64,000 nucleotides of DNA from Alphaproteobacteria bacterium (GTDB taxonomy: Bacteria > Pseudomonadota > Alphaproteobacteria > UBA828): positions 64,001 through 128,000 of the forward strand of contig CAXXVO010000017.1 in the NCBI GenBank assembly GCA_963422645.2. The letters run 5' to 3'. Below, one piece after another: positions 1 through 64,000 of this stretch; position 1 is the first letter of the stretch, and the number at the start of each line of letters is the position of its first letter. The position numbers were made by a program, and so were the translations under genes. Below the pieces are notes generated by a model, which was given only the letters and a program-made list of their open reading frames with translations, made no database searches and was not told the DNA's origin.

Positions 1-588
1 CACCCCTCTTCCAGGCTGTCCGACTTCTACCGCGAGATCGGCGGGATGTTCGGCGTCGACCTGATGTACAACAACCGCTGGGCCAGCTTCAAAAACCTGC
101 GCGAGCGATGGCTCACCCATGTCGACGACACCCGCATGCGGCCCGTGGTGCTCATCGACGAGGCCCAGGAGCTGCTGCCCTCGGTGATCTCCGAGATCCG
201 CCTGCTGGCGTCCACCGACTTCGACTCGCGCGCCATCCTCTCGGTCGTCTTCGCCGGCGACAGCCGCCTGATCGACAGGCTCCGCCAGCCCGACTTGCAG
301 CCCATCGCCTCGCGCCTGCGCCAGCGCCTGGTCATGACCCAGGCAGACGCCGGCGACCTCGCGGCCCTGCTCGACCATCTGGTCGAGCAGGCCGGCAATC
401 CGGGCCTCATGAGCGCAGAGCTCAAGGACACCCTGGTCACCCACGCCGGCGGCAACCCCAGGGCGCTTACCGTCATGGGCGACATGCTGCTCGCCGCCGG
501 CGCCGAGAAGAACCGCGAGGTTCTCGACGAGAAGCTCTTCATGGAGATCCTGGGCGAGCCCGCCAAGCCGAAGAGGGCACGGCGGTGA
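1..588 (+). CDS. ExeA/GspA-like AAA+ ATPase (5'-truncated by window edge), of the type found next to DDE transposases
   Basis: Walker B 'VVLIDEAQ', 'RLLAS..FDS', 'SRLR' and 'GGNPR' motifs. The frame is open to the window start and the stop overlaps the next GTG (GTGA, 585-588). Confidence 0.8.
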   Translation, partial: HPSSRLSDFYREIGGMFGVDLMYNNRWASFKNLRERWLTHVDDTRMRPVVLIDEAQELLPSVISEIRLLASTDFDSRAILSVVFAGDSRLIDRLRQPDLQPIASRLRQRLVMTQADAGDLAALLDHLVEQAGNPGLMSAELKDTLVTHAGGNPRALTVMGDMLLAAGAEKNREVLDEKLFMEILGEPAKPKRARR

Positions 589-1583
589 AGGGCTTCCCGA
601 CACGGGCGCCGATGCAGCTCGAGGATCGCCCCCGGGCGCAACAGTGGATGGTGGACACGCTGTGGGCCGAGCAGGCCGTGGGCATCGTCGGCGGCGAGCC
701 CAAGTGCGGCAAATCCCTGCTCGCGCTCGATCTCGCCGTCGCCGTGGCCACCGGCGTCCCATGCCTGCGCCACTACCGCCCCAGCGCAAGCGGCACCGTG
801 CTGCTCTTCGCCGCCGAGGACGCCGGCCACAGGGTGCGCAAGCGTCTGCAGGGGATCGCCCGCGCCGCCGCCACCCCCTTCGACGAACTCGACATCGCCG
901 TCATCGACGTGCCCACCCTGCGTCTCGACCAGCGCATCGACCGTCAGCGCCTGCAGGAGACCGTGGAGCGCATCGAACCGCGCCTCCTGATCCTCGATCC
1001 CCTGGTCCGCCTGCACAGCGTCGACGAGAACGCCGTCGCAGAGATCGCCCCCATCCTCGGCTTCCTGCGCGAACTGCAGCGCCGCTTCGAAACCGCCGTC
1101 CTCCTCGTCCACCACGCCCGCAAGAGCGGCGGCACCCGGCCGGGGCAGGCCCTGCGCGGGAGCAGCGAGCTGCACGCTTGGGGTGACTCAAATCTGTACC
1201 TGCGCCGGCGCGACAAGAAGATCGTCATGACGGTCGAGCAGCGCGACGCCCGGGGCCTCAACGACATCGAGCTGGAACTCGTCGACGGCGGACATGGGCC
1301 GGCCTTCCGTCTGCACCAGGACGCGGCAGATGAAGACAGGCACGAGCCCGCCACCGTCGAGCAGCGCGTCTTCAAGGCGATCGAGCAGGCCGAAAAGCCG
1401 CTCTCGAAAGCCCAGATCCGCTCACGCGCCGCTGCCCGCAACGCCACCGTCGTTGCCGCCATCGAGAGCCTCACCAGGGAGGGGCGCATCGAACGGGCGC
1501 CCAGGGGTGGCTATCGCCTCGCAGCCGCCGAGGCGCACCGGGAGCCGCAATCCCCTGCCGCCATCAACGGAAGTGCGGGATGA
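585..1583 (+). CDS. AAA_25/RepA-like (RecA-fold) helicase with C-terminal winged-helix-like tail
   Basis: Walker A 'GGEPKCGKS', 'LLILDPL', 'LLVHHARK', 'LRGSS'. The GTG start is coupled to the upstream stop. Confidence 0.8.
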   Translation: MKGFPTRAPMQLEDRPRAQQWMVDTLWAEQAVGIVGGEPKCGKSLLALDLAVAVATGVPCLRHYRPSASGTVLLFAAEDAGHRVRKRLQGIARAAATPFDELDIAVIDVPTLRLDQRIDRQRLQETVERIEPRLLILDPLVRLHSVDENAVAEIAPILGFLRELQRRFETAVLLVHHARKSGGTRPGQALRGSSELHAWGDSNLYLRRRDKKIVMTVEQRDARGLNDIELELVDGGHGPAFRLHQDAADEDRHEPATVEQRVFKAIEQAEKPLSKAQIRSRAAARNATVVAAIESLTREGRIERAPRGGYRLAAAEAHREPQSPAAINGSAG

Positions 1584-1585
1584 GG

Positions 1586-1642
1586 CGTTCCCGTTCCCGT
1601 TCCCGGAACTCTTAAGCGTTGAAGGGTACAGGAACGGGAACG
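1586..1642. repeat. Iteron-like inverted hexamer array (CGTTCC)x3 ... (GGAACG)x2
   Basis: Read directly at 1586-1603 and 1631-1642, between the helicase and Toprim genes. Confidence 0.7.
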
Positions 1643-2299
1643 CCGTCAGCCTCCCTTCCAAGCAGACCTTCGCCGGGACCCGGCAATGAGCGGCGGCGAT
1701 CCCCTGGCCACCTGCCGCAACATCCCCCTCGACCGGGTCGCCGCCGCCCTCGGCTACCGCAGAGACCCGACCGACCGGGCGCGCTTCAAGCGCGGGGGCT
1801 CGGTCATCAGCATCAACGGCGAGAAGTTCTTCGATCACCTGCGCGGCACGGGAGGGGGTGGCGCCATCGACCTCGTCATCCATGCGACGGGATGCCGCTT
1901 CCCGGAAGCCCTCCGCTTCCTCGGAAGCCATGAGGGGCGGAGGGAGATCACCACCATCCCAGCCGCCCCGCGACGCCTGCGGCTGCCAAGGCCCAGTCCC
2001 CGCGCCTGGCCCAGGGTCCGGGACGCCCTCATCCGCCAACGCGCTATCGGCACCGACGTGCTCGAAGCCTGCCACGGCCGAGGCCTCCTCTACGCCGATG
2101 ACAGGATCAACGCCGTCTTCATCTGCCGAAACGCCAGCGGGCACACGACCGGCGCCGAGATCCTCGGCACCGCGCCGCAGCCCGGAACAAAACAGTCATG
2201 GTCCCCGCGGTTCTGAGCCACCCCGTGGCATGAAACAGGAGCGGTTCGGCTGACGTTTTCCTTGCGCTTGCACCCATTTGCCGTGTCAGGATGGGTATT

Positions 2300-2520
2300 G
2301 GCGGAGGTGGGGACGTGTGAGCGTCGTTATATCGGTGACGTAGTTCCCGATGACAAAACTGCTTCCGGCGGCCGGCTCCGCACCCCGTATTGTACCCGGC
2401 CCGTGGCCGTGGACGCGCGGCAAATTGCACCGCACCCGCTCGTCGGATGCGTGTTCTTCCGACCGCTGTCCCCGCCTCCACCGTGGCGATGCCACGGCGT
2501 GATCGTACGCCGCCGTGGCG
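2300..2520 (+). ncRNA. Candidate IS110 bridge RNA (boundaries approximate)
   Basis: Long 5' non-coding leader with ACAAAAC (2353-2359, identical to the left target plus core) followed by CGGCAAA (2418-2424, identical to the left donor), each ahead of a GC-rich stem. Confidence 0.5.
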
Positions 2521-2544
2521 AGAGCGCAAATGAGGAGGAAGGCG

Positions 2545-3795
2545 ATGAAGACGGAAGGCTTGCACGTCGTCCGGCCGCGCGCGGCGGGTCTGGACGTGCA
2601 CAAGATGGAGATCACCGCGACGGTTCGCCTCTGTGAGGGCGAGGGTGAGCCGGTGGTGGAGACGCGCTGCTTCGGCACGCTGCCGAGCGGTCTGGAGGAG
2701 ATGGTCGCGTGGCTGACCGGTCACGGCGTCGAGGCTGCGGTGATGGAAGGGACCGGGGTCTACTGGCAGGCGCCCTTCGCGGCCCTGGAGGCGGCCGGGC
2801 TCGAGGCGATCCTGGTGCATGCGCGTCAGGTGAAGCAGTTGAAGGGGCGCAAGACCGACGTGGCGGACAGCGTGTGGCTGGCCTGCGTGTGCCAGTTCGG
2901 GCTCTGCACGCCTTCCCACGTTCCGCCTGAGCCGTTCCGGGAGCTGCGCGCACTGAGCCGCCAGCGCCGCGTCCTGGTCAGGCAGCGCTCCGCCGTGCGC
3001 AACCGCGTGCAGAAGATCATCGACCGCGCCGGTGCGCGCATCGGCGGCATCCTCTCCGACGTCTTCGGCGTCAACGGCCGGAAGATCCTCGACGGCCTGG
3101 CGCAGGGGACGGCGCGCGAGGTCATCCTCGCCTCGCTCACCAGCCACGTTGCGAACAAGCTGGAGGGGCTCGGCGAGGCGCTCACCCTGAGCCTGGGCGA
3201 CAACGACCGCTTCATGCTCAACGACCTGCTGGAGGAGCATGACGCGCTTGAGGCGCGCATCGCGTCCTACACCAGGAAGATCGACGGGCAGATGACACCG
3301 TGGGAGGAGCAGCTCCGTCTGCTGACCACCATCCCCGGCATCGACCGCACCGCCGCCTCGACCATCCTCATCGAGATCGGCCCCGACATCGGCGTGTTCG
3401 CCTCCAAGGAGCACTTCGCCGCCTGGGCCGGGCTCTGCCCCGGCAACAACGAGAGCGGGGGCAAGCGCCGCAACGCACGCACCCGCATGGGCTCCAAGAC
3501 CCTGCGCGCCTGCCTCGTCGAGTGTGCCCACGGCGCGGCCCGAACCAAGGGGTGCCAGTTCGAGGCTCATCACCGCGCCCTCGCCGCCCGGCGCGGCTAC
3601 AAGCGCGCCATCGTCGCCGGCGCTCACAAGATGCTGCGCATCATCTATGTGGTGCTCAAGACCGGCAGGCCCTACTACGACCGCACGGCCGACTACGACG
3701 CTCTGATGGTCAAGCGCAACGCTCCTCGGTGGATCCGCATGCTCCGCCGCTACGGCTACATCGAGCCCGTAGGCGCGGAACTCAAGGCCGCCTGA
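2545..3795 (+). CDS. IS110 DEDD recombinase/transposase
   Basis: 'GLDVHK', 'MEGTG', 'KTDVAD', 'TIPGID' and 'NESGGK' motifs; strong RBS GAGGAGG upstream of ATG 2545. Confidence 0.95.
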   Translation: MKTEGLHVVRPRAAGLDVHKMEITATVRLCEGEGEPVVETRCFGTLPSGLEEMVAWLTGHGVEAAVMEGTGVYWQAPFAALEAAGLEAILVHARQVKQLKGRKTDVADSVWLACVCQFGLCTPSHVPPEPFRELRALSRQRRVLVRQRSAVRNRVQKIIDRAGARIGGILSDVFGVNGRKILDGLAQGTAREVILASLTSHVANKLEGLGEALTLSLGDNDRFMLNDLLEEHDALEARIASYTRKIDGQMTPWEEQLRLLTTIPGIDRTAASTILIEIGPDIGVFASKEHFAAWAGLCPGNNESGGKRRNARTRMGSKTLRACLVECAHGAARTKGCQFEAHHRALAARRGYKRAIVAGAHKMLRIIYVVLKTGRPYYDRTADYDALMVKRNAPRWIRMLRRYGYIEPVGAELKAA

Positions 3796-4359
3796 GCGGC
3801 CCGCATCTCGTCAGCCGGCTACGCGGGACCGCTTCGGACCACATCGGGGAAGTCCACCGCTCGTCTCCGCCGCGCCGACCCTGGCGGTCTCAGCCAACGC
3901 CGTGACCTCGGGGTTGGAGCGTCACCGCGCGTCCCTCGCCAGAATCTGTTTCACGGCAAACGCTTCAGGGGCATGGCCCCGGGATCGCGCAAGGCGCGTG
4001 GCGGCTTCTGGCTCCACTGCGACCGAAACCAGCCCGCCCTCGTCATCCTCACCGAGAGCGCCGTCGACGCCATCTCTGCACGAAGCCTGCGCGTCGAGGG
4101 GACGCGCGAGAACGGCGCCGTCGTCGCCTCAACCGCCGGCATCGCCAGCTCGGTCCCGCCCTGGATCAAGGAGTGGAAGCCACGTCGCATCGTCTGTGCC
4201 TACGACGCAGACAGCGCCGGCGACACTGCCGCCGAGCATCTCGTGCTCAACGATCCAAGGGTGAAAAGGTTGCGCCCACGACACGCCAAGGACTGGAACG
4301 AGATGCTCCTGCGGTCTCGATGAAAGCCAGGCCACTCACCGCTCTCGCAGATCAACCAA

Positions 4360-4422
4360 GCGCCGCATCACGAACATCAAATAATCCGAAAACCGCACCA
4401 TCAAATGCTGGGCGCACGCTCA
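4360..4422. mobile_element. Probable right end (...GCTCA) of the ExeA/helicase/Toprim element
   Basis: Repeated CATCA/CATCAAAT motifs ending in CA exactly where integrase 2 breaks off (IIRLLL). Confidence 0.5.
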
Positions 4423-5113
4423 GCAGGAGCCGGATGATATCGGCCTGCTCTCGCCTGCTGTTGCGGGTCTGCCTGTCCAGGACGTGATGGAGCCGGGATA
4501 TCTCCTCCCGGGACAAGAAGCGTGTGAGCATCCGCCTCGGGTTCCTTTCCACGGCCCACGCCGGGTTGGTTTCGAGGTGGCCGCGGGCGATGGCGAAATT
4601 GATGATCTGCGTGAGAAGATCGAGTGCGTGATTGGCGTTGCCGGGGGCGCTCCGGCTGAACCGATCGAACCATCGCCCGATGTGCGTTGGCGAGATGCGG
4701 TCGAGCGGCTTCGAGCCGAAGGCCGGCAGGAGTTGGCGGTCGAGCACGGATCGCACGCCCTTCCTGGTGGACGGCTTGTAGCCGTCGAGATGAGCCTCCT
4801 TCCACGCACCCTCGACGAAGTCCCGGAAGAGCGGAGCCGCACGCCTGGGTGCTCCGGTCGCTTCCGGTTCGGCCTTGCGCGTATGGCATTCCCGGCGGAC
4901 CTCCGCGACGGTCTTCAGCGACACCGGACCGAGCGAGATCCGCCTCGACCGCCCGCCGGTGTTCTCCAACAGGACATAGCTCCGCCCGCCGGTGGGCCGG
5001 ACCCGAACCCCGAGGCCGACAAATTGATTATCCCAGACCGTAAATTCCTGCTCGCGAGGGCGGAGACGGGCGATGGCACGGTCGGCGAGCCGCATGCGTT
5101 CCCTGCCGGCCAT
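4423..5113 (-). pseudogene. Tyrosine integrase 2 (arm-binding and core-binding domains), truncated before the catalytic domain
   Basis: 'GLGVRVRPTGGRSY' arm domain, 'RFLSREE', ends at 'IIRLLL'. It has its own GGAGG RBS before ATG 5113. Confidence 0.8.
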
Positions 5114-5384
5114 GATTCGGGCCTCCAGCGCAGCGCCGACGGTCTCGGCGGCGTCCATCACCGTCTTGTCGGCGAGGTGCGTGTACTTGAGCGTGGTTTC
5201 CGGGTTGCGGTGACCGAGCAGCCTGGCGATGGTGAGGACGGTCTCACCTTGCCGCAGGGCGATGCTGGCATGGGTGTGACGGAGATCGTGGAGGCGCACG
5301 CCGTGCAACCCGGCTTCACCGCGGACCTCTTTCCAGAAACCTTCCAACCAGCCCTTGTTCCTCGGCCCTCGCCCGCGCGGCGCC

Positions 5385-7859
5385 CAATGGCATTCACTTA
5401 GCGGTTTTCGACTGTTCACTTAAGGAGTCGTGTTCTTGCGCTGTCGGTTGCGTGCGTTTCTGTCGTTCAGGTGTTCAGGCGACGGCCCGCTTTGCGCGTG
5501 CCCACTTGCCGCGGGGTTTGCGCGACCTGCGTTCGCAGGACCGGCCGGCGCGCTCAGCGCTGACGCGCCTGGTTGATGCAGGAGAGGACATGGCTGAGGG
5601 TTTCGGCGACCATCGCCGTATGGCGCAGCAGCAGCGCTTCGAGGTTGCGCGCGACGGTGGCGAGGCCGTTGCTGAAGTTGGCTTTCATCGCCGGCTTGCC
5701 GTCGGCAGGGCGCTCGGCGTCGAGGCTTGCGTTGCTGCGGTTGGTGAAGAGCCGGGTCATGGCGATGAGGTTGAAGTGGGCGAAGAGCTCCTGGCGGACG
5801 CCGCGCTCGGTCTGGCTGTGGAAGGCCTCGACGGCCATGGCCTGTTTCGAGGTCTTGTAGAGTTCCTCGATTCCCCAGCGCGCGTGATAGAGCTCGGCCA
5901 GTTCCGCGACGCTCCAGGCCTTGGGGTCGAGGAGGGTGGTGGCGAGGATGAAGACCGTGCTGCCGATGCGGTAGCGGACCAGTCGCAGGCGCAGCGGGGT
6001 GGCGTCGACGTGCGGCGTCTTGCGGCGCAGCTTTCTCAGGGTGTCCTTTCCGGGAGCGACGGTGATCGGCGCGTCCGTGCGGCCGTCGGCGATGAAGGCG
6101 TCGAGGGCGGCGCCTGCCTTCTTCTTGATCCGGAACACGGGGTGCAGGCCGCGGGCGACATGGGCGTGCAGCATCTCCCAAGAGTAGTAGCCGCGGTCAT
6201 AGACCACGATGTCGTTGGCCGAGAGCGCCTTGAGGTGGGCGAGGGCGGCCCTTCTTTCGTCGCCGTGCGCGACCAGGTCGAAGTCCACCGGGATGTTCGC
6301 GTGCAGCCGGTAGAGGCAACTCAGCAGGCCCTGCGGGTAGTGGGCCGCCTCGGAGGGCGTGCGGTAGCCGGCCTTGAGCAGCGGCCGCGGCAGGTTGAGC
6401 TTGGAGCCGTCGACCGCGAACACGCGGTGGCCCTTCCAGGCCGGGCCGTCGGCGCGCTTGAGGATCTCGGCGTGCAGCGTCTTGAACACCGCCTCGTCGA
6501 CCTTGGCCCGCGCCATGCACATCGCCGAGGCCGAGACCGGCGCCGGCTGCGGCAGTGCGACGCCCAGGACCCGGCACTGCTCCCACAGCCCGGCCAGCGT
6601 CGTGGCGTAGCCCGCGCGGCCGTTCGAGAACGCCAGCCGGAAGATGAAGAGCATGACGAGAAGGGTGTCGAGGACCCGCCGGCGGCTCTGCCACACCCGG
6701 TCGTGATCGGCGGCCACCGCCGCCAGTGCGCCGATCAGGTCCTGCCACAGCGCCACGAAGGGATCGTCCGGCGCCAGCGCTGCCGGCCGTGTCCTGTTCC
6801 CGCGCCGCGCCGGCCGCGGGCCTTCGAGCAGGATCGAGCGGAAGTCCGGCGTCAGCGGGTAGACGTAGACGCTTTTGCGGGTCTTGCCCTTGCCGCCCCC
6901 GGTCTCGCCGAGACAGCGCCAGTTGGCCGCGCGGTAGCAGGCGCCGTCGAAGAGGCTGGGGTCCACGAAGGTCTCCACCAGAACCGGGCGCGCTCCGAAG
7001 CGCGCCTCCCAGTCGCCGGGCAGCTGGCGCAGCGCCATCGACAGCGCTTTCGACGCCAGGTTGTCGACCCGGACCCAGGGAAAGATCAGGAAACGCGTGT
7101 GACCCACGACCAGATCGAGGTGCTTGCGGAAGCCTTCCGCCGGCCACCCGATCCACTCGTCGCGGCAGGGCAGCGTGCGCGACGCCCGGGCAAACAGAAG
7201 GCAGCCCAGAGGCCGCCCGTGGCGGTCCAGGAGAAAATAGCGCAGATGCGCGCCGACCAGACGATGCAGCCCGAGATAGTGGTGGCGCGCGACGAACTCG
7301 TTCCACAGCCCGCCCTCCTCCTTGCCCGCCGCAATCGACAGGCGCAGCGGCATCAGCGCGGCCAGGTCCTCCGCGATCGCCGCGGCCGGCGCCGTCCGCT
7401 CGCTCCGGGCCATCGCCTCCTGCGGCCCCCGCACCTGCGCCTCGTCCCGCGCCGGCAGGGTCAGGATGCCCAGCCGCTCCAACTCCTCCAGCATCCGCAG
7501 GCAGACCGCGACACGGTTCCGCCCGCTCGGCGCGCGCCAGTTCAAATGCTCGCAGATCGTGTGCCCGAGCTCGTTGCGGCTGATCGCCGGAAACAGCGCC
7601 ACCGTCTCCTGGATGTCGGCAATCTGCCGGCGGGTCAGACGTCTGCCGAAAAAGGTCGTCGACTTCAGCGCGGTGATGCGGGGGTCCATGGGCCGGCTCC
7701 ACTGACAGGGGGACAGCCACAGTGTGCCAAAGCACACGCCGCCGGTCAATCCCCCTCGTGCGGGAAACGCCGAGACCGACAATCCACACAAGAAATCAAC
7801 TCGTTACGACACCACCAAAAAAACCCCGGAACAATCTTCGCGCCAAATGAATGCCATTG
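5385..7859 (-). mobile_element. IS4-family element
   Basis: 12-bp perfect terminal inverted repeats CAATGGCATTCA / TGAATGCCATTG and a 10-bp target duplication GCGCGGCGCC (5375-5384, 7860-7869). Confidence 0.92.
5554..7689 (-). CDS. DUF4338-like domain fused to an IS4 DDE transposase
   Basis: N-terminal 'HHYLG...RFLIFPWVRVDNLASKAL...LVETFVDP..F.G.CYRAANW'; C-terminal 'AVDGS', 'YDRGY', 'YHARWGIEE' (IS4 Y-R-E-K motif). Confidence 0.85.
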   Translation of the reverse strand: MDPRITALKSTTFFGRRLTRRQIADIQETVALFPAISRNELGHTICEHLNWRAPSGRNRVAVCLRMLEELERLGILTLPARDEAQVRGPQEAMARSERTAPAAAIAEDLAALMPLRLSIAAGKEEGGLWNEFVARHHYLGLHRLVGAHLRYFLLDRHGRPLGCLLFARASRTLPCRDEWIGWPAEGFRKHLDLVVGHTRFLIFPWVRVDNLASKALSMALRQLPGDWEARFGARPVLVETFVDPSLFDGACYRAANWRCLGETGGGKGKTRKSVYVYPLTPDFRSILLEGPRPARRGNRTRPAALAPDDPFVALWQDLIGALAAVAADHDRVWQSRRRVLDTLLVMLFIFRLAFSNGRAGYATTLAGLWEQCRVLGVALPQPAPVSASAMCMARAKVDEAVFKTLHAEILKRADGPAWKGHRVFAVDGSKLNLPRPLLKAGYRTPSEAAHYPQGLLSCLYRLHANIPVDFDLVAHGDERRAALAHLKALSANDIVVYDRGYYSWEMLHAHVARGLHPVFRIKKKAGAALDAFIADGRTDAPITVAPGKDTLRKLRRKTPHVDATPLRLRLVRYRIGSTVFILATTLLDPKAWSVAELAELYHARWGIEELYKTSKQAMAVEAFHSQTERGVRQELFAHFNLIAMTRLFTNRSNASLDAERPADGKPAMKANFSNGLATVARNLEALLLRHTAMVAETLSHVLSCINQARQR

Positions 7860-8842
7860 GCGCGGCGCCGGGAACACCCACAGCCCGGTCCGCTCCAGCC
7901 CGTCGAGAACGTTTCGGGCGGGCTGTGACAGCCAGACGGTGCGGGCCCCGGTCTTGCTGTCGCGGAGGAAGAGGTGACCCTCGCGGTAGTCGGACCAGCG
8001 GAGCGTCAGGATCTCGCTCTTGCGGCATCCCGTCAGCAGGAGGAGCCGGATGACGGCGACCTGCTGCCGACGCCCATTTGCGTGGGCCGACAGTCTCGCC
8101 GACAGGCGGCGTATCTCCTCGTCGGACAGGAAGCGCGCGCGTCCCTTGCGGCGATAGCGCCGGATACCCAGGCAGGGGTTGGAGCCCTCCGGTCGAAGAC
8201 CCATGGCTTCCGCTTCCCTCAAGATGACGGAGAGCACCGGCATTGAGCGGTCGGCGGCGACCGGGGTCGCGCGCAGCGATGCGAACCAGTCGCGAACATC
8301 CCTCCGGTCGATGTCGGCGACTTGCCGTCCCTGGAAGCGGGGCAGGATCTGGTTCTTCAGGTAGCACCGGTTGACATCCAAGGTTCCCGGCTTCCAGAGC
8401 CTCCGGTAGCGCTCGAACACGGTCTCGGCGACGGCCTCGAAGAGGGTGTCGGCGGGGTCGCGGGGTGGGTCCTCTCCCCGCCGGATCGCGGCGATAGTTT
8501 GCACGGCACTCGACCGCGCTTCGTCTACGCTCATAGCGGCTGCGTCGCCGACGATCTTCCAGATGCGTTCTCCTTGATGCTGGGAATGGACGAAGAAGCG
8601 TTTGCGCCCCGAGGGCAGCACCCGGACACCGAAGCCTCCGAGTTTGCCGTCGCGAATGTCGTAGGCGATCTTGCGGGGTCGAAGCGCCCCGATACGGGCG
8701 TCGGTGAGAGCGGTTCGGGCCATGCATGTTCTCCCGGTTGCGGTTGCAGCCGGGGAAGCGGGCGTTGCGCCATCCGTTCCGCTGCAACAATTGTCAGGAG
8801 AAAAACAGACCCTCTTTCAGATAGTTAGCACCGAAGGTGAGT

Positions 8843-9099
8843 CAAGTGGTGTAAGGCCCATAGCGCTCCGGAAGGTCTCGCCAGGGGGGGGGCGCCCGGA
8901 GCGCAGCACCCACATGATGCCGTTGAGGACGCGCCGGTCGTCCACACGGGGGACGCCGCGAGGCTTGTTCGGCAGCAACGGTTCGATCACGCTCCATTCG
9001 AAGTCGGTCAGGTCGTAGCGGTTCATCGGTGGGCTCCACACTTTGGGAGCCTGAATCAAGATTCGCTCTCTCCGGCAATTATTTTATGGGCACAGAGCC
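8843..9099 (-). mobile_element. IS5-family remnant (left end plus truncated, frameshifted transposase N-terminus)
   Basis: 'MNRYDLTDFEWSVIEPLLP...DDRRVLNGIMWVLRSG' continues as 'WRDLPERYGPYTT' in another frame across a G9 run (8884-8892). The end GGCTCTGTGCCCATAAA lies next to TAG. Confidence 0.8.
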
Positions 9100-9267
9100 T
9101 AGTATGGTCACACCCCGAAGTCAGGTCGTAATGACCTCTATATCGGGTTAACTCCGGGATATAGCCGGATATAAATGGACGGTGCGGCGTGTTGGCCCCA
9201 AAGATGTTGTTCGGCGCGTAGATTCAGTGCCGATCGGCGCGGTAATCCATCGATTTTACTGCATTAC

Positions 9268-9328
9268 GGGGGGTCGACAAAGCGCACTTAACAACAATTC
9301 TGGGGGGAAAGTTCTACGCTTAACGACA
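9268..9328. mobile_element. Orphan IS21-like terminus
   Basis: GGGGGG...TTCTACGCTTAACGACA closely resembles the IS21 end at 20390-20417 (TTCCACGCTTAACAACA), with an internal repeat copy ending at 9296. Confidence 0.55.
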
Positions 9329-9370
9329 CCCCGAGGGCAGCGGGCGCACCTCACCATTCGCGCGGTGCCT

Positions 9371-11314
<1,944 letters not shown>

Positions 11315-11336
11315 CACCTCCGATCTCCTCATGGCC

Positions 11337-11615
11337 CTACTGCTTCGCCGCCTCGACGACGATTCGTCCGCGGCCGCGTCTGAGCAGATAACCGCCCCGC
11401 GGGATCGCAAGCGTGCCCCGCTGCACCAGCGGCCAGAGCGTGTCGACGATCAACGCGGCGTTCGCGTCCGCCTGCGCCGCCGCCGCCGGCTGCGATGCAA
11501 GCCACGCGGCGAACGCCCCTTCGCCGATCTCTTTGCCGACAGACTTGCGCAGCGCGTTGAGCTTGCGGCGCTGCCCCTTGGTGAGTGAGTTCTCGTCGAT
11601 CTGGGTTGGGGACAT
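11337..11615 (-). CDS. Hypothetical 92-aa protein immediately upstream of the rpoD-like gene
   Basis: ATG with AGGAG upstream, protein-like composition, ends 23 nt before the sigma start. Confidence 0.65.
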
Positions 11616-12063
11616 ATGAACCTGCTCCCTTGGATTGTTGGACTGCCGACGGCGTTACAACAGTCTCCAATGATCGGCGCGCTTACCGGCACTGCCGCCC
11701 GAAAGATCCACGCCGATGCTCTCACCCGGCCGCCCCAAGCCGGCGGTCCAGCCCGGCCCGCTCCTCCCGGCATCGGATTTCAGGTGAGCGAGGTCGGTCT
11801 CTCGGCGCGTCGTGCTGCAATCCCCGGTCGCGAGCAACGGGCACCGGCACCGCAGCTGCTGCACCCTGTCGGGCTCAGACTTCGAACAGATGCCGACGAT
11901 TCAAAGCGATTCTGGCCGCATGAACGTTAACCGGAACACGCCTCGATCAAGCCGCCAGGCCGGCCGCAACGGCGGGACGACCTTAGGAATTGCGCCGCCA
12001 GCGAACCATCGATCCGTGGGCGACGTGTTCGGTGAGGCCCGCGGAAAGCGTGCGAATGCGAAA

Positions 12064-12086
12064 GAGGGCGGTCACCAACCGCCCTC
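12064..12086 (-). terminator. Intrinsic terminator of the cold-shock gene
   Basis: GAGGGCGGT-5nt-ACCGCCCTC hairpin followed by TTT on the minus strand. Confidence 0.7.
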
Positions 12087-12100
12087 CCTCGCCGTGACAC

Positions 12101-12310
12101 CTAGTCGACGAGAGCCAGGTTTTCCGCGGATTTCTTCCCGTCTCGACCCGGAACCAATTCGAAGGAAACCCGCTGTCCTTCGTTGAGGCCGGTCAGGCCA
12201 GCGCGCTCAACGGCGCTGATGTGCACGAATGCGTCCTGTGAACCGTTCTCGGGCGTGATGAAACCGTAACCCTTGACCGAATTGAACCATTTCACGGTAC
12301 CTTGAGCCAT
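12101..12310 (-). CDS. cspA: Cold-shock protein
   Basis: 'GTVKWFN..KGYGFI' (RNP1) and 'FVHISA' (RNP2). Confidence 0.95.
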   Translation of the reverse strand: MAQGTVKWFNSVKGYGFITPENGSQDAFVHISAVERAGLTGLNEGQRVSFELVPGRDGKKSAENLALVD

Positions 12311-12502
12311 GATCGTGTCCTTTCACGACGTGTGGGCGAAGCGCCGCTTGATGCGGGCACTCCTGGAGTTTGTTCACAATGTCGTGGAAGTGTCTTGGCC
12401 AACCGTCGAAACGGTCAATCACGAGAGCGACGACGACCTCGTAAACTGATAACACCATACACCATTTCGACGCCGGTATCAATCGGACTGTCGGTAACTG
12501 TT

Positions 12503-12639
12503 GTAACTGCCCAGGTTCTTGCTGTGAAAATTCTCTGGGATTCGGCACAACGCTACCCACGCGACGCCCGTGTGCTCCTCTGGGGTCGCCGGGTTTCACA
12601 GCTCACGATGCCCCTCTTGCGGACTGCGACCGGTAAGCT
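12503..12639 (-). mobile_element. IS66 right-end remnant, cut by the unclassified IS
   Basis: Reverse complement of the last ~137 nt of the IS66 at 40589-42476, starting GTAACTGCCCAGG. Confidence 0.9.
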
Positions 12640-15152
12640 CAGACTTCCTGACCTCGTGATGCTGGCTGTTCTGGGCAGCGTGCCGGGAACTCCTTGAATT
12701 CTGATACATTTCGGTTGTTTCAGGCGGTTTTTCGCTGGGTGTCGCGCCCGAGGTCTGATATTATAATTTGATACCAATTGCACGGTCTCAACCATGCCCA
12801 GTACCCTCCCAATGTGCCCTCCAGAGGCGGTCTCGATCGGCAACAGCTGCTTCGCCGTCCTGATCTCGGACGACACCTTCACCTACTTTTCCAACCTCAT
12901 TCCCTTTGACAGCCACGCCGCCGATGACCGCACGGCCATGCTCTTGCGGATCGGCCGCCTCGCGGCGATCAGCGCGGTCTCGCCGCAGGAACTGGCTGAC
13001 GCTTTCGCTGTCTCGCGCGCGACGGTGCAGCGCGCACGACGGCGCTACCTGGCCGAGGGCGAAGCGGGGTTCATGAAGCCCCGGCGCGGTCGCGGGCCGT
13101 CGGTGTTCACTCCGGAGTTGGCGGAGAAGGCGACGGCGTTGCTGGCATCGGGCCTGAGCGGCTCTGCGGCGGCCCGGGTTCTCGGCGTGTCAGCGCCATC
13201 GGTCAACAAGTGGCGCCGTCAGGGACTGATCGGCAACACGGAGGCGGATGGGGAGCCCGGACGCTCAGCGCTGGCTGCGCCGCCTGACGCGGGTGCGGCT
13301 CCTGAAGGCCGTGTCGATGAAGAGAGTACCGGTGCCCCGGGGCCGGAGACGGCGCCGGGGCTGGAAGCGCAGCCGCAAACGGATCGCAGCGCGCGCGATC
13401 GGCGGGACCGGCAGGCGCCGATGGGGCGTGCGACTTGCGATGTTCCGGCTCGGGTTCTGGCCAGTTGTGGACAGGCGGGGCCGGTCGAACCGCAGTTCGC
13501 CGCCGCCGCCCGCGGTGTCCGCTTCGGCGGCGTGCTCGCCGCCCTGCCGGCCCTGCTGAAGGAAGGTCTTCTCTCCGAGACCGGTCTCCTGCCATTGCTG
13601 CCGAAGGGCTATTACGGCTTGCCTACGATCCTGCTCTTCCTGGCCTTCATGACCTTGGCGCGGGTGCGCAACCCCGAGAGCCTGCGCTACCAGGCGCCGG
13701 GCGAATGGGGCGCCATTCTCGGCCTCGATCGCTGCCCCGAGGTCAAGACGCTGCGCCGCAAGATCGCTCTCATCGCCGACGACGAGGCCGGCGTGCGGGC
13801 GTGGCAGCTCGCCCTTGCCAGGCGCTGGCAGGCGCCGACGAGCCGGAGCTCTGGGCGACGCTGGCCATCGACGGGCACGTCAAGGTCTACTCCGGCCGCA
13901 AGGGGCGCTTGCCCAAGCACTTCGTCTCGCGCGAGAAGCTGTGCCTGCCGGCGAGCGCCAGCTACTGGATCAACGCTCTGGGCGGCAAGCCGCTGCTCTG
14001 TCTGCACAAGCCGCTGGACCCGAAGATGGTCGCGGCCATCGAAGCCGACGTGGTGCCGGCGCTGCAGGAGCTTGGGATCGTTGGCGCCGGGGCGCCGGAC
14101 CTGACCGCCGAGCATCCCGGCCAGCCGGCGCTCACCCTGGTCTTCGACCGCGAGGGCTGGAGCCCGGATCTGTTCCGCCGGCTGGCGAGGCGCGGCGTCG
14201 CCTGCCTGACCTGGCACAAGAACTTCAGGGGCGAGGACTGGCCGGCCGAGGACTTCGGCGCGATGACCGTTCCCATTCACGGACCGGCGGCGGACGGCAG
14301 CGCCACCATGCGGCTGGCTGAGAAGCCGGTGACGTTGCCGAACGGCTTCAGGGTGCGCCAGATCCGCCGCCTGCTCGACAACGGCCGTCAGGTGCCGCTG
14401 ATCACCACCGATCCGCACAAGCCGATGGCTGAGGTTGCGGGCGCCATGTTCTCGCGCTGGTCGCAGGAGAACTTCTTCAAGTACATGCGTGACGAGTTCA
14501 ATCTCGACGCCCTGCCGACCCACGAGCTCGAGCCTCTCGATCCCGCCGCCATGGTCGTCAACCCGCTGCGGCGGGCCTATGACAAGGCAATCCATCGCCT
14601 CGACCGCCAGCTTGGCCGCCTGCGCAACCGCATCGCCGACACGGCCCGGAAGAAGCAGCCGACGGCGGAACTCAGGAGGGAAGTCAGGGACCTCCAGGAT
14701 GTCCGCGACATCGTCAGGGCCAGCCGCAGGGAGACGCCCAAGCACTGCCGGGCCGGCGACCTCGACGAAGCCGAGCAGCTCGATGCCTTGCCCGCGCGCG
14801 AGCGCCTCCTCCTCGACGTCATCCGGATGATCGCCTACCGCGCCGAAACCCGCATGATGCTTCCCGTCATGCAGGCGCAGGGCCACAAGCCCCATCCCCG
14901 GAAACTGCTTCAAGCGCTGCTCACCGCCGATGCCGACATCCTGCCGGATCCTGGCAATGGCCTCCTGCGGGTCCACATTCTTGGCCTCGCAAACGACGCC
15001 TGCGACCGTTGGATCGATGCGGTTCTGAGCGACCTGAACGCCACCGAAACGGTCTTCCCCGGCACCCGTCTGCGCATAGTCTACGACATCGACGGGGCCT
15101 CGGAATCCGCGCGGCTCGTGTCACCTAAAATCAGCAGAGGTCAGGAAGTCTG
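12640..15152 (+). mobile_element. Unclassified IS, copy 1 (CAG...CTG ends)
   Basis: 16-bp terminal repeats CAGACTTCCTGACCTC; matches 22854-25366 inverted. Flanks AAGCT and AATAT do not match each other. Confidence 0.88.
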
Positions 15153-15153
15153 A
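12794..15153 (+). CDS. Putative DDE transposase with N-terminal HTHs, split over two frames near 13835
   Basis: HTH segments, then 'LDRCPEVKTLRRK', 'IDGHVKVY', 'VFDREGWS', 'RWSQENFFKY'. The frame changes at LARRWQA / ADEPELW. Confidence 0.75.
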
Positions 15154-15380
15154 ATATATATTATAAATCAGCAAGTTCAATAGACATCGACTAGACATTG
15201 GTAACTTGTGGCTCCAGTCTAATATGTCCGGTAGGTCCCGTCAAGCGTGACCGCTAAAGAAGGACGGCCTATAGCCATACCTATGCATAGCTCACGAACG
15301 AGTAAGCTAGCGGATCCGGGCACCGATGTCCTATGGGTTTGAGCGTCAGGGGTTGTCCTGGGTGGAGTAAGGCTGCGCGG

Positions 15381-16268
15381 CTATCGTCGCATCCCAACGA
15401 AAGCCTGACCGCCGATGCTGCCGAGGATGATCAGCCCGCCGACGAGGGTCAGGATGCTCGGCACTTCGCCGAACGCGAGCGCCACCCAGAGCGATGCGAA
15501 CACCACCTCGGTCAGCGACAGCACGAGCAGCTCGGCGGCGGGGACGTTTCGCGCGCCGATGGTCAGCATGAAGATGCCGGCGCCGATGACCAGCACGCCG
15601 TACATCGTGGCCAGGCCGACATCCACGAGCGGCGGCGCGAGTCCGGTGCCGCTCGCCGCCGCCATGACCCCGCTGAACACGACGGTGATGGCGGCGGCGA
15701 TCAGAATTGACGGGCTCATGTCGGTGTGCCGGCCGCGTCGTATTGCGACCGAGAACCCGGCGAAGCCGACCGCAGACGCGAGCGACGCCAGATCGCCGAG
15801 GATATCGGCCTCCGCCAGCCCCTCCCCGATCATGACCGCGACGCCGGCGATCACGCCGGTCATGGCGAACCACATCGAGCGCGACACGCGCTCGCGCAGC
15901 ACCATCCAGCCGAGGAAGGCCGCAAAAAGCGGCGCCGCGCTGATCAGGAAGAGCGCATTCGCCACCGTGGAATGCATGACGCCCCACACGTAGCCGGTGA
16001 AGGCGACCGCGAGGCCCAGGCCGGCCACCAAGCCCGTCGTACCTGCGCGGCGGATTGTCGGAAGCATCGGGCGGCCGGTGACGAGCAGATAGACGAGGAC
16101 CGTCAACGCCGCCCCGAGGGAGCGGTAGAACAAGAACTGCCACGCCGTGCTCTCGTCGGCGAGCCGGATGATCGGCCCGCCAAGGCTCATGCAGAGCCCG
16201 GCCGAGAGCACCCAGAGGCGGCCGGTAACGCGGCTGCGTTCGGGCCCGGAACCCAGGACCGTGGTCAA
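15381..16268 (-). CDS. DMT/EamA-family transporter
   Basis: About 10 hydrophobic segments in two repeats, 'APLFAA.LG..VLRERV'. Confidence 0.85.
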   Translation of the reverse strand: MTTVLGSGPERSRVTGRLWVLSAGLCMSLGGPIIRLADESTAWQFLFYRSLGAALTVLVYLLVTGRPMLPTIRRAGTTGLVAGLGLAVAFTGYVWGVMHSTVANALFLISAAPLFAAFLGWMVLRERVSRSMWFAMTGVIAGVAVMIGEGLAEADILGDLASLASAVGFAGFSVAIRRGRHTDMSPSILIAAAITVVFSGVMAAASGTGLAPPLVDVGLATMYGVLVIGAGIFMLTIGARNVPAAELLVLSLTEVVFASLWVALAFGEVPSILTLVGGLIILGSIGGQAFVGMRR

Positions 16269-16345
16269 GAGGCCTCCTCACGATCTGCGAGATTGGCCGG
16301 GACGCGCCGAGGCGTCCGCCAGAATCGCGCGCAAGAATGCCCGGA

Positions 16346-17596
16346 TTAGGGCGACTTGTCGCCGTCCGATTCCGTCTCGGAGCGCGGGTCCAGCTCGTAG
16401 AGGGTGGGCGAGGTGCGGGGCACGGCCACAAAACCGGCACGATCGTCCTGCTTCGGCCGCCGGCGTAGCACGAGGCGGACGATGGTGAAGAGCGCGAGCG
16501 CGGCGTGGACGGAGGTCGTGAACATGAACAAGCCGCCGCTGCCGTAATACCCCATCAGGGCCGATGCGATCAGCGGGCCAAGCGACGCGCCGAGCCCGTA
16601 TATGAGCAGGAGCCCGCCGGCGGTCGCCACGAAGCGCGTGTCCTCGGCGTGGTCGTTCGCATGCGCCACTGAGACAGCGTAGAGCGGCATTGCGAAGCCG
16701 CCGAAAGCGGCTGAGAGCCCGATGAGCAGGGTGGTTGATGGCTCCACCCAGGTGCTGAGCAGGATGCCGCTCGCCGCCGCGCAGAGCGTTGCTCCGACGA
16801 TTACGAAGCGCCGGTCGATGCGGTCGGAGACCAGGCCGAGCGGCCATTGCGCGACGGCGCCGGCGAGCGTTGCGCCTGCGATGAAGTACACCAGATTGTC
16901 GATGTCGAGACCGCTGCGGCTCGCGAAAACCGGCCCCAGGGTCCAGAACGAGCCGTTGACGAGGCCGACGCTCAGGCACCCGATGAATCCCACCGGCGAG
17001 AGGCGCCAAAGACCCGCGATGTCGAGGCCGATGGTCGCGGGCCGGGGCGGCTCCGGCGCCTTGGTCAGCGACACCGGCACCAGCGCGATCGCAATCAGGA
17101 TGGCGATGAGCGCAAACAACTCGAAGCCCGCAGGGTCGTACGCCGTCAGCAGGAACTGCCCTGCCATCAACACGCAGAGGCTGATGAAGGTGTATGCCGA
17201 CATGATCGCGCCGCGGTTGGCGCTGGTGGCGCGGTCATTCAACCAGCTCTCGATCACCACGTAGAGCCCGGAGAAGGCAAAGCCGACAAAGAAACGCAGA
17301 ACCCCCCAGACGATTGGGTCGATCAAGAAGACATGAGCCAGCGCCGTGGCGGCGATGATGCTGGAGAGCGTCGCGAAGGTCCTGATGTGACCGACGCGGC
17401 GCACCACAAAGGGCACATTAAGGCAGCCCAGGATGAAGCCCGCGAAGTAGACGGTGCCGAGCAGGCCGATCTCGAGCGTCGAGAAGGCCTCGATCTCAGC
17501 CCGCACGGGCAGGAGCGTGTTGATCAGCCCGTTGCCGGTGAAGAGGATGGCCGTGCTGAGCAGCAGCGCGGCGAGCTGTCGAAGCGTCGCGGTCAT
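16346..17596 (-). CDS. MFS transporter
   Basis: About 12 TM segments, 'ESWLND...NRG', 'G.VSDRIDRR'. Start placed at MTATLRQ. Confidence 0.88.
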   Translation of the reverse strand: MTATLRQLAALLLSTAILFTGNGLINTLLPVRAEIEAFSTLEIGLLGTVYFAGFILGCLNVPFVVRRVGHIRTFATLSSIIAATALAHVFLIDPIVWGVLRFFVGFAFSGLYVVIESWLNDRATSANRGAIMSAYTFISLCVLMAGQFLLTAYDPAGFELFALIAILIAIALVPVSLTKAPEPPRPATIGLDIAGLWRLSPVGFIGCLSVGLVNGSFWTLGPVFASRSGLDIDNLVYFIAGATLAGAVAQWPLGLVSDRIDRRFVIVGATLCAAASGILLSTWVEPSTTLLIGLSAAFGGFAMPLYAVSVAHANDHAEDTRFVATAGGLLLIYGLGASLGPLIASALMGYYGSGGLFMFTTSVHAALALFTIVRLVLRRRPKQDDRAGFVAVPRTSPTLYELDPRSETESDGDKSP

Positions 17597-17807
17597 GGCG
17601 ATGTGCAGGTGGGGTGGCGGTCCCCGATCAGCAACACAAATTCGCCCGCCACCGGAAGAATTTAAGTAACTACCCAGGTACCCCAATCCTGAGTTTAGGA
17701 CGGTGATTATGGCGGCGGCCGCGGCCTGGTTCTGCCACCGCGATTGGTTCTTGACCTCATAGAGTTGCGGGACTATGGACTGCTCTCTCGCGTGACGGGA
17801 GCGGTCC

Positions 17808-17866
17808 ATGGGGTATTTCGGCTCGAAGGCGACAGCAGGTCTGTGCCAAGCGCTGATTGCGCTGAT
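17808..17866 (+). pseudogene. N-terminal fragment of a probable DNA adenine methyltransferase, cut by IS21
   Basis: GGAG RBS, then 'MGYFGSKATAGLCQALIAL', which resembles the Y-x-G-S-K start of Dam/D12-class methylases. Ends at the IS21 TGT. Confidence 0.5.
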
Positions 17867-18068
17867 TGTCAATCGGCTTTCAATACTGACCCCCGATCGG
17901 CGTGCAAAATTGACCCCCCTGAGTGGCACGGCGGAGGTTGTCCCGGTAGCCAATAGGGGGGACCCGCGCGGCTTCGTGTGGCGCCCTGCGCTACGCGGAG
18001 CGAAGCCGCGTGGGGGGTCCCTGTTGGCCCACCGGGGCAACCGGGCCGCAAGGGAGGCCGGCGGCGGG

Positions 18069-18797
18069 TCAGGAGCGGTTCTTGAAGCGCCAGCTCTCGT
18101 TGCCGGTCTCGATGATCTCGCAATGATGGGTGAGGCGATCGAGCAGCGCTGTGGTCATCTTGGGGTCGCCGAAGACGGATGGCCATTCGCCGAAGGCGAG
18201 GTTTGTGGTGATGACGATCGAGGTGCGCTCGTAGAGCCGGCTCATCAGATGGAAGAGCAGCTGCCCACCGGCCTGGGCGAAGGGCAGGTAGCCGAGCTCG
18301 TCGAGGATGACGAAGTCGCGGCGGACGAGCTGGTCTGCAGTGCGGCCCTGGCGTCCGGCGCGAAGCTCGGCCTCGAGGAGGTTGACCAGGTCGACGACGT
18401 TGTAGCACCGGCCGCGCGCGCCCTTGCGGATGCAGGACCGCGCGATGGCGACGGCGAGATGGGTCTTGCCGGTACCGGTGCCGCCGACCAGCACGATGTT
18501 GCGTTTGCCCTCGAGGAAGCCGCCGCCGGCGAGCTCCTGGATCAGGGGCTCGTTGACCGGCGAGGCGGCGAAGTCGAAGTCGGCCAGCTCCTTGACCGTC
18601 GGCAGCTTGGCGGAGGCCATCTGGTACTTGATCGAGCGGGCCCTCTTGTCGGCGATCTCGACCTGCAGCAGCGTACCGATGATCTGTTGCACCGGATGGC
18701 GGCGCTTGAGCCCGTCGGCAAGGATGTCGTCGTAAGCGGCGCGCATACCTGCGAGCTTCAGCTGGGTCATCATCTCCAGCACATCATGACGCTCCAT
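18069..18797 (-). CDS. istB: IS21 helper ATPase
   Basis: 'GGTGTGKTH', 'ILDELGY', 'LLDRLTHH'. Confidence 0.95.
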
Positions 18798-20298
18798 GAC
18801 CGGCCTCCCTCAGGCTGTCGTAGCGCTGACAGTCGGCTACCGGCTTGTGGCGAAGCTGCAGGCCCTCGGGCGTCGGGATGATTGCCGGCGGTGCCGGCTG
18901 GCGCTGCCGGGCGAGGATGTTGAGCACCACGTCGGCGCTGCAGGCACCGCAGTCGAGCGTCTCGGCACAGGCCGCCTCAACCGCCTCCAGTCCGTCCTCC
19001 AGCACCGCCGCGAGCACCTTGACGAACTGCCGGTCGCCGTCGTCGTGGCCCGCGAGCCGGGTTCGCAGGCGGCCGAGCGCGTTGGGCAACTGCCAGTCCT
19101 TGAAGGGCGCGCCATTGCGTAGCGCGCCGGGCTTCCGCGTCAGGATCGGCACGTAATGCCACGGATCGTAGACGAACCGGCCGCGCCCGAAGCTGCGGGG
19201 GTGCTCGGCAACGGTCTCGCCGTCCTGGCGGATGACGATCCGATCGGCATAGGCCCGCACGTCCACCGGCCGGCCGACGGCGCGGGCCGCGACGCTGTAC
19301 TGGTTGTTGTCGAAGCGCACCAGACAGGTCTTCGAGACCGACACCTCGCTGGCATGGAAGCCGTCGAAGGGGCCGCGATACGCCATCAGGAAGGGCTGCT
19401 CCTCCTCGAACACCTGCCACACCGTCTTGCCCGGGATTGTCGGATGCGGATGCTTCTTGGCGTCCTCGATGCACCGATCCATCAGCCACTCGTTGATCTC
19501 GGCGTAGGAGCGGCCCCGCGGGATGGGCACGAACAGGCGGCCGCGAAGGTCACCCACCTGCTTCTCGACCTGCCCCTTCTCCCAGCCAGCCCCTGGCGTG
19601 CACGCCACAGGCTCCACCAGATGGTGCGAGCACAGCTCCTGGAAGCGGCGGTTGTAGTCCCGCTTCTTGCCCACGAAGATCGTGCTCACCGCCGTCTTCA
19701 TGTTGTCGTAGATGCCCCGCCGGCAGACCCCGCCGAAGAAGCGGAAGGCACGCTCGTGCGCCTCGAAGACCATCTCCTGGCTCTCGCGGGGAAAGATCTG
19801 GACCAGATACATCCGGCTGTGGCACAGCCGCATGTGCGCCGCCTTCACCCTGGTCGTCGCGCCCGACAGACGCGCGTACTCGTGGCTCCAGTCGAACTGG
19901 TAGGCCTCGCCGGGATCGAAGATCAGCGGCACATAGGCCTGCGCCGGCGACAACAGCCGCCACCGGCGCCGCCAGGCCCTGGCATAGCGGCGAACCGCGT
20001 CATAGCCGCCCTTGTAGCCCAGCGACACAAGGTCTTCATGAATCCGCAGAAGAGACAGCCGATCCTTGCGTGCCTTCTTCTCGTTGGCCTTCAGCTGGCG
20101 CTCAAGCTCCTCCACCCACAGCCCAAGCTTCGGCATCGGCTGGATCTTGCGCTCGTAGCTGTGCGAGGTCGCATCGCCCCGCACCACCTTGCGTATCGTG
20201 TTCTTGGAAACCCTCAAATCCCGGGCGAGCTTCTTGATCGGAACGCCCTTCACCAGATGATCCCGACGGATCTTCGCGATCGTTTCCACAACCAGCAT
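18784..20298 (-). CDS. istA: IS21 transposase
   Basis: 'YQFDWS', 'YDNMKTAV', 'WEKGQVE'. Confidence 0.95.
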
Positions 20299-20417
20299 CT
20301 CCCCCACCACCCCGTCCGTCCAAACGACGAGGTGTGTTCATGGACACAAATCCAGGGGGGTCAATTTTGGACGCCGATCACCCCCAATAGGGGGTCACTT
20401 TTCCACGCTTAACAACA

Positions 20418-20921
20418 GTCGCGCACCGCCTTCACGATGGAGGGCAGGTTGGGGCGCGGGTCCAGCAGCCAGAGCTGGGACTTGGTGGCGAAGGCATGGG
20501 TGCGCTCCTGCATGATCGAGGAGCCTTCGCCGTAGTCCTCGCCGAGGATCACCAGTGCGCCCCCCGTGACCCCGCCGGAGGAGAGATTGGCGAGGGCGTC
20601 CGCCGCCACATTGGCGCCGACGGGCCCCTTGAAGGTGACCGCGCCCCGGATCGGATAATTGACGGAGGCGGCGAGCATGGCGGCGGCCGCAGCCTCGCTG
20701 GCGTTGGCCTCGAAATGCACGCCGAGTTCGCCCAGAATTTCCTCGGCGTCGGAGAGCACGTCGATCAGGTGCGAAACCGGCGCGCCGGGATAGCCGCCCA
20801 CATAGCCCACGCCGCATTCGAGCAGGGCTTTCGTAATTGCCAGGATTCCCTCGCCGCGGAACTCCTGCCCCGCTCCGATGCGCAAGTCCTGAACTTCCTT
20901 GGCGAATGAACGCTCGGCCAT
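20418..20921 (-). pseudogene. iorA: Indolepyruvate:ferredoxin oxidoreductase alpha subunit, 3'-truncated by IS21
   Basis: 'GEGILAITKALLECGVGYVGGYPGAP', 'EANASEAAAAAML'. The ORF runs into the IS21 end after about 168 codons. Confidence 0.75.
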
Positions 20922-21089
20922 TGGTGCCGTCCTGCAAGATTCGGGAGGATTATGCCCTCAATATATTCGATTCCGGTAACTGCCCAGGTCGTCTGATTTG
21001 TCATTTTGGGCCAGTGGATTGAGGCGTTTCTCGTTCGGAGTTGGTGGAAAGGGCTTGACGGGAATTTCGGGAAATGACTCAACAACGAC

Positions 21090-22595
21090 ATGAGCAATCC
21101 CGAGTCGCCGCGCGGCCCTTCGACGGGAGCAGCGCCCGAAACGCCCGCGCAGAAGATCGCCCGCCTGGAGGAGGAGAACGCCCGGCTTCGGGAGGAAAAT
21201 GCCTGGCTTCGGCAGCAGAACGCGCGGCTGGAAGAGCAAGTCGCGCGTCTCGTCGAGCGCATCGAGGAGTTGGAGCGCCGTCTCGGCCTCAACAGCGGCA
21301 ACAGCGGCAAGCCGCCTTCGAGCGATGGGCTGAGGAAGCCGAATTCGAAGCGGCGAACCCGAAGCCTGCGCGGCAAATCGGGCCGCAAGCCCGGTGGCCA
21401 GCCCGGCCACAAGGGCAAGACGCTGCGCCGCGCCGATCACCCGGATCGGGTGAAGGATCACGTCCCGGCTTCCTGCAAGGGATGCGGTTCGCCGCTTTCG
21501 GACGCGGCCAGGGCGGGAACGCCCGTCGCCCGCCAGGTGTTCGATCTGCCCGAGCCGAGCCCCCTGGAGGTGACCGAGCACCGGGCGCATGCCAAGTGCT
21601 GCGGGCATTGCGGGACGGTGACCCGGGCGGCGTTCCCCGACGGGGTGTCGGCGCCGGTGCAGTACGGCCCGCGCATTGCCGGGGTGGCGGTCTACCTTCA
21701 GCACGCTCACTTCCTGCCGGAGGATCGGCTGTCGCAGGTGATGGCCGAGCTCTTCGGCGCGCCGGTGACGGCTGCGACGTTGGCGACGATGAGCGAGAGG
21801 GCGGCCGAGCGGCTGCGGGACGCGGCCTTGCACATACAGGACCTGGCGGCGGGCACGGCGCGGGTGAAACACATGGACGAGACCGGCTTGCGGATCGGCG
21901 GTCAGACGCAGTGGCTTCATGTGATCTGCACGCCGCTGCTGGCGGCGTACCGGGTCAGCGGCAAGCGCGGCGCCCTGCTCTCGGGTGTCTCCGGCATCGT
22001 CGTGCACGATCACTGGAAGCCGTACTTCGCGATGGAAGGGGTGGAGCACGGCCTGTGCAACGCCCATCACCTGCGGGAGTTGCAGGCGCTGGTGGACATC
22101 GAAGGGGAGGCTTGGGCCCGGCGGATGCAGCAGCTCCTGCGCCGAGCCAATCGCGCCGCCCGCATCGCGCTGGACAAGGATATCGCCGTTCCGGCGAGGC
22201 TTGTGGCGCTGATCGAGCGCCGATACGACGAGATCATCGCCGATGCGCTGGCCTTTCACGAGAGCCAACCACCGTTCTCGCCTGGCAAGAGGAAGAAGCG
22301 CCGGAAGCGAAGGATCGGTCACAATCCGGCCTTGAGGCTGCGCGACCACAAATGCGCGGTGCTCCGGTTCCTGATCGACCTCGAGGTCGGGTTCACGAAC
22401 AACGAGGCCGAGCGCGACCTTCGGATGATGAAGCTGCGCCAGAAGATCTCCGGGGGCTTCCGGTCCGCGCAGGGGGCCGAGAACTTCGCCATCCTGCGCA
22501 GCGTCATCACCACCGCCAGAAAGCAGGGCTGGAATATCATCGAAGCCCTGACCAGCCCATCGGATCGGCTCATCGCCACCGTCAAGTGCGCGTAA
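21090..22595 (+). CDS. tnpC: IS66 transposase
   Basis: Leucine zipper, 'NSGKPPSSD', zinc finger, 'DETG', 'CNAHHLREL', '[10 protein letters not shown]'. Confidence 0.95.
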   Translation: MSNPESPRGPSTGAAPETPAQKIARLEEENARLREENAWLRQQNARLEEQVARLVERIEELERRLGLNSGNSGKPPSSDGLRKPNSKRRTRSLRGKSGRKPGGQPGHKGKTLRRADHPDRVKDHVPASCKGCGSPLSDAARAGTPVARQVFDLPEPSPLEVTEHRAHAKCCGHCGTVTRAAFPDGVSAPVQYGPRIAGVAVYLQHAHFLPEDRLSQVMAELFGAPVTAATLATMSERAAERLRDAALHIQDLAAGTARVKHMDETGLRIGGQTQWLHVICTPLLAAYRVSGKRGALLSGVSGIVVHDHWKPYFAMEGVEHGLCNAHHLRELQALVDIEGEAWARRMQQLLRRANRAARIALDKDIAVPARLVALIERRYDEIIADALAFHESQPPFSPGKRKKRRKRRIGHNPALRLRDHKCAVLRFLIDLEVGFTNNEAERDLRMMKLRQKISGGFRSAQGAENFAILRSVITTARKQGWNIIEALTSPSDRLIATVKCA

Positions 22596-22637
22596 GCTCA
22601 CCTGGCACGGGTTCTCCAACAGCGGAGCCATTCTCAT

Positions 22638-22848
22638 AAACGATCATGGTCGACGCCGTGCTGGACCACCCCATAGAATGAAAATCGGTGCCCGTCGCGC
22701 GGGCGGACTTCGGGCCACATCGGGGTAGCTTACCGGTCGCAGTCCGCAAGAGGGGCATCGTGAGCTGTGAAACCCGGCGACCCCAGAGGAGCACACGGGC
22801 GTCGCGTGGGTAGCGTTGTGCCGAATCCCAGAGAATTTTCACAGCAAG
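22638..22848 (+). mobile_element. Miniature IS110-derived element inside the IS66 3' region
   Basis: 35/46 ungapped identity to the IS110 left end (2190-2235), 19/21 to a 3'-end block (3832-3852), and a shared TTTCAC(A/G)GCAA terminus. Confidence 0.7.
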
Positions 22849-22852
22849 AACC

Positions 22853-25212
22853 TCAGACTTCCTGACCTCTGCTGATTTTAGGTGACACGAGCCGCGCGGA
22901 TTCCGAGGCCCCGTCGATGTCGTAGACTATGCGCAGACGGGTGCCGGGGAAGACCGTTTCGGTGGCGTTCAGGTCGCTCAGAACCGCATCGATCCAACGG
23001 TCGCAGGCGTCGTTTGCGAGGCCAAGAATGTGGACCCGCAGGAGGCCATTGCCAGGATCCGGCAGGATGTCGGCATCGGCGGTGAGCAGCGCTTGAAGCA
23101 GTTTCCGGGGATGGGGCTTGTGGCCCTGCGCCTGCATGACGGGAAGCATCATGCGGGTTTCGGCGCGGTAGGCGATCATCCGGATGACGTCGAGGAGGAG
23201 GCGCTCGCGCGCGGGCAAGGCATCGAGCTGCTCGGCTTCGTCGAGGTCGCCGGCCCGGCAGTGCTTGGGCGTCTCCCTGCGGCTGGCCCTGACGATGTCG
23301 CGGACATCCTGGAGGTCCCTGACTTCCCTCCTGAGTTCCGCCGTCGGCTGCTTCTTCCGGGCCGTGTCGGCGATGCGGTTGCGCAGGCGGCCAAGCTGGC
23401 GGTCGAGGCGATGGATTGCCTTGTCATAGGCCCGCCGCAGCGGGTTGACGACCATGGCGGCGGGATCGAGAGGCTCGAGCTCGTGGGTCGGCAGGGCGTC
23501 GAGATTGAACTCGTCACGCATGTACTTGAAGAAGTTCTCCTGCGACCAGCGCGAGAACATGGCGCCCGCAACCTCAGCCATCGGCTTGTGCGGATCGGTG
23601 GTGATCAGCGGCACCTGACGGCCGTTGTCGAGCAGGCGGCGGATCTGGCGCACCCTGAAGCCGTTCGGCAACGTCACCGGCTTCTCAGCCAGCCGCATGG
23701 TGGCGCTGCCGTCCGCCGCCGGTCCGTGAATGGGAACGGTCATCGCGCCGAAGTCCTCGGCCGGCCAGTCCTCGCCCCTGAAGTTCTTGTGCCAGGTCAG
23801 GCAGGCGACGCCGCGCCTCGCCAGCCGGCGGAACAGATCCGGGCTCCAGCCCTCGCGGTCGAAGACCAGGGTGAGCGCCGGCTGGCCGGGATGCTCGGCG
23901 GTCAGGTCCGGCGCCCCGGCGCCAACGATCCCAAGCTCCTGCAGCGCCGGCACCACGTCGGCTTCGATGGCCGCGACCATCTTCGGGTCCAGCGGCTTGT
24001 GCAGACAGAGCAGCGGCTTGCCGCCCAGAGCGTTGATCCAGTAGCTGGCGCTCGCCGGCAGGCACAGCTTCTCGCGCGAGACGAAGTGCTTGGGCAAGCG
24101 CCCCTTGCGGCCGGAGTAGACCTTGACGTGCCCGTCGATGGCCAGCGTCGCCCAGAGCTCCGGCTCGTCGGCGCCTGCCAGCGCCTGGCAAGGGCGAGCT
24201 GCCACGCCCGCACGCCGGCCTCGTCGTCGGCGATGAGAGCGATCTTGCGGCGCAGCGTCTTGACCTCGGGGCAGCGATCGAGGCCGAGAATGGCGCCCCA
24301 TTCGCCCGGCGCCTGGTAGCGCAGGCTCTCGGGGTTGCGCACCCGCGCCAAGGTCATGAAGGCCAGGAAGAGCAGGATCGTAGGCAAGCCGTAATAGCCC
24401 TTCGGCAGCAATGGCAGGAGACCGGTCTCGGAGAGAAGACCTTCCTTCAGCAGGGCCGGCAGGGCGGCGAGCACGCCGCCGAAGCGGACACCGCGGGCGG
24501 CGGCGGCGAACTGCGGTTCGACCGGCCCCGCCTGTCCACAACTGGCCAGAACCCGAGCCGGAACATCGCAAGTCGCACGCCCCATCGGCGCCTGCCGGTC
24601 CCGCCGATCGCGCGCGCTGCGATCCGTTTGCGGCTGCGCTTCCAGCCCCGGCGCCGTCTCCGGCCCCGGGGCACCGGTACTCTCTTCATCGACACGGCCT
24701 TCAGGAGCCGCACCCGCGTCAGGCGGCGCAGCCAGCGCTGAGCGTCCGGGCTCCCCATCCGCCTCCGTGTTGCCGATCAGTCCCTGACGGCGCCACTTGT
24801 TGACCGATGGCGCTGACACGCCGAGAACCCGGGCCGCCGCAGAGCCGCTCAGGCCCGATGCCAGCAACGCCGTCGCCTTCTCCGCCAACTCCGGAGTGAA
24901 CACCGACGGCCCGCGACCGCGCCGGGGCTTCATGAACCCCGCTTCGCCCTCGGCCAGGTAGCGCCGTCGTGCGCGCTGCACCGTCGCGCGCGAGACAGCG
25001 AAAGCGTCAGCCAGTTCCTGCGGCGAGACCGCGCTGATCGCCGCGAGGCGGCCGATCCGCAAGAGCATGGCCGTGCGGTCATCGGCGGCGTGGCTGTCAA
25101 AGGGAATGAGGTTGGAAAAGTAGGTGAAGGTGTCGTCCGAGATCAGGACGGCGAAGCAGCTGTTGCCGATCGAGACCGCCTCTGGAGGGCACATTGGGAG
25201 GGTACTGGGCAT
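22853..25212 (-). CDS. Putative DDE transposase, same two-frame split as copy 1
   Basis: ORF translations are identical to those of 12794-15153. Confidence 0.75.
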
Positions 25213-25366
25213 GGTTGAGACCGTGCAATTGGTATCAAATTATAATATCAGACCTCGGGCGCGACACCCAGCGAAAAACCGCCTGAAACAACCGAAATGT
25301 ATCAGAATTCAAGGAGTTCCCGGCACGCTGCCCAGAACAGCCAGCATCACGAGGTCAGGAAGTCTG
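22854..25366 (-). mobile_element. Unclassified IS, copy 2
   Basis: Same 16-bp terminal repeats as copy 1 and a 5-bp duplication AACCT (22849-22853, 25367-25371). Confidence 0.92.
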
Positions 25367-25537
25367 AACCTGGGCAGTTACCGATTCCGTAGAACGCAGA
25401 GTTGTTCTATTGGATTCCGTAGTTGTGCGTGGGGTTCCGCCGCGCGAAACCCGTGGATATGCTTGCCCGTCATTCGAATTCATGTGCTGCGCCGCGACGC
25501 CTCAAGTCGACCGGCGCTCTCTCCGAGGATATCCGCG

Positions 25538-26308
25538 ATGACCGCCGACTACGAGACCATGAAATTGACCCGCGAAGGCCGGCTGCTGCGCATCGAACTG
25601 ACGCGGCCGGAACGGCTGAACGCCTTCGCCATGACCGGCACGCGCGAGCTGCTCGACGCGGCCCACAGCATCGCCGCCGACAAGGATGTGCGCATGGTGT
25701 CGATCACGGGAACGGGCCGGGCGTTTTCAACCGGAATCGGCCTCAAGGATCTCGCTGCCGGGACGATCGAGCAGAGTTATTTCGACATGTGGGACGAGGC
25801 GCTCCGGGTGTTCGAGACGATGGACAAGCTCGTGCTCTGCCTGATTCACGGATACGCCGTCGGCGGCGGCCTGCAGCTCGCGCTGGCCTGCGACATCCGG
25901 GTCTGCACGCCTTCGGCCCAGCTCGGCCTGCCCGCGATCAAAGAGGGACTGATCCCCGGCTTGGGCACTTTCCGCCTGGCACGTTATGTCGGGCTCGGCC
26001 GAGCCAAGTCCCTGATCATTCGTGGCAACATGATCGACGGCACCGAGGCCGAGCGCATCGGGATGGTCGACCACCTGGTTGTCGAGGAGACCGCGTTCGA
26101 CGAATACGAGGTCTATCTCACCGAGTACGCCGCCACGAACTCAGCCGGGTGCCGTGCCTCGAAGCAGATGCTGCTCGATTGCTTCGATCTCGGCTGGGAG
26201 GGCTTCTTCCACAAGTATCTGGTGCTGCAGGGCAAGGCCATGGCTGCGCCCGACTTCGCAGAGGCTATGGAGGCCTACCTGGAAGGCCGCGATCCGCGCT
26301 GGGTATAG
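25538..26308 (+). CDS. Enoyl-CoA hydratase/isomerase family protein
   Basis: 'RPERLNA', 'AFSTG', 'GYAVGGGLQLALACD'. Confidence 0.9.
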   Translation: MTADYETMKLTREGRLLRIELTRPERLNAFAMTGTRELLDAAHSIAADKDVRMVSITGTGRAFSTGIGLKDLAAGTIEQSYFDMWDEALRVFETMDKLVLCLIHGYAVGGGLQLALACDIRVCTPSAQLGLPAIKEGLIPGLGTFRLARYVGLGRAKSLIIRGNMIDGTEAERIGMVDHLVVEETAFDEYEVYLTEYAATNSAGCRASKQMLLDCFDLGWEGFFHKYLVLQGKAMAAPDFAEAMEAYLEGRDPRWV

Positions 26309-26338
26309 TTCGCCTGCGCCGCGGGGTTTACGCGAATT

Positions 26339-26602
26339 CTAGCCGCGGCTCTGCATCTTCTCCCTGGCGCGGGCCTGCTTCTCGAAGATGCGCGCGGCGG
26401 CGAAGGCACCGTAGGTGGCGACACAGAAGGGCACGCAGTAGGTCAACCCGAGCTTGAACCAGTTGATCGGGCCGTCGCCGGTTATGTATTCGCCCTGATT
26501 GATCATGTTGAGAATGGTGCCGACGACCGCGCCCACCATCAGCGAGTTGCGTATCACGGGCCATGTGAAGGTGCGTTGTAGCGGCGTCGGCTTGGTCATC
26601 AT
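26339..26602 (-). CDS. Small membrane protein, NrtS-like
   Basis: 'VVGTILNMINQG...LTYCVPFCVATYG' signature. Confidence 0.7.
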   Translation of the reverse strand: MMTKPTPLQRTFTWPVIRNSLMVGAVVGTILNMINQGEYITGDGPINWFKLGLTYCVPFCVATYGAFAAARIFEKQARAREKMQSRG

Positions 26603-26644
26603 GGCTCGGTTCCGGGTTGTCTGGGCGCCTGCACCGCGCTCGGC

Positions 26645-27547
26645 TCAGCGGTGGTTGGCGGCGTCTTCGCGGCGGTAGGGGTGGGCCGGGTAGACGCCCA
26701 TGATCCGCACCTCGCGCGAGAAGTAGTCAAGCTCGTTCAAGGCCCGCCCCAGCCCAATGTCCGCCGGGTGGCCCTCGACCTCGGCGAAGAACACCGTCGC
26801 AGAGAAGGTGCCGCCCACCATGTAGCTCTCAAGCTTCGCCATGTTCACCCCGTTGGTGGCGAAGCCGCCCAGGCACTTGTAGAGCGCCGCCGGCACGTTG
26901 CGGCACTCGAACATGAACGAGGTGATCATCGGCCCCTCGTCGAGCTCGGGGTCGAGCGGCTCCCGCGACAGCACCACGAAGCGGGTCGTGTTGTGCGCCT
27001 CGTCCTCGATGTCCGCCTCCACCACCGCAAGCCCGTAGGTCTCGGCCGAAAGCCGGGACGCGATCGCCGCCCGCGTGGCATCGCCCGCCGCCGCCACCTC
27101 GGCCGCGGCGCCTGCGGTATCGACATGCACGACCGGCAACAGCCCCAGCCGCGCGATCAGCTTGCGGCATTGGGAGAGCGCGTGCACGTGCGAGTGCACG
27201 GTCTTGAGCCCCGAGGGGTCGGCACCGGGGCAGGCGAGGAGGTTATGGCGGACCCGCTCGAAGTGCTCGGCGATGATGTGGAGGTCGGACTTGGGCAGGA
27301 GCTGATGAATGTCGGCGACGCGGCCTGCGGCGGAGTTCTCGATCGGGATCATGGCGCGCGCCGCGCGGCCCTCGAAGACCGCAGCGAAGGTATCGCCGAA
27401 GGTCTTGCAGGGGAGCGTGGTCATCGCCGGATAGCGTGCGACGCAGGCGGCCTCGGAATAGGCGCCCGGCGCCCCCTGGAAGGCGATCACGGTGGCCGGA
27501 TCACGGGCCGGATCGCTGCCACTGTCTGGGATGGAGGGTGAGGACAT
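26645..27547 (-). CDS. pheA: Prephenate dehydratase
   Basis: 'FQGAPGAYS', 'PIENS', 'NTTRF', ACT domain with 'KLESY'. Confidence 0.95.
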   Translation of the reverse strand: MSSPSIPDSGSDPARDPATVIAFQGAPGAYSEAACVARYPAMTTLPCKTFGDTFAAVFEGRAARAMIPIENSAAGRVADIHQLLPKSDLHIIAEHFERVRHNLLACPGADPSGLKTVHSHVHALSQCRKLIARLGLLPVVHVDTAGAAAEVAAAGDATRAAIASRLSAETYGLAVVEADIEDEAHNTTRFVVLSREPLDPELDEGPMITSFMFECRNVPAALYKCLGGFATNGVNMAKLESYMVGGTFSATVFFAEVEGHPADIGLGRALNELDYFSREVRIMGVYPAHPYRREDAANHR

Positions 27548-27750
27548 GTTGTGGGAGCCTGACGCATAGGGGCCGCCGCAGCGGGCGCCGCTGGAACAGG
27601 CGCCGGACTATCCGCGCAGGGCGATGAGGTGTCAACGCGGGCAATGCCGCTGTTGCCATAAAGATTCCCGTGGATGGCGGAGAGCGACGCGCCATATAGT
27701 CTGCCGGGAGCAATCGATATCGGAAAGCGGCGGCAACGGCCCGCCAGACA

Positions 27751-29409
27751 GTGGGAACGATGATCGACTTCCGGACTCACCCGGACCAATACCGCCACTG
27801 GCGGCTCGCCATCGACGGCGACATCGCCACGCTTGCGCTCGACGTGGACGAGAATGGCGGCATCGCCGGCGACTATGCGCTGAAGCTCAACTCCTACGAT
27901 CTCGGCGTCGATATCGAGCTTGCAGATGCCGCCCGGCGACTGCGATTCGAGCATCCGCAGGTGCGCGCGGTGGTGCTCGCGTCGGCGAAGGAGCGCGTGT
28001 TCTCCGCCGGTGCGAACATCCCGATGCTCTCGCGCTCGTCGCATGTCGACAAGGTCAACTTCTGCAAGTTCACCAACGAGACCCGCAACGGCATCGAGGA
28101 TGCCTCGGCCAACGCGGGCCAGCGCTGGATGACCGTGATCGCCGGCACCGCCGCCGGCGGCGGCTACGAGCTCGCGCTCGCGACCGACCACATCCTCCTG
28201 GTCGATGACGGATCGACTGCCGTGTCGCTGCCCGAGGTGCCGCTGCTCGCGGTTCTGCCGGGCACCGGCGGGCTCACCCGCGTCGTCGACAAGCGCTGCG
28301 TCAGGCGCGACCGCGCCGATTATTTCTGCACCACGGGCGAAGGCGTACGCGGGCAACGCGCGCTGGAATGGAAGCTGGTGGACGAGCTGGTGCCGCGCTC
28401 GCGATTGGACGATGCCGTCGCCGGCCGCGCCGCCGCGCTTGCCGAGGGTTCGGACCGGCCTGCCGATGCGCGCGGCATCGTGCTGCCGCCGCTGGAGCGC
28501 ACGGTGAGCGAGGATGCGGTCGCCTACCGCCATGTCCAGGTCGCGCTCGACCGGGCGCGGGGCACGGCAACGCTCACGGTGGCCGCGCCCGAGGCGCCGC
28601 CGCCTGCCGAGCCCGACGCGATCCACGCCGCCGGCGCCGACTTCTGGCCGCTGGCACTCGCGCGCGAGCTTGACGATGCGATCCTGCACCTGCGCTTCAA
28701 CGAGCCTGCGCTCGGCACCTGGGTTCTCAAGACGACGGGAGCGGCGGCGCACGTCGCGGCGGCGGATGCGGCGCTCGCGGCCAACGACGGCGACTGGCTG
28801 GTGCGCGAGATCACCCTCTACCTGAAGCGCACCCTGAAGCGCCTCGACGTGAGCGCGCGCAGCCTGATCGCGCTGATCGAGCCGGGCTCCTGCTTTACCG
28901 GTACGCTGCTGGAGCTCGCGCTTGCGGCCGACAGGAGCTTCATGCTGGACGGCGCTTTCGAAGGCTCGAACGAGGCGGCGGCAACGGTGCGTCTCACGGC
29001 CTTGAACACCGGCCCGCTGCCGATGGCGAACGGGCTGTCGCGCCTCGCCAGCCGCTTCCTCGACGATGACGCGGCACTGGCGGCAGCGCACGATGCCGTG
29101 GACACCGACCTTGACGCAGAGGCGGCGGAGTCGTTGGGGCTCGTCACCTTCATTCCCGACGACATCGACTGGGAGGACGAGGTGCGCATCGCCATCGAGG
29201 CACGCGCGGCGTTCTCGCCCGATGCGCTCAGCGGCATGGAGGCCTCGCTCCGCTTCGCCGGGCCGGAGACCCTGGAGACCAAGATTTTTGGCCGGCTCTC
29301 CGCCTGGCAGAACTGGATCTTCCAGTGCCCCAACACCGTGGGCCCCGACGGGGCGCTCAAGCTCTACGGGTCGGGCGTGCAGCCCACCTTCGACCGCAAC
29401 CGCGTCTAG
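27751..29409 (+). CDS. boxC: 2,3-epoxybenzoyl-CoA dihydrolase
   Basis: Duplicated crotonase fold, 'LKLNSYDLGVDIELADA', 'LSAWQNWIF'; adjacent to boxB. Confidence 0.92.
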   Translation: MGTMIDFRTHPDQYRHWRLAIDGDIATLALDVDENGGIAGDYALKLNSYDLGVDIELADAARRLRFEHPQVRAVVLASAKERVFSAGANIPMLSRSSHVDKVNFCKFTNETRNGIEDASANAGQRWMTVIAGTAAGGGYELALATDHILLVDDGSTAVSLPEVPLLAVLPGTGGLTRVVDKRCVRRDRADYFCTTGEGVRGQRALEWKLVDELVPRSRLDDAVAGRAAALAEGSDRPADARGIVLPPLERTVSEDAVAYRHVQVALDRARGTATLTVAAPEAPPPAEPDAIHAAGADFWPLALARELDDAILHLRFNEPALGTWVLKTTGAAAHVAAADAALAANDGDWLVREITLYLKRTLKRLDVSARSLIALIEPGSCFTGTLLELALAADRSFMLDGAFEGSNEAAATVRLTALNTGPLPMANGLSRLASRFLDDDAALAAAHDAVDTDLDAEAAESLGLVTFIPDDIDWEDEVRIAIEARAAFSPDALSGMEASLRFAGPETLETKIFGRLSAWQNWIFQCPNTVGPDGALKLYGSGVQPTFDRNRV

Positions 29410-29418
29410 CACGGGAAG

Positions 29419-30843
<1,425 letters not shown>

Positions 30844-30913
30844 GGGAGGCCAGGAATCTGGCCGGACTGCGCTCGGACAGAGGCGGTCCGGCATACGGAT
30901 CGAGCTAGGACAC

Positions 30914-31711
30914 ATGCAGGAACCCCCGCCGCCACCCCTGCTGGAGCGCGAAGGCCGGGACACGATCGCCTACCGGGCGATGGCGGGCAGCGCGCCTGGC
31001 GTGATGTTCTGCGGCGGCTTCATGTCTGACATGACCGGCACCAAGGCCACTGCGCTTGAGGCCCACTGCCGCCGCACGGGCCGCGCCTTTGTGCGTTTCG
31101 ACTATTCCGGGCACGGCGCCTCGGGCGGCGCGTTTCGGGACGGCAGCATCGGCGCATGGCGGGACGACGCGCTGGCGGTGCTCGACCGCGTCGCCAGCGG
31201 GCCGCAGATCCTGGTCGGCTCCAGCATGGGCGGCTGGATCGTGCTGCTGCTCGCGCTGGCGCGGCCCGAGCGCGTGGCCGGCCTCGTCGGCGTCGCAGCA
31301 GCGCCCGATTTCACCGAGGACCTCATCTGGTCCACGCTCGACGACGAAGGGCGGCGGACCCTCGCCGAGACCGGCGAAATCGTGATGCCCTGCGACTATG
31401 GCGACGACCCCTATCCCATCACCATGGGCCTGATCGAGGAAGGGCGCGATCACCTCCTGCTGGGCGAGCCCATCGGGCTCAGGTGCCCGATCCATCTGCT
31501 GCAGGGCATGCGTGACGAGGACGTGCCCTGGCGCACTGCCCTGCGCATCGCCGAGCAGGTCGAGAGCGACAGCGTCGTGGTTGAGCTGATAAAGGACGGC
31601 GACCACCGCCTCTCGCGCGATGAGGACCTCGCCCGGCTCACCGCGGCCGTGGTGGGAATCGCCCGTGCTGACGCCGCTTCAAATCATGGTGAGCACGGCG
31701 GGCGGCGCTAG
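30914..31711 (+). CDS. Alpha/beta hydrolase
   Basis: 'GSSMGG', 'FDYSGHG', 'GDHRLS'. Confidence 0.9.
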   Translation: MQEPPPPPLLEREGRDTIAYRAMAGSAPGVMFCGGFMSDMTGTKATALEAHCRRTGRAFVRFDYSGHGASGGAFRDGSIGAWRDDALAVLDRVASGPQILVGSSMGGWIVLLLALARPERVAGLVGVAAAPDFTEDLIWSTLDDEGRRTLAETGEIVMPCDYGDDPYPITMGLIEEGRDHLLLGEPIGLRCPIHLLQGMRDEDVPWRTALRIAEQVESDSVVVELIKDGDHRLSRDEDLARLTAAVVGIARADAASNHGEHGGRR

Positions 31712-31777
31712 GCAGCGTGCCCTGGGGCAACTATCTATGCCCCAAGTGGACGGTCGGCAAACACTGGAGCAACAGCC

Positions 31778-32359
31778 ATGTCGGGTATCGGAGTCTTGGG
31801 GCGGGTCGCCACCGTCGTCGCGCTAGTCGGCGTCGCAGTCTACAGCGGTGTCGCAGTCGCGGCAGAAGCAGAGACGCTCCGCGCGCTGGATCAGCGCACC
31901 GACGGGAGCCGGGTCCTCAACCTGGTGCTGAACGACGGGCCGATGGAGCCGCCGCCGATCGCCTTCATCGACGAGGCCGGCGATGAGAAGAACCTCGCCG
32001 ACTATCGCGGCACGCCCGTCGCCGTGCATTTCTGGGCCACCTGGTGCTTTCCCTGCCGGGCCGAGATGCCGACCATGGACGCCCTGCAGCGCGAGCTTGG
32101 CGATGACCTGGTGATCCTGCCGCTCTCGCTCGACCGCGGCGGCGCCGAGCTCGTGCGCAGGTATTACACGGACCATGACCTGACCACGCTCCCGATCTTC
32201 ATCGACGAGAAGATGGCTGCAGGGCGCACGCTCCGGGTGCACGGCATTCCGGCCACGGTCTTCTTCGACGGCGAGGGGGCGGAGGTCGCGCGGGTGCTCG
32301 GCGATCGTGACTGGGACGACCCGGACGTGATCGAGCTGGTGCGCCACATCGCCCAGTAG
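31778..32359 (+). CDS. TlpA-family thiol-disulfide oxidoreductase
   Basis: 'FWATWCFPC' motif and an N-terminal signal/anchor. Confidence 0.9.
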   Translation: MSGIGVLGRVATVVALVGVAVYSGVAVAAEAETLRALDQRTDGSRVLNLVLNDGPMEPPPIAFIDEAGDEKNLADYRGTPVAVHFWATWCFPCRAEMPTMDALQRELGDDLVILPLSLDRGGAELVRRYYTDHDLTTLPIFIDEKMAAGRTLRVHGIPATVFFDGEGAEVARVLGDRDWDDPDVIELVRHIAQ

Positions 32360-32399
32360 CGACGCGGGCCGGAGCGCAGCCGCCACAGGGCCAGCAAGC

Positions 32400-33140
32400 A
32401 TGGAAATCTCCGCCATCGGCATCGTCTCGGTCTTCGCCGCGGGGCTGATCTCGTTCCTCTCGCCCTGCGTGCTGCCGCTGGTGCCGGGGTACGTCTCCTA
32501 CGTCGCCGGCGGCTCGCTGGAGGAGCTGCGGGACGAGGCGGGGCTCTCCCGCCGACGCATGGCCGCGATGATGCTGAGCGCGTTCTTCGTGCTCGGCTTT
32601 ACCGCGGTCTTCGTGGCGCTTGGCGCGAGCGCGAGCGCCGTGGGCGGTTTCCTGCTCCAGCACAAGGTGATCTTCGAATATGCCGCAGGCGGGTTGATCA
32701 TCGTCTTCGGCATTTACCTCACGGGCCTGGTCAGAATCCCGTTATTCGGGCGCGAGGCGCGCTTCGCCGGTCGTCTCGCGGGCGGCAGGCCGGCGAGCGC
32801 GTTCCTGCTCGGCGCCGCCTTCGCCTTCGGCTGGACGCCCTGCATCGGACCGGTGCTGGGTGGCATCCTCACGCTCACCGCGACGTCAGCCGATGTCGGC
32901 CGCGGTATCGCCCTGCTGGCGGTCTATTCGCTGGGGCTCGGAGTCCCGTTCCTGATCGCGGCCGCGTTCACCGGCTTCTTCCTCCGCCACATGAGGCGCA
33001 TCCGCAGGGTCAGCAAGCCACTTCAGATCGGCGCCGGTGTCATCATGGTGGCGATGGGTGTCGCGCTGATTACCGGTTACCTCAGCTCGGTCGCCTTCTG
33101 GCTCCTCGAAGCCTTCCCCGCCCTCGCCGCCATCGGTTAG
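32400..33140 (+). CDS. ccdA: Cytochrome c biogenesis protein CcdA
   Basis: 'SFLSPCVLPL', 'GWTPCIGP'. Confidence 0.92.
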   Translation: MEISAIGIVSVFAAGLISFLSPCVLPLVPGYVSYVAGGSLEELRDEAGLSRRRMAAMMLSAFFVLGFTAVFVALGASASAVGGFLLQHKVIFEYAAGGLIIVFGIYLTGLVRIPLFGREARFAGRLAGGRPASAFLLGAAFAFGWTPCIGPVLGGILTLTATSADVGRGIALLAVYSLGLGVPFLIAAAFTGFFLRHMRRIRRVSKPLQIGAGVIMVAMGVALITGYLSSVAFWLLEAFPALAAIG

Positions 33141-33209
33141 CCCGTAGTTTCACACGGCTCTTGCGGCCCGCGGTTGTTCGCAAGTCGTGACAGTCTCGAG
33201 AAATGCGGG

Positions 33210-33623
33210 TCAGGCCGTCGAGCGGCCGCGCAGCAAGTCACGCAGGGTGCAGAGCTCGTCGAGGACCCGGGTGGCCTTGGCGCGGTCTTCGGGGCTGAGA
33301 GAGCTTTCCGTCTCGATCCGATCGGGTTCTGCGAGTGCGGCGACGGGTTTCGCCGCCCGCTCGCGCAGCAGCTTCTGCACGCCCCGCACGGTGTATCCTT
33401 CGGCGTGTAGCAGGTGCTGGATGTGCCGCAGCAGCGCCACATCCTCGGGCCGGTAGTATCGCCGGCCGCCGCCCCGCTTGAGCGGCCTGATCTGGGGGAA
33501 TTTGGTCTCCCAGAATCGCAGAACGTGCTGCGGCACGGCAAGCGCCTCCGAGACCTCGCCGATCGTGCGGAATGCGTCCGGCGATTTCGGAACGCCCGCG
33601 TTCGCGGGCTCGGCACCCGGCAT
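33210..33623 (-). CDS. MerR-family HTH regulator (ihfA-linked)
   Basis: 'RTIGEVS...HVLRFWE...RRYY'. Confidence 0.9.
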
Positions 33624-33626
33624 CGC

Positions 33627-33995
33627 CTAGAAGGAGGCCGGCCCGCCGGGCCGTTCGCTATCCAGGGCCGTTTCCACGCCCTCGCCCTCATCGGCGGGCG
33701 CGAGCGAGCCGTTGATGCGATCCTTCAACACGTGGGAGGCGCGGAAGACCAGGACACGGCGCGGCAGGATGGGCACCTCCTCGCCGGTCTTCGGGTTGCG
33801 GCCGATGCGTTGGCCCTTCATCCGCGCGCTGAAGCTGCCGAAGGAGGAAATCTTCACCGGCTCGCCGCGCGCCAAGGCGTCGGCAATCAAGCCAAGGACG
33901 GATTCAACCAGATCCGCCGATTCCTTGCGCGATAGGCCGATTTCGCGGAAGACAGCCTCGGCGAGATCGGCGCGGGTGACCGTTTGCCCGGCCAT
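33627..33995 (-). CDS. ihfA: Integration host factor alpha
   Basis: 'VKISSFGSF', '[12 protein letters not shown]'. Confidence 0.95.
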
Positions 33996-34110
33996 TGTCT
34001 CCCGCCTCCCCTTATGTCTGTGTCACGGTACTGCCTTGGCGCCCAAGCGTCAACCGTCGCCCGCAAGCCGAACCGGGGCCCATGCACAATTGTTGGCCCG
34101 GTACAGCGCT

Positions 34111-35082
34111 TTAGAGGCGAATGACGCCGGCGCCCCATACCAGCCCGCCACCGATCGCCTCGATCACCAGCAGGTCGCCCGGCGTAATCCGGCCATCGTC
34201 GATACCAGCCTTGAGCGCGAGCGGGATGGAGGCGGACGAGGTATTGGCGTGGCGGTCCACGGTCACGATCGTCTTTTCCGCGGGGATTCCGAGCTTCTTG
34301 CCGGTCGCGTCGATGATCCGGCGGTTCGCCTGGTGAGGCACCAGCCAGTCGACCTCGTCGGCGCCGACGCCAGCGGCATCCAGCGCCTCGCCCGCGATCT
34401 CCGCCAGATTGGCCACGGCATGGCGAAAGACCTCGCGCCCCTGCATTCTCAGATAGCCGGAGGTCTGGGTGGAGGAAACGCCGCCGTCCACATAGAGCGC
34501 CTGGTAGTGGCGCCCGTCGGAGCGCATGCGAACCGCGAGCACGCCCCGGTCCGCCGTGGTTCCGGCGCCTGGCTCCGCGTGCAGCACGGCGGCGCCTGCA
34601 CCGTCGCCGAAGAGCACGCAGGTCTGGCGGTCGTCCCAGTCGAGGATGCGCGAATAGGTCTCGGCGCCGATGATGAGCGCCGTCTCAGCAGCGCCGCTGC
34701 GGACCATGCTGTCGGCCACCGAGAGCGCGCAGACGAAGCCCGCGCACACGGCCTGGACGTCGAAGGCGATGCCGCCGGTCATGCCGAGCCTGGCCTGCAC
34801 CTTGGTCGCGGTGGCGGGAAAGGTGTTGTCCGGTGTCGACGTCGCCAGCACCAGCAGATCCAGCGCCTCGGCCCGCACGCCGGCCGCCTCCAGCGCCGCT
34901 TGGCTGGCCTCATAAGCGAGATCGGAGGTCAGCTGGTCATCGGCGGCGACATGGCGCTGCCTGATGCCGGTGCGGGTCTTGATCCACTCGTCGCTGGTGT
35001 CGATGCGCGTGCTGAGCTCTTCGTTGCTGAGCACGCGCTCAGGGAGGTAGGCGCCGCAACCGACCAGCCGGGAGCGGCGCAT
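34111..35082 (-). CDS. fabH: Beta-ketoacyl-ACP synthase III
   Basis: 'AVCAGF', 'PHQAN', 'ANTSSAS'. Confidence 0.95.
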
Positions 35083-35084
35083 GG

Positions 35085-36137
35085 CTAGAGCGCGGCCCTC
35101 TTCGGCTCCGGCAGGGCGGCGAGTTGGAGGCGCGACAGCTCCTCGATGATCTTGGGATTGATCCCTTGGCTCACCATGTCGAAGGCGACGCCGATGGCGT
35201 TGGCAAAGCCCTTGTGATCGGTGCCGCCGTGGCTCTTCACCACGACCCCGTTGACGCCCAGGAACATCGCGCCGTTATAGGCGCGGGGGTCAACCCGCTC
35301 CCGCAGCAGGCGCAGCGCCGGCCGCGCCAGCAGGTAGCCGAGGCGCGAGAAAAGCGAACGCCGGAAGGCGCTCTTCAGATACTCGGTGTAGAGGCGCGCC
35401 GTGCCCTCGGCCGACTTGAGCGCGATGTTGCCGGCAAAGCCATCGGTGGCGATCACATCGACCGTGCCGGCCGCGATGTCATCGGCCTCGACGAAGCCGT
35501 GGAACTTGATGGGCAGGCCGGAATTCCGCAGCGTTGCAGCGGCGGTGCGGATGGTCTCCGAGCCCTTCAACTCCTCGGTGCCGATGTTGAGCAGGCCCAC
35601 GGTCGGCTCGCGAACGCCGAGGACGTTGCGTGCGAAGACCTCGCCCATCACCGCGAACTGCGCGAGCACCGTCGAATCGCAGTCGATATTGGCGCCGAGA
35701 TCGAGCATCACGCTCTCGCCCCGCACCGTGGGCACGATCGACCCCATCGCAGGGCGCCCGATGCCCGGCAGGGTCTTGAGCATGATCTTGGCCAGCGCCA
35801 TCAGCGCGCCGGTGTTTCCCGCCGAGACCACGCCGTGTGCCGCGTTCTCGCCCACGGCGTCGATGGCGAGCCGCATGCTCGAGCCCTGGCGCCGGCGCAG
35901 CGCCTGGACCGGCTTGTCGTCGTCGGCGATCACCTCCTCGGCATGGTGGACGGTGCTCACCGACTTCAGGCGCTTGAACTTCTCCAGGCCCGCGGCGATA
36001 GCCGACTCCTTGCCGAAGAACATAAAGCGGAGCTGGGGATGGCGCACACGGGCGATGTTGGCGCCCCGGATCACCACGTCGGGAGCCCCGTCTCCGCCCA
36101 TCGCATCGAGGGCGATCACGATCTCCGATTTGTTCAT
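35085..36137 (-). CDS. plsX: Phosphate acyltransferase
   Basis: 'DAMGGD', 'SAGNTGA', 'KSHG'. Confidence 0.95.
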
Positions 36138-36168
36138 CCGCGGGCCTTCGCCTCGGCCTGGTGTTCGG

Positions 36169-36348
36169 CTAGGCCTCGCCCTCGATCACCTCGCGGCCCC
36201 TGTAGTAGCCGCAGGCCCGACACACATGGTGGGGCAGCTTGTGCTCGCCGCAATTGGGGCACTCCCCCAGGTTGGCCTTCGCCAATCCGTCATGGGAGCG
36301 ACGGCTCCCGCGCCGCGCACGGGATACTTTCTTTTTTGGGACAGCCAT
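36169..36348 (-). CDS. rpmF: 50S ribosomal protein L32 (absent from the ORF track)
   Basis: Translated by hand: [19 protein letters not shown]...[20 protein letters not shown] (59 aa). Confidence 0.95.
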
Positions 36349-36442
36349 GGACAGCTTCTCACCGCTTGATTGTGCCGGCGCTGCGCTCTCGCCTCAGCAG
36401 AATCGCGCCAGCCGCGCCGGCACTACACGATCGACTCGCACA

Positions 36443-37015
36443 TTACAACTTGCTTTTCAATTGGCCAAGCGCCGCGAAGGGTCCAGCGCCTCCGTCGTCG
36501 CCCGATGTGTCCTTTTTGGGCCCATCTTCGCCTGCCGTGTAGGTGAGCGGATCGGCCGGCGCATCCGGGTGGCGCGGATAGGGGTCGAGGAGGAGCGCAA
36601 GATGCTCCGCCACCACCTCGCCCACGTGGATTCCCTCCTCCGGCAGCGGCTCGGCCTCGTCGCCCTCCGCCAACACCTCGACCTCTTGCGCGGGCTGATC
36701 GGCAGGCAAGGGCGCGTAGAGGGCCGAGATGGACTCGCTTACCCTTCGGGGCACGGGCTCAAGCGTCACGACGCAGCTCTGAACCAACCCCGCCCGGATA
36801 ATCCCGGTCACACGGATTGCCCCTTTGGCCTCGTCGGCCACCTCAAAGCGGAGCTGCGCCGAGAGCGCCTCCAACGATACCAGGTCGAGACGGCGCGCGA
36901 GCGCCGCCTTCTCCTCTGCATCGGCCTCGAACGCAATGGTGAGGCCCCGCGGGCCCACCTCGTCCGCTGCGATCAGGCGCCGGCCCCCGGCTCCGGCGCG
37001 AGCGGCGGCGCTCAC
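36443..37015 (-). CDS. YceD/DUF177 protein
   Basis: 'QSCVVTLEP', 'LDPYPR', 'GPFAAL'; upstream of rpmF. Confidence 0.9.
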   Translation of the reverse strand: MSAAARAGAGGRRLIAADEVGPRGLTIAFEADAEEKAALARRLDLVSLEALSAQLRFEVADEAKGAIRVTGIIRAGLVQSCVVTLEPVPRRVSESISALYAPLPADQPAQEVEVLAEGDEAEPLPEEGIHVGEVVAEHLALLLDPYPRHPDAPADPLTYTAGEDGPKKDTSGDDGGAGPFAALGQLKSKL

Positions 37016-37602
37016 TGGCCACCCTCCTCGGCAGCGGCCAGCGGAGGCACCGGCGGCAGTCCAACCTCGCCACCGAGCAGCGCCGCGGGACTGTGATCGT
37101 CGAGCGCGTCCAGCAGCGTCTCGACATAGCCGGCCATCGCCTGCACGCGTGCGGCGGGCGGCGGCACGTTGTTGAAGACGTTGCGCTCAAGCGCCTCGGC
37201 GATGGCGCGGCGGCGCTTCGCCCCCGGCGCCTGGTCGAAGGCCTGGTCGTAGGCCTTGGCGCGCCCGTAGAAGGCACGCGCCATCTGCTTCACCCGCTTG
37301 CCAACGCGCAGATCGCCGACACCCATTTCCCGCAGGCTCTGATCCATGTCGTCGAACATCACGTCGAAGAGCGCCTGGCTCAGCTGCCGGCCCGCGTCGT
37401 CGCACTGGCGCAGCCTGCGCATCAGCGGCACGACGTGCAGGACGATCAGATCGAAGCGGCCGTCGAGCGTGTCCGCGACCCCGCCCTCGGTGTAGAGGAT
37501 CGGCTGACGCGCCTGACGCACCGCCGCCGTGTAGAGACGGCGGGCCGCCTCGCGCCGGCGCTTGCGCCCCTTCAGATGGCGCCAGAGGCGCACGACTGCC
37601 AT
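37012..37602 (-). CDS. Ubiquinol-cytochrome c chaperone family protein
   Basis: 'DTLDGRFD', 'LREMGVGD', 'AFYGR..AY'. Confidence 0.9.
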   Translation of the reverse strand: MAVVRLWRHLKGRKRRREAARRLYTAAVRQARQPILYTEGGVADTLDGRFDLIVLHVVPLMRRLRQCDDAGRQLSQALFDVMFDDMDQSLREMGVGDLRVGKRVKQMARAFYGRAKAYDQAFDQAPGAKRRRAIAEALERNVFNNVPPPAARVQAMAGYVETLLDALDDHSPAALLGGEVGLPPVPPLAAAEEGGQ

Positions 37603-37694
37603 GACGATCCCTCGCCCCCGACCCCGCGTAACCCGTTGACACGCCCCGGCAACGCGCGCAGTTTGGCGCGGCTCGGCGAACGGAGGTGGCGTCC

Positions 37695-38186
37695 ATGAGG
37701 CATCGGCGCGGTCATGCTGAATTCGTCCCGGCGCGCGGGCGAGGCCGGCGCGCCCGGCGCATGGTTCTCGGCTGCGCCCTGGCGGCGGCCCTGCTCGCCG
37801 GCTGCGCACCGATCGTCCACCAGCAAGGCCACATCCGCAACGCGGAAGTGCTGGCCCAGATCGAGCCCGGCGAGCAGACCCGCGAAGAGGTCGCACGACT
37901 GCTGGGCACGCCGTCGGCGGTGGGGACGTTCGACGCCAAGCGCTGGTACTACATCAGCCGCCGGACTGAGACGACGGCGTTTTACGAACCCGAGCTGGTC
38001 GACCAGAGCGTGACCGTGATCGCCTTCGACGAAAACGGTGTCGTGGCGGAGGTCGCCTCGGTGTCGATCGAAGAGGCGCGCGCGATCGCGCCGGTCGAGG
38101 AGGAGAGCCCGACGCGCGGCCGCGAGCTCAGCTTCTTCGAGCAGATCTTCGGCAACATCGGCCGGCCGGTCGCGACCAACCAGTAG
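37695..38186 (+). CDS. bamE: Outer-membrane assembly lipoprotein BamE
   Basis: Lipobox LAGC, 'LLGTPS', 'WYYI'. Confidence 0.88.
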   Translation: MRHRRGHAEFVPARGRGRRARRMVLGCALAAALLAGCAPIVHQQGHIRNAEVLAQIEPGEQTREEVARLLGTPSAVGTFDAKRWYYISRRTETTAFYEPELVDQSVTVIAFDENGVVAEVASVSIEEARAIAPVEEESPTRGRELSFFEQIFGNIGRPVATNQ

Positions 38187-38227
38187 GACGCCTCCTTCCG
38201 TCGCTCCCCCTTCGGCGCTCAGGCGCA

Positions 38228-40321
<2,094 letters not shown>

Positions 40322-40702
40322 GGTGGCAACCTCATTGAGCGATGGGGAGAAAGGCGCGTGTGCGCGCAGTAACGCACGCCGGGGCGGCCCCGCCGGCGCG
40401 GCGGAAATTAGAAGAAGAGCGCGGCGAGCGCAACCTGAGTAGCGCAGACGCGTCGCTCGGCAGCCTACGGGCCTGAGCATAGGATGAACCGGGCAGCAAA
40501 GCGGACCGGAGCGCGCGACTGCGCGCCGCGCCGAACGGCGCGTAGCCAAGCAAGCGGAGCGCGCGCCCGGCGACTGAGGGAAATGAACGTAACTGCCCAG
40601 GTCGTCTGATTTGTCATTTTGGGCCAGTGGATTGAGGCGTTTCTCGTTCGGAGTTGGTGGAAAGGGCTTGACGGGAATTTCGGGAAATGACTCAACAACG
40701 AC

Positions 40703-42208
40703 ATGAGCAATCCCGAGTCGCCGCGCGGCCCTTCGACGGGAGCAGCGCCCGAAACGCCCGCGCAGAAGATCGCCCGCCTGGAGGAGGAGAACGCCCGGCT
40801 TCGGGAGGAAAATGCCTGGCTTCGGCAGCAGAACGCGCGGCTGGAAGAGCAAGTCGCGCGTCTCGTCGAGCGCATCGAGGAGTTGGAGCGCCGTCTCGGC
40901 CTCAACAGCGGCAACAGCGGCAAGCCGCCTTCGAGCGATGGGCTGAGGAAGCCGAATTCGAAGCGGCGAACCCGAAGCCTGCGCGGCAAATCGGGCCGCA
41001 AGCCCGGTGGCCAGCCCGGCCACAAGGGCAAGACGCTGCGCCGCGCCGATCACCCGGATCGGGTGAAGGATCACGTCCCGGCTTCCTGCAAGGGATGCGG
41101 TTCGCCGCTTTCGGACGCGGCCAGGGCGGGAACGCCCGTCGCCCGCCAGGTGTTCGATCTGCCCGAGCCGAGCCCCCTGGAGGTGACCGAGCACCGGGCG
41201 CATGCCAAGTGCTGCGGGCATTGCGGGACGGTGACCCGGGCGGCGTTCCCCGACGGGGTGTCGGCGCCGGTGCAGTACGGCCCGCGCATTGCCGGGGTGG
41301 CGGTCTACCTTCAGCACGCTCACTTCCTGCCGGAGGATCGGCTGTCGCAGGTGATGGCCGAGCTCTTCGGCGCGCCGGTGACGGCTGCGACGTTGGCGAC
41401 GATGAGCGAGAGGGCGGCCGAGCGGCTGCGGGACGCGGCCTTGCACATACAGGACCTGGCGGCGGGCACGGCGCGGGTGAAACACATGGACGAGACCGGC
41501 TTGCGGATCGGCGGTCAGACGCAGTGGCTTCATGTGATCTGCACGCCGCTGCTGGCGGCGTACCGGGTCAGCGGCAAGCGCGGCGCCCTGCTCTCGGGTG
41601 TCTCCGGCATCGTCGTGCACGATCACTGGAAGCCGTACTTCGCGATGGAAGGGGTGGAGCACGGCCTGTGCAACGCCCATCACCTGCGGGAGTTGCAGGC
41701 GCTGGTGGACATCGAAGGGGAGGCTTGGGCCCGGCGGATGCAGCAGCTCCTGCGCCGAGCCAATCGCGCCGCCCGCATCGCGCTGGACAAGGATATCGCC
41801 GTTCCGGCGAGGCTTGTGGCGCTGATCGAGCGCCGATACGACGAGATCATCGCCGATGCGCTGGCCTTTCACGAGAGCCAACCACCGTTCTCGCCTGGCA
41901 AGAGGAAGAAGCGCCGGAAGCGAAGGATCGGTCACAATCCGGCCTTGAGGCTGCGCGACCACAAATGCGCGGTGCTCCGGTTCCTGATCGACCTCGAGGT
42001 CGGGTTCACGAACAACGAGGCCGAGCGCGACCTTCGGATGATGAAGCTGCGCCAGAAGATCTCCGGGGGCTTCCGGTCCGCGCAGGGGGCCGAGAACTTC
42101 GCCATCCTGCGCAGCGTCATCACCACCGCCAGAAAGCAGGGCTGGAATATCATCGAAGCCCTGACCAGCCCATCGGATCGGCTCATCGCCACCGTCAAGT
42201 GCGCGTAA
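40703..42208 (+). CDS. tnpC: IS66 transposase
   Basis: Protein identical to that of 21090-22595. Confidence 0.95.
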
Positions 42209-42250
42209 GCTCACCTGGCACGGGTTCTCCAACAGCGGAGCCATTCTCAT

Positions 42251-42461
42251 AAACGATCATGGTCGACGCCGTGCTGGACCACCCCATAGAATGAAAATCG
42301 GTGCCCGTCGCGCGGGCGGACTTCGGGCCACATCGGGGTAGCTTACCGGTCGCAGTCCGCAAGAGGGGCATCGTGAGCTGTGAAACCCGGCGACCACAGA
42401 GGAGCACACGGGCGTCGCGTGGGTAGCGTTGTGCCGAATCCCAGAGAATTTTCACAGCAAG
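42251..42461 (+). mobile_element. Miniature IS110-derived element inside IS66 copy B
   Basis: Same as 22638-22848, with one substitution seen (CGACCACAG vs CGACCCCAG). Confidence 0.7.
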
Positions 42462-42554
42462 AACCTGGGCAGTTACAAATGAACAGGGCCCCGGGCTGGT
42501 ACAGCCCGGGGCCGCTGGTATAGTGCGCGCGGTTTCAGACCCGGGAGAGGACGA

Positions 42555-43409
42555 ATGAAGCTGTTGCGTGTGGGCGAGGCAGGCGCCGAGCGGCCGGCCG
42601 TGATGCTGGATGACGGAACCATCATCGACGTATCGAGCGCGGTCGGCGAGATCGACGGCGCCTGGCTCGATAGCGGCGGCGTGGACCGGCTGGCAAAGAC
42701 CTTGTCCGAAGGCACCGATCGCTTCCCCAGCGTCGACCCCGGCACACGGATCGGCCCGCCGGTGGCGCGGCCCGGCCATATCATCGCCATCGGCCTCAAC
42801 TATGCCGACCACGCCAAGGAAGCCGGCATGGACCTGCCGACGGAGCCGATCATCTTCACCAAGGCGCCGAGCTCCTACAGCGGGCCGGACGACGACGTGC
42901 TGATCCCGCGCGGCAGTACGGAGACGGACTGGGAGGTGGAGCTCGGGGTGGTAATCGGCCGCACGGCTGAGTACCTGCCGGACGAGGACACGGCGATGGG
43001 CCACGTCGCCGGCTACTGCATCTGCAACGACGTCTCCGAGCGGGACTTCCAGCTCCGGCACGGCCCCACATGGGTCAAGGGCAAGTCGGCCCGGACCTTC
43101 TGCCCCACCGGCCCGTGGCTGGTCACGCGCGATGAGGTTCCCGACCCGCAAAGCCTCGCCATGTCGCTCACGGTCAGCGGCGAGGTGCGCCAGAGCGGCA
43201 CCACCGCCACGATGATCTTCGGCGTCGCTCACCTCGTCTGGTATGCCAGCCAATTCATGGTGCTGGAGGCGGGCGATCTGATTGCGACAGGGACCCCGCC
43301 CGGCGTCGGCATGGGCATGAAGCCGCCGGTCTTCCTCAAGCCGGGCGACGTGATGGAGCTCGAGATCGAGAGCCTCGGCCGCCAGCGGCAGACGCTGCGC
43401 CAAGCGTAA
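42555..43409 (+). CDS. Fumarylacetoacetate hydrolase family protein
   Basis: 'IGLNYADH', 'DWEVELG', 'NDVSERD', 'TGTPPGVG'. Confidence 0.92.
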   Translation: MKLLRVGEAGAERPAVMLDDGTIIDVSSAVGEIDGAWLDSGGVDRLAKTLSEGTDRFPSVDPGTRIGPPVARPGHIIAIGLNYADHAKEAGMDLPTEPIIFTKAPSSYSGPDDDVLIPRGSTETDWEVELGVVIGRTAEYLPDEDTAMGHVAGYCICNDVSERDFQLRHGPTWVKGKSARTFCPTGPWLVTRDEVPDPQSLAMSLTVSGEVRQSGTTATMIFGVAHLVWYASQFMVLEAGDLIATGTPPGVGMGMKPPVFLKPGDVMELEIESLGRQRQTLRQA

Positions 43410-43419
43410 GCAGCGCCGA

Positions 43420-43448
43420 TTGACAGGGGTGCGGGCGCTCCCTATGGT
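43420..43448 (+). promoter_or_regulatory. Sigma-70 promoter of rpmJ
   Basis: TTGACA-17 nt-TATGGT. Confidence 0.7.
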
Positions 43449-43474
43449 GCGCCGCCCCTCGAAGAGAGGATGAG

Positions 43475-43600
43475 ATGAAGGTCTTCAACTCGCTGCGCGC
43501 CGCCAAGAATCGCCACAAGGATTGCCAGATCGTGCGCCGCAAGGGCCGCGTCCTGGTCATCAACAAGCGCAACCCGCGCTTCAAGGCGCGCCAGGGCTGA
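43475..43600 (+). CDS. rpmJ: 50S ribosomal protein L36, zinc-free type (absent from the ORF track)
   Basis: [41 protein letters not shown]. Confidence 0.93.
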
Positions 43601-43724
43601 CCGCGCCCGGTCGCTTCGGCCGATCCAGCACAGCGCCGGCTCGGATTGACGAGCGGCGCGCGCGCACCGACAATCCGCCACGCTCACAAGGGAGGGTCCA
43701 CGCCGGGTCCCGAAAGGTGCTGCC

Positions 43725-45215
43725 GTGATCGCCATGCCTGAGCCCGATGCGGGCGTCATCAGCCAGCGCCAGTCTCTGGTTGCGGCGCTGCACAAGCTGC
43801 TGCCCGCGGACTGCGTGATCGACGACGAGCGCGGGCTTCGCCCCTTCGAGTGCGACGGCCTCAGCGCTTACCGGTCGTTGCCGATGGTCGTCGTGCTGCC
43901 GCGCGATACGCGCGAGGTCAGTCGCGTGCTCTCGCTTTGCCACGAGCGGGGCGTCAAGATCGTGCCGCGCGGTGCCGGCACCGGGCTTTCGGGCGGCGCG
44001 CTGCCGCTCGCCGACGGGGTCACCGTGGGCCTCGGCAAACTCAACCAGGTCCTCGCAATCGACACCGCCAACCGCTGCGCCGTGGTCCAGCCTGGTGTCG
44101 CCAATCTCGCCATCAGTACGGCAGTCAGCCCCTATGGCTTCTACTATGCGCCGGACCCCTCCAGCCAGATCGCCTGCTCGATCGGGGGCAATGTCGCGGA
44201 GAATTCCGGCGGCGTGCACTGCCTCAAATACGGGCTCACCACCAATAATCTGCTCGGCGTCGAGATGGTGCTGATGGACGGCGAGGTCCTGCGCCTCGGC
44301 GGCAAGCAGTTCGACGCCGAGGGCTACGATCTGCTCGGCGTGGTGACCGGCTCCGAGGGGCTGCTCGGCGTCGTGACCGAGGTGACGGTCCGGCTGCTCC
44401 CCAAGCCCGCCACGGTGCGCGCGTTGCTGCTCGGGTTCCCCGACAACGCGTCGGCCGGTGCTTGCGTGGGTGAGATCATCGCCGCCGGGATCATTCCGGC
44501 CGGGCTGGAAATGATGGACAAGCCGGCGATCGAAGCGGCGGAAGCCTTCTGCCAGGCCGGCTATCCCATGGACGTCGCGTCGATCCTGATCTGCGAGCTG
44601 GACGGGCCCGAGGTGGAGGTCGACGAGCTCGTCGCCCTGGTCGGAGACCTCGCCCGCAAGTCGGGCGCGACGACGATCCGCACGAGCAGGGACGAGGCGG
44701 AGCGGGAACGCTTCTGGCTCGGCCGCAAGTCCGCCTTCGGCGCCGCTGGCCGCATGGCGCCCGACTACTACGTCATGGACGGCACGATTCCCCGCGCGCG
44801 CCTGCCCGAAGTCCTGACCCGGATCGGCGAACTTTCACGCGAATACGATCTGCCCGTCGCAAACGTCTTCCACGCGGGCGACGGCAACCTGCATCCGCTC
44901 ATCATGTACGATTCCAGCATCCCCGGCGCCCTGCAGCGCACCGAGGAGATGGGCTCGGAGATCCTCAGGCTCTGCGTCGAGGTGGGCGGCGTGCTCACCG
45001 GCGAGCACGGTGTCGGCGTTGAGAAGCGCGACCTGATGGGCACGATGTTCACCGACGACGACCTCAAGCAGCAGCAGCGGATCAAGTGTGCCTTCGATCC
45101 GGACCAGCTGCTCAACCCGGGAAAGGTCTTCCCAACGCTCCACCGCTGCGCCGAGCTCGGCCAGATGCACGTCCACCGCGGCGAGACGCCGTTCCCCGAC
45201 CTGCCCCGCTTCTGA
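43725..45215 (+). CDS. glcD: Glycolate oxidase subunit D
   Basis: 'PRGAGTGLSGG', 'HAGDGNLH', 'GEHGVG'. Confidence 0.93.
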   Translation: MIAMPEPDAGVISQRQSLVAALHKLLPADCVIDDERGLRPFECDGLSAYRSLPMVVVLPRDTREVSRVLSLCHERGVKIVPRGAGTGLSGGALPLADGVTVGLGKLNQVLAIDTANRCAVVQPGVANLAISTAVSPYGFYYAPDPSSQIACSIGGNVAENSGGVHCLKYGLTTNNLLGVEMVLMDGEVLRLGGKQFDAEGYDLLGVVTGSEGLLGVVTEVTVRLLPKPATVRALLLGFPDNASAGACVGEIIAAGIIPAGLEMMDKPAIEAAEAFCQAGYPMDVASILICELDGPEVEVDELVALVGDLARKSGATTIRTSRDEAERERFWLGRKSAFGAAGRMAPDYYVMDGTIPRARLPEVLTRIGELSREYDLPVANVFHAGDGNLHPLIMYDSSIPGALQRTEEMGSEILRLCVEVGGVLTGEHGVGVEKRDLMGTMFTDDDLKQQQRIKCAFDPDQLLNPGKVFPTLHRCAELGQMHVHRGETPFPDLPRF

Positions 45216-46432
45216 TGGCCGACAGTCTGGCGCCGACGGATGCGGACGGCCTCGCGGATGCCGTGCGCTGGGCCGTCGCGGGCGAGCACCCGCTGGAGGT
45301 CGTCGCCGGCGGCTCCAAGCGGAACTTCGGCCGGCCGGTGCAGAGCGCGGCCACCCTTTCGCTCGCCGCGTTCGATGGCATCGTCGAATATCAACCCTCT
45401 GAGCTGGTGCTGACGGCCAAGGCAGCGACGCCTCTCGCAACCATCCAAAGTGCGGTCGAAGCCGAGAGGCAGATGCTGGCGTTCGAGCCTGCGGACTATG
45501 CGCCGCTGTTCGGCTCGGCCGAAGGCGCCACTCTGGGCGGTGCCCTCGCCTGCAACCTCTCAGGCCCGCGCCGGATCAAGGCGGGTGCGGCGCGCGATCA
45601 CTTCCTCGGCGTGCACGCGGTGAGCGGGCGCGGCGAGCGCTTCAAGGCCGGCGGCCGCGTGGTTAAGAACGTGACCGGCTACGATGTCTGCAAGCTGCTC
45701 GCGGGCTCCTGTGGCACGCTCGCGCTCATGCACGAGGTGACAGTCAAGGTCCTGCCTGCGCCGGAGCGGACGCGCACGGTGCTGGTCTATGGGCTCGAGA
45801 CGGCCCACGCCATGGATGCCTTGGGCGCGGCGCTCGGGAGCGCGCACGAGGTCTCGGGCGCGGCCCACATGCCGGCTGAGGTGGCGGCGCGCTCAGGCGT
45901 TTCCTACGTCGCGGGCGCGGCCACTGCGGTCAGCGCGGTCCGGGTCGAGGGCTTTCCCGCCTCGGTGGAAGCACGCTGCGGGGCGCTGCGCGAGCTGCTC
46001 GGGCGCTTCGGTGCGGTCGAGGAGCTTCACTCCAGAAACTCGGCGACGCTCTGGCGCGAGATCCGGGACGCCCGGGCCTTCGCCGACGACAGCGGGCCAC
46101 TATGGCGCCTCTCCGTGCCGCCGGCATCCGGTGCGGTCGCAGCCGCACGCGTCACGGACGCAACGGATGCGCGCGTCCTTTTCGATTGGGGCGGCGGGCT
46201 CGTCTGGCTCGCGGTCGACGGGACGCCGGATGCGGGGGAAACTGCCGTGCGAGCCGCCGCTGCGGCTGTGGGCGGGCACGCGACCCTGGTCCGCGCCGAT
46301 GCGCCGACACGGGCGGCGCGTGCGGTCTTCCAGCCCCAGACGGCGGGCCTCGCGGCGCTGACGGAGCGCATCAAGCGCGCTTTTGATCCGGCAGGCGTGC
46401 TCAACCCCGGGCGCATGTACGCGGGCGTGTAG
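45215..46432 (+). CDS. glcE: Glycolate oxidase FAD subunit E
   Basis: 'GGRVVKNVTGYD', 'DWGGG', 'FDPAGVLNPGR'. Confidence 0.93.
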   Translation: MADSLAPTDADGLADAVRWAVAGEHPLEVVAGGSKRNFGRPVQSAATLSLAAFDGIVEYQPSELVLTAKAATPLATIQSAVEAERQMLAFEPADYAPLFGSAEGATLGGALACNLSGPRRIKAGAARDHFLGVHAVSGRGERFKAGGRVVKNVTGYDVCKLLAGSCGTLALMHEVTVKVLPAPERTRTVLVYGLETAHAMDALGAALGSAHEVSGAAHMPAEVAARSGVSYVAGAATAVSAVRVEGFPASVEARCGALRELLGRFGAVEELHSRNSATLWREIRDARAFADDSGPLWRLSVPPASGAVAAARVTDATDARVLFDWGGGLVWLAVDGTPDAGETAVRAAAAAVGGHATLVRADAPTRAARAVFQPQTAGLAALTERIKRAFDPAGVLNPGRMYAGV

Positions 46433-46437
46433 CGGCG

Positions 46438-47742
46438 ATGCAGACCCAGTTCACAGAGAGTCAGCTTGCGCTCCCGGCACTGGCGCAAGCCAACGAGGTG
46501 CTCCGTACCTGCGTCCATTGCGGGCTCTGCCTCTCCACCTGCCCCACCTATGCGCTGCTCGGCGACGAGCGGGACAGCCCGCGCGGGCGCATCTACCTGA
46601 TCAAGGACATGCTGGAGCAGGACGCGCCGGCCGACGCCACGGTAACCCGCCACATCGACCGCTGCCTCTCCTGCCTTTCGTGCATGACCACCTGCCCGGC
46701 GGGGGTCGACTACATGCACCTGGTCGACCATGCACGCGGCCATATCGAGCGCACCTGGAAGCGACCGCCCGTCGAACGTGCGATTCGCACTCTGCTCGGT
46801 GTCGTGCTGCCCCGCCCTAGTCTGGCGCGCCTCGCCCTTCTCGCCGCGCGGGGGCCGGCGCTGCTGGCGCCGCTCTTCAGTGGAAAACTCGGTGCTCTGC
46901 TCCGCCTCGCCGGCCGGCCTTCGTATGGGCCGAGCTGGGTCGAGCGGCCGCAGGTCATCCCCGCCCAGGGTCATCGGCGCAAGCGGGTGGCGCTGCTCAC
47001 GGGTTGCGTGCAATGCGTGCTGGCGCCGGAGATTAACGAGGCGGCGGTGCGTGTTCTCACCCGCCACGGCTGCGAGGTGGTGGTGCCGCGCGGCGCCGGC
47101 TGCTGCGGTGCGCTCTCCCACCATCTGGGCGACGAGGCGCGCAGCCAGGCCCGAGCCGCACGCACGGCGGCCGCGTTCGCGCGCGAGGCAGCCCAAGACG
47201 GGTTCGATGCCGTCGTCGCCACGGCGTCAGGCTGCGGGACGATGCTCAAGGACTACGGCCACCTGCTCAAGGACGACGAGACCCACGCCGCAACGGGGGC
47301 GCAGGTGGCAGCGCTCGCCCGCGATATCAGCGAGGTACTCGACGAGCTGGGCGTCACCGGCCTCGGGTCGCCACCCTTGAGCGCGCCTGTCGCCTATCAC
47401 TCGGCCTGCTCGCTCCAGCACGGCCAGAAAATCGACCGGCAGCCAATGGCGCTCCTTGCCGCCGCCGGCTTTGACGTGCGAAGGGTGCCGGACGGTCATT
47501 TCTGCTGCGGCTCGGCGGGCACCTATAATATGCTTCAGCCCGACTTGGCCGGTGCGCTCGGCGCGCGCAAGGCATTAGCGATCGAAAGCACCGGTGCTGC
47601 GCTGGTGGCTGCGGGCAATATCGGCTGCATGGTGCAGATCGCCGGCCACACTGCGTTGCCGGTGGTGCACACGGTCGAGCTACTCGACTGGGCAACCGGC
47701 GGGCCGCGTCCGGCGGCGCTGCAGCGGCTTGCAGCCGCGTGA
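46438..47742 (+). CDS. glcF: Glycolate oxidase Fe-S subunit F
   Basis: Two CxxCxxCxxxC motifs and CCG domains. Confidence 0.93.
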   Translation: MQTQFTESQLALPALAQANEVLRTCVHCGLCLSTCPTYALLGDERDSPRGRIYLIKDMLEQDAPADATVTRHIDRCLSCLSCMTTCPAGVDYMHLVDHARGHIERTWKRPPVERAIRTLLGVVLPRPSLARLALLAARGPALLAPLFSGKLGALLRLAGRPSYGPSWVERPQVIPAQGHRRKRVALLTGCVQCVLAPEINEAAVRVLTRHGCEVVVPRGAGCCGALSHHLGDEARSQARAARTAAAFAREAAQDGFDAVVATASGCGTMLKDYGHLLKDDETHAATGAQVAALARDISEVLDELGVTGLGSPPLSAPVAYHSACSLQHGQKIDRQPMALLAAAGFDVRRVPDGHFCCGSAGTYNMLQPDLAGALGARKALAIESTGAALVAAGNIGCMVQIAGHTALPVVHTVELLDWATGGPRPAALQRLAAA

Positions 47743-47824
47743 TATCGGGAAGGCGCGGCGAGTCCGGATCGGACGGCTTCGGGTCGGGCCATCGTTTGCA
47801 GGACTCACGGCTGAGAAAGACGCC

Positions 47825-48162
47825 ATGGACGTGACGACGGAGCGGAAGGACGGCGTGGTATCGGTGCGGGTGGAAGGCCGCATCGACGGCTCCACCGCGC
47901 GCGCGTTTCATGAGGCGATCGAAACCCAGATCGCCGACAGCGATCGCGCCGTGATCGTGGACTGCGAAGAGCTGAGCTACATCGGCAGTGCGGGTCTTCG
48001 TACCGTACTCTCGATTGCCAAGACCCTATCGAACCGGGACACGCGGTTTGCGCTCTACTCGCTTTCGGAACCGGTCCAGAAGGTCTTTGAGAAGATCGGT
48101 TTCGACACGATCATCACGATTCGTCCGTCACAGGCCGAAGCACTCGCTGCCGTCGAGGTCTG
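47825..48162 (+). CDS. STAS-domain anti-sigma-factor antagonist
   Basis: 'VEGRID', 'LSYIGSAGLR' (phospho-Ser motif), 'VFEKIGF'. Confidence 0.88.
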
Positions 48163-48182
48163 ACCGCACTGGCCAGTCGGGA

Positions 48183-49124
48183 CTAGCCGACCGCTTTTCG
48201 CGCTTCCTCCGTGAGCGCCTTGCCGGCGCTCGACGCGGCCTCTGCCAGCAGATCGATCCACGGTTGACCATGGGCCGCGACGCGATGGGTGAGGCCGATC
48301 CGCCGTGAGGGCTCAGGCGCGGCAAAGCGGAGAAAACTCAGGTCAGGGACGGCCGCGCGTTCGGACAGCGCAGCGGTTTCCGGAAGGAGCGTCAGCCCCG
48401 CGCCGCTTGCCGCGAGCCTCGATAGTGTGGCGAGCGATTCGGCGCCGCGGCGAACCTCTTGCATGCGCCACATCAAGCACGCGCCCAAGACCTGGTCTGC
48501 CAGGCAATGACCGTCGCCCAGCGTGAGAAGCGGCCCGATATCGGCCCGGGCCAGATCCGCAGGTCCCAGTTCGTCGCTGAGTGTGCGGCGGATCGAGACG
48601 AGACGCTCGGTGCGACCGGCGAGCACGAGGCGGTCCTCGAAGAGCTCTCGCTCGGGCAGCTCCAGCATGCCGAGTGGGAGCGAGACGATGGCTGCGTCAA
48701 GGCGACCGGCCAGGAGACTGGACACAAGAACCTGGCCCGGCGCCTCCGCGATATCGAGCTCGACGCGGGGCGAGGCATCGTGCAAGTAGGTCAGGATTCC
48801 TGGAAGCAGGTAGGGCGCAAGCGTGGAGACGATCCCGACGGCGACCCTGAGCGGACCGGCCTCGTATCGCTGCCCTATCGTCTCCAGCAGCAGTGTCTCG
48901 TCCAGAATCCTGAGCGTCTGCTCGTGCGCCTCTCGGCCGAGCGGCGTGAGGAGAACGCCGCGGCTCTCGCGCTCTACCAGCGGCCCGCCGAGCGAGGCCT
49001 CGAGCTCGCGGATCTGGAGCGAAAGCGCGGGCTGAGAGACGTGGACGCTCTCGGCCGCGCGGCTGAAGGAGCCGTGCTCGATCAAGGCCTGAAAGTAGCG
49101 CAACTGACGCAAGGTAACGGGCAT
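48183..49124 (-). CDS. OxyR-like LysR regulator
   Basis: LysR HTH and 'GHCLADQVLGAC', with two Cys nine residues apart as in OxyR. Confidence 0.8.
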   Translation of the reverse strand: MPVTLRQLRYFQALIEHGSFSRAAESVHVSQPALSLQIRELEASLGGPLVERESRGVLLTPLGREAHEQTLRILDETLLLETIGQRYEAGPLRVAVGIVSTLAPYLLPGILTYLHDASPRVELDIAEAPGQVLVSSLLAGRLDAAIVSLPLGMLELPERELFEDRLVLAGRTERLVSIRRTLSDELGPADLARADIGPLLTLGDGHCLADQVLGACLMWRMQEVRRGAESLATLSRLAASGAGLTLLPETAALSERAAVPDLSFLRFAAPEPSRRIGLTHRVAAHGQPWIDLLAEAASSAGKALTEEARKAVG

Positions 49125-49842
49125 GGTCGGTCCTTGTGGGCGCGATCGCGGCGATGCAAGTGTGCGCGCCGCGCTATGCCAGAGAGCCTGTGCGTGGTCG
49201 GCGAGGCCGCAAGACAGCAGCCGGTGCCGCGCACCCAGGCTTAGCGTGTCTTAATCGGCCCCGTGAAGCCCTGCTGCGGTTGGGAGATGGATCGGTCGCC
49301 GGCCCGGGCAGTCCGCTGGCCCTCCGCTTGTGGCCGGAGCGGGGCCGGAGCCGTTTCCCATCCGCCTCAGGTCATGGCGTCGAACGATCGGCCGTGGCGC
49401 CCGGGTCCCATACGGTCGCAGGACGCACTTGGACAAGTGGCATTGTCCTTAGGTCTAGCAAGACAGCCAGGCAGATCCGTTAAGAAAGAGCCGGGACTTC
49501 AGCCGCCGGTGGCATACGTGGTCTCTTCTTCCGTCGACTGGCGCTGATTGGGCTTCGTCGCCCGATCGCGCCGACGGCTCCTTCCGCTTCGGTATCGCCG
49601 ATCGCCTTCACCCTCGCTGCCCTTACGGGAGCACCTTCTCCTCTTCGCTCATAGCAGTTTCCTCCCTGTGTCGTAGTGTCTGATACTCGCTAGGCTGACA
49701 CCTGTTATCCAAAACCGGCTCCACGCTGCACATCGTCCCTCATGGCAGCGTGGGAGAGCAATCTTCAATGCCCGATTCTTCGTCAACCAAAAGATTTCAC
49801 CTGTTCGTCGCGCTGCTCGCAGTGCAGCACACTTGATTATCG

Positions 49843-51828
49843 TTAGCCGGTCGCACCATCATCCATCGCACCATCATAGCGTAGCACAACGCAAGTGATA
49901 TCGTCAGACTGCTCCGCCTCGCCGACGAACTTAACCACCGCACTGGTGACATTCTCAAGCACTGAATCGACAGGCAAGTCGCGGGCTTCGGCCAAAACCA
50001 CCTCCAGACGCGCCTCGGTGAACTCCTCGTGATTAACATTCATGGCTTCGGTAATGCCGTCCGTGTAGAGGAACATCGTGTCTCCGGGCGCCAGTGTCAT
50101 CGCGTCTTCGTCGTAGGGCATTCCAGGCATGACGCCCACGGCCATGCCTCCTGTCATCGGCAGAGGCGAGACATCGCCGGGGTGCTTGACGACAAACGGC
50201 GGGTTGTGCCCGGCATTGGCATAGACGAACTCGCCTGTGTCGGGATCCAGAATTCCGTAGAAGAGGGTCACGAACAGATCCTGAGGGTTTTGCTCGCAGA
50301 TGGCGTCGTTGACCTCCTGCAGACAGGGGCCCGGGTTAGGGTGCCGCGCAGCGGCGGCGCGCATGACCGTCCGTGCGATCGCCATGAAGAATGCCGCGGG
50401 TACCCCTTTGCCCGAAACATCTGCCATCACCACGCTGAGACGACCATCGTCCAAAGTGAAGAAGTCGTAGAAGTCGCCGCCCATCTCACGTGCGGGAGTC
50501 ATGACCGCGTGTCCTGAATAAGTCGGATATTCCGGCATCGTCTTGGGCAAGATCGCACCCTGCAGGGCGTGCGCGATCTTGAGCTCCGATTCCATCCGCT
50601 CCTTGGCTTTTTCCAACTGCGCGTTCGACGCCTCTAGTTCGCGGGTGCGGGCGCGGACCATGCTTTCCAGATATTCCTCGCGCGCCTGAACTTGGCGCAC
50701 CATGTTTTGAAACACACGGACAAGTGTGCCGAGCTCGTCCCGCCGGACGGCGACGGAGTCCAGCGTCTCCGGGGCGAAACTTAGCGTATCGGTGTCCACC
50801 TCCGCTGCGGCTGTGGTCAACGCCGTGACCGGCTGCACGATGCGGCGCGCGGAGACTGCTGCGATGATGGAGCCGATGGCGAAGGCTGCTGCGGCTACGA
50901 TCAGACCGTACTTGATGTGGTCCTCAAAGAGCTGATCCAGATGATCCCGCTGCATGTGGATCACTGCAGCGCCCGTGGCGACGCCGCCGCGATCGAGGAT
51001 GGGCGCCGCGACATGGAGAGCGTTTTCGCCGAGATACGATTCCGCGCCGTCGACGCCAAGAACGCGTGTGGCAAGATCCTGGTCGTCCGCAGACAGCGCC
51101 GCGTCGTCCTCGGAGCCGTTCCTACCCTCGAAAGTGGCCATGCCGATGAGGTGGAGAAGGTCGTTGACCACCCAGATCGAGCGAATCGCCTCGCGCCCGG
51201 CCAGCGAGTCCAGCGCCGCCCCGATGCCGATGACGTCGCCGGGGCCGCCGGTCTCGGCTGCCAGCGTGCCGACCAGCACGGTCTCTCGTGTGCCGGCGCG
51301 AACGCCGACGTACCTGATCGGCTTTTCCCACCCCATTGGAGGGACCGACTTAAAGGAGACAGAGAAACGTCGACCCGATACCAGCGCCTCCACGACACGG
51401 GAATCGATTCCGGCGGACGCCAGATCCAGCGCACCGCTCTCGCTGAGGCCACCGACAGCGCGCACCAGCGGCCGACCCGTTTCGCCCAGCAGCCAGATGT
51501 CGTCGACGGCGCTGTCCGCCGTCAACTTGGCGAAATAAATGCCGAGGGTATTCCTGCTCTCCCCCTCATGTGAGTGCTCGTCCAGATGACGAGCGATGGC
51601 CAGAGCCTGCGCTTCCATCTGCGTGACGATCATGCGGTCGATTTCGTCGGCGGTGTGCTCCGCCCGGTTGGCCTCACTAGCGATGAGCCCGGCGACAAGC
51701 AACGCCTGGTCTTCGGCCTGCTCGATCAGTGCGTCGCGCGCGAGAAATCCCATCGCCAGCGCGACACCGACAATCGCCACGCCGACGGACGCCGCAACCG
51801 TGATGATCAAGCGTCTGGAAAGGGTCAA
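49843..51828 (-). CDS. Membrane sensor with HAMP and SpoIIE/PP2C phosphatase domains
   Basis: Two TM segments around a large extracytoplasmic region, 'RRDELG', 'GGDFYD', 'ADVSGKG', 'YTDGITE', 'DDIT'. Confidence 0.92.
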   Translation of the reverse strand: MTLSRRLIITVAASVGVAIVGVALAMGFLARDALIEQAEDQALLVAGLIASEANRAEHTADEIDRMIVTQMEAQALAIARHLDEHSHEGESRNTLGIYFAKLTADSAVDDIWLLGETGRPLVRAVGGLSESGALDLASAGIDSRVVEALVSGRRFSVSFKSVPPMGWEKPIRYVGVRAGTRETVLVGTLAAETGGPGDVIGIGAALDSLAGREAIRSIWVVNDLLHLIGMATFEGRNGSEDDAALSADDQDLATRVLGVDGAESYLGENALHVAAPILDRGGVATGAAVIHMQRDHLDQLFEDHIKYGLIVAAAAFAIGSIIAAVSARRIVQPVTALTTAAAEVDTDTLSFAPETLDSVAVRRDELGTLVRVFQNMVRQVQAREEYLESMVRARTRELEASNAQLEKAKERMESELKIAHALQGAILPKTMPEYPTYSGHAVMTPAREMGGDFYDFFTLDDGRLSVVMADVSGKGVPAAFFMAIARTVMRAAAARHPNPGPCLQEVNDAICEQNPQDLFVTLFYGILDPDTGEFVYANAGHNPPFVVKHPGDVSPLPMTGGMAVGVMPGMPYDEDAMTLAPGDTMFLYTDGITEAMNVNHEEFTEARLEVVLAEARDLPVDSVLENVTSAVVKFVGEAEQSDDITCVVLRYDGAMDDGATG

Positions 51829-51883
51829 CGGCGATATCCCGCCGTGGCGTACGACCGAAGCCGGTGCCCGGCGCGGGGTGCCC

Positions 51884-52561
51884 TCACGGCAGCGGCCCGC
51901 CGGTAAGGTCGGTGGCCTCCTCCAGCGGACGATAGACGCGCCGCTTGATGTGCCTGCTGAGCCGATTCATTCCGAACGTCAATAGAAGGCTGAACCCGAG
52001 GAACCAGATCATAGCCCAAAGATAAACCCAGAGCGCGAGCCCCACCTCATCGACCGCGCCGATAACCGTGTCTGCCCGACGCACGAGCTCGGGCACGCCG
52101 ATCACCGAGGCCGTGCTGGAGGCCATGACGATGATCAGGAAATAGCTGGTCCAGGCCGGAACGAACAACAGCGCCTCCGCCATCTCATGGCGGCGTAGAT
52201 GTCGTATGGCCGCGAGCGCGTTGTCGGACACGTAGCCGGCAACGGCGATGCCCAGCGCGAGTGCCGCCTTGATCCAGGCCGGGAAGGTTGCGGCAGCACC
52301 GAAGAGCGTGAACTCGGTGGGAATGATGTAGGCGAGGTAGAAGAGCATGACGAAGGTCGGCGCATTGCGCGCGAGCGTCGTCACCGCGCCTCCGCTGTGC
52401 CTCACGCCCCAGTGAGAGCCGCCCCGCAGCAGAGCCAGCACCAGACCGACGATGGTGCCGACGGCCATGGCGAAGAGGGAGACGATGATGTTCCAGCCGA
52501 AGCCTTCCGCCAGATAGGGCGACCATGCCCACAGGACGTCGACTGTCTCCTGCGCGGTCAT
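51884..52561 (-). CDS. Polar amino-acid ABC permease-like protein (EAA loop deleted)
   Basis: 'RNAPTFV', 'ASVIGVPEL'; the segment that normally carries EAA-x3-G is shortened. Confidence 0.8.
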   Translation of the reverse strand: MTAQETVDVLWAWSPYLAEGFGWNIIVSLFAMAVGTIVGLVLALLRGGSHWGVRHSGGAVTTLARNAPTFVMLFYLAYIIPTEFTLFGAAATFPAWIKAALALGIAVAGYVSDNALAAIRHLRRHEMAEALLFVPAWTSYFLIIVMASSTASVIGVPELVRRADTVIGAVDEVGLALWVYLWAMIWFLGFSLLLTFGMNRLSRHIKRRVYRPLEEATDLTGGPLP

Positions 52562-54159
52562 AGCGTGGCGGCCTTGCCTCGCTCGAAGCGCCGGAAGAGC
52601 TGGACCGTGATGATGACCAGAACGAAGTAACTGATCAGCAGCAGGTTCATCATCACGTCAGCATTGCCCTTCTCGGCCACGATCGACGTGCTGGCGTGGA
52701 CCAGCTCCGGCAGAGCGAGCGTGCTGGCCATCCCGGTGGCCTTAACGATGTTGGCGGAGTTGCCCATCACCGCGGCGTAGCAGAGCACCAACGCTCGCTG
52801 CACATCCCGCGGCGTAAATCGGAGCTTGCGCCCGCCCGCCGCGGCAACATCCGCCGCCAGCGAGAATGCGATCGCATTGCTCGATGCCGCGTAAAGCGAC
52901 AGCACCACCGCAGCGACCAGGAACGCATCGACGGTGAAGCCCACAGCCAGCAGCACGCCGCCCAGACCGAAGAACACGATATAGAGCTGGAGCAATGGGG
53001 GCGTCATGCGCATGAACTCGCTGAACGCCCGCAGGAAGTGGCTCACTCCCAGCACTCGCCGGTGCATCAGCCATCCGAACACGACGCCTAGGACGACGCT
53101 GCCGACCACCGTGATCAGAGACAGCAGCGCCGTTAGCCCCAAACCATAGAGGAATACGTCTCGGTCGAGCGGGTCGTACAGAATGCTGATGTCGAGGCCC
53201 GTCACCTCCATGATTGTCAGCGAGAAGCCCGAGAGGCCGCCGATGCCGCTGCCGGTGACGAGGGCGACCTCGCGGCATCCCAGTGGCCATTGACCCTGCT
53301 CGTTGCGCCGGCATTTCAGTTCGCCGGTCTCGTCGACCTCCTGCCAGGTAGTGCGCGCGTCCCGCAGGAACGGAGACGGCGGCAGGCCCCACTTCTTTTC
53401 CAGCGACTGCAGAAAGCCGTCGCGATGCCATTGCGCCACCGTATTGCCCATCAGCTGGTCGAGCGGGCCGCCGCCTTCCTCCTTGGCGATGGCGACGGCC
53501 CAGGGCAGCACGAAGCGAGTCGGCAGCGAGACGCTGAAGCCGTCCCACTCGCCGCTCTCGATCTCGTGGAGAAGGAGGACCTCGTCGTAGATCCAGCCGA
53601 CGCAACGCTCGTCGCGCAACGTCTGGCCGGCCTCGCGGGTGCTTTTGTGCGCGGTCACGTCGAGCAGCAGCCGCTGCTTGGCCAGCCGGTTCCATAGCGA
53701 GCCCTGAAGACCGCAGACGGTGTGCCCGCGCAGGTCGGCCCAGGTGCCGATCCTGGCGCTATCGCGCAGCAACACGTTTGCGCCGTCGCCGTAGTACTGC
53801 GGCTCGATCATGGTGACTAGCTCGCGGCGGCTGCGGGTGTCGCCCATGGTGGCGGCGACGATGTCGATCTCGCCCCGCTGCACCATCTGCAGCCGGTTGG
53901 CGCTGGTCACCGGAACCAGCTCGACGTCGACGCCGATGGACTCTGCGAAGCCCCGCGCCACGTCCACGTCGTAGCCCACGAGCGTGCCTTCGGCATTGCG
54001 GAAGCCGAAGGGCGCGTAGTCCTCCTTGACGCCGACGATGACGTGGCCGCGGTCCTGTATCTCTTGCAGCCGGTCGGCGAGCGCAGGAGCGGCCACGCCT
54101 GCCCAAGCGGTGAGCAAGACCGCGAGAAGAAGCCACCACTTGGGAAGTCGCCGCTTCAT
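52558..54159 (-). CDS. Family-3 substrate-binding protein fused to an ABC permease
   Basis: 'DYAPFGF...GYDVD', 'TRSRRE', then a permease part with 'RMTPPLLQL'. Confidence 0.82.
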   Translation of the reverse strand: MKRRLPKWWLLLAVLLTAWAGVAAPALADRLQEIQDRGHVIVGVKEDYAPFGFRNAEGTLVGYDVDVARGFAESIGVDVELVPVTSANRLQMVQRGEIDIVAATMGDTRSRRELVTMIEPQYYGDGANVLLRDSARIGTWADLRGHTVCGLQGSLWNRLAKQRLLLDVTAHKSTREAGQTLRDERCVGWIYDEVLLLHEIESGEWDGFSVSLPTRFVLPWAVAIAKEEGGGPLDQLMGNTVAQWHRDGFLQSLEKKWGLPPSPFLRDARTTWQEVDETGELKCRRNEQGQWPLGCREVALVTGSGIGGLSGFSLTIMEVTGLDISILYDPLDRDVFLYGLGLTALLSLITVVGSVVLGVVFGWLMHRRVLGVSHFLRAFSEFMRMTPPLLQLYIVFFGLGGVLLAVGFTVDAFLVAAVVLSLYAASSNAIAFSLAADVAAAGGRKLRFTPRDVQRALVLCYAAVMGNSANIVKATGMASTLALPELVHASTSIVAEKGNADVMMNLLLISYFVLVIITVQLFRRFERGKAATL

Positions 54160-54620
54160 GCGCCCACGCGCGGGCGCCATGCCCCCGGCCCGGGAATTGA
54201 AGAGTCGATGGAAAGGCCGCCGTGCCTGGCTACCTCCCGGATGGCGAGGAGCGGCTCGGGCGCGCCCGCGCATCACCCTGTCCGCGCCGAGGCGGAATCC
54301 ACCATAGAGGCCCGGCGAGACGCCATGACCGCAGCGCATAAGGTGTCGATGATCGTCGCGCAAATCATCGTGCCAACCCGATTTGACGTAGCCGGGCGGG
54401 GATCAGCGGAAAGGACCCTGGCCCTCCCGGCCTTTGCCGCGGAGCCGCTAGCCGCAGCGACTCGAAAGCCTATCCGATATGTCAACGAGGCGAAATAGAG
54501 TATCGTTCCGTGAGGGAAGAGTTAGTTTCTGGTGTCGCTCCTTCGGTGCCTGCGCGGCGCGGCGTGCTTGAGCGGGGCGCCGAAATCTGCGGGGACCGGC
54601 AACAGGCTTTTGAGGGAAGA

Positions 54621-55565
54621 ATGACCGGCTTCGGTGATCGTCGATATCTCTCTCGGCCGCGCCACCTGGCACTAATTCGGTGCGCGGGCCTTGTGATTAC
54701 GCTTATCGCCCTGACGCTGGCCTCGCCGCGCCTCGCGCCGCCAGCACAGGCCGCGGCTGACGGCGTCCTCGCCAAGATCGAGGCCGGAGGGGTCATTCGT
54801 GCCGGCACCAGGGCGAGCGCGCCGCCCTTCGCGCGGAAGCTGGAAACAGGCGGGTTCGAGGGCTTCTCGGTCGATCTGCTGGAGGCCATCCGGGCCTCTG
54901 CGGAGGAGAAGGTCGGCCGGCCGGTCACGCTGGACATTCAGGAAGTAACGCCCGCAGACCGGCTGGAACGGGTTGCCGCAGGCGAGCTCGACATCGTCTG
55001 CGGCATCACGACGCCGACCTGGGATCGGGAGGTGCTGGTCGACTTCTCGGTGCCCTTCTTCCGCGACGGCACGCGCATTCTGATTTACCGGGAGAAAGCC
55101 ACCGGCGGCGTGGACCTCGGAAAGCTGGATATCGGGGTGGTCGAGGGCACGACCACCGTGACAATCGTCCAGGACCAGCTGCCCACGGCGAACCTGCACC
55201 TCTTCCCCTCGATGAAGGATGCCATGTCCGCACTTGCGGCAGGCGAGGTGAGCGGCGTCGCCAACATCGGCATCACGCTTCTGGGGCTCGCGGCGAAGGC
55301 GGAGCCGCGCCGCAGCGTGGTCTTGCTCCCGCGCACCTTCGCGCTCGCCATGGAAACGTTGGCCTGCGTAGTGCCGCAAGACGACAGTCCCTGGCGCGAC
55401 GTCGTCAACCGGGTCCTCATCGACATGTTCTCCGGGGTCAAGGACTCCAACAGCCGCTACGACGAGATTTACGAGCGCTGGTTCGGGCGCGACAGTGAGA
55501 TTTTCTATCCTCTCGACCGGGCCAACCGGAACTACTTGAGCACCGTATCCATCTGGGCGCGCTGA
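54621..55565 (+). CDS. Family-3 (glutamate/aspartate-type) substrate-binding protein
   Basis: 'PPF...GFSVDL', 'DIVCG.TT.T..RE..VDFS.PFF', 'GTTT'. Confidence 0.88.
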   Translation: MTGFGDRRYLSRPRHLALIRCAGLVITLIALTLASPRLAPPAQAAADGVLAKIEAGGVIRAGTRASAPPFARKLETGGFEGFSVDLLEAIRASAEEKVGRPVTLDIQEVTPADRLERVAAGELDIVCGITTPTWDREVLVDFSVPFFRDGTRILIYREKATGGVDLGKLDIGVVEGTTTVTIVQDQLPTANLHLFPSMKDAMSALAAGEVSGVANIGITLLGLAAKAEPRRSVVLLPRTFALAMETLACVVPQDDSPWRDVVNRVLIDMFSGVKDSNSRYDEIYERWFGRDSEIFYPLDRANRNYLSTVSIWAR

Positions 55566-55655
55566 GGTCTCGGCAAGAATCGCAGGCCCCACACCGGGCG
55601 CCCCCGAGAAGACGACGCAAGCGCTGCGCGCCGCGCCACTGAAGACCTACGTTCG

Positions 55656-55678
55656 GATATGCTATAGTGTAACCTGTC
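55656..55678. promoter_or_regulatory. Zur box
   Basis: GATATGCTATAGTGTAACCTGTC matches 17/22 defined positions of the proteobacterial consensus GAAATGTTATA-N-TATAACATTTC; directly upstream of zur-znuCB. Confidence 0.75.
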
Positions 55679-55724
55679 GCGTTCGCCGCACGACGCTGGT
55701 TCCGGCGGCGAGAACGAGGAACGA

Positions 55725-56231
55725 ATGAAGAGCCCGCAAGGCGATGAGCCGGCCTTCCTCGAAGGCGGGCACAAGCATCAGAGTTGTATCGAGGGCGCGC
55801 TTGCCCGCGCCGATGAAGTGTGCCGCGAGCGCGGCGCCCGGCTCACTCCGCTGCGGCGCAGGGTCCTTGAGCTGGTCTGGGGCAGCCATCGGGCGATCAA
55901 GGCCTACGACCTGCTCGCCGCATTAAGTGATGGGGAGGGCGCGGCGAGGCCGCCGACGGTCTATCGCACCCTCGAGTTCCTGATGGCCCAGGGCCTGGTT
56001 CACCGCATCGACAGTCTCAACGCCTTCGTCGGCTGCCCTCAGCCCGACCGCCGCCACAGCGCCCAGTTTCTCATCTGCGGGGACTGCGGCGACGTGTCGG
56101 AGATGAATGCGGCCAGCATCGATCGCGCCGTCGCGGATCAGGCGGCCGGCTCCGGCTTCGCGCTCTCGCGCAAGATCATCGAATTGCACGGCAAGTGTCC
56201 GCGCTGCACGACGCTTCCGCAGACCCCCTGA
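55725..56231 (+). CDS. zur: Zinc uptake regulator (Fur family)
   Basis: 'PPTVYRTL', two CxxC motifs; precedes znuCB. Confidence 0.92.
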   Translation: MKSPQGDEPAFLEGGHKHQSCIEGALARADEVCRERGARLTPLRRRVLELVWGSHRAIKAYDLLAALSDGEGAARPPTVYRTLEFLMAQGLVHRIDSLNAFVGCPQPDRRHSAQFLICGDCGDVSEMNAASIDRAVADQAAGSGFALSRKIIELHGKCPRCTTLPQTP

Positions 56232-57034
56232 CCCCCCGGCCGCACGCCGCCGCCGAGCCGCCGCTCGCTTCGGGCCGCGACCTGGTGGTGCGCTACGGCG
56301 GGCGCACCGTGCTGGACCGGGTCTCGATCGAGGTCCGCCGCCGCGAGGTGGTGAGCGTGATCGGACCCAACGGAGCCGGCAAAACGACCGCCGTGCGCGC
56401 GTTGCTCGGACTGATCAAGCCAAATGCGGGTGTCGTTGAGCGTGCGCCGGGCGTCGTGGTGGGCTACGTGCCCCAGCGCATCGCACCGGAATCACTTCTG
56501 CCGCTCACCGTGCGCCGCTTTCTGTCCATGGCGGGGCGTCGGGCCCGCGCCCATGCCGCCGCGGTGCTGGACGAGGTGGGCACCGGGGCGGTGATCGACC
56601 GTCAGCTCAGCGGGCTTTCCGGCGGCGAGTTCAGGCGCGTCCTGCTCGCCCGCGCGCTGCTGCGAGACCCCGACCTGCTGGTGCTCGACGAGCCGATCCA
56701 GCAGGTCGACTTCGCAGGCCAGCTGGCCATGCACCAATTGATCGGCCGCCTGCGGGATCGGCGCGGCTGCGGCGTGCTGATCGTCTCCCATGACCTGCAC
56801 CTCGTGTTGGGCGCGACCGACCGCGTGGTGTGCATCAACGGGCACGTCTGCTGCGCCGGCGAGCCGGAGGCGGTGAGCCGACACCCTGAGTACATTTCGC
56901 TGTTCGGCCCGCGTGCCGCAGCTGGGCTCGCGGTCTACACCCATGACCACGACCACAGTCACGGCCTGCCCGCCGCACTTTCGCCTGTCGATACCGACTC
57001 ACCCGAGGCGGGATCGACAGGCGAGCACAACTGA
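56195..57034 (+). CDS. znuC: Zinc ABC transporter ATPase (start uncertain)
   Basis: 'GPNGAGKT', 'LSGGE', 'SHDL', 'HVCCAG', His-rich tail. Confidence 0.9.
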   Translation: MSALHDASADPLTPRPHAAAEPPLASGRDLVVRYGGRTVLDRVSIEVRRREVVSVIGPNGAGKTTAVRALLGLIKPNAGVVERAPGVVVGYVPQRIAPESLLPLTVRRFLSMAGRRARAHAAAVLDEVGTGAVIDRQLSGLSGGEFRRVLLARALLRDPDLLVLDEPIQQVDFAGQLAMHQLIGRLRDRRGCGVLIVSHDLHLVLGATDRVVCINGHVCCAGEPEAVSRHPEYISLFGPRAAAGLAVYTHDHDHSHGLPAALSPVDTDSPEAGSTGEHN

Positions 57035-57041
57035 GCGCACG

Positions 57042-57875
57042 GTGTTCGACGACTTCTTCGCGCGCGCGCTCGCGGGCGGCATCGGCATCGCGCTCGCTAC
57101 GGGACCGCTCGGCTGCTTCATGGTGTGGCGGCGCATGGCCTATTTCGGCGATTCGGTGGCCCACAGCGCGCTGCTGGGCGTCTTGCTCGGCGTCGGCCTG
57201 GGTATCGACCTCAACGCCGGCATCGTCCTCATGTGCATCGCGCTTGCCCTGCTGCTGCTCCTGCTCCAGCAGCAGCAGCGGCTGGCCACCGACACGCTCC
57301 TCGGCATCCTCGCGCACGGCGGTCTGGCCCTCGGCCTCGTCGGGATCAGCTTCCTGGAAAACGTGCGCGTGGACCTGATGAGCCTCCTGTTCGGCGACAT
57401 CCTGGCCGTCAGCGGCAGCGACCTGATCTGGATCTACGGCGGCGCCGGCGCCGTGCTGGCGGCGACGGTGTTGATCTGGCGGCCGCTGCTGGCCGTTACA
57501 GTCCACGAGGAGCTGGCCCGGGCGGAAGGCGTGCGTGTCGGCCTCGTCCGCATCGCCTTCACCCTCTTGATCGCGCTGGCGGTCGCCGTTGCCATGAAGA
57601 TCATCGGCCTGATTCTGATCGTGGCGCTGCTGATCATCCCGGCGGCGACGGCGCGACGGCTCGCGCGCTCACCGGAGCAGATGGCGCTGCTCGCGAGCGC
57701 GACCGGGGCGGTGGCGGTGGCTGGCGGGCTGCACGGCTCCCTCGCCTGGGATACGCCGTCGGGCCCGTCGATCGTGGTCGCGGCGCTCGCGCTCTTCGCG
57801 CTCTGCCATGGCGGCGCCGCGCTGGCCTCGGTCTTCAGCGGACGGGTCGTTGATTCGGCGCGGGCGGAGCACTAG
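57042..57875 (+). CDS. znuB: Zinc ABC transporter permease
   Basis: 'RRMAYFGDSVAH', 'LFGDIL', 'TPSGPSIV'. Confidence 0.93.
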   Translation: MFDDFFARALAGGIGIALATGPLGCFMVWRRMAYFGDSVAHSALLGVLLGVGLGIDLNAGIVLMCIALALLLLLLQQQQRLATDTLLGILAHGGLALGLVGISFLENVRVDLMSLLFGDILAVSGSDLIWIYGGAGAVLAATVLIWRPLLAVTVHEELARAEGVRVGLVRIAFTLLIALAVAVAMKIIGLILIVALLIIPAATARRLARSPEQMALLASATGAVAVAGGLHGSLAWDTPSGPSIVVAALALFALCHGGAALASVFSGRVVDSARAEH

Positions 57876-57904
57876 TTTCGCGCATTCGTGCAAGGAGACG
57901 GCAA

Positions 57905-58285
57905 ATGGCGGCCAGCGCCGACCTGGCCCAAGAGGTGATCGAGCGGCTGCGTTTCGGCGATGCCGGCCTCATTCCCGCGATCGCGCAGTCGCACGAGAGC
58001 CGCGCGGTCTTGATGCTCGCCTGGATGAACGCCGATGCGGTGCGTGAAACGCTGGAGACGGGCCGCGTCTGCTACTGGTCGCGCTCGCGCCAGAAGCTGT
58101 GGCGCAAGGGCGAAAGCTCGGGCCATACGCAGCGGCTGGTCGAGCTGCGTTTCGACTGCGACAGCGACGCCCTGCTTCTGTTGGTCGAGCAGACCGGCCC
58201 CGCCTGCCACACCAACCGCCCGGTCTGCTTTTACAACGCCGTGCAGGGCGACGAGATTCGCGTGATCGCCGAGCCCGTCGAGTAG
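57905..58285 (+). CDS. hisI: Phosphoribosyl-AMP cyclohydrolase
   Basis: 'SRSRQKLWRKGESSG', 'DCDSD', 'ACHT...CF'. Confidence 0.95.
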   Translation: MAASADLAQEVIERLRFGDAGLIPAIAQSHESRAVLMLAWMNADAVRETLETGRVCYWSRSRQKLWRKGESSGHTQRLVELRFDCDSDALLLLVEQTGPACHTNRPVCFYNAVQGDEIRVIAEPVE

Positions 58286-58286
58286 C

Positions 58287-59420
58287 TCAGAGCAGGCGGC
58301 CGGGGCCGAGCTGCGCGGCGGTGATGCCGCGCGTCGCGGCCGCTTCCGGCAGGGGATCGCCTGCGGCAAGTGCCGCCGTTATGGCGCCGAGCGCCGGCGC
58401 GGTCATGATGCCGGCGCCGCCCTGGCCCGCCAGCCAGAAGAAGCCCTCGGCGGCAAGGTCGAAGCCCGCCACCGGCATGCGGTCCGCGACAAAGCTCCTG
58501 AGGCCCGCCCACTTGTTGCGGATGTGGCGGATTTCCAGCGTCGTCGCCTGCATGATGCGATCTGCGCCGAAGGCGATGTCGAGCTCTTCCGCGTAGGCGT
58601 CGCAGGGGTCCGTCGGCGTCTCGTCGGCGGGCGAGCCCAGAACCCGGCCGGCGTCGGGCTTGAGATAGAAGGCGTCGTCGATGTCGTGGATCATCGGCCA
58701 ATCGCCCACGTTGTCGTCCGCCGGCCCGTCGAAGATGAAGGCCGTCCGGCGTTTCGGCTGAAGGCCGATCGGCGCGATACCGGCGCGCGCGGCGACAACG
58801 TCGCACCAGGCGCCGGCAGCGTTCACCACGACCGGCGCGGCGAAGGCGCCCGCCGGCGTCTCCGCGTGCCAGAGGTCGCCGGTGCGCGCGAGCGCGGTCA
58901 CCTCCGCCTCCGTCATCAGCGTGCCGCCGCGGGCGCGCAAGCCCCGAAGGTAGCCCTGGTGCAGGGCGGCCACGTCGATCTCCTCCGACACCGGTTCCAG
59001 GACCGCGCCGGCGACATAGTCCTCGCGCAGCGGCACCGGCTGGCTGAGGGTCTCCGCGGCATCGAGGCGCACCAGAGTCGGCACGAGGGAGCGGCACTCC
59101 TCGTAGAATCGGTCCAGCGCGTCGAGCTGATCGGTGCGGCCGATATAGAGCACCTGGTGCGGGCTGAGCAGCGGCATGTCTGCAAAGCCCGACGGCGGGT
59201 TGGCCAGGAAGGCCCGGCCTGCGGTGGCCAGCCCCCGCGTCAGCGGGCCGCCGTAGGTCTCCATGTACATGGCGGCGGAGCGCCCGGTGGAGTGATAGCC
59301 GGCCGTGTCCTCCTGCTCGAGAACAACGACGCGACCCCGCTCGGCAAGCCAATACGCCGCCGAGGCCCCCGCCATGCCGGCGCCGACCACCAGAAAGTCA
59401 CATCGTTCCATCGCGCCCAT
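58287..59420 (-). CDS. FAD-dependent oxidoreductase (DAO/DadA family)
   Basis: 'VVGAGMAG', 'HSTGRSAA', 'WAGLR', 'GQGGAGI'. Confidence 0.9.
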   Translation of the reverse strand: MGAMERCDFLVVGAGMAGASAAYWLAERGRVVVLEQEDTAGYHSTGRSAAMYMETYGGPLTRGLATAGRAFLANPPSGFADMPLLSPHQVLYIGRTDQLDALDRFYEECRSLVPTLVRLDAAETLSQPVPLREDYVAGAVLEPVSEEIDVAALHQGYLRGLRARGGTLMTEAEVTALARTGDLWHAETPAGAFAAPVVVNAAGAWCDVVAARAGIAPIGLQPKRRTAFIFDGPADDNVGDWPMIHDIDDAFYLKPDAGRVLGSPADETPTDPCDAYAEELDIAFGADRIMQATTLEIRHIRNKWAGLRSFVADRMPVAGFDLAAEGFFWLAGQGGAGIMTAPALGAITAALAAGDPLPEAAATRGITAAQLGPGRLL

Positions 59421-59543
59421 TCTATGCAGCGCGCCCTGCAGCCGAAATGGCCCATCACCACGTTTGCGGGTAGGGCATCGCCGCTCTCGGCAAGCCGCGT
59501 CGGGCTCGCTAATCTGGCGCCTGTTCAGCAGTGGGAGCGGATC

Positions 59544-60359
59544 ATGGAGATATCGTGCAAGGGCCGGCGTGCGGTGGTCACCGCCGGCGGCTCCGGCATC
59601 GGGCGCGTTATTGCGGAGACGCTGGCGGCCAACGGCGCCGCGGTCTTCACTTGCGACGTCCAGCCCGGCCTGGTCGAGGACGTGCAGGGCGGCGGGATCG
59701 GTGCGGTCGTGGCCGATGTCGGCGACCCGGCCCAGGTCGACCGGCTGTTCGAGGCTGCGGCGGACGCCATGGGCGGTGTCGACGTCCTGGTCAACAATGC
59801 AGGAATCGCCGGCCCCACGGCGCGGGTGGAGCAGATCGAGCCCGCCGACTGGGACCGCACGATCGCGGTCAACATCTCCGGCCAGTTCTATTGCGCCCGC
59901 CGCGCAGTCCCGCTGATGCGCGAGGCCGGCCGCGGCGCCATCGTGAATATCTCGTCCACCGCCGGCCGCCTCGGCTTCCCGCTCAGGCTCCCCTACGCCA
60001 CCTCCAAGTTCGCGATCACCGGCCTGACCAAGACGCTGGCGATCGAGCTCGGCCCCGCCAACATCAGCGTCAACGCCATCCTGCCGGGCTACATCCTCAA
60101 CGAGCGGGGCAGACGCGTGGTCCGTGCCAAGGCCGAGGCCGCGGGCCGCACGGTGGCAGAGACGGAGGCCGCGATCCTCGGCAACATCGCCATGCGCACC
60201 GGCATCGCCGAGCAGGAAATCGCGGACCTCGCGCTCTACCTCTGCTCCGACTCCGGCCGCCACATCTCGGGCCAGCTGCTCGGCGTCGACGGCGCCTTCG
60301 ACACTTACATGGGCATGGACAACCTCGACGACCCGGCGCCCGGCGCAGGCGACGCGTGA
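59544..60359 (+). CDS. Short-chain dehydrogenase/reductase
   Basis: 'TAGGSGIG', 'NNAG', 'YATSK'. Confidence 0.92.
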   Translation: MEISCKGRRAVVTAGGSGIGRVIAETLAANGAAVFTCDVQPGLVEDVQGGGIGAVVADVGDPAQVDRLFEAAADAMGGVDVLVNNAGIAGPTARVEQIEPADWDRTIAVNISGQFYCARRAVPLMREAGRGAIVNISSTAGRLGFPLRLPYATSKFAITGLTKTLAIELGPANISVNAILPGYILNERGRRVVRAKAEAAGRTVAETEAAILGNIAMRTGIAEQEIADLALYLCSDSGRHISGQLLGVDGAFDTYMGMDNLDDPAPGAGDA

Positions 60360-61099
60360 TCGTCCTCTTCACCGATTTCGGGCCGGGCGGGCCCTACACG
60401 GGCCAGATGAAGGCCGCACTCGCGCGCGAGGCGCCGGGCATTCCCGTGATCGATCTCGCGGATGATCTGCCGGCCTGCAATCCGGAGCCTGCGGCCTATC
60501 TGCTCGCGGCCGTCGCGCCCGCGTTTCCGCCGGGTGCGGTCTTCGTCTGCGTGGTCGATCCGGGCGTCGGCAGCGACCGGGCGCCGGTCGCGCTCAGCGC
60601 CGATGCGCGCTGGTACGTGGGCCCCGACAACGGGCTGCTCGCCATCGCCGCACGCCGTGCAGACGATGCGCGCTGGTTTACCATCGACTGGCGGCCGGCA
60701 GCCCTCTCCGCCTCCTTTCACGGCCGCGATCTCTTCGCGCCGGTGGCGGCGCGGATCGCCCGCGGTGAGGATGTGCCGGGCACGCCGCTCGACGGCGCGG
60801 CTACGGTCGGCGCCGACTGGCCTGCCGACCGCGCCGCGATCGTCTATATCGACCCTTACGGCAACGCGATGACGGGGCTGCGCGCGGCCCATCTGCCGAC
60901 CGACACAACGATTGTTGCAGGCGCCCGGTGCTTCGCGCGGCTGCGCACGTTCTCCGATGCGGAGCCGGGCGCCGCCTTCTGGTACGAGAACGCGAACGGC
61001 TTGGCCGAAATCGCGGTAAACCGGGGCCGGGCGGACCGCGTGCTGGGGCTTCAAGTGGGAACGCCCGTCCGCATCGAGACGGCAGGTGGTGACGTATGA
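60356..61099 (+). CDS. DUF62 SAM hydroxide adenosyltransferase (halogenase superfamily)
   Basis: 'FTDFG', 'VVDPGVG', 'GPDNG', 'SFHGRDLFAP', 'IDPYGN'. Confidence 0.9.
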   Translation: MIVLFTDFGPGGPYTGQMKAALAREAPGIPVIDLADDLPACNPEPAAYLLAAVAPAFPPGAVFVCVVDPGVGSDRAPVALSADARWYVGPDNGLLAIAARRADDARWFTIDWRPAALSASFHGRDLFAPVAARIARGEDVPGTPLDGAATVGADWPADRAAIVYIDPYGNAMTGLRAAHLPTDTTIVAGARCFARLRTFSDAEPGAAFWYENANGLAEIAVNRGRADRVLGLQVGTPVRIETAGGDV

Positions 61100-61824
61100 T
61101 GGGCTGGCGACCGAACGGGGACCAGATTCGAGCCGGCAAGCTCGCCGGTGCCGACCTCACGCGCTTCGACCTGCAAGGCTTTCACTTTCGCCAGGCCGAT
61201 CTGCGCGGGGCGAGCTTTGCCGGCAGCATCCTTCGCGAGGTCGACCTGTGGGGTGCGGACCTTACAGACGCCGACCTCACGGGGGCGAACCTTCGGCTCG
61301 CGACCTTCAAAGGCGCAACCCTGATCGGCGCACGGCTCGCGGGCGCCGATCTCTGGAGCGCCGATCTCAGGGTCGCCGACCTCGGCCGCGCTGTGCTTTC
61401 CGAGTGCAACCTGGCTCAGGCCGAGCTCGCCGGCGCCAAGTGCCAGGCTGCCGACTTCAGCGGCGCCGAGCTCTACTGCGCCGACCTTCGTCTCGCCGAT
61501 CTGGAGGACGCCAATCTCGGCCGTGCCGACGGGCGCCTCGCCAAGCTGGAGGAAGCGGTGTTGATTGGCGCCAACCTGCGCGAGGCGAATTTTTCCGGGG
61601 CGAGCTTCAAGCGCGCGCGCCTAGCCACGGCCGACCTGGGCGGGGCCAACCTGCGCGAGGCGAATTTTCGCGAGGCCGACCTGATACGCGCCGACTTTCG
61701 CGGGGCCGAGGTGGCGGACGCCTTCTTCGGCCAGGCCAATCTCGACGGCACCGTAATGCCGGACGGCACCATCGAATCGGCGAGCCTCCGCCACTGGGCG
61801 CCGCGTGACGAAAGCGAGGAATAA
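61096..61824 (+). CDS. Pentapeptide-repeat protein
   Basis: Continuous A(D/N)Lxx repeats. Confidence 0.92.
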   Translation: MMGWRPNGDQIRAGKLAGADLTRFDLQGFHFRQADLRGASFAGSILREVDLWGADLTDADLTGANLRLATFKGATLIGARLAGADLWSADLRVADLGRAVLSECNLAQAELAGAKCQAADFSGAELYCADLRLADLEDANLGRADGRLAKLEEAVLIGANLREANFSGASFKRARLATADLGGANLREANFREADLIRADFRGAEVADAFFGQANLDGTVMPDGTIESASLRHWAPRDESEE

Positions 61825-61836
61825 TAGGGGCTAGGC

Positions 61837-62475
61837 GTGTGCGCGTGGGAGGACAGTCATGGTCTGCGTGCGGACCCCGAAGCGATGGCCGCCGCTCTTG
61901 AGCGCGTCGCGCGCCAGGACGCCGCCGTGGTGCCGCTGCTCACGCAGGCGCAATGCCAAGAGCTCATCGACGCGGGCGCGGACCTCTCGTTCCGCTCCGC
62001 CAAGCCCGTCATCGGCGAGGGCGAGCGCGCGGTCTATCAGGATTTCGATATCTGCCTCTCGATCCCGCAGGCGCATCGGCTCTGGCAACTAACCCAGGCC
62101 GTCGAGGGGCTCATCGCTGCCGCGCTCGGCACCATGACCGAACCGCCGCTGGAGACGCTGCCGCTGAACGACCTGGTGCTGCAACGCTACCCGCCCGGTG
62201 CGCGCGGCATCACGCCGCATCGGGACCACGTGCGCTATGTCGGCCTGGTGGTAATCGTTCAGATGAGCGGAGACGGACGCTTCGGCCTCTGCGCCGACCG
62301 CAGCGGCACCGGCGCCCGCGTGCTCGACGCGGGACCGGGCGATGGAATCCTGATGCGTGCGCCCGGCTTCGGCGGCAGCAAGCACCGGCCCTTTCACTTC
62401 CTCGACGGGATCACGGCCGAGCGCTACAGCCTCGGCATCCGCAGCGACAAGACGACGGAACCAGAGGCCGGTTGA
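61837..62475 (+). CDS. Probable 2OG-Fe(II) oxygenase
   Basis: 'RYPPG..GITPHRD' (HxD), a distal His, and 'RYSL..R'. Confidence 0.7.
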   Translation: MCAWEDSHGLRADPEAMAAALERVARQDAAVVPLLTQAQCQELIDAGADLSFRSAKPVIGEGERAVYQDFDICLSIPQAHRLWQLTQAVEGLIAAALGTMTEPPLETLPLNDLVLQRYPPGARGITPHRDHVRYVGLVVIVQMSGDGRFGLCADRSGTGARVLDAGPGDGILMRAPGFGGSKHRPFHFLDGITAERYSLGIRSDKTTEPEAG

Positions 62476-62544
62476 ATACCCTCCGCCCGGCGGGCGGCAG
62501 GCGTGCCCGTGCTATAGTGAACGACTCGTCCCGCACCGTGGTCC

Positions 62545-64000
62545 ATGAGCGAACCATTCGATCCCGCGCCCGATCTGCCCGCCGCGCCTGACACGCCGCC
62601 GGCTAGTCCACCGGCGACTGCGTCGAGCTACCTCGACGACCTGAACCCGGAGCAGCGCCAGGCGGCGGAAGCGCTCGACGGCCCGCTGCTGGTGCTCGCG
62701 GGCGCCGGCACCGGCAAGACCCGGGTGCTGACCACGCGGCTCGCCCATATCCTCGCCACCGGCCGCGCCCGGCCGGGGCAGGTGCTCGCGGTCACCTTCA
62801 CCAACAAGGCGGCGCGCGAGATGATCGACCGGGTGGAGCGCCTGATGGGCCGCTCCGCCGCCGGCCTCTGGCTCGGCACCTTCCACGCCATCGCAGCGCG
62901 CATCCTGCGCCGCCATGCCGAGCTCGCCGGGCTCAAGCCGGACTTCACCATCCTCGATACCGACGACCAGATCCGCCTGCTCCGACAGCTCATCCAGGCG
63001 GCGGATATTGACGAGAAGCGCTGGCCGGCACGCACCCTCTCGATCATCATCCAGCGCTGGAAAGACCGCGGGCTCACGGTCGACAAGGTGGCGGGCGCCG
63101 ACGGCGCCGACTATGCCAACGGGCGTGCGCCGACGCTCTACGCGGCCTATCAGGAGCGGCTGCGGACCGTGAACGCCGTCGATTTCGGCGATCTGCTGCT
63201 GCACAACCTGACCCTCTTCACGGGCCACAAGGACGTGCTCGCCGACTACCAGCGGCGCTTCCGCTATCTGCTGGTGGACGAGTATCAGGACACCAACGTC
63301 GCCCAGTATCTCTGGCTCCGGCTGCTGGCGCAGGCCCATCACAGCATCTGCTGCGTCGGCGACGACGATCAGTCGATCTACGGCTGGCGCGGTGCAGAGG
63401 TCGGCAACATCCTCCGCTTCGAGCAGGATTTCCCCGGCGCTCAGGTGGTCAGGCTGGAGCGCAACTACCGCTCCACCGGGCACATCCTCGCCGCCGCCTC
63501 GGGCCTGATCGCCCACAATGCGGGCCGGCTCGGCAAGACGCTCTGGACCGAGGGTGAGGACGGCGAGAAGGTCCGCATCACCGATACCTGGGACGGCGAC
63601 GAGGAGGCGCGTAAGGTCGGTGAGGCCATCGAGGCGCTGCAGCGCGGAGGCGAGAGCCTCGACGACATCGCCATCCTGGTCCGCGCCGGCTTCCAGACCC
63701 GCGCCTTCGAGGAACGCTTCCTCGCCATCGGCCTGCCATTCCGCGTGATCGGGGGCCTGCGCTTCTACGAACGTCAGGAAATCCGGGACGCCGTGGCCTA
63801 CATCCGCGCCGTCGTGCGCCCGGACGACGACCTCGCCTTCGAGCGAATCGTGAACCTGCCCAAGCGGGGACTTGGCGAAGCCTCGCTCCGCCCGGTCCAC
63901 GAGCTCGCGCGCGCGGCCGGCGTCTCGTTATATTGGGCGACGGAGCGGTTGATCGAGACCGACGAGCTGAAGCCTCGCGCCCGCACCGCGCTTGCCGGGC
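62545..64000 (+). CDS. uvrD: UvrD/PcrA helicase (runs off the window; absent from the ORF track)
   Basis: Translated by hand: 'LNPEQ', 'LAGAGTGKT', 'TFTNKAA', 'VDEYQDTN', 'GDDDQSIYGWRG', 'NYRST'. Confidence 0.95.
   Translation, partial: MSEPFDPAPDLPAAPDTPPASPPATASSYLDDLNPEQRQAAEALDGPLLVLAGAGTGKTRVLTTRLAHILATGRARPGQVLAVTFTNKAAREMIDRVERLMGRSAAGLWLGTFHAIAARILRRHAELAGLKPDFTILDTDDQIRLLRQLIQAADIDEKRWPARTLSIIIQRWKDRGLTVDKVAGADGADYANGRAPTLYAAYQERLRTVNAVDFGDLLLHNLTLFTGHKDVLADYQRRFRYLLVDEYQDTNVAQYLWLRLLAQAHHSICCVGDDDQSIYGWRGAEVGNILRFEQDFPGAQVVRLERNYRSTGHILAAASGLIAHNAGRLGKTLWTEGEDGEKVRITDTWDGDEEARKVGEAIEALQRGGESLDDIAILVRAGFQTRAFEERFLAIGLPFRVIGGLRFYERQEIRDAVAYIRAVVRPDDDLAFERIVNLPKRGLGEASLRPVHELARAAGVSLYWATERLIETDELKPRARTALAG

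Follow-up and report, generated by a model that had tools for sequence, protein, structure and literature searches.

A miniature element associated with the IS110 family has already been described. MITEPpu9 (ssr9), which accompanies ISPpu9 in Pseudomonas putida KT2440, is a short unit without transposase and with IS110-like ends, and is described as forming circles only when the transposase is supplied (PMC12288879). According to the same description, it contains a 43-bp A box with an imperfect inverted repeat, harbours a distinct gene for an abundant small RNA, has 8 copies in KT2440 and is usually located directly downstream of the ISPpu9 transposase gene; it also occurs away from that gene and depends on the transposase in trans. 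IS621 and other elements of the IS110 group are described as having a DEDD/Tnp recombinase, a left non-coding end longer than the right one, a bridge RNA in which a target loop is followed by a donor loop, site-preferring insertion at a short core, and sub-terminal repeats of 2-3 bp (PMC11208160). A repeat length of 7-9 bp is associated in that source with the IS1111 group, in which the RNA is placed in the right end. Elements of the IS1111 group are described with sub-terminal inverted repeats and a seekRNA in the right end (PMC11187229, PMC11208160).

The window analysed here is a stretch of 64,000 nt of an alphaproteobacterial genome; coordinates are given in window numbering and refer to the plus strand unless indicated otherwise. 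At 22642-22848 the window carries a 207-bp miniature IS110 derivative, hereafter called the mini, which is composed of a left-end (LE) part of ~42 nt and a right-end (RE) part of ~165 nt. The LE part is collinear with the left end of a full-length IS110-family element resident in the same window, and the RE part with the entire 3′ non-coding end of that element. Like MITEPpu9, the mini is short and transposase-less with IS110-like ends, and its LE block of ~42-46 nt contains a hairpin, comparable to the A box. Unlike MITEPpu9 with its small RNA gene, it has simply an IS110 3′ non-coding end as its interior, and it is embedded in an unrelated IS66 element, having reached 103 copies via IS66 transposition. 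The mini is very probably a non-autonomous, MITE-like derivative of IS110 that is now a decayed passenger, amplified only by transposition of IS66. A recombinase-less miniature IS110 riding inside IS66 had been proposed in the first-pass annotation of this DNA, and that proposal is borne out by the shuffle tests and by the IS66 relatives without the segment described below.

The host element is present three times in the window. Copy A (20976-22853) has its last 10 bp displaced by a 2515-bp IS at 22853. Copy B (40589-42476) is intact, is flanked by the 8-bp duplication AAATGAAC, and differs from copy A by one base (C versus A at 22783); it carries the mini at 42255-42461, followed by the right inverted repeat at 42462-42476. 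Of the third copy, the right-hand 127 bp are found at 12513-12639 on the minus strand, with the mini part at 12518-12639 cut at its position 86 by the 2515-bp IS (12639-15153). The recurrence of the segment at 42251-42461 and, partially, at 12518-12639, which had been noted earlier, is hence real, the latter in reverse complement. The transposase gene at 21090-22595 encodes a TnpC-type protein of 501 aa, assigned by both Pfam (DDE_Tnp_IS66, 1.2e-38, plus zf-IS66 and DUF6444) and NCBIfam (transpos_IS66, 290.9 bits against a cut-off of 180). It is the only ORF in the 1888-bp unit and the accessory genes tnpA and tnpB are absent, which places the element in the single-ORF (ISBst12-type) subgroup of the IS66 family. 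The ends read GTAACTGCCCAGG... and ...CCTGGGCAGTTAC, with terminal inverted repeats that start with GTAA. The genome contains 66 full-length copies (at least 99.3% identity; intact length 1888 bp), and 48 of these 66 have identical 8-bp flanks. The genome is saturated with IS elements. With its TnpC-type DDE transposase only, its GTAA ends and its 8-bp target duplications, the host resembles other single-ORF IS66-family elements, but it differs from them in the foreign 207-bp passenger located just inside the right inverted repeat. The mini sits 15 bp inside the right end of the element, between AAAC (22638-22641) on the left and AACCT..., the inner edge of the IS66 right inverted repeat, on the right.

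Homology of the mini to IS110 ends was evaluated by alignment and by composition-matched shuffling. The matches listed in the first-pass annotation were all recovered: 22638-22683 is identical to IS110 2190-2235 at 35 of 46 ungapped positions, the 21-mer at 22708-22728 agrees with the IS110 right-end block 3832-3852 at 19 of 21, and the terminal TTTCACAGCAA of the mini matches TTTCACGGCAA of IS110. None of the shuffles reached any of the observed mini-IS110 alignment scores. The first 60 nt of the mini against the first 60 nt of IS110 gave a local score of 35 (dinucleotide shuffles 13.2 +/- 2.4; 0/2000 reached it), the RE part against the IS110 3′ non-coding region gave 37 (17.4 +/- 2.5; 0/2000), and the collinear global score was 75 (0.8 +/- 9.4; 0/1000). 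Reverse-complement controls showed no signal, their scores being reached by 347/500 and 440/500 shuffles. Self-blastn of the window gave two mini matches (E = 0.002 and 0.007), which fall in the ends of one IS110 and share strand and order with it. The termini of the mini are homologous to those of the full-length element in the same order and orientation.

The LE block (22642-22685) contains TCATGG, a short hairpin and CCACCCC.TAGAATGAAAAT. In the RE part, a block of 43 homologous columns between the mini and IS110 surrounds the 18-mer CTTCGGRCCACATCGGGG (22708-22725). Ten right ends were aligned, comprising 5 minis, 3 full-length IS110 relatives, 1 truncated IS110 and 1 internal-deletion derivative; the 18-mer is identical (with one R position) in 9 of them, and in the tenth, the deletion derivative of G006, it is one base different. 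A sub-terminal inverted repeat of 7-9 bp, longer than the 2-3 bp described for the IS110 group, is formed by TGAAAAT in the LE block and ATTTTCA near the right end, and it covaries between IS110 (TGAAACAG/CTGTTTCA) and the minis. Repeats of this length, and the sizeable, conserved right non-coding end, are a likeness to the IS1111 group. The right terminus of the mini (22837-22848) reads TTTCACAGCAAG, where IS110 and the minis of the congener G011 have TTTCACGGCAA(A). The blocks conserved between the mini and IS110 could plausibly mark cis-sites. The mini and the resident IS110 agree at only 139 of 230 alignment columns, and the latter is not the direct parent. At the left end, IS110 differs from every mini in the first 2-3 nt, so that no mini is likely to match one IS110 right-donor guide perfectly.

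The resident IS110 (2194-3961; 1768 bp counting one AAAC) was delimited with uninterrupted copies of the repeat that it occupies. It encodes a recombinase (Pfam DEDD_Tnp_IS110 and Transposase_20; NCBIfam 'IS110 family RNA-guided transposase', 270.2 bits against a cut-off of 140) of the DEDD/Tnp type known from IS621. As in the IS110 group, of the two non-coding ends the left (352 nt) exceeds the right (166 nt, 3796-3961), and the right end is the counterpart of the RE part of the mini and of nearly equal length. Insertion is site-preferring at a short A-rich core. The unique left flanks (n = 32) follow R-A-C-A-A-A-A-C (A in 28/32, then C 32, A 31, A 32, A 32, A 32 and C 32) and are constant, and the right flanks start with AA at 31 of 32 sites. 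Unlike in the IS110 group as described, strong conservation is limited to the left half of the target at these 32 sites. The 5′ leader (2240-2545), a putative bridge-RNA region absent from the mini, contains ACAAAAC (2353-2359), equal to the target left flank, and CGGCAAA (2418-2424), equal to the IS110 right end plus core. The motifs are 65 nt apart, in the target-then-donor order of the IS110-group bridge RNA (PMC11208160); their frequencies in dinucleotide shuffles are 0.002 and 0.011, and both together occurred in 0/20000. The leader region is conserved in the IS110 of the congener. The minimum free energy of the leader is not unusual (z = -0.40), and the corresponding fold showed nothing convincingly like a two-loop bridge RNA. 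On the strength of the two short motifs, we infer that the bridge RNA lies in the 5′ leader.

The mini, as had been noted earlier, has neither the recombinase nor the long 5′ leader of IS110, and in this it differs from IS621 and the other IS110-group elements. No recombinase ORF is present in the 207 bp, and a conserved reading frame is incompatible with the indels of 1-4 nt between the 5 minis. Since the leader is the carrier of the only target-like and donor-like motifs, the mini is probably without a bridge RNA of its own. A bridge RNA or seekRNA in the right end of the mini was considered and rejected, because no target-like motif is found in the mini or in the IS110 3′ non-coding region and because no positionally consistent match of at least 7 nt to their own flanks exists among the 5 minis; nor does the mini contain a donor-guide-like motif. 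Unlike in the IS1111 group, the longer non-coding end here is the left one. Together with the lack of a target-like motif in the right end, this does not support a seekRNA gene inside the mini.

Free-standing copies, a search for which had been suggested in the first-pass annotation, are present in the congener G011 (4 complete minis and 2 left-end remnants) but not in this genome. The 4 complete minis, of 206-211 bp, are located at four different loci; identity to the window copy is 87% for one and 72% for another, and the remaining two gave partial alignments by blast. Each is preceded by ...AAC and followed by AA.... The flanks of the minis read CATAAAC, CAAGAAAC, CAAAAAAAC, ACAAAAAAC and CGATAAC, and the target preference resembles that of IS110. 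Four free-standing relatives at different loci with IS110-type junctions indicate that the mini belongs to a MITE-like family and, judged from these copies, the family appears to be one that moves on its own. No empty sites were found for the G011 minis; the right flank of copy a matches C8 of this genome exactly from the junction onwards, and its left side is unlike it. The mini is small and non-coding and its ends match those of a transposase-encoding element, as in a MITE, and in G011 several copies with their own boundaries stand at unrelated loci (outside IS66, 0/88 in this genome). It has the 7-9-bp sub-terminal repeat only and not the terminal inverted repeats of the classical MITE definition, and no target-site duplication beyond the short A-rich core. 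Both absences are as expected for IS110-type elements, and the term MITE-like is used for this reason. A full-length parent with mini-type ends was found neither in 21 genomes of the genus and 49 of the order, nor in a metagenome scan, nor with the mini-type motif in a collection of species-representative genomes. In that collection the motif was present at two loci only, in one record, and these look like the G011 copies. The metagenome scan with the 18-mer returned 30 loci, of which L088 alone, a truncated IS110 relative, showed flanking similarity; the remaining 29 look like chance matches. The order-level pattern search was positive in 4 of 49 genomes, all within the genus, and a plasmid collection searched in distant mode contained no match to the mini.

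The first-pass annotation had left a choice between a MITE and a conserved structured RNA. Evidence for the second, a folded RNA, is weak. It is part of an unlikely, though not negligible, explanation, in which the mini has been kept for a function, either as a small RNA (as Ssr9 in MITEPpu9) or as a promoter facing outwards at the IS66 end. Five copies, including one with no more than 72% identity to the window copy, have kept a length of 206-211 bp and a common architecture, and the near-invariant 18-mer is in keeping with this. A predicted sigma-70-like promoter, TCGACG-18 nt-TAGAAT (22650-22679), points rightward, out through the IS66 end; scored on the copy B equivalent (42263-42292), it matches at 9/12 positions (shuffles, mean 0.1 sites). 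TAGAAT is kept in 5/5 minis, the IS110 counterpart being TGGCAT, but the -35 match is confined to a-type minis. In the LE hairpin, TGGTC (22647-22651) pairs with GACCA (22664-22668), and two pairs are changed on both sides among the 5 minis. The right-end hairpin (22777-22805) is the only helix kept in all 10 right ends; GCGAC (22777-22781) pairs with GTCGC (22801-22805) in minis, CCAAC pairs with GTTGG in IS110s, and the two clades differ at both positions of two pairs. Several results speak against this explanation. The folding of the segment, claimed earlier, is not above chance, with a minimum free energy of -72.7 kcal/mol against -75.6 +/- 4.7 for shuffles (z = +0.63) and z = -0.08 for the opposite strand. 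The RNAalifold covariation term was unfavourable (+1.76 for 5 minis, +0.23 for 10 right ends), and neither the mini nor the IS110 ends had an Rfam match when 20900-22900 and 2100-4100 were scanned with E up to 10. The aligned sequences represent two or three independent lineages only, the near-identical copies in this genome reflect a recent IS66 burst and not selection, and the conservation may equally reflect cis-sites for recombination.

A closing stem, GCTGTGAAA/TTTCACAGC, had also been proposed. It is present in the minimum-free-energy fold of the window copy, and among the 5 minis 84% of the cells pair, with one change on both sides. As a conserved helix it was rejected: the two pairs at its centre fail in 3-4 of the 5 minis, it was equalled by 106/500 shuffles, and the structure had been derived from the window copy. 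A similar IS110 sequence, GCCGTGA, is at a non-homologous position. Four sequencing runs, three labelled RNA and one presumed RNA, were compared as contigs and are uninformative on expression: the contigs of X16, X18 and X19 contain IS66-relative sequence to 42254 at most, X15 contains none, and 42255-42461 is uncovered.

It is rather doubtful that the retained ~42 nt of the LE and ~165 nt of the RE constitute a functional module, perhaps using its own TAGAAT promoter, and not debris. Were this so, this IS110 lineage would depend on, or make use of, cis-sequence far beyond the ~14 nt that the bridge RNA reads, and the LE hairpin, the covarying 7-9-bp sub-terminal repeat, the 18-mer and the right-end hairpin would be the candidate parts. 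The 103 IS66-borne copies could then serve the resident bridge recombinase as decoys or half-matching donor sites, or could instead be outward promoters at IS66 ends, and the activity of two unrelated IS families would be coupled.

Still less probable is that the mini remains an active non-autonomous donor in this genome, served by the recombinase and bridge RNA of the resident IS110 and with the IS66 copies as its reservoir. The 47 full IS110 copies in the genome (at least 99.8% identity), some of them in tandem arrays, look recently active, the mini retains the left- and right-end blocks in common with them, and a match to half the bridge RNA alone is reported to be enough for recombination (preprint 10.64898/2026.08.31.748434). 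However, all 88 complete minis of this genome have IS66 flanks and none is free-standing; the left end of the mini follows the IS66 3′ anchor in 103 of 103 cases, with no empty-site junction among these 103 IS66 3′ ends. The mini here ends with CAGCAAG, only 5/7 identical to the donor-guide-like CGGCAAA, which G011 minis a, b and d match at 7/7 and c at 6/7, and its first two left-end bases are unlike those of IS110. With no free copies, no empty sites or excision scars and a right end 2/7 off the donor-guide-like motif, it has the appearance of a decayed passenger. Nothing in the copy of this genome marks it as a competent donor at present.

The mini is a true insertion, with boundaries fixed by relatives of the host. 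The IS66 relatives L002 and L015 of G011 (93% identity) align to element positions 1-1666 and have the terminal 22 bp directly next to them. Those of a second congener, G004 (L003 and L016; 90% identity), gave a blast alignment to element 1-1616, and in the alignment of L003 the IS66 terminal repeat resumes at the same site as the mini insertion. The empty site in these relatives reads ...AGAAAC|AACCTGGGCAGTTAC. A contig of run X19 (~91% identical) halts at 42254 and continues with AACCTGGGCAGTTACGA. Exactly 207 bp are missing in three separate IS66 lineages (the two congeners and the run X19), so that the mini is absent exactly at the IS110-like boundaries. It is hardly conceivable that the segment is ancestral IS66 3′ sequence lost by relatives, or is IS110-like by chance or convergence: it lies wholly within the IS66 non-coding tail and is present in every IS66 copy here, but the identical 207 bp are missing from those three lineages, the unit stands alone with the same ends at four G011 loci, and its alignment scores are reached by no shuffle. 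The junctions of the mini are AAAC on the left versus AAG(AAC) on the right. A simple conservative exchange at the X19 empty site predicts ...GCAAAC AACC, whereas ...GCAAG AACC is observed; one or more subsequent changes, or another ancestral target, must be assumed. No register for the crossover or core fitted every junction variant.

The reading of the mini as a decayed, IS66-borne IS110 derivative would account for the locus as follows. A deletion in an IS110-group element would have removed the recombinase gene and the 5′ leader, the putative bridge-RNA site, and left ~42 nt of the left end and the ~165-nt 3′ non-coding right end. Mobilisation in trans by a cognate transposase is what we infer for this unit: an IS110-type recombinase may have placed the ancestor mini 15 bp inside the IS66 right end, in an A-rich ...ATAAAC sequence just inside the terminal inverted repeat, where the insertion would leave IS66 transposition intact. 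One IS66 lineage would then have expanded, copying the mini passively (66 full IS66 copies, 103 3′ ends), while the right terminus presumably drifted from the sequence that pairs with the donor-guide-like motif of the resident IS110.

The comparison maps what an IS110-type element keeps after the loss of its recombinase and guide RNA. The features shared by the 10 sequences, namely the 18-mer, the two hairpins and the covarying sub-terminal repeat, are candidate cis-sites for excision, circle formation or promoter assembly, sites that bridge-recombinase engineering now treats as dispensable. The locus is also a clear case of one mobile element amplified by the transposase of another family, from 1 to 103 copies. 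Such IS66-borne amplification matters for counting and classifying repeat families, and for annotation the IS66 3′ region here is not to be read as native IS66 sequence. In other respects the mini is what IS decay ordinarily produces in a genome so rich in IS elements.

The miniature element (mini), 207 bp long (22642-22848), is part of the non-coding 3' region of a repeat. The sole ORF of this repeat (21090-22595) encodes a transposase of the IS66 family (Pfam DDE_Tnp_IS66, 1.2e-38; NCBIfam transpos_IS66, 290.9 bits against a cut-off of 180). Comparison of all copies in the genome from which the window is taken (G000:C18:64001-128000, G+C 67%) set the length of this IS66 element at 1888 bp, with ends GTAACTGCCCAGG... 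and ...CCTGGGCAGTTAC. Full-length copies number 66, at identities of at least 99.3%, and 48 of them carry identical 8-bp flanks. One copy in the window (40589-42476) is intact, another (20976-22853) has its last 10 bp separated by a 2515-bp IS at 22853-25367, and a third, on the opposite strand, is truncated (12513-12639). The 2515-bp IS is present in the window as two identical inverted copies (12639-15153 and 22853-25367); one sits 10 bp away from an IS66 end, and the other cuts a mini at its position 86. Between terminal inverted repeats of 17 bp it carries an HTH ORF and an ORF matching Pfam Transposase_29, and its terminal 100 nt have on the order of a hundred matches in the genome.

The element at 2194-3961 is a genuine IS110-family member (Pfam DEDD_Tnp_IS110 and Transposase_20; NCBIfam 'IS110 family RNA-guided transposase', 270.2 bits), with 47 full copies in the genome. 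Many copies of the repeat hosting it are uninterrupted, and these define its extent of 1768 bp, with AAAC on either side. That repeat, itself multi-copy, spans from before the window start to ~4422, and about two dozen of its uninterrupted copies give the exact empty site. The similarities between mini and IS110 ends listed in the first-pass annotation (35/46, 19/21 and a shared terminus) were all present. Against dinucleotide shuffles of the mini, the left part gave a local score of 35 (shuffles 13.2 +/- 2.4) and the right part 37 (17.4 +/- 2.5), each reached by 0/2000 shuffles; the collinear global score of the whole mini was 75 (0.8 +/- 9.4; 0/1000). Reverse-complement controls against the IS110 ends gave no signal. 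The right part of the mini (~165 nt) is nearly as long as the entire 3' non-coding end of IS110 (166 nt), and the mini therefore amounts to ~42 nt from the start of the left end joined to the complete right non-coding end. With 139/230 alignment columns identical, the resident IS110 is a cousin of the mini, not its parent. The IS110 left end also departs from that of each mini in its first two or three bases. Sub-terminal inverted repeats of 7-9 bp, TGAAACAG/CTGTTTCA in IS110 and TGAAAAT(GT)/(AC)ATTTTCA in the minis, covary between the clades. Complicating the account, repeats of this length class are reported for the IS1111 group, where the RNA is in the right end (PMC11208160). A right-end RNA with guides was tested for in the mini and was not found.

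The whole IS66 element was searched against 61 related genomes, and close relatives were found in two congeners. In G011 the copies share 93% identity over positions 1-1666, with the terminal 22 bp directly after; in G004 they are 90% identical, with a blast alignment of 1-1616 that at locus L003 continues to the same junction. Alignment of one locus per genome gave the empty sites ...AGAAAC|AACCTGGGCAGTTAC (G011) and ...ATGAAC|AACCTGGGTAGTTAC (G004), and the second IS66 locus in each has the same blast coordinates as the first. In this genome 207 bp intervene between AAAC and AACC. A contig from sequencing run X19, ~91% identical, spans 41900-42254 before continuing with AACCTGGGCAGTTACGA, and so provides a further, independent empty site, with this lineage's own CATAAAC. 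Judged by these junctions, the mini in IS66 is an insertion. It had been considered that close IS66 relatives might carry the same sequence with no IS110-like boundaries; the opposite was found. Two points fit this account less well: the AAG at the right junction of the mini does not repeat the AAAC of the left junction, and a single crossover register fitting all mini junctions was sought and not found. IS110 and IS66 both favour A/T-rich sites, which may explain the landing of the mini in the IS66 tail. Two IS110 copies (G000 C21:59026 and C8:774881-776644) lie 5-6 bp or less from an IS66 end.

All 88 complete minis of this genome have IS66 flanks, and the incomplete ones are all cut by other IS insertions or contig ends. 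Each of 103 IS66 3' anchors is followed by the mini left end, with no empty-site junction among them. Other IS insertions interrupt 13 of the 103 minis at recurring A/T-rich spots, ~38-46, 86-90 and 192-199 (window 22679-22687, 22727-22731 and 22833-22840), and contig ends truncate a further two; the fragments are 38-207 (five), 1-90 (four), 86-207 (four), 1-198/199 (five) and 192/193-207 (five). The IS66 element also inserts into minis of other IS66 copies.

Four complete relatives of 206-211 bp are present at four unrelated loci in G011. Identity to the window mini is 87% for one and 72% for another, and the other two gave only partial blast alignments. All four have ...AAC on the left and AA... 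on the right, and the minis sit at A-rich ...AAC sites similar to IS110 targets. The mini is thus one of a small family whose members move independently, though not in this genome. The central interpretation of the first-pass annotation holds: the data support a MITE-like derivative of IS110 that a single-ORF IS66 element captured and that was amplified along with it. Two left-end remnants are also present in G011, within another repeat. These (L118:1499-1540 and L120) are b-type, ~38 nt long and end in GAATGAAAAC; they lie in two copies of the repeat, a third copy of which (L058) carries the complete mini d, and they look like the product of a deletion between an internal GAAAA and the right end. 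A full-length element with mini-type ends was not found in 21 genus and 49 order genomes, in a species-representative collection queried with the mini-type motif, or in a plasmid collection; in a metagenome scan, one of 30 loci was related (L088, a truncated IS110). A different IS110 deletion derivative in the related genome G006 (L047:1392-1710) joins IS110 ~675-803 to ~1588-1674 and has lost the middle of the recombinase gene.

At 32 unique insertion sites, IS110 prefers a left flank R-A-C-A-A-A-A-C and a right flank starting AA. The 5' leader of IS110 contains ACAAAAC (2353-2359), identical to the left flank of the target, and, 65 nt downstream, CGGCAAA (2418-2424), identical to the IS110 right end plus core. 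In leader shuffles these occurred at frequencies of 0.002 and 0.011, and both together in 0/20000. The G011 IS110 keeps the same leader, including both motifs. In IS110-group bridge RNAs, according to PMC11208160, left guides are top-strand sequence, with the target loop ahead of the donor loop. The two motifs fit this arrangement, the assignment of a bridge RNA to the leader being suggested by motifs, not by fold. Outside the window, head-to-tail IS110 arrays joined by AAAC or AAAAC occur in G000 at C11:48117-56954 (five copies), C16:27181-32480 and C10:44761-50061 (three each), and C8:169706-173237, C8:727932-731464 and C5:476529-480061 (two each). IS110 may insert beside its own copies because its right end plus core, GGCAAAC, resembles the target RACAAAAC.

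The mini is without the leader, and neither ACAAAAC nor CGGCAAA occurs within it. A consistent match of minis to their own flanks was looked for, and none was seen. The mini thus probably has no guide RNA; lacking protein and, presumably, guide, it depends on a supply of both in trans. In G011 the mini termini are CGGCAAA or CGGCAAG, matching the leader motif at 7, 7, 7 and 6 of 7 positions. The mini of this genome ends in CAGCAAG (5/7), which fits the lack of independent copies here. Its present state in this genome is most likely that of an inert passenger.

The closest described element is MITEPpu9, a transposase-less module between ISPpu9-like ends that is described as a hitchhiker and requires the IS110-family transposase for circle formation (PMC12288879). 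The interior of MITEPpu9 is a separate sRNA gene, whereas that of the mini is the IS110 right end; unlike MITEPpu9, the mini resides inside an IS of another family and owes its 103 copies to the IS66 transposase. Among the literature listings searched on IS110-type and MITE elements, none described a mini element derived from IS110 and carried inside another IS.

The mini is of value chiefly as a natural record of the sequence that IS110 ends keep in addition to the guide-read bases. On neither strand did single-sequence folding outperform shuffles. Among five minis, the closing stem proposed earlier was kept only in part; pairing of a left-end hairpin was kept, with two pairs changed on both sides. 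Across ten right ends (five minis, three full-length IS110s, one truncated IS110 and one internal-deletion derivative) a single hairpin persists, with compensatory changes at two pairs between the two clades, and an 18-mer is identical, bar one R position, in 9/10. RNAalifold covariation terms were unfavourable (+1.76 and +0.23). A promoter-like TCGACG-18-TAGAAT is directed outward through the IS66 end, and TAGAAT is found in 5/5 minis. The conserved features are real, and an RNA, parts of a promoter and cis-sites for recombination would account for them equally well, a choice that two to three independent lineages cannot decide. In the minis and IS110s compared, the core of the 18-mer (22708-22725), GG[A/G]CCAC, is found again, as G[G/A]NCCACCCC, within the 3' arm of the hairpin at the left end (22664-22673). 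In seven elements with both ends seen, the R of the 18-mer and the T/C of left-end CATGG[T/C]C combine as A-T, G-C or G-T, never A-C. These patterns could reflect a repeated binding site or pairing.
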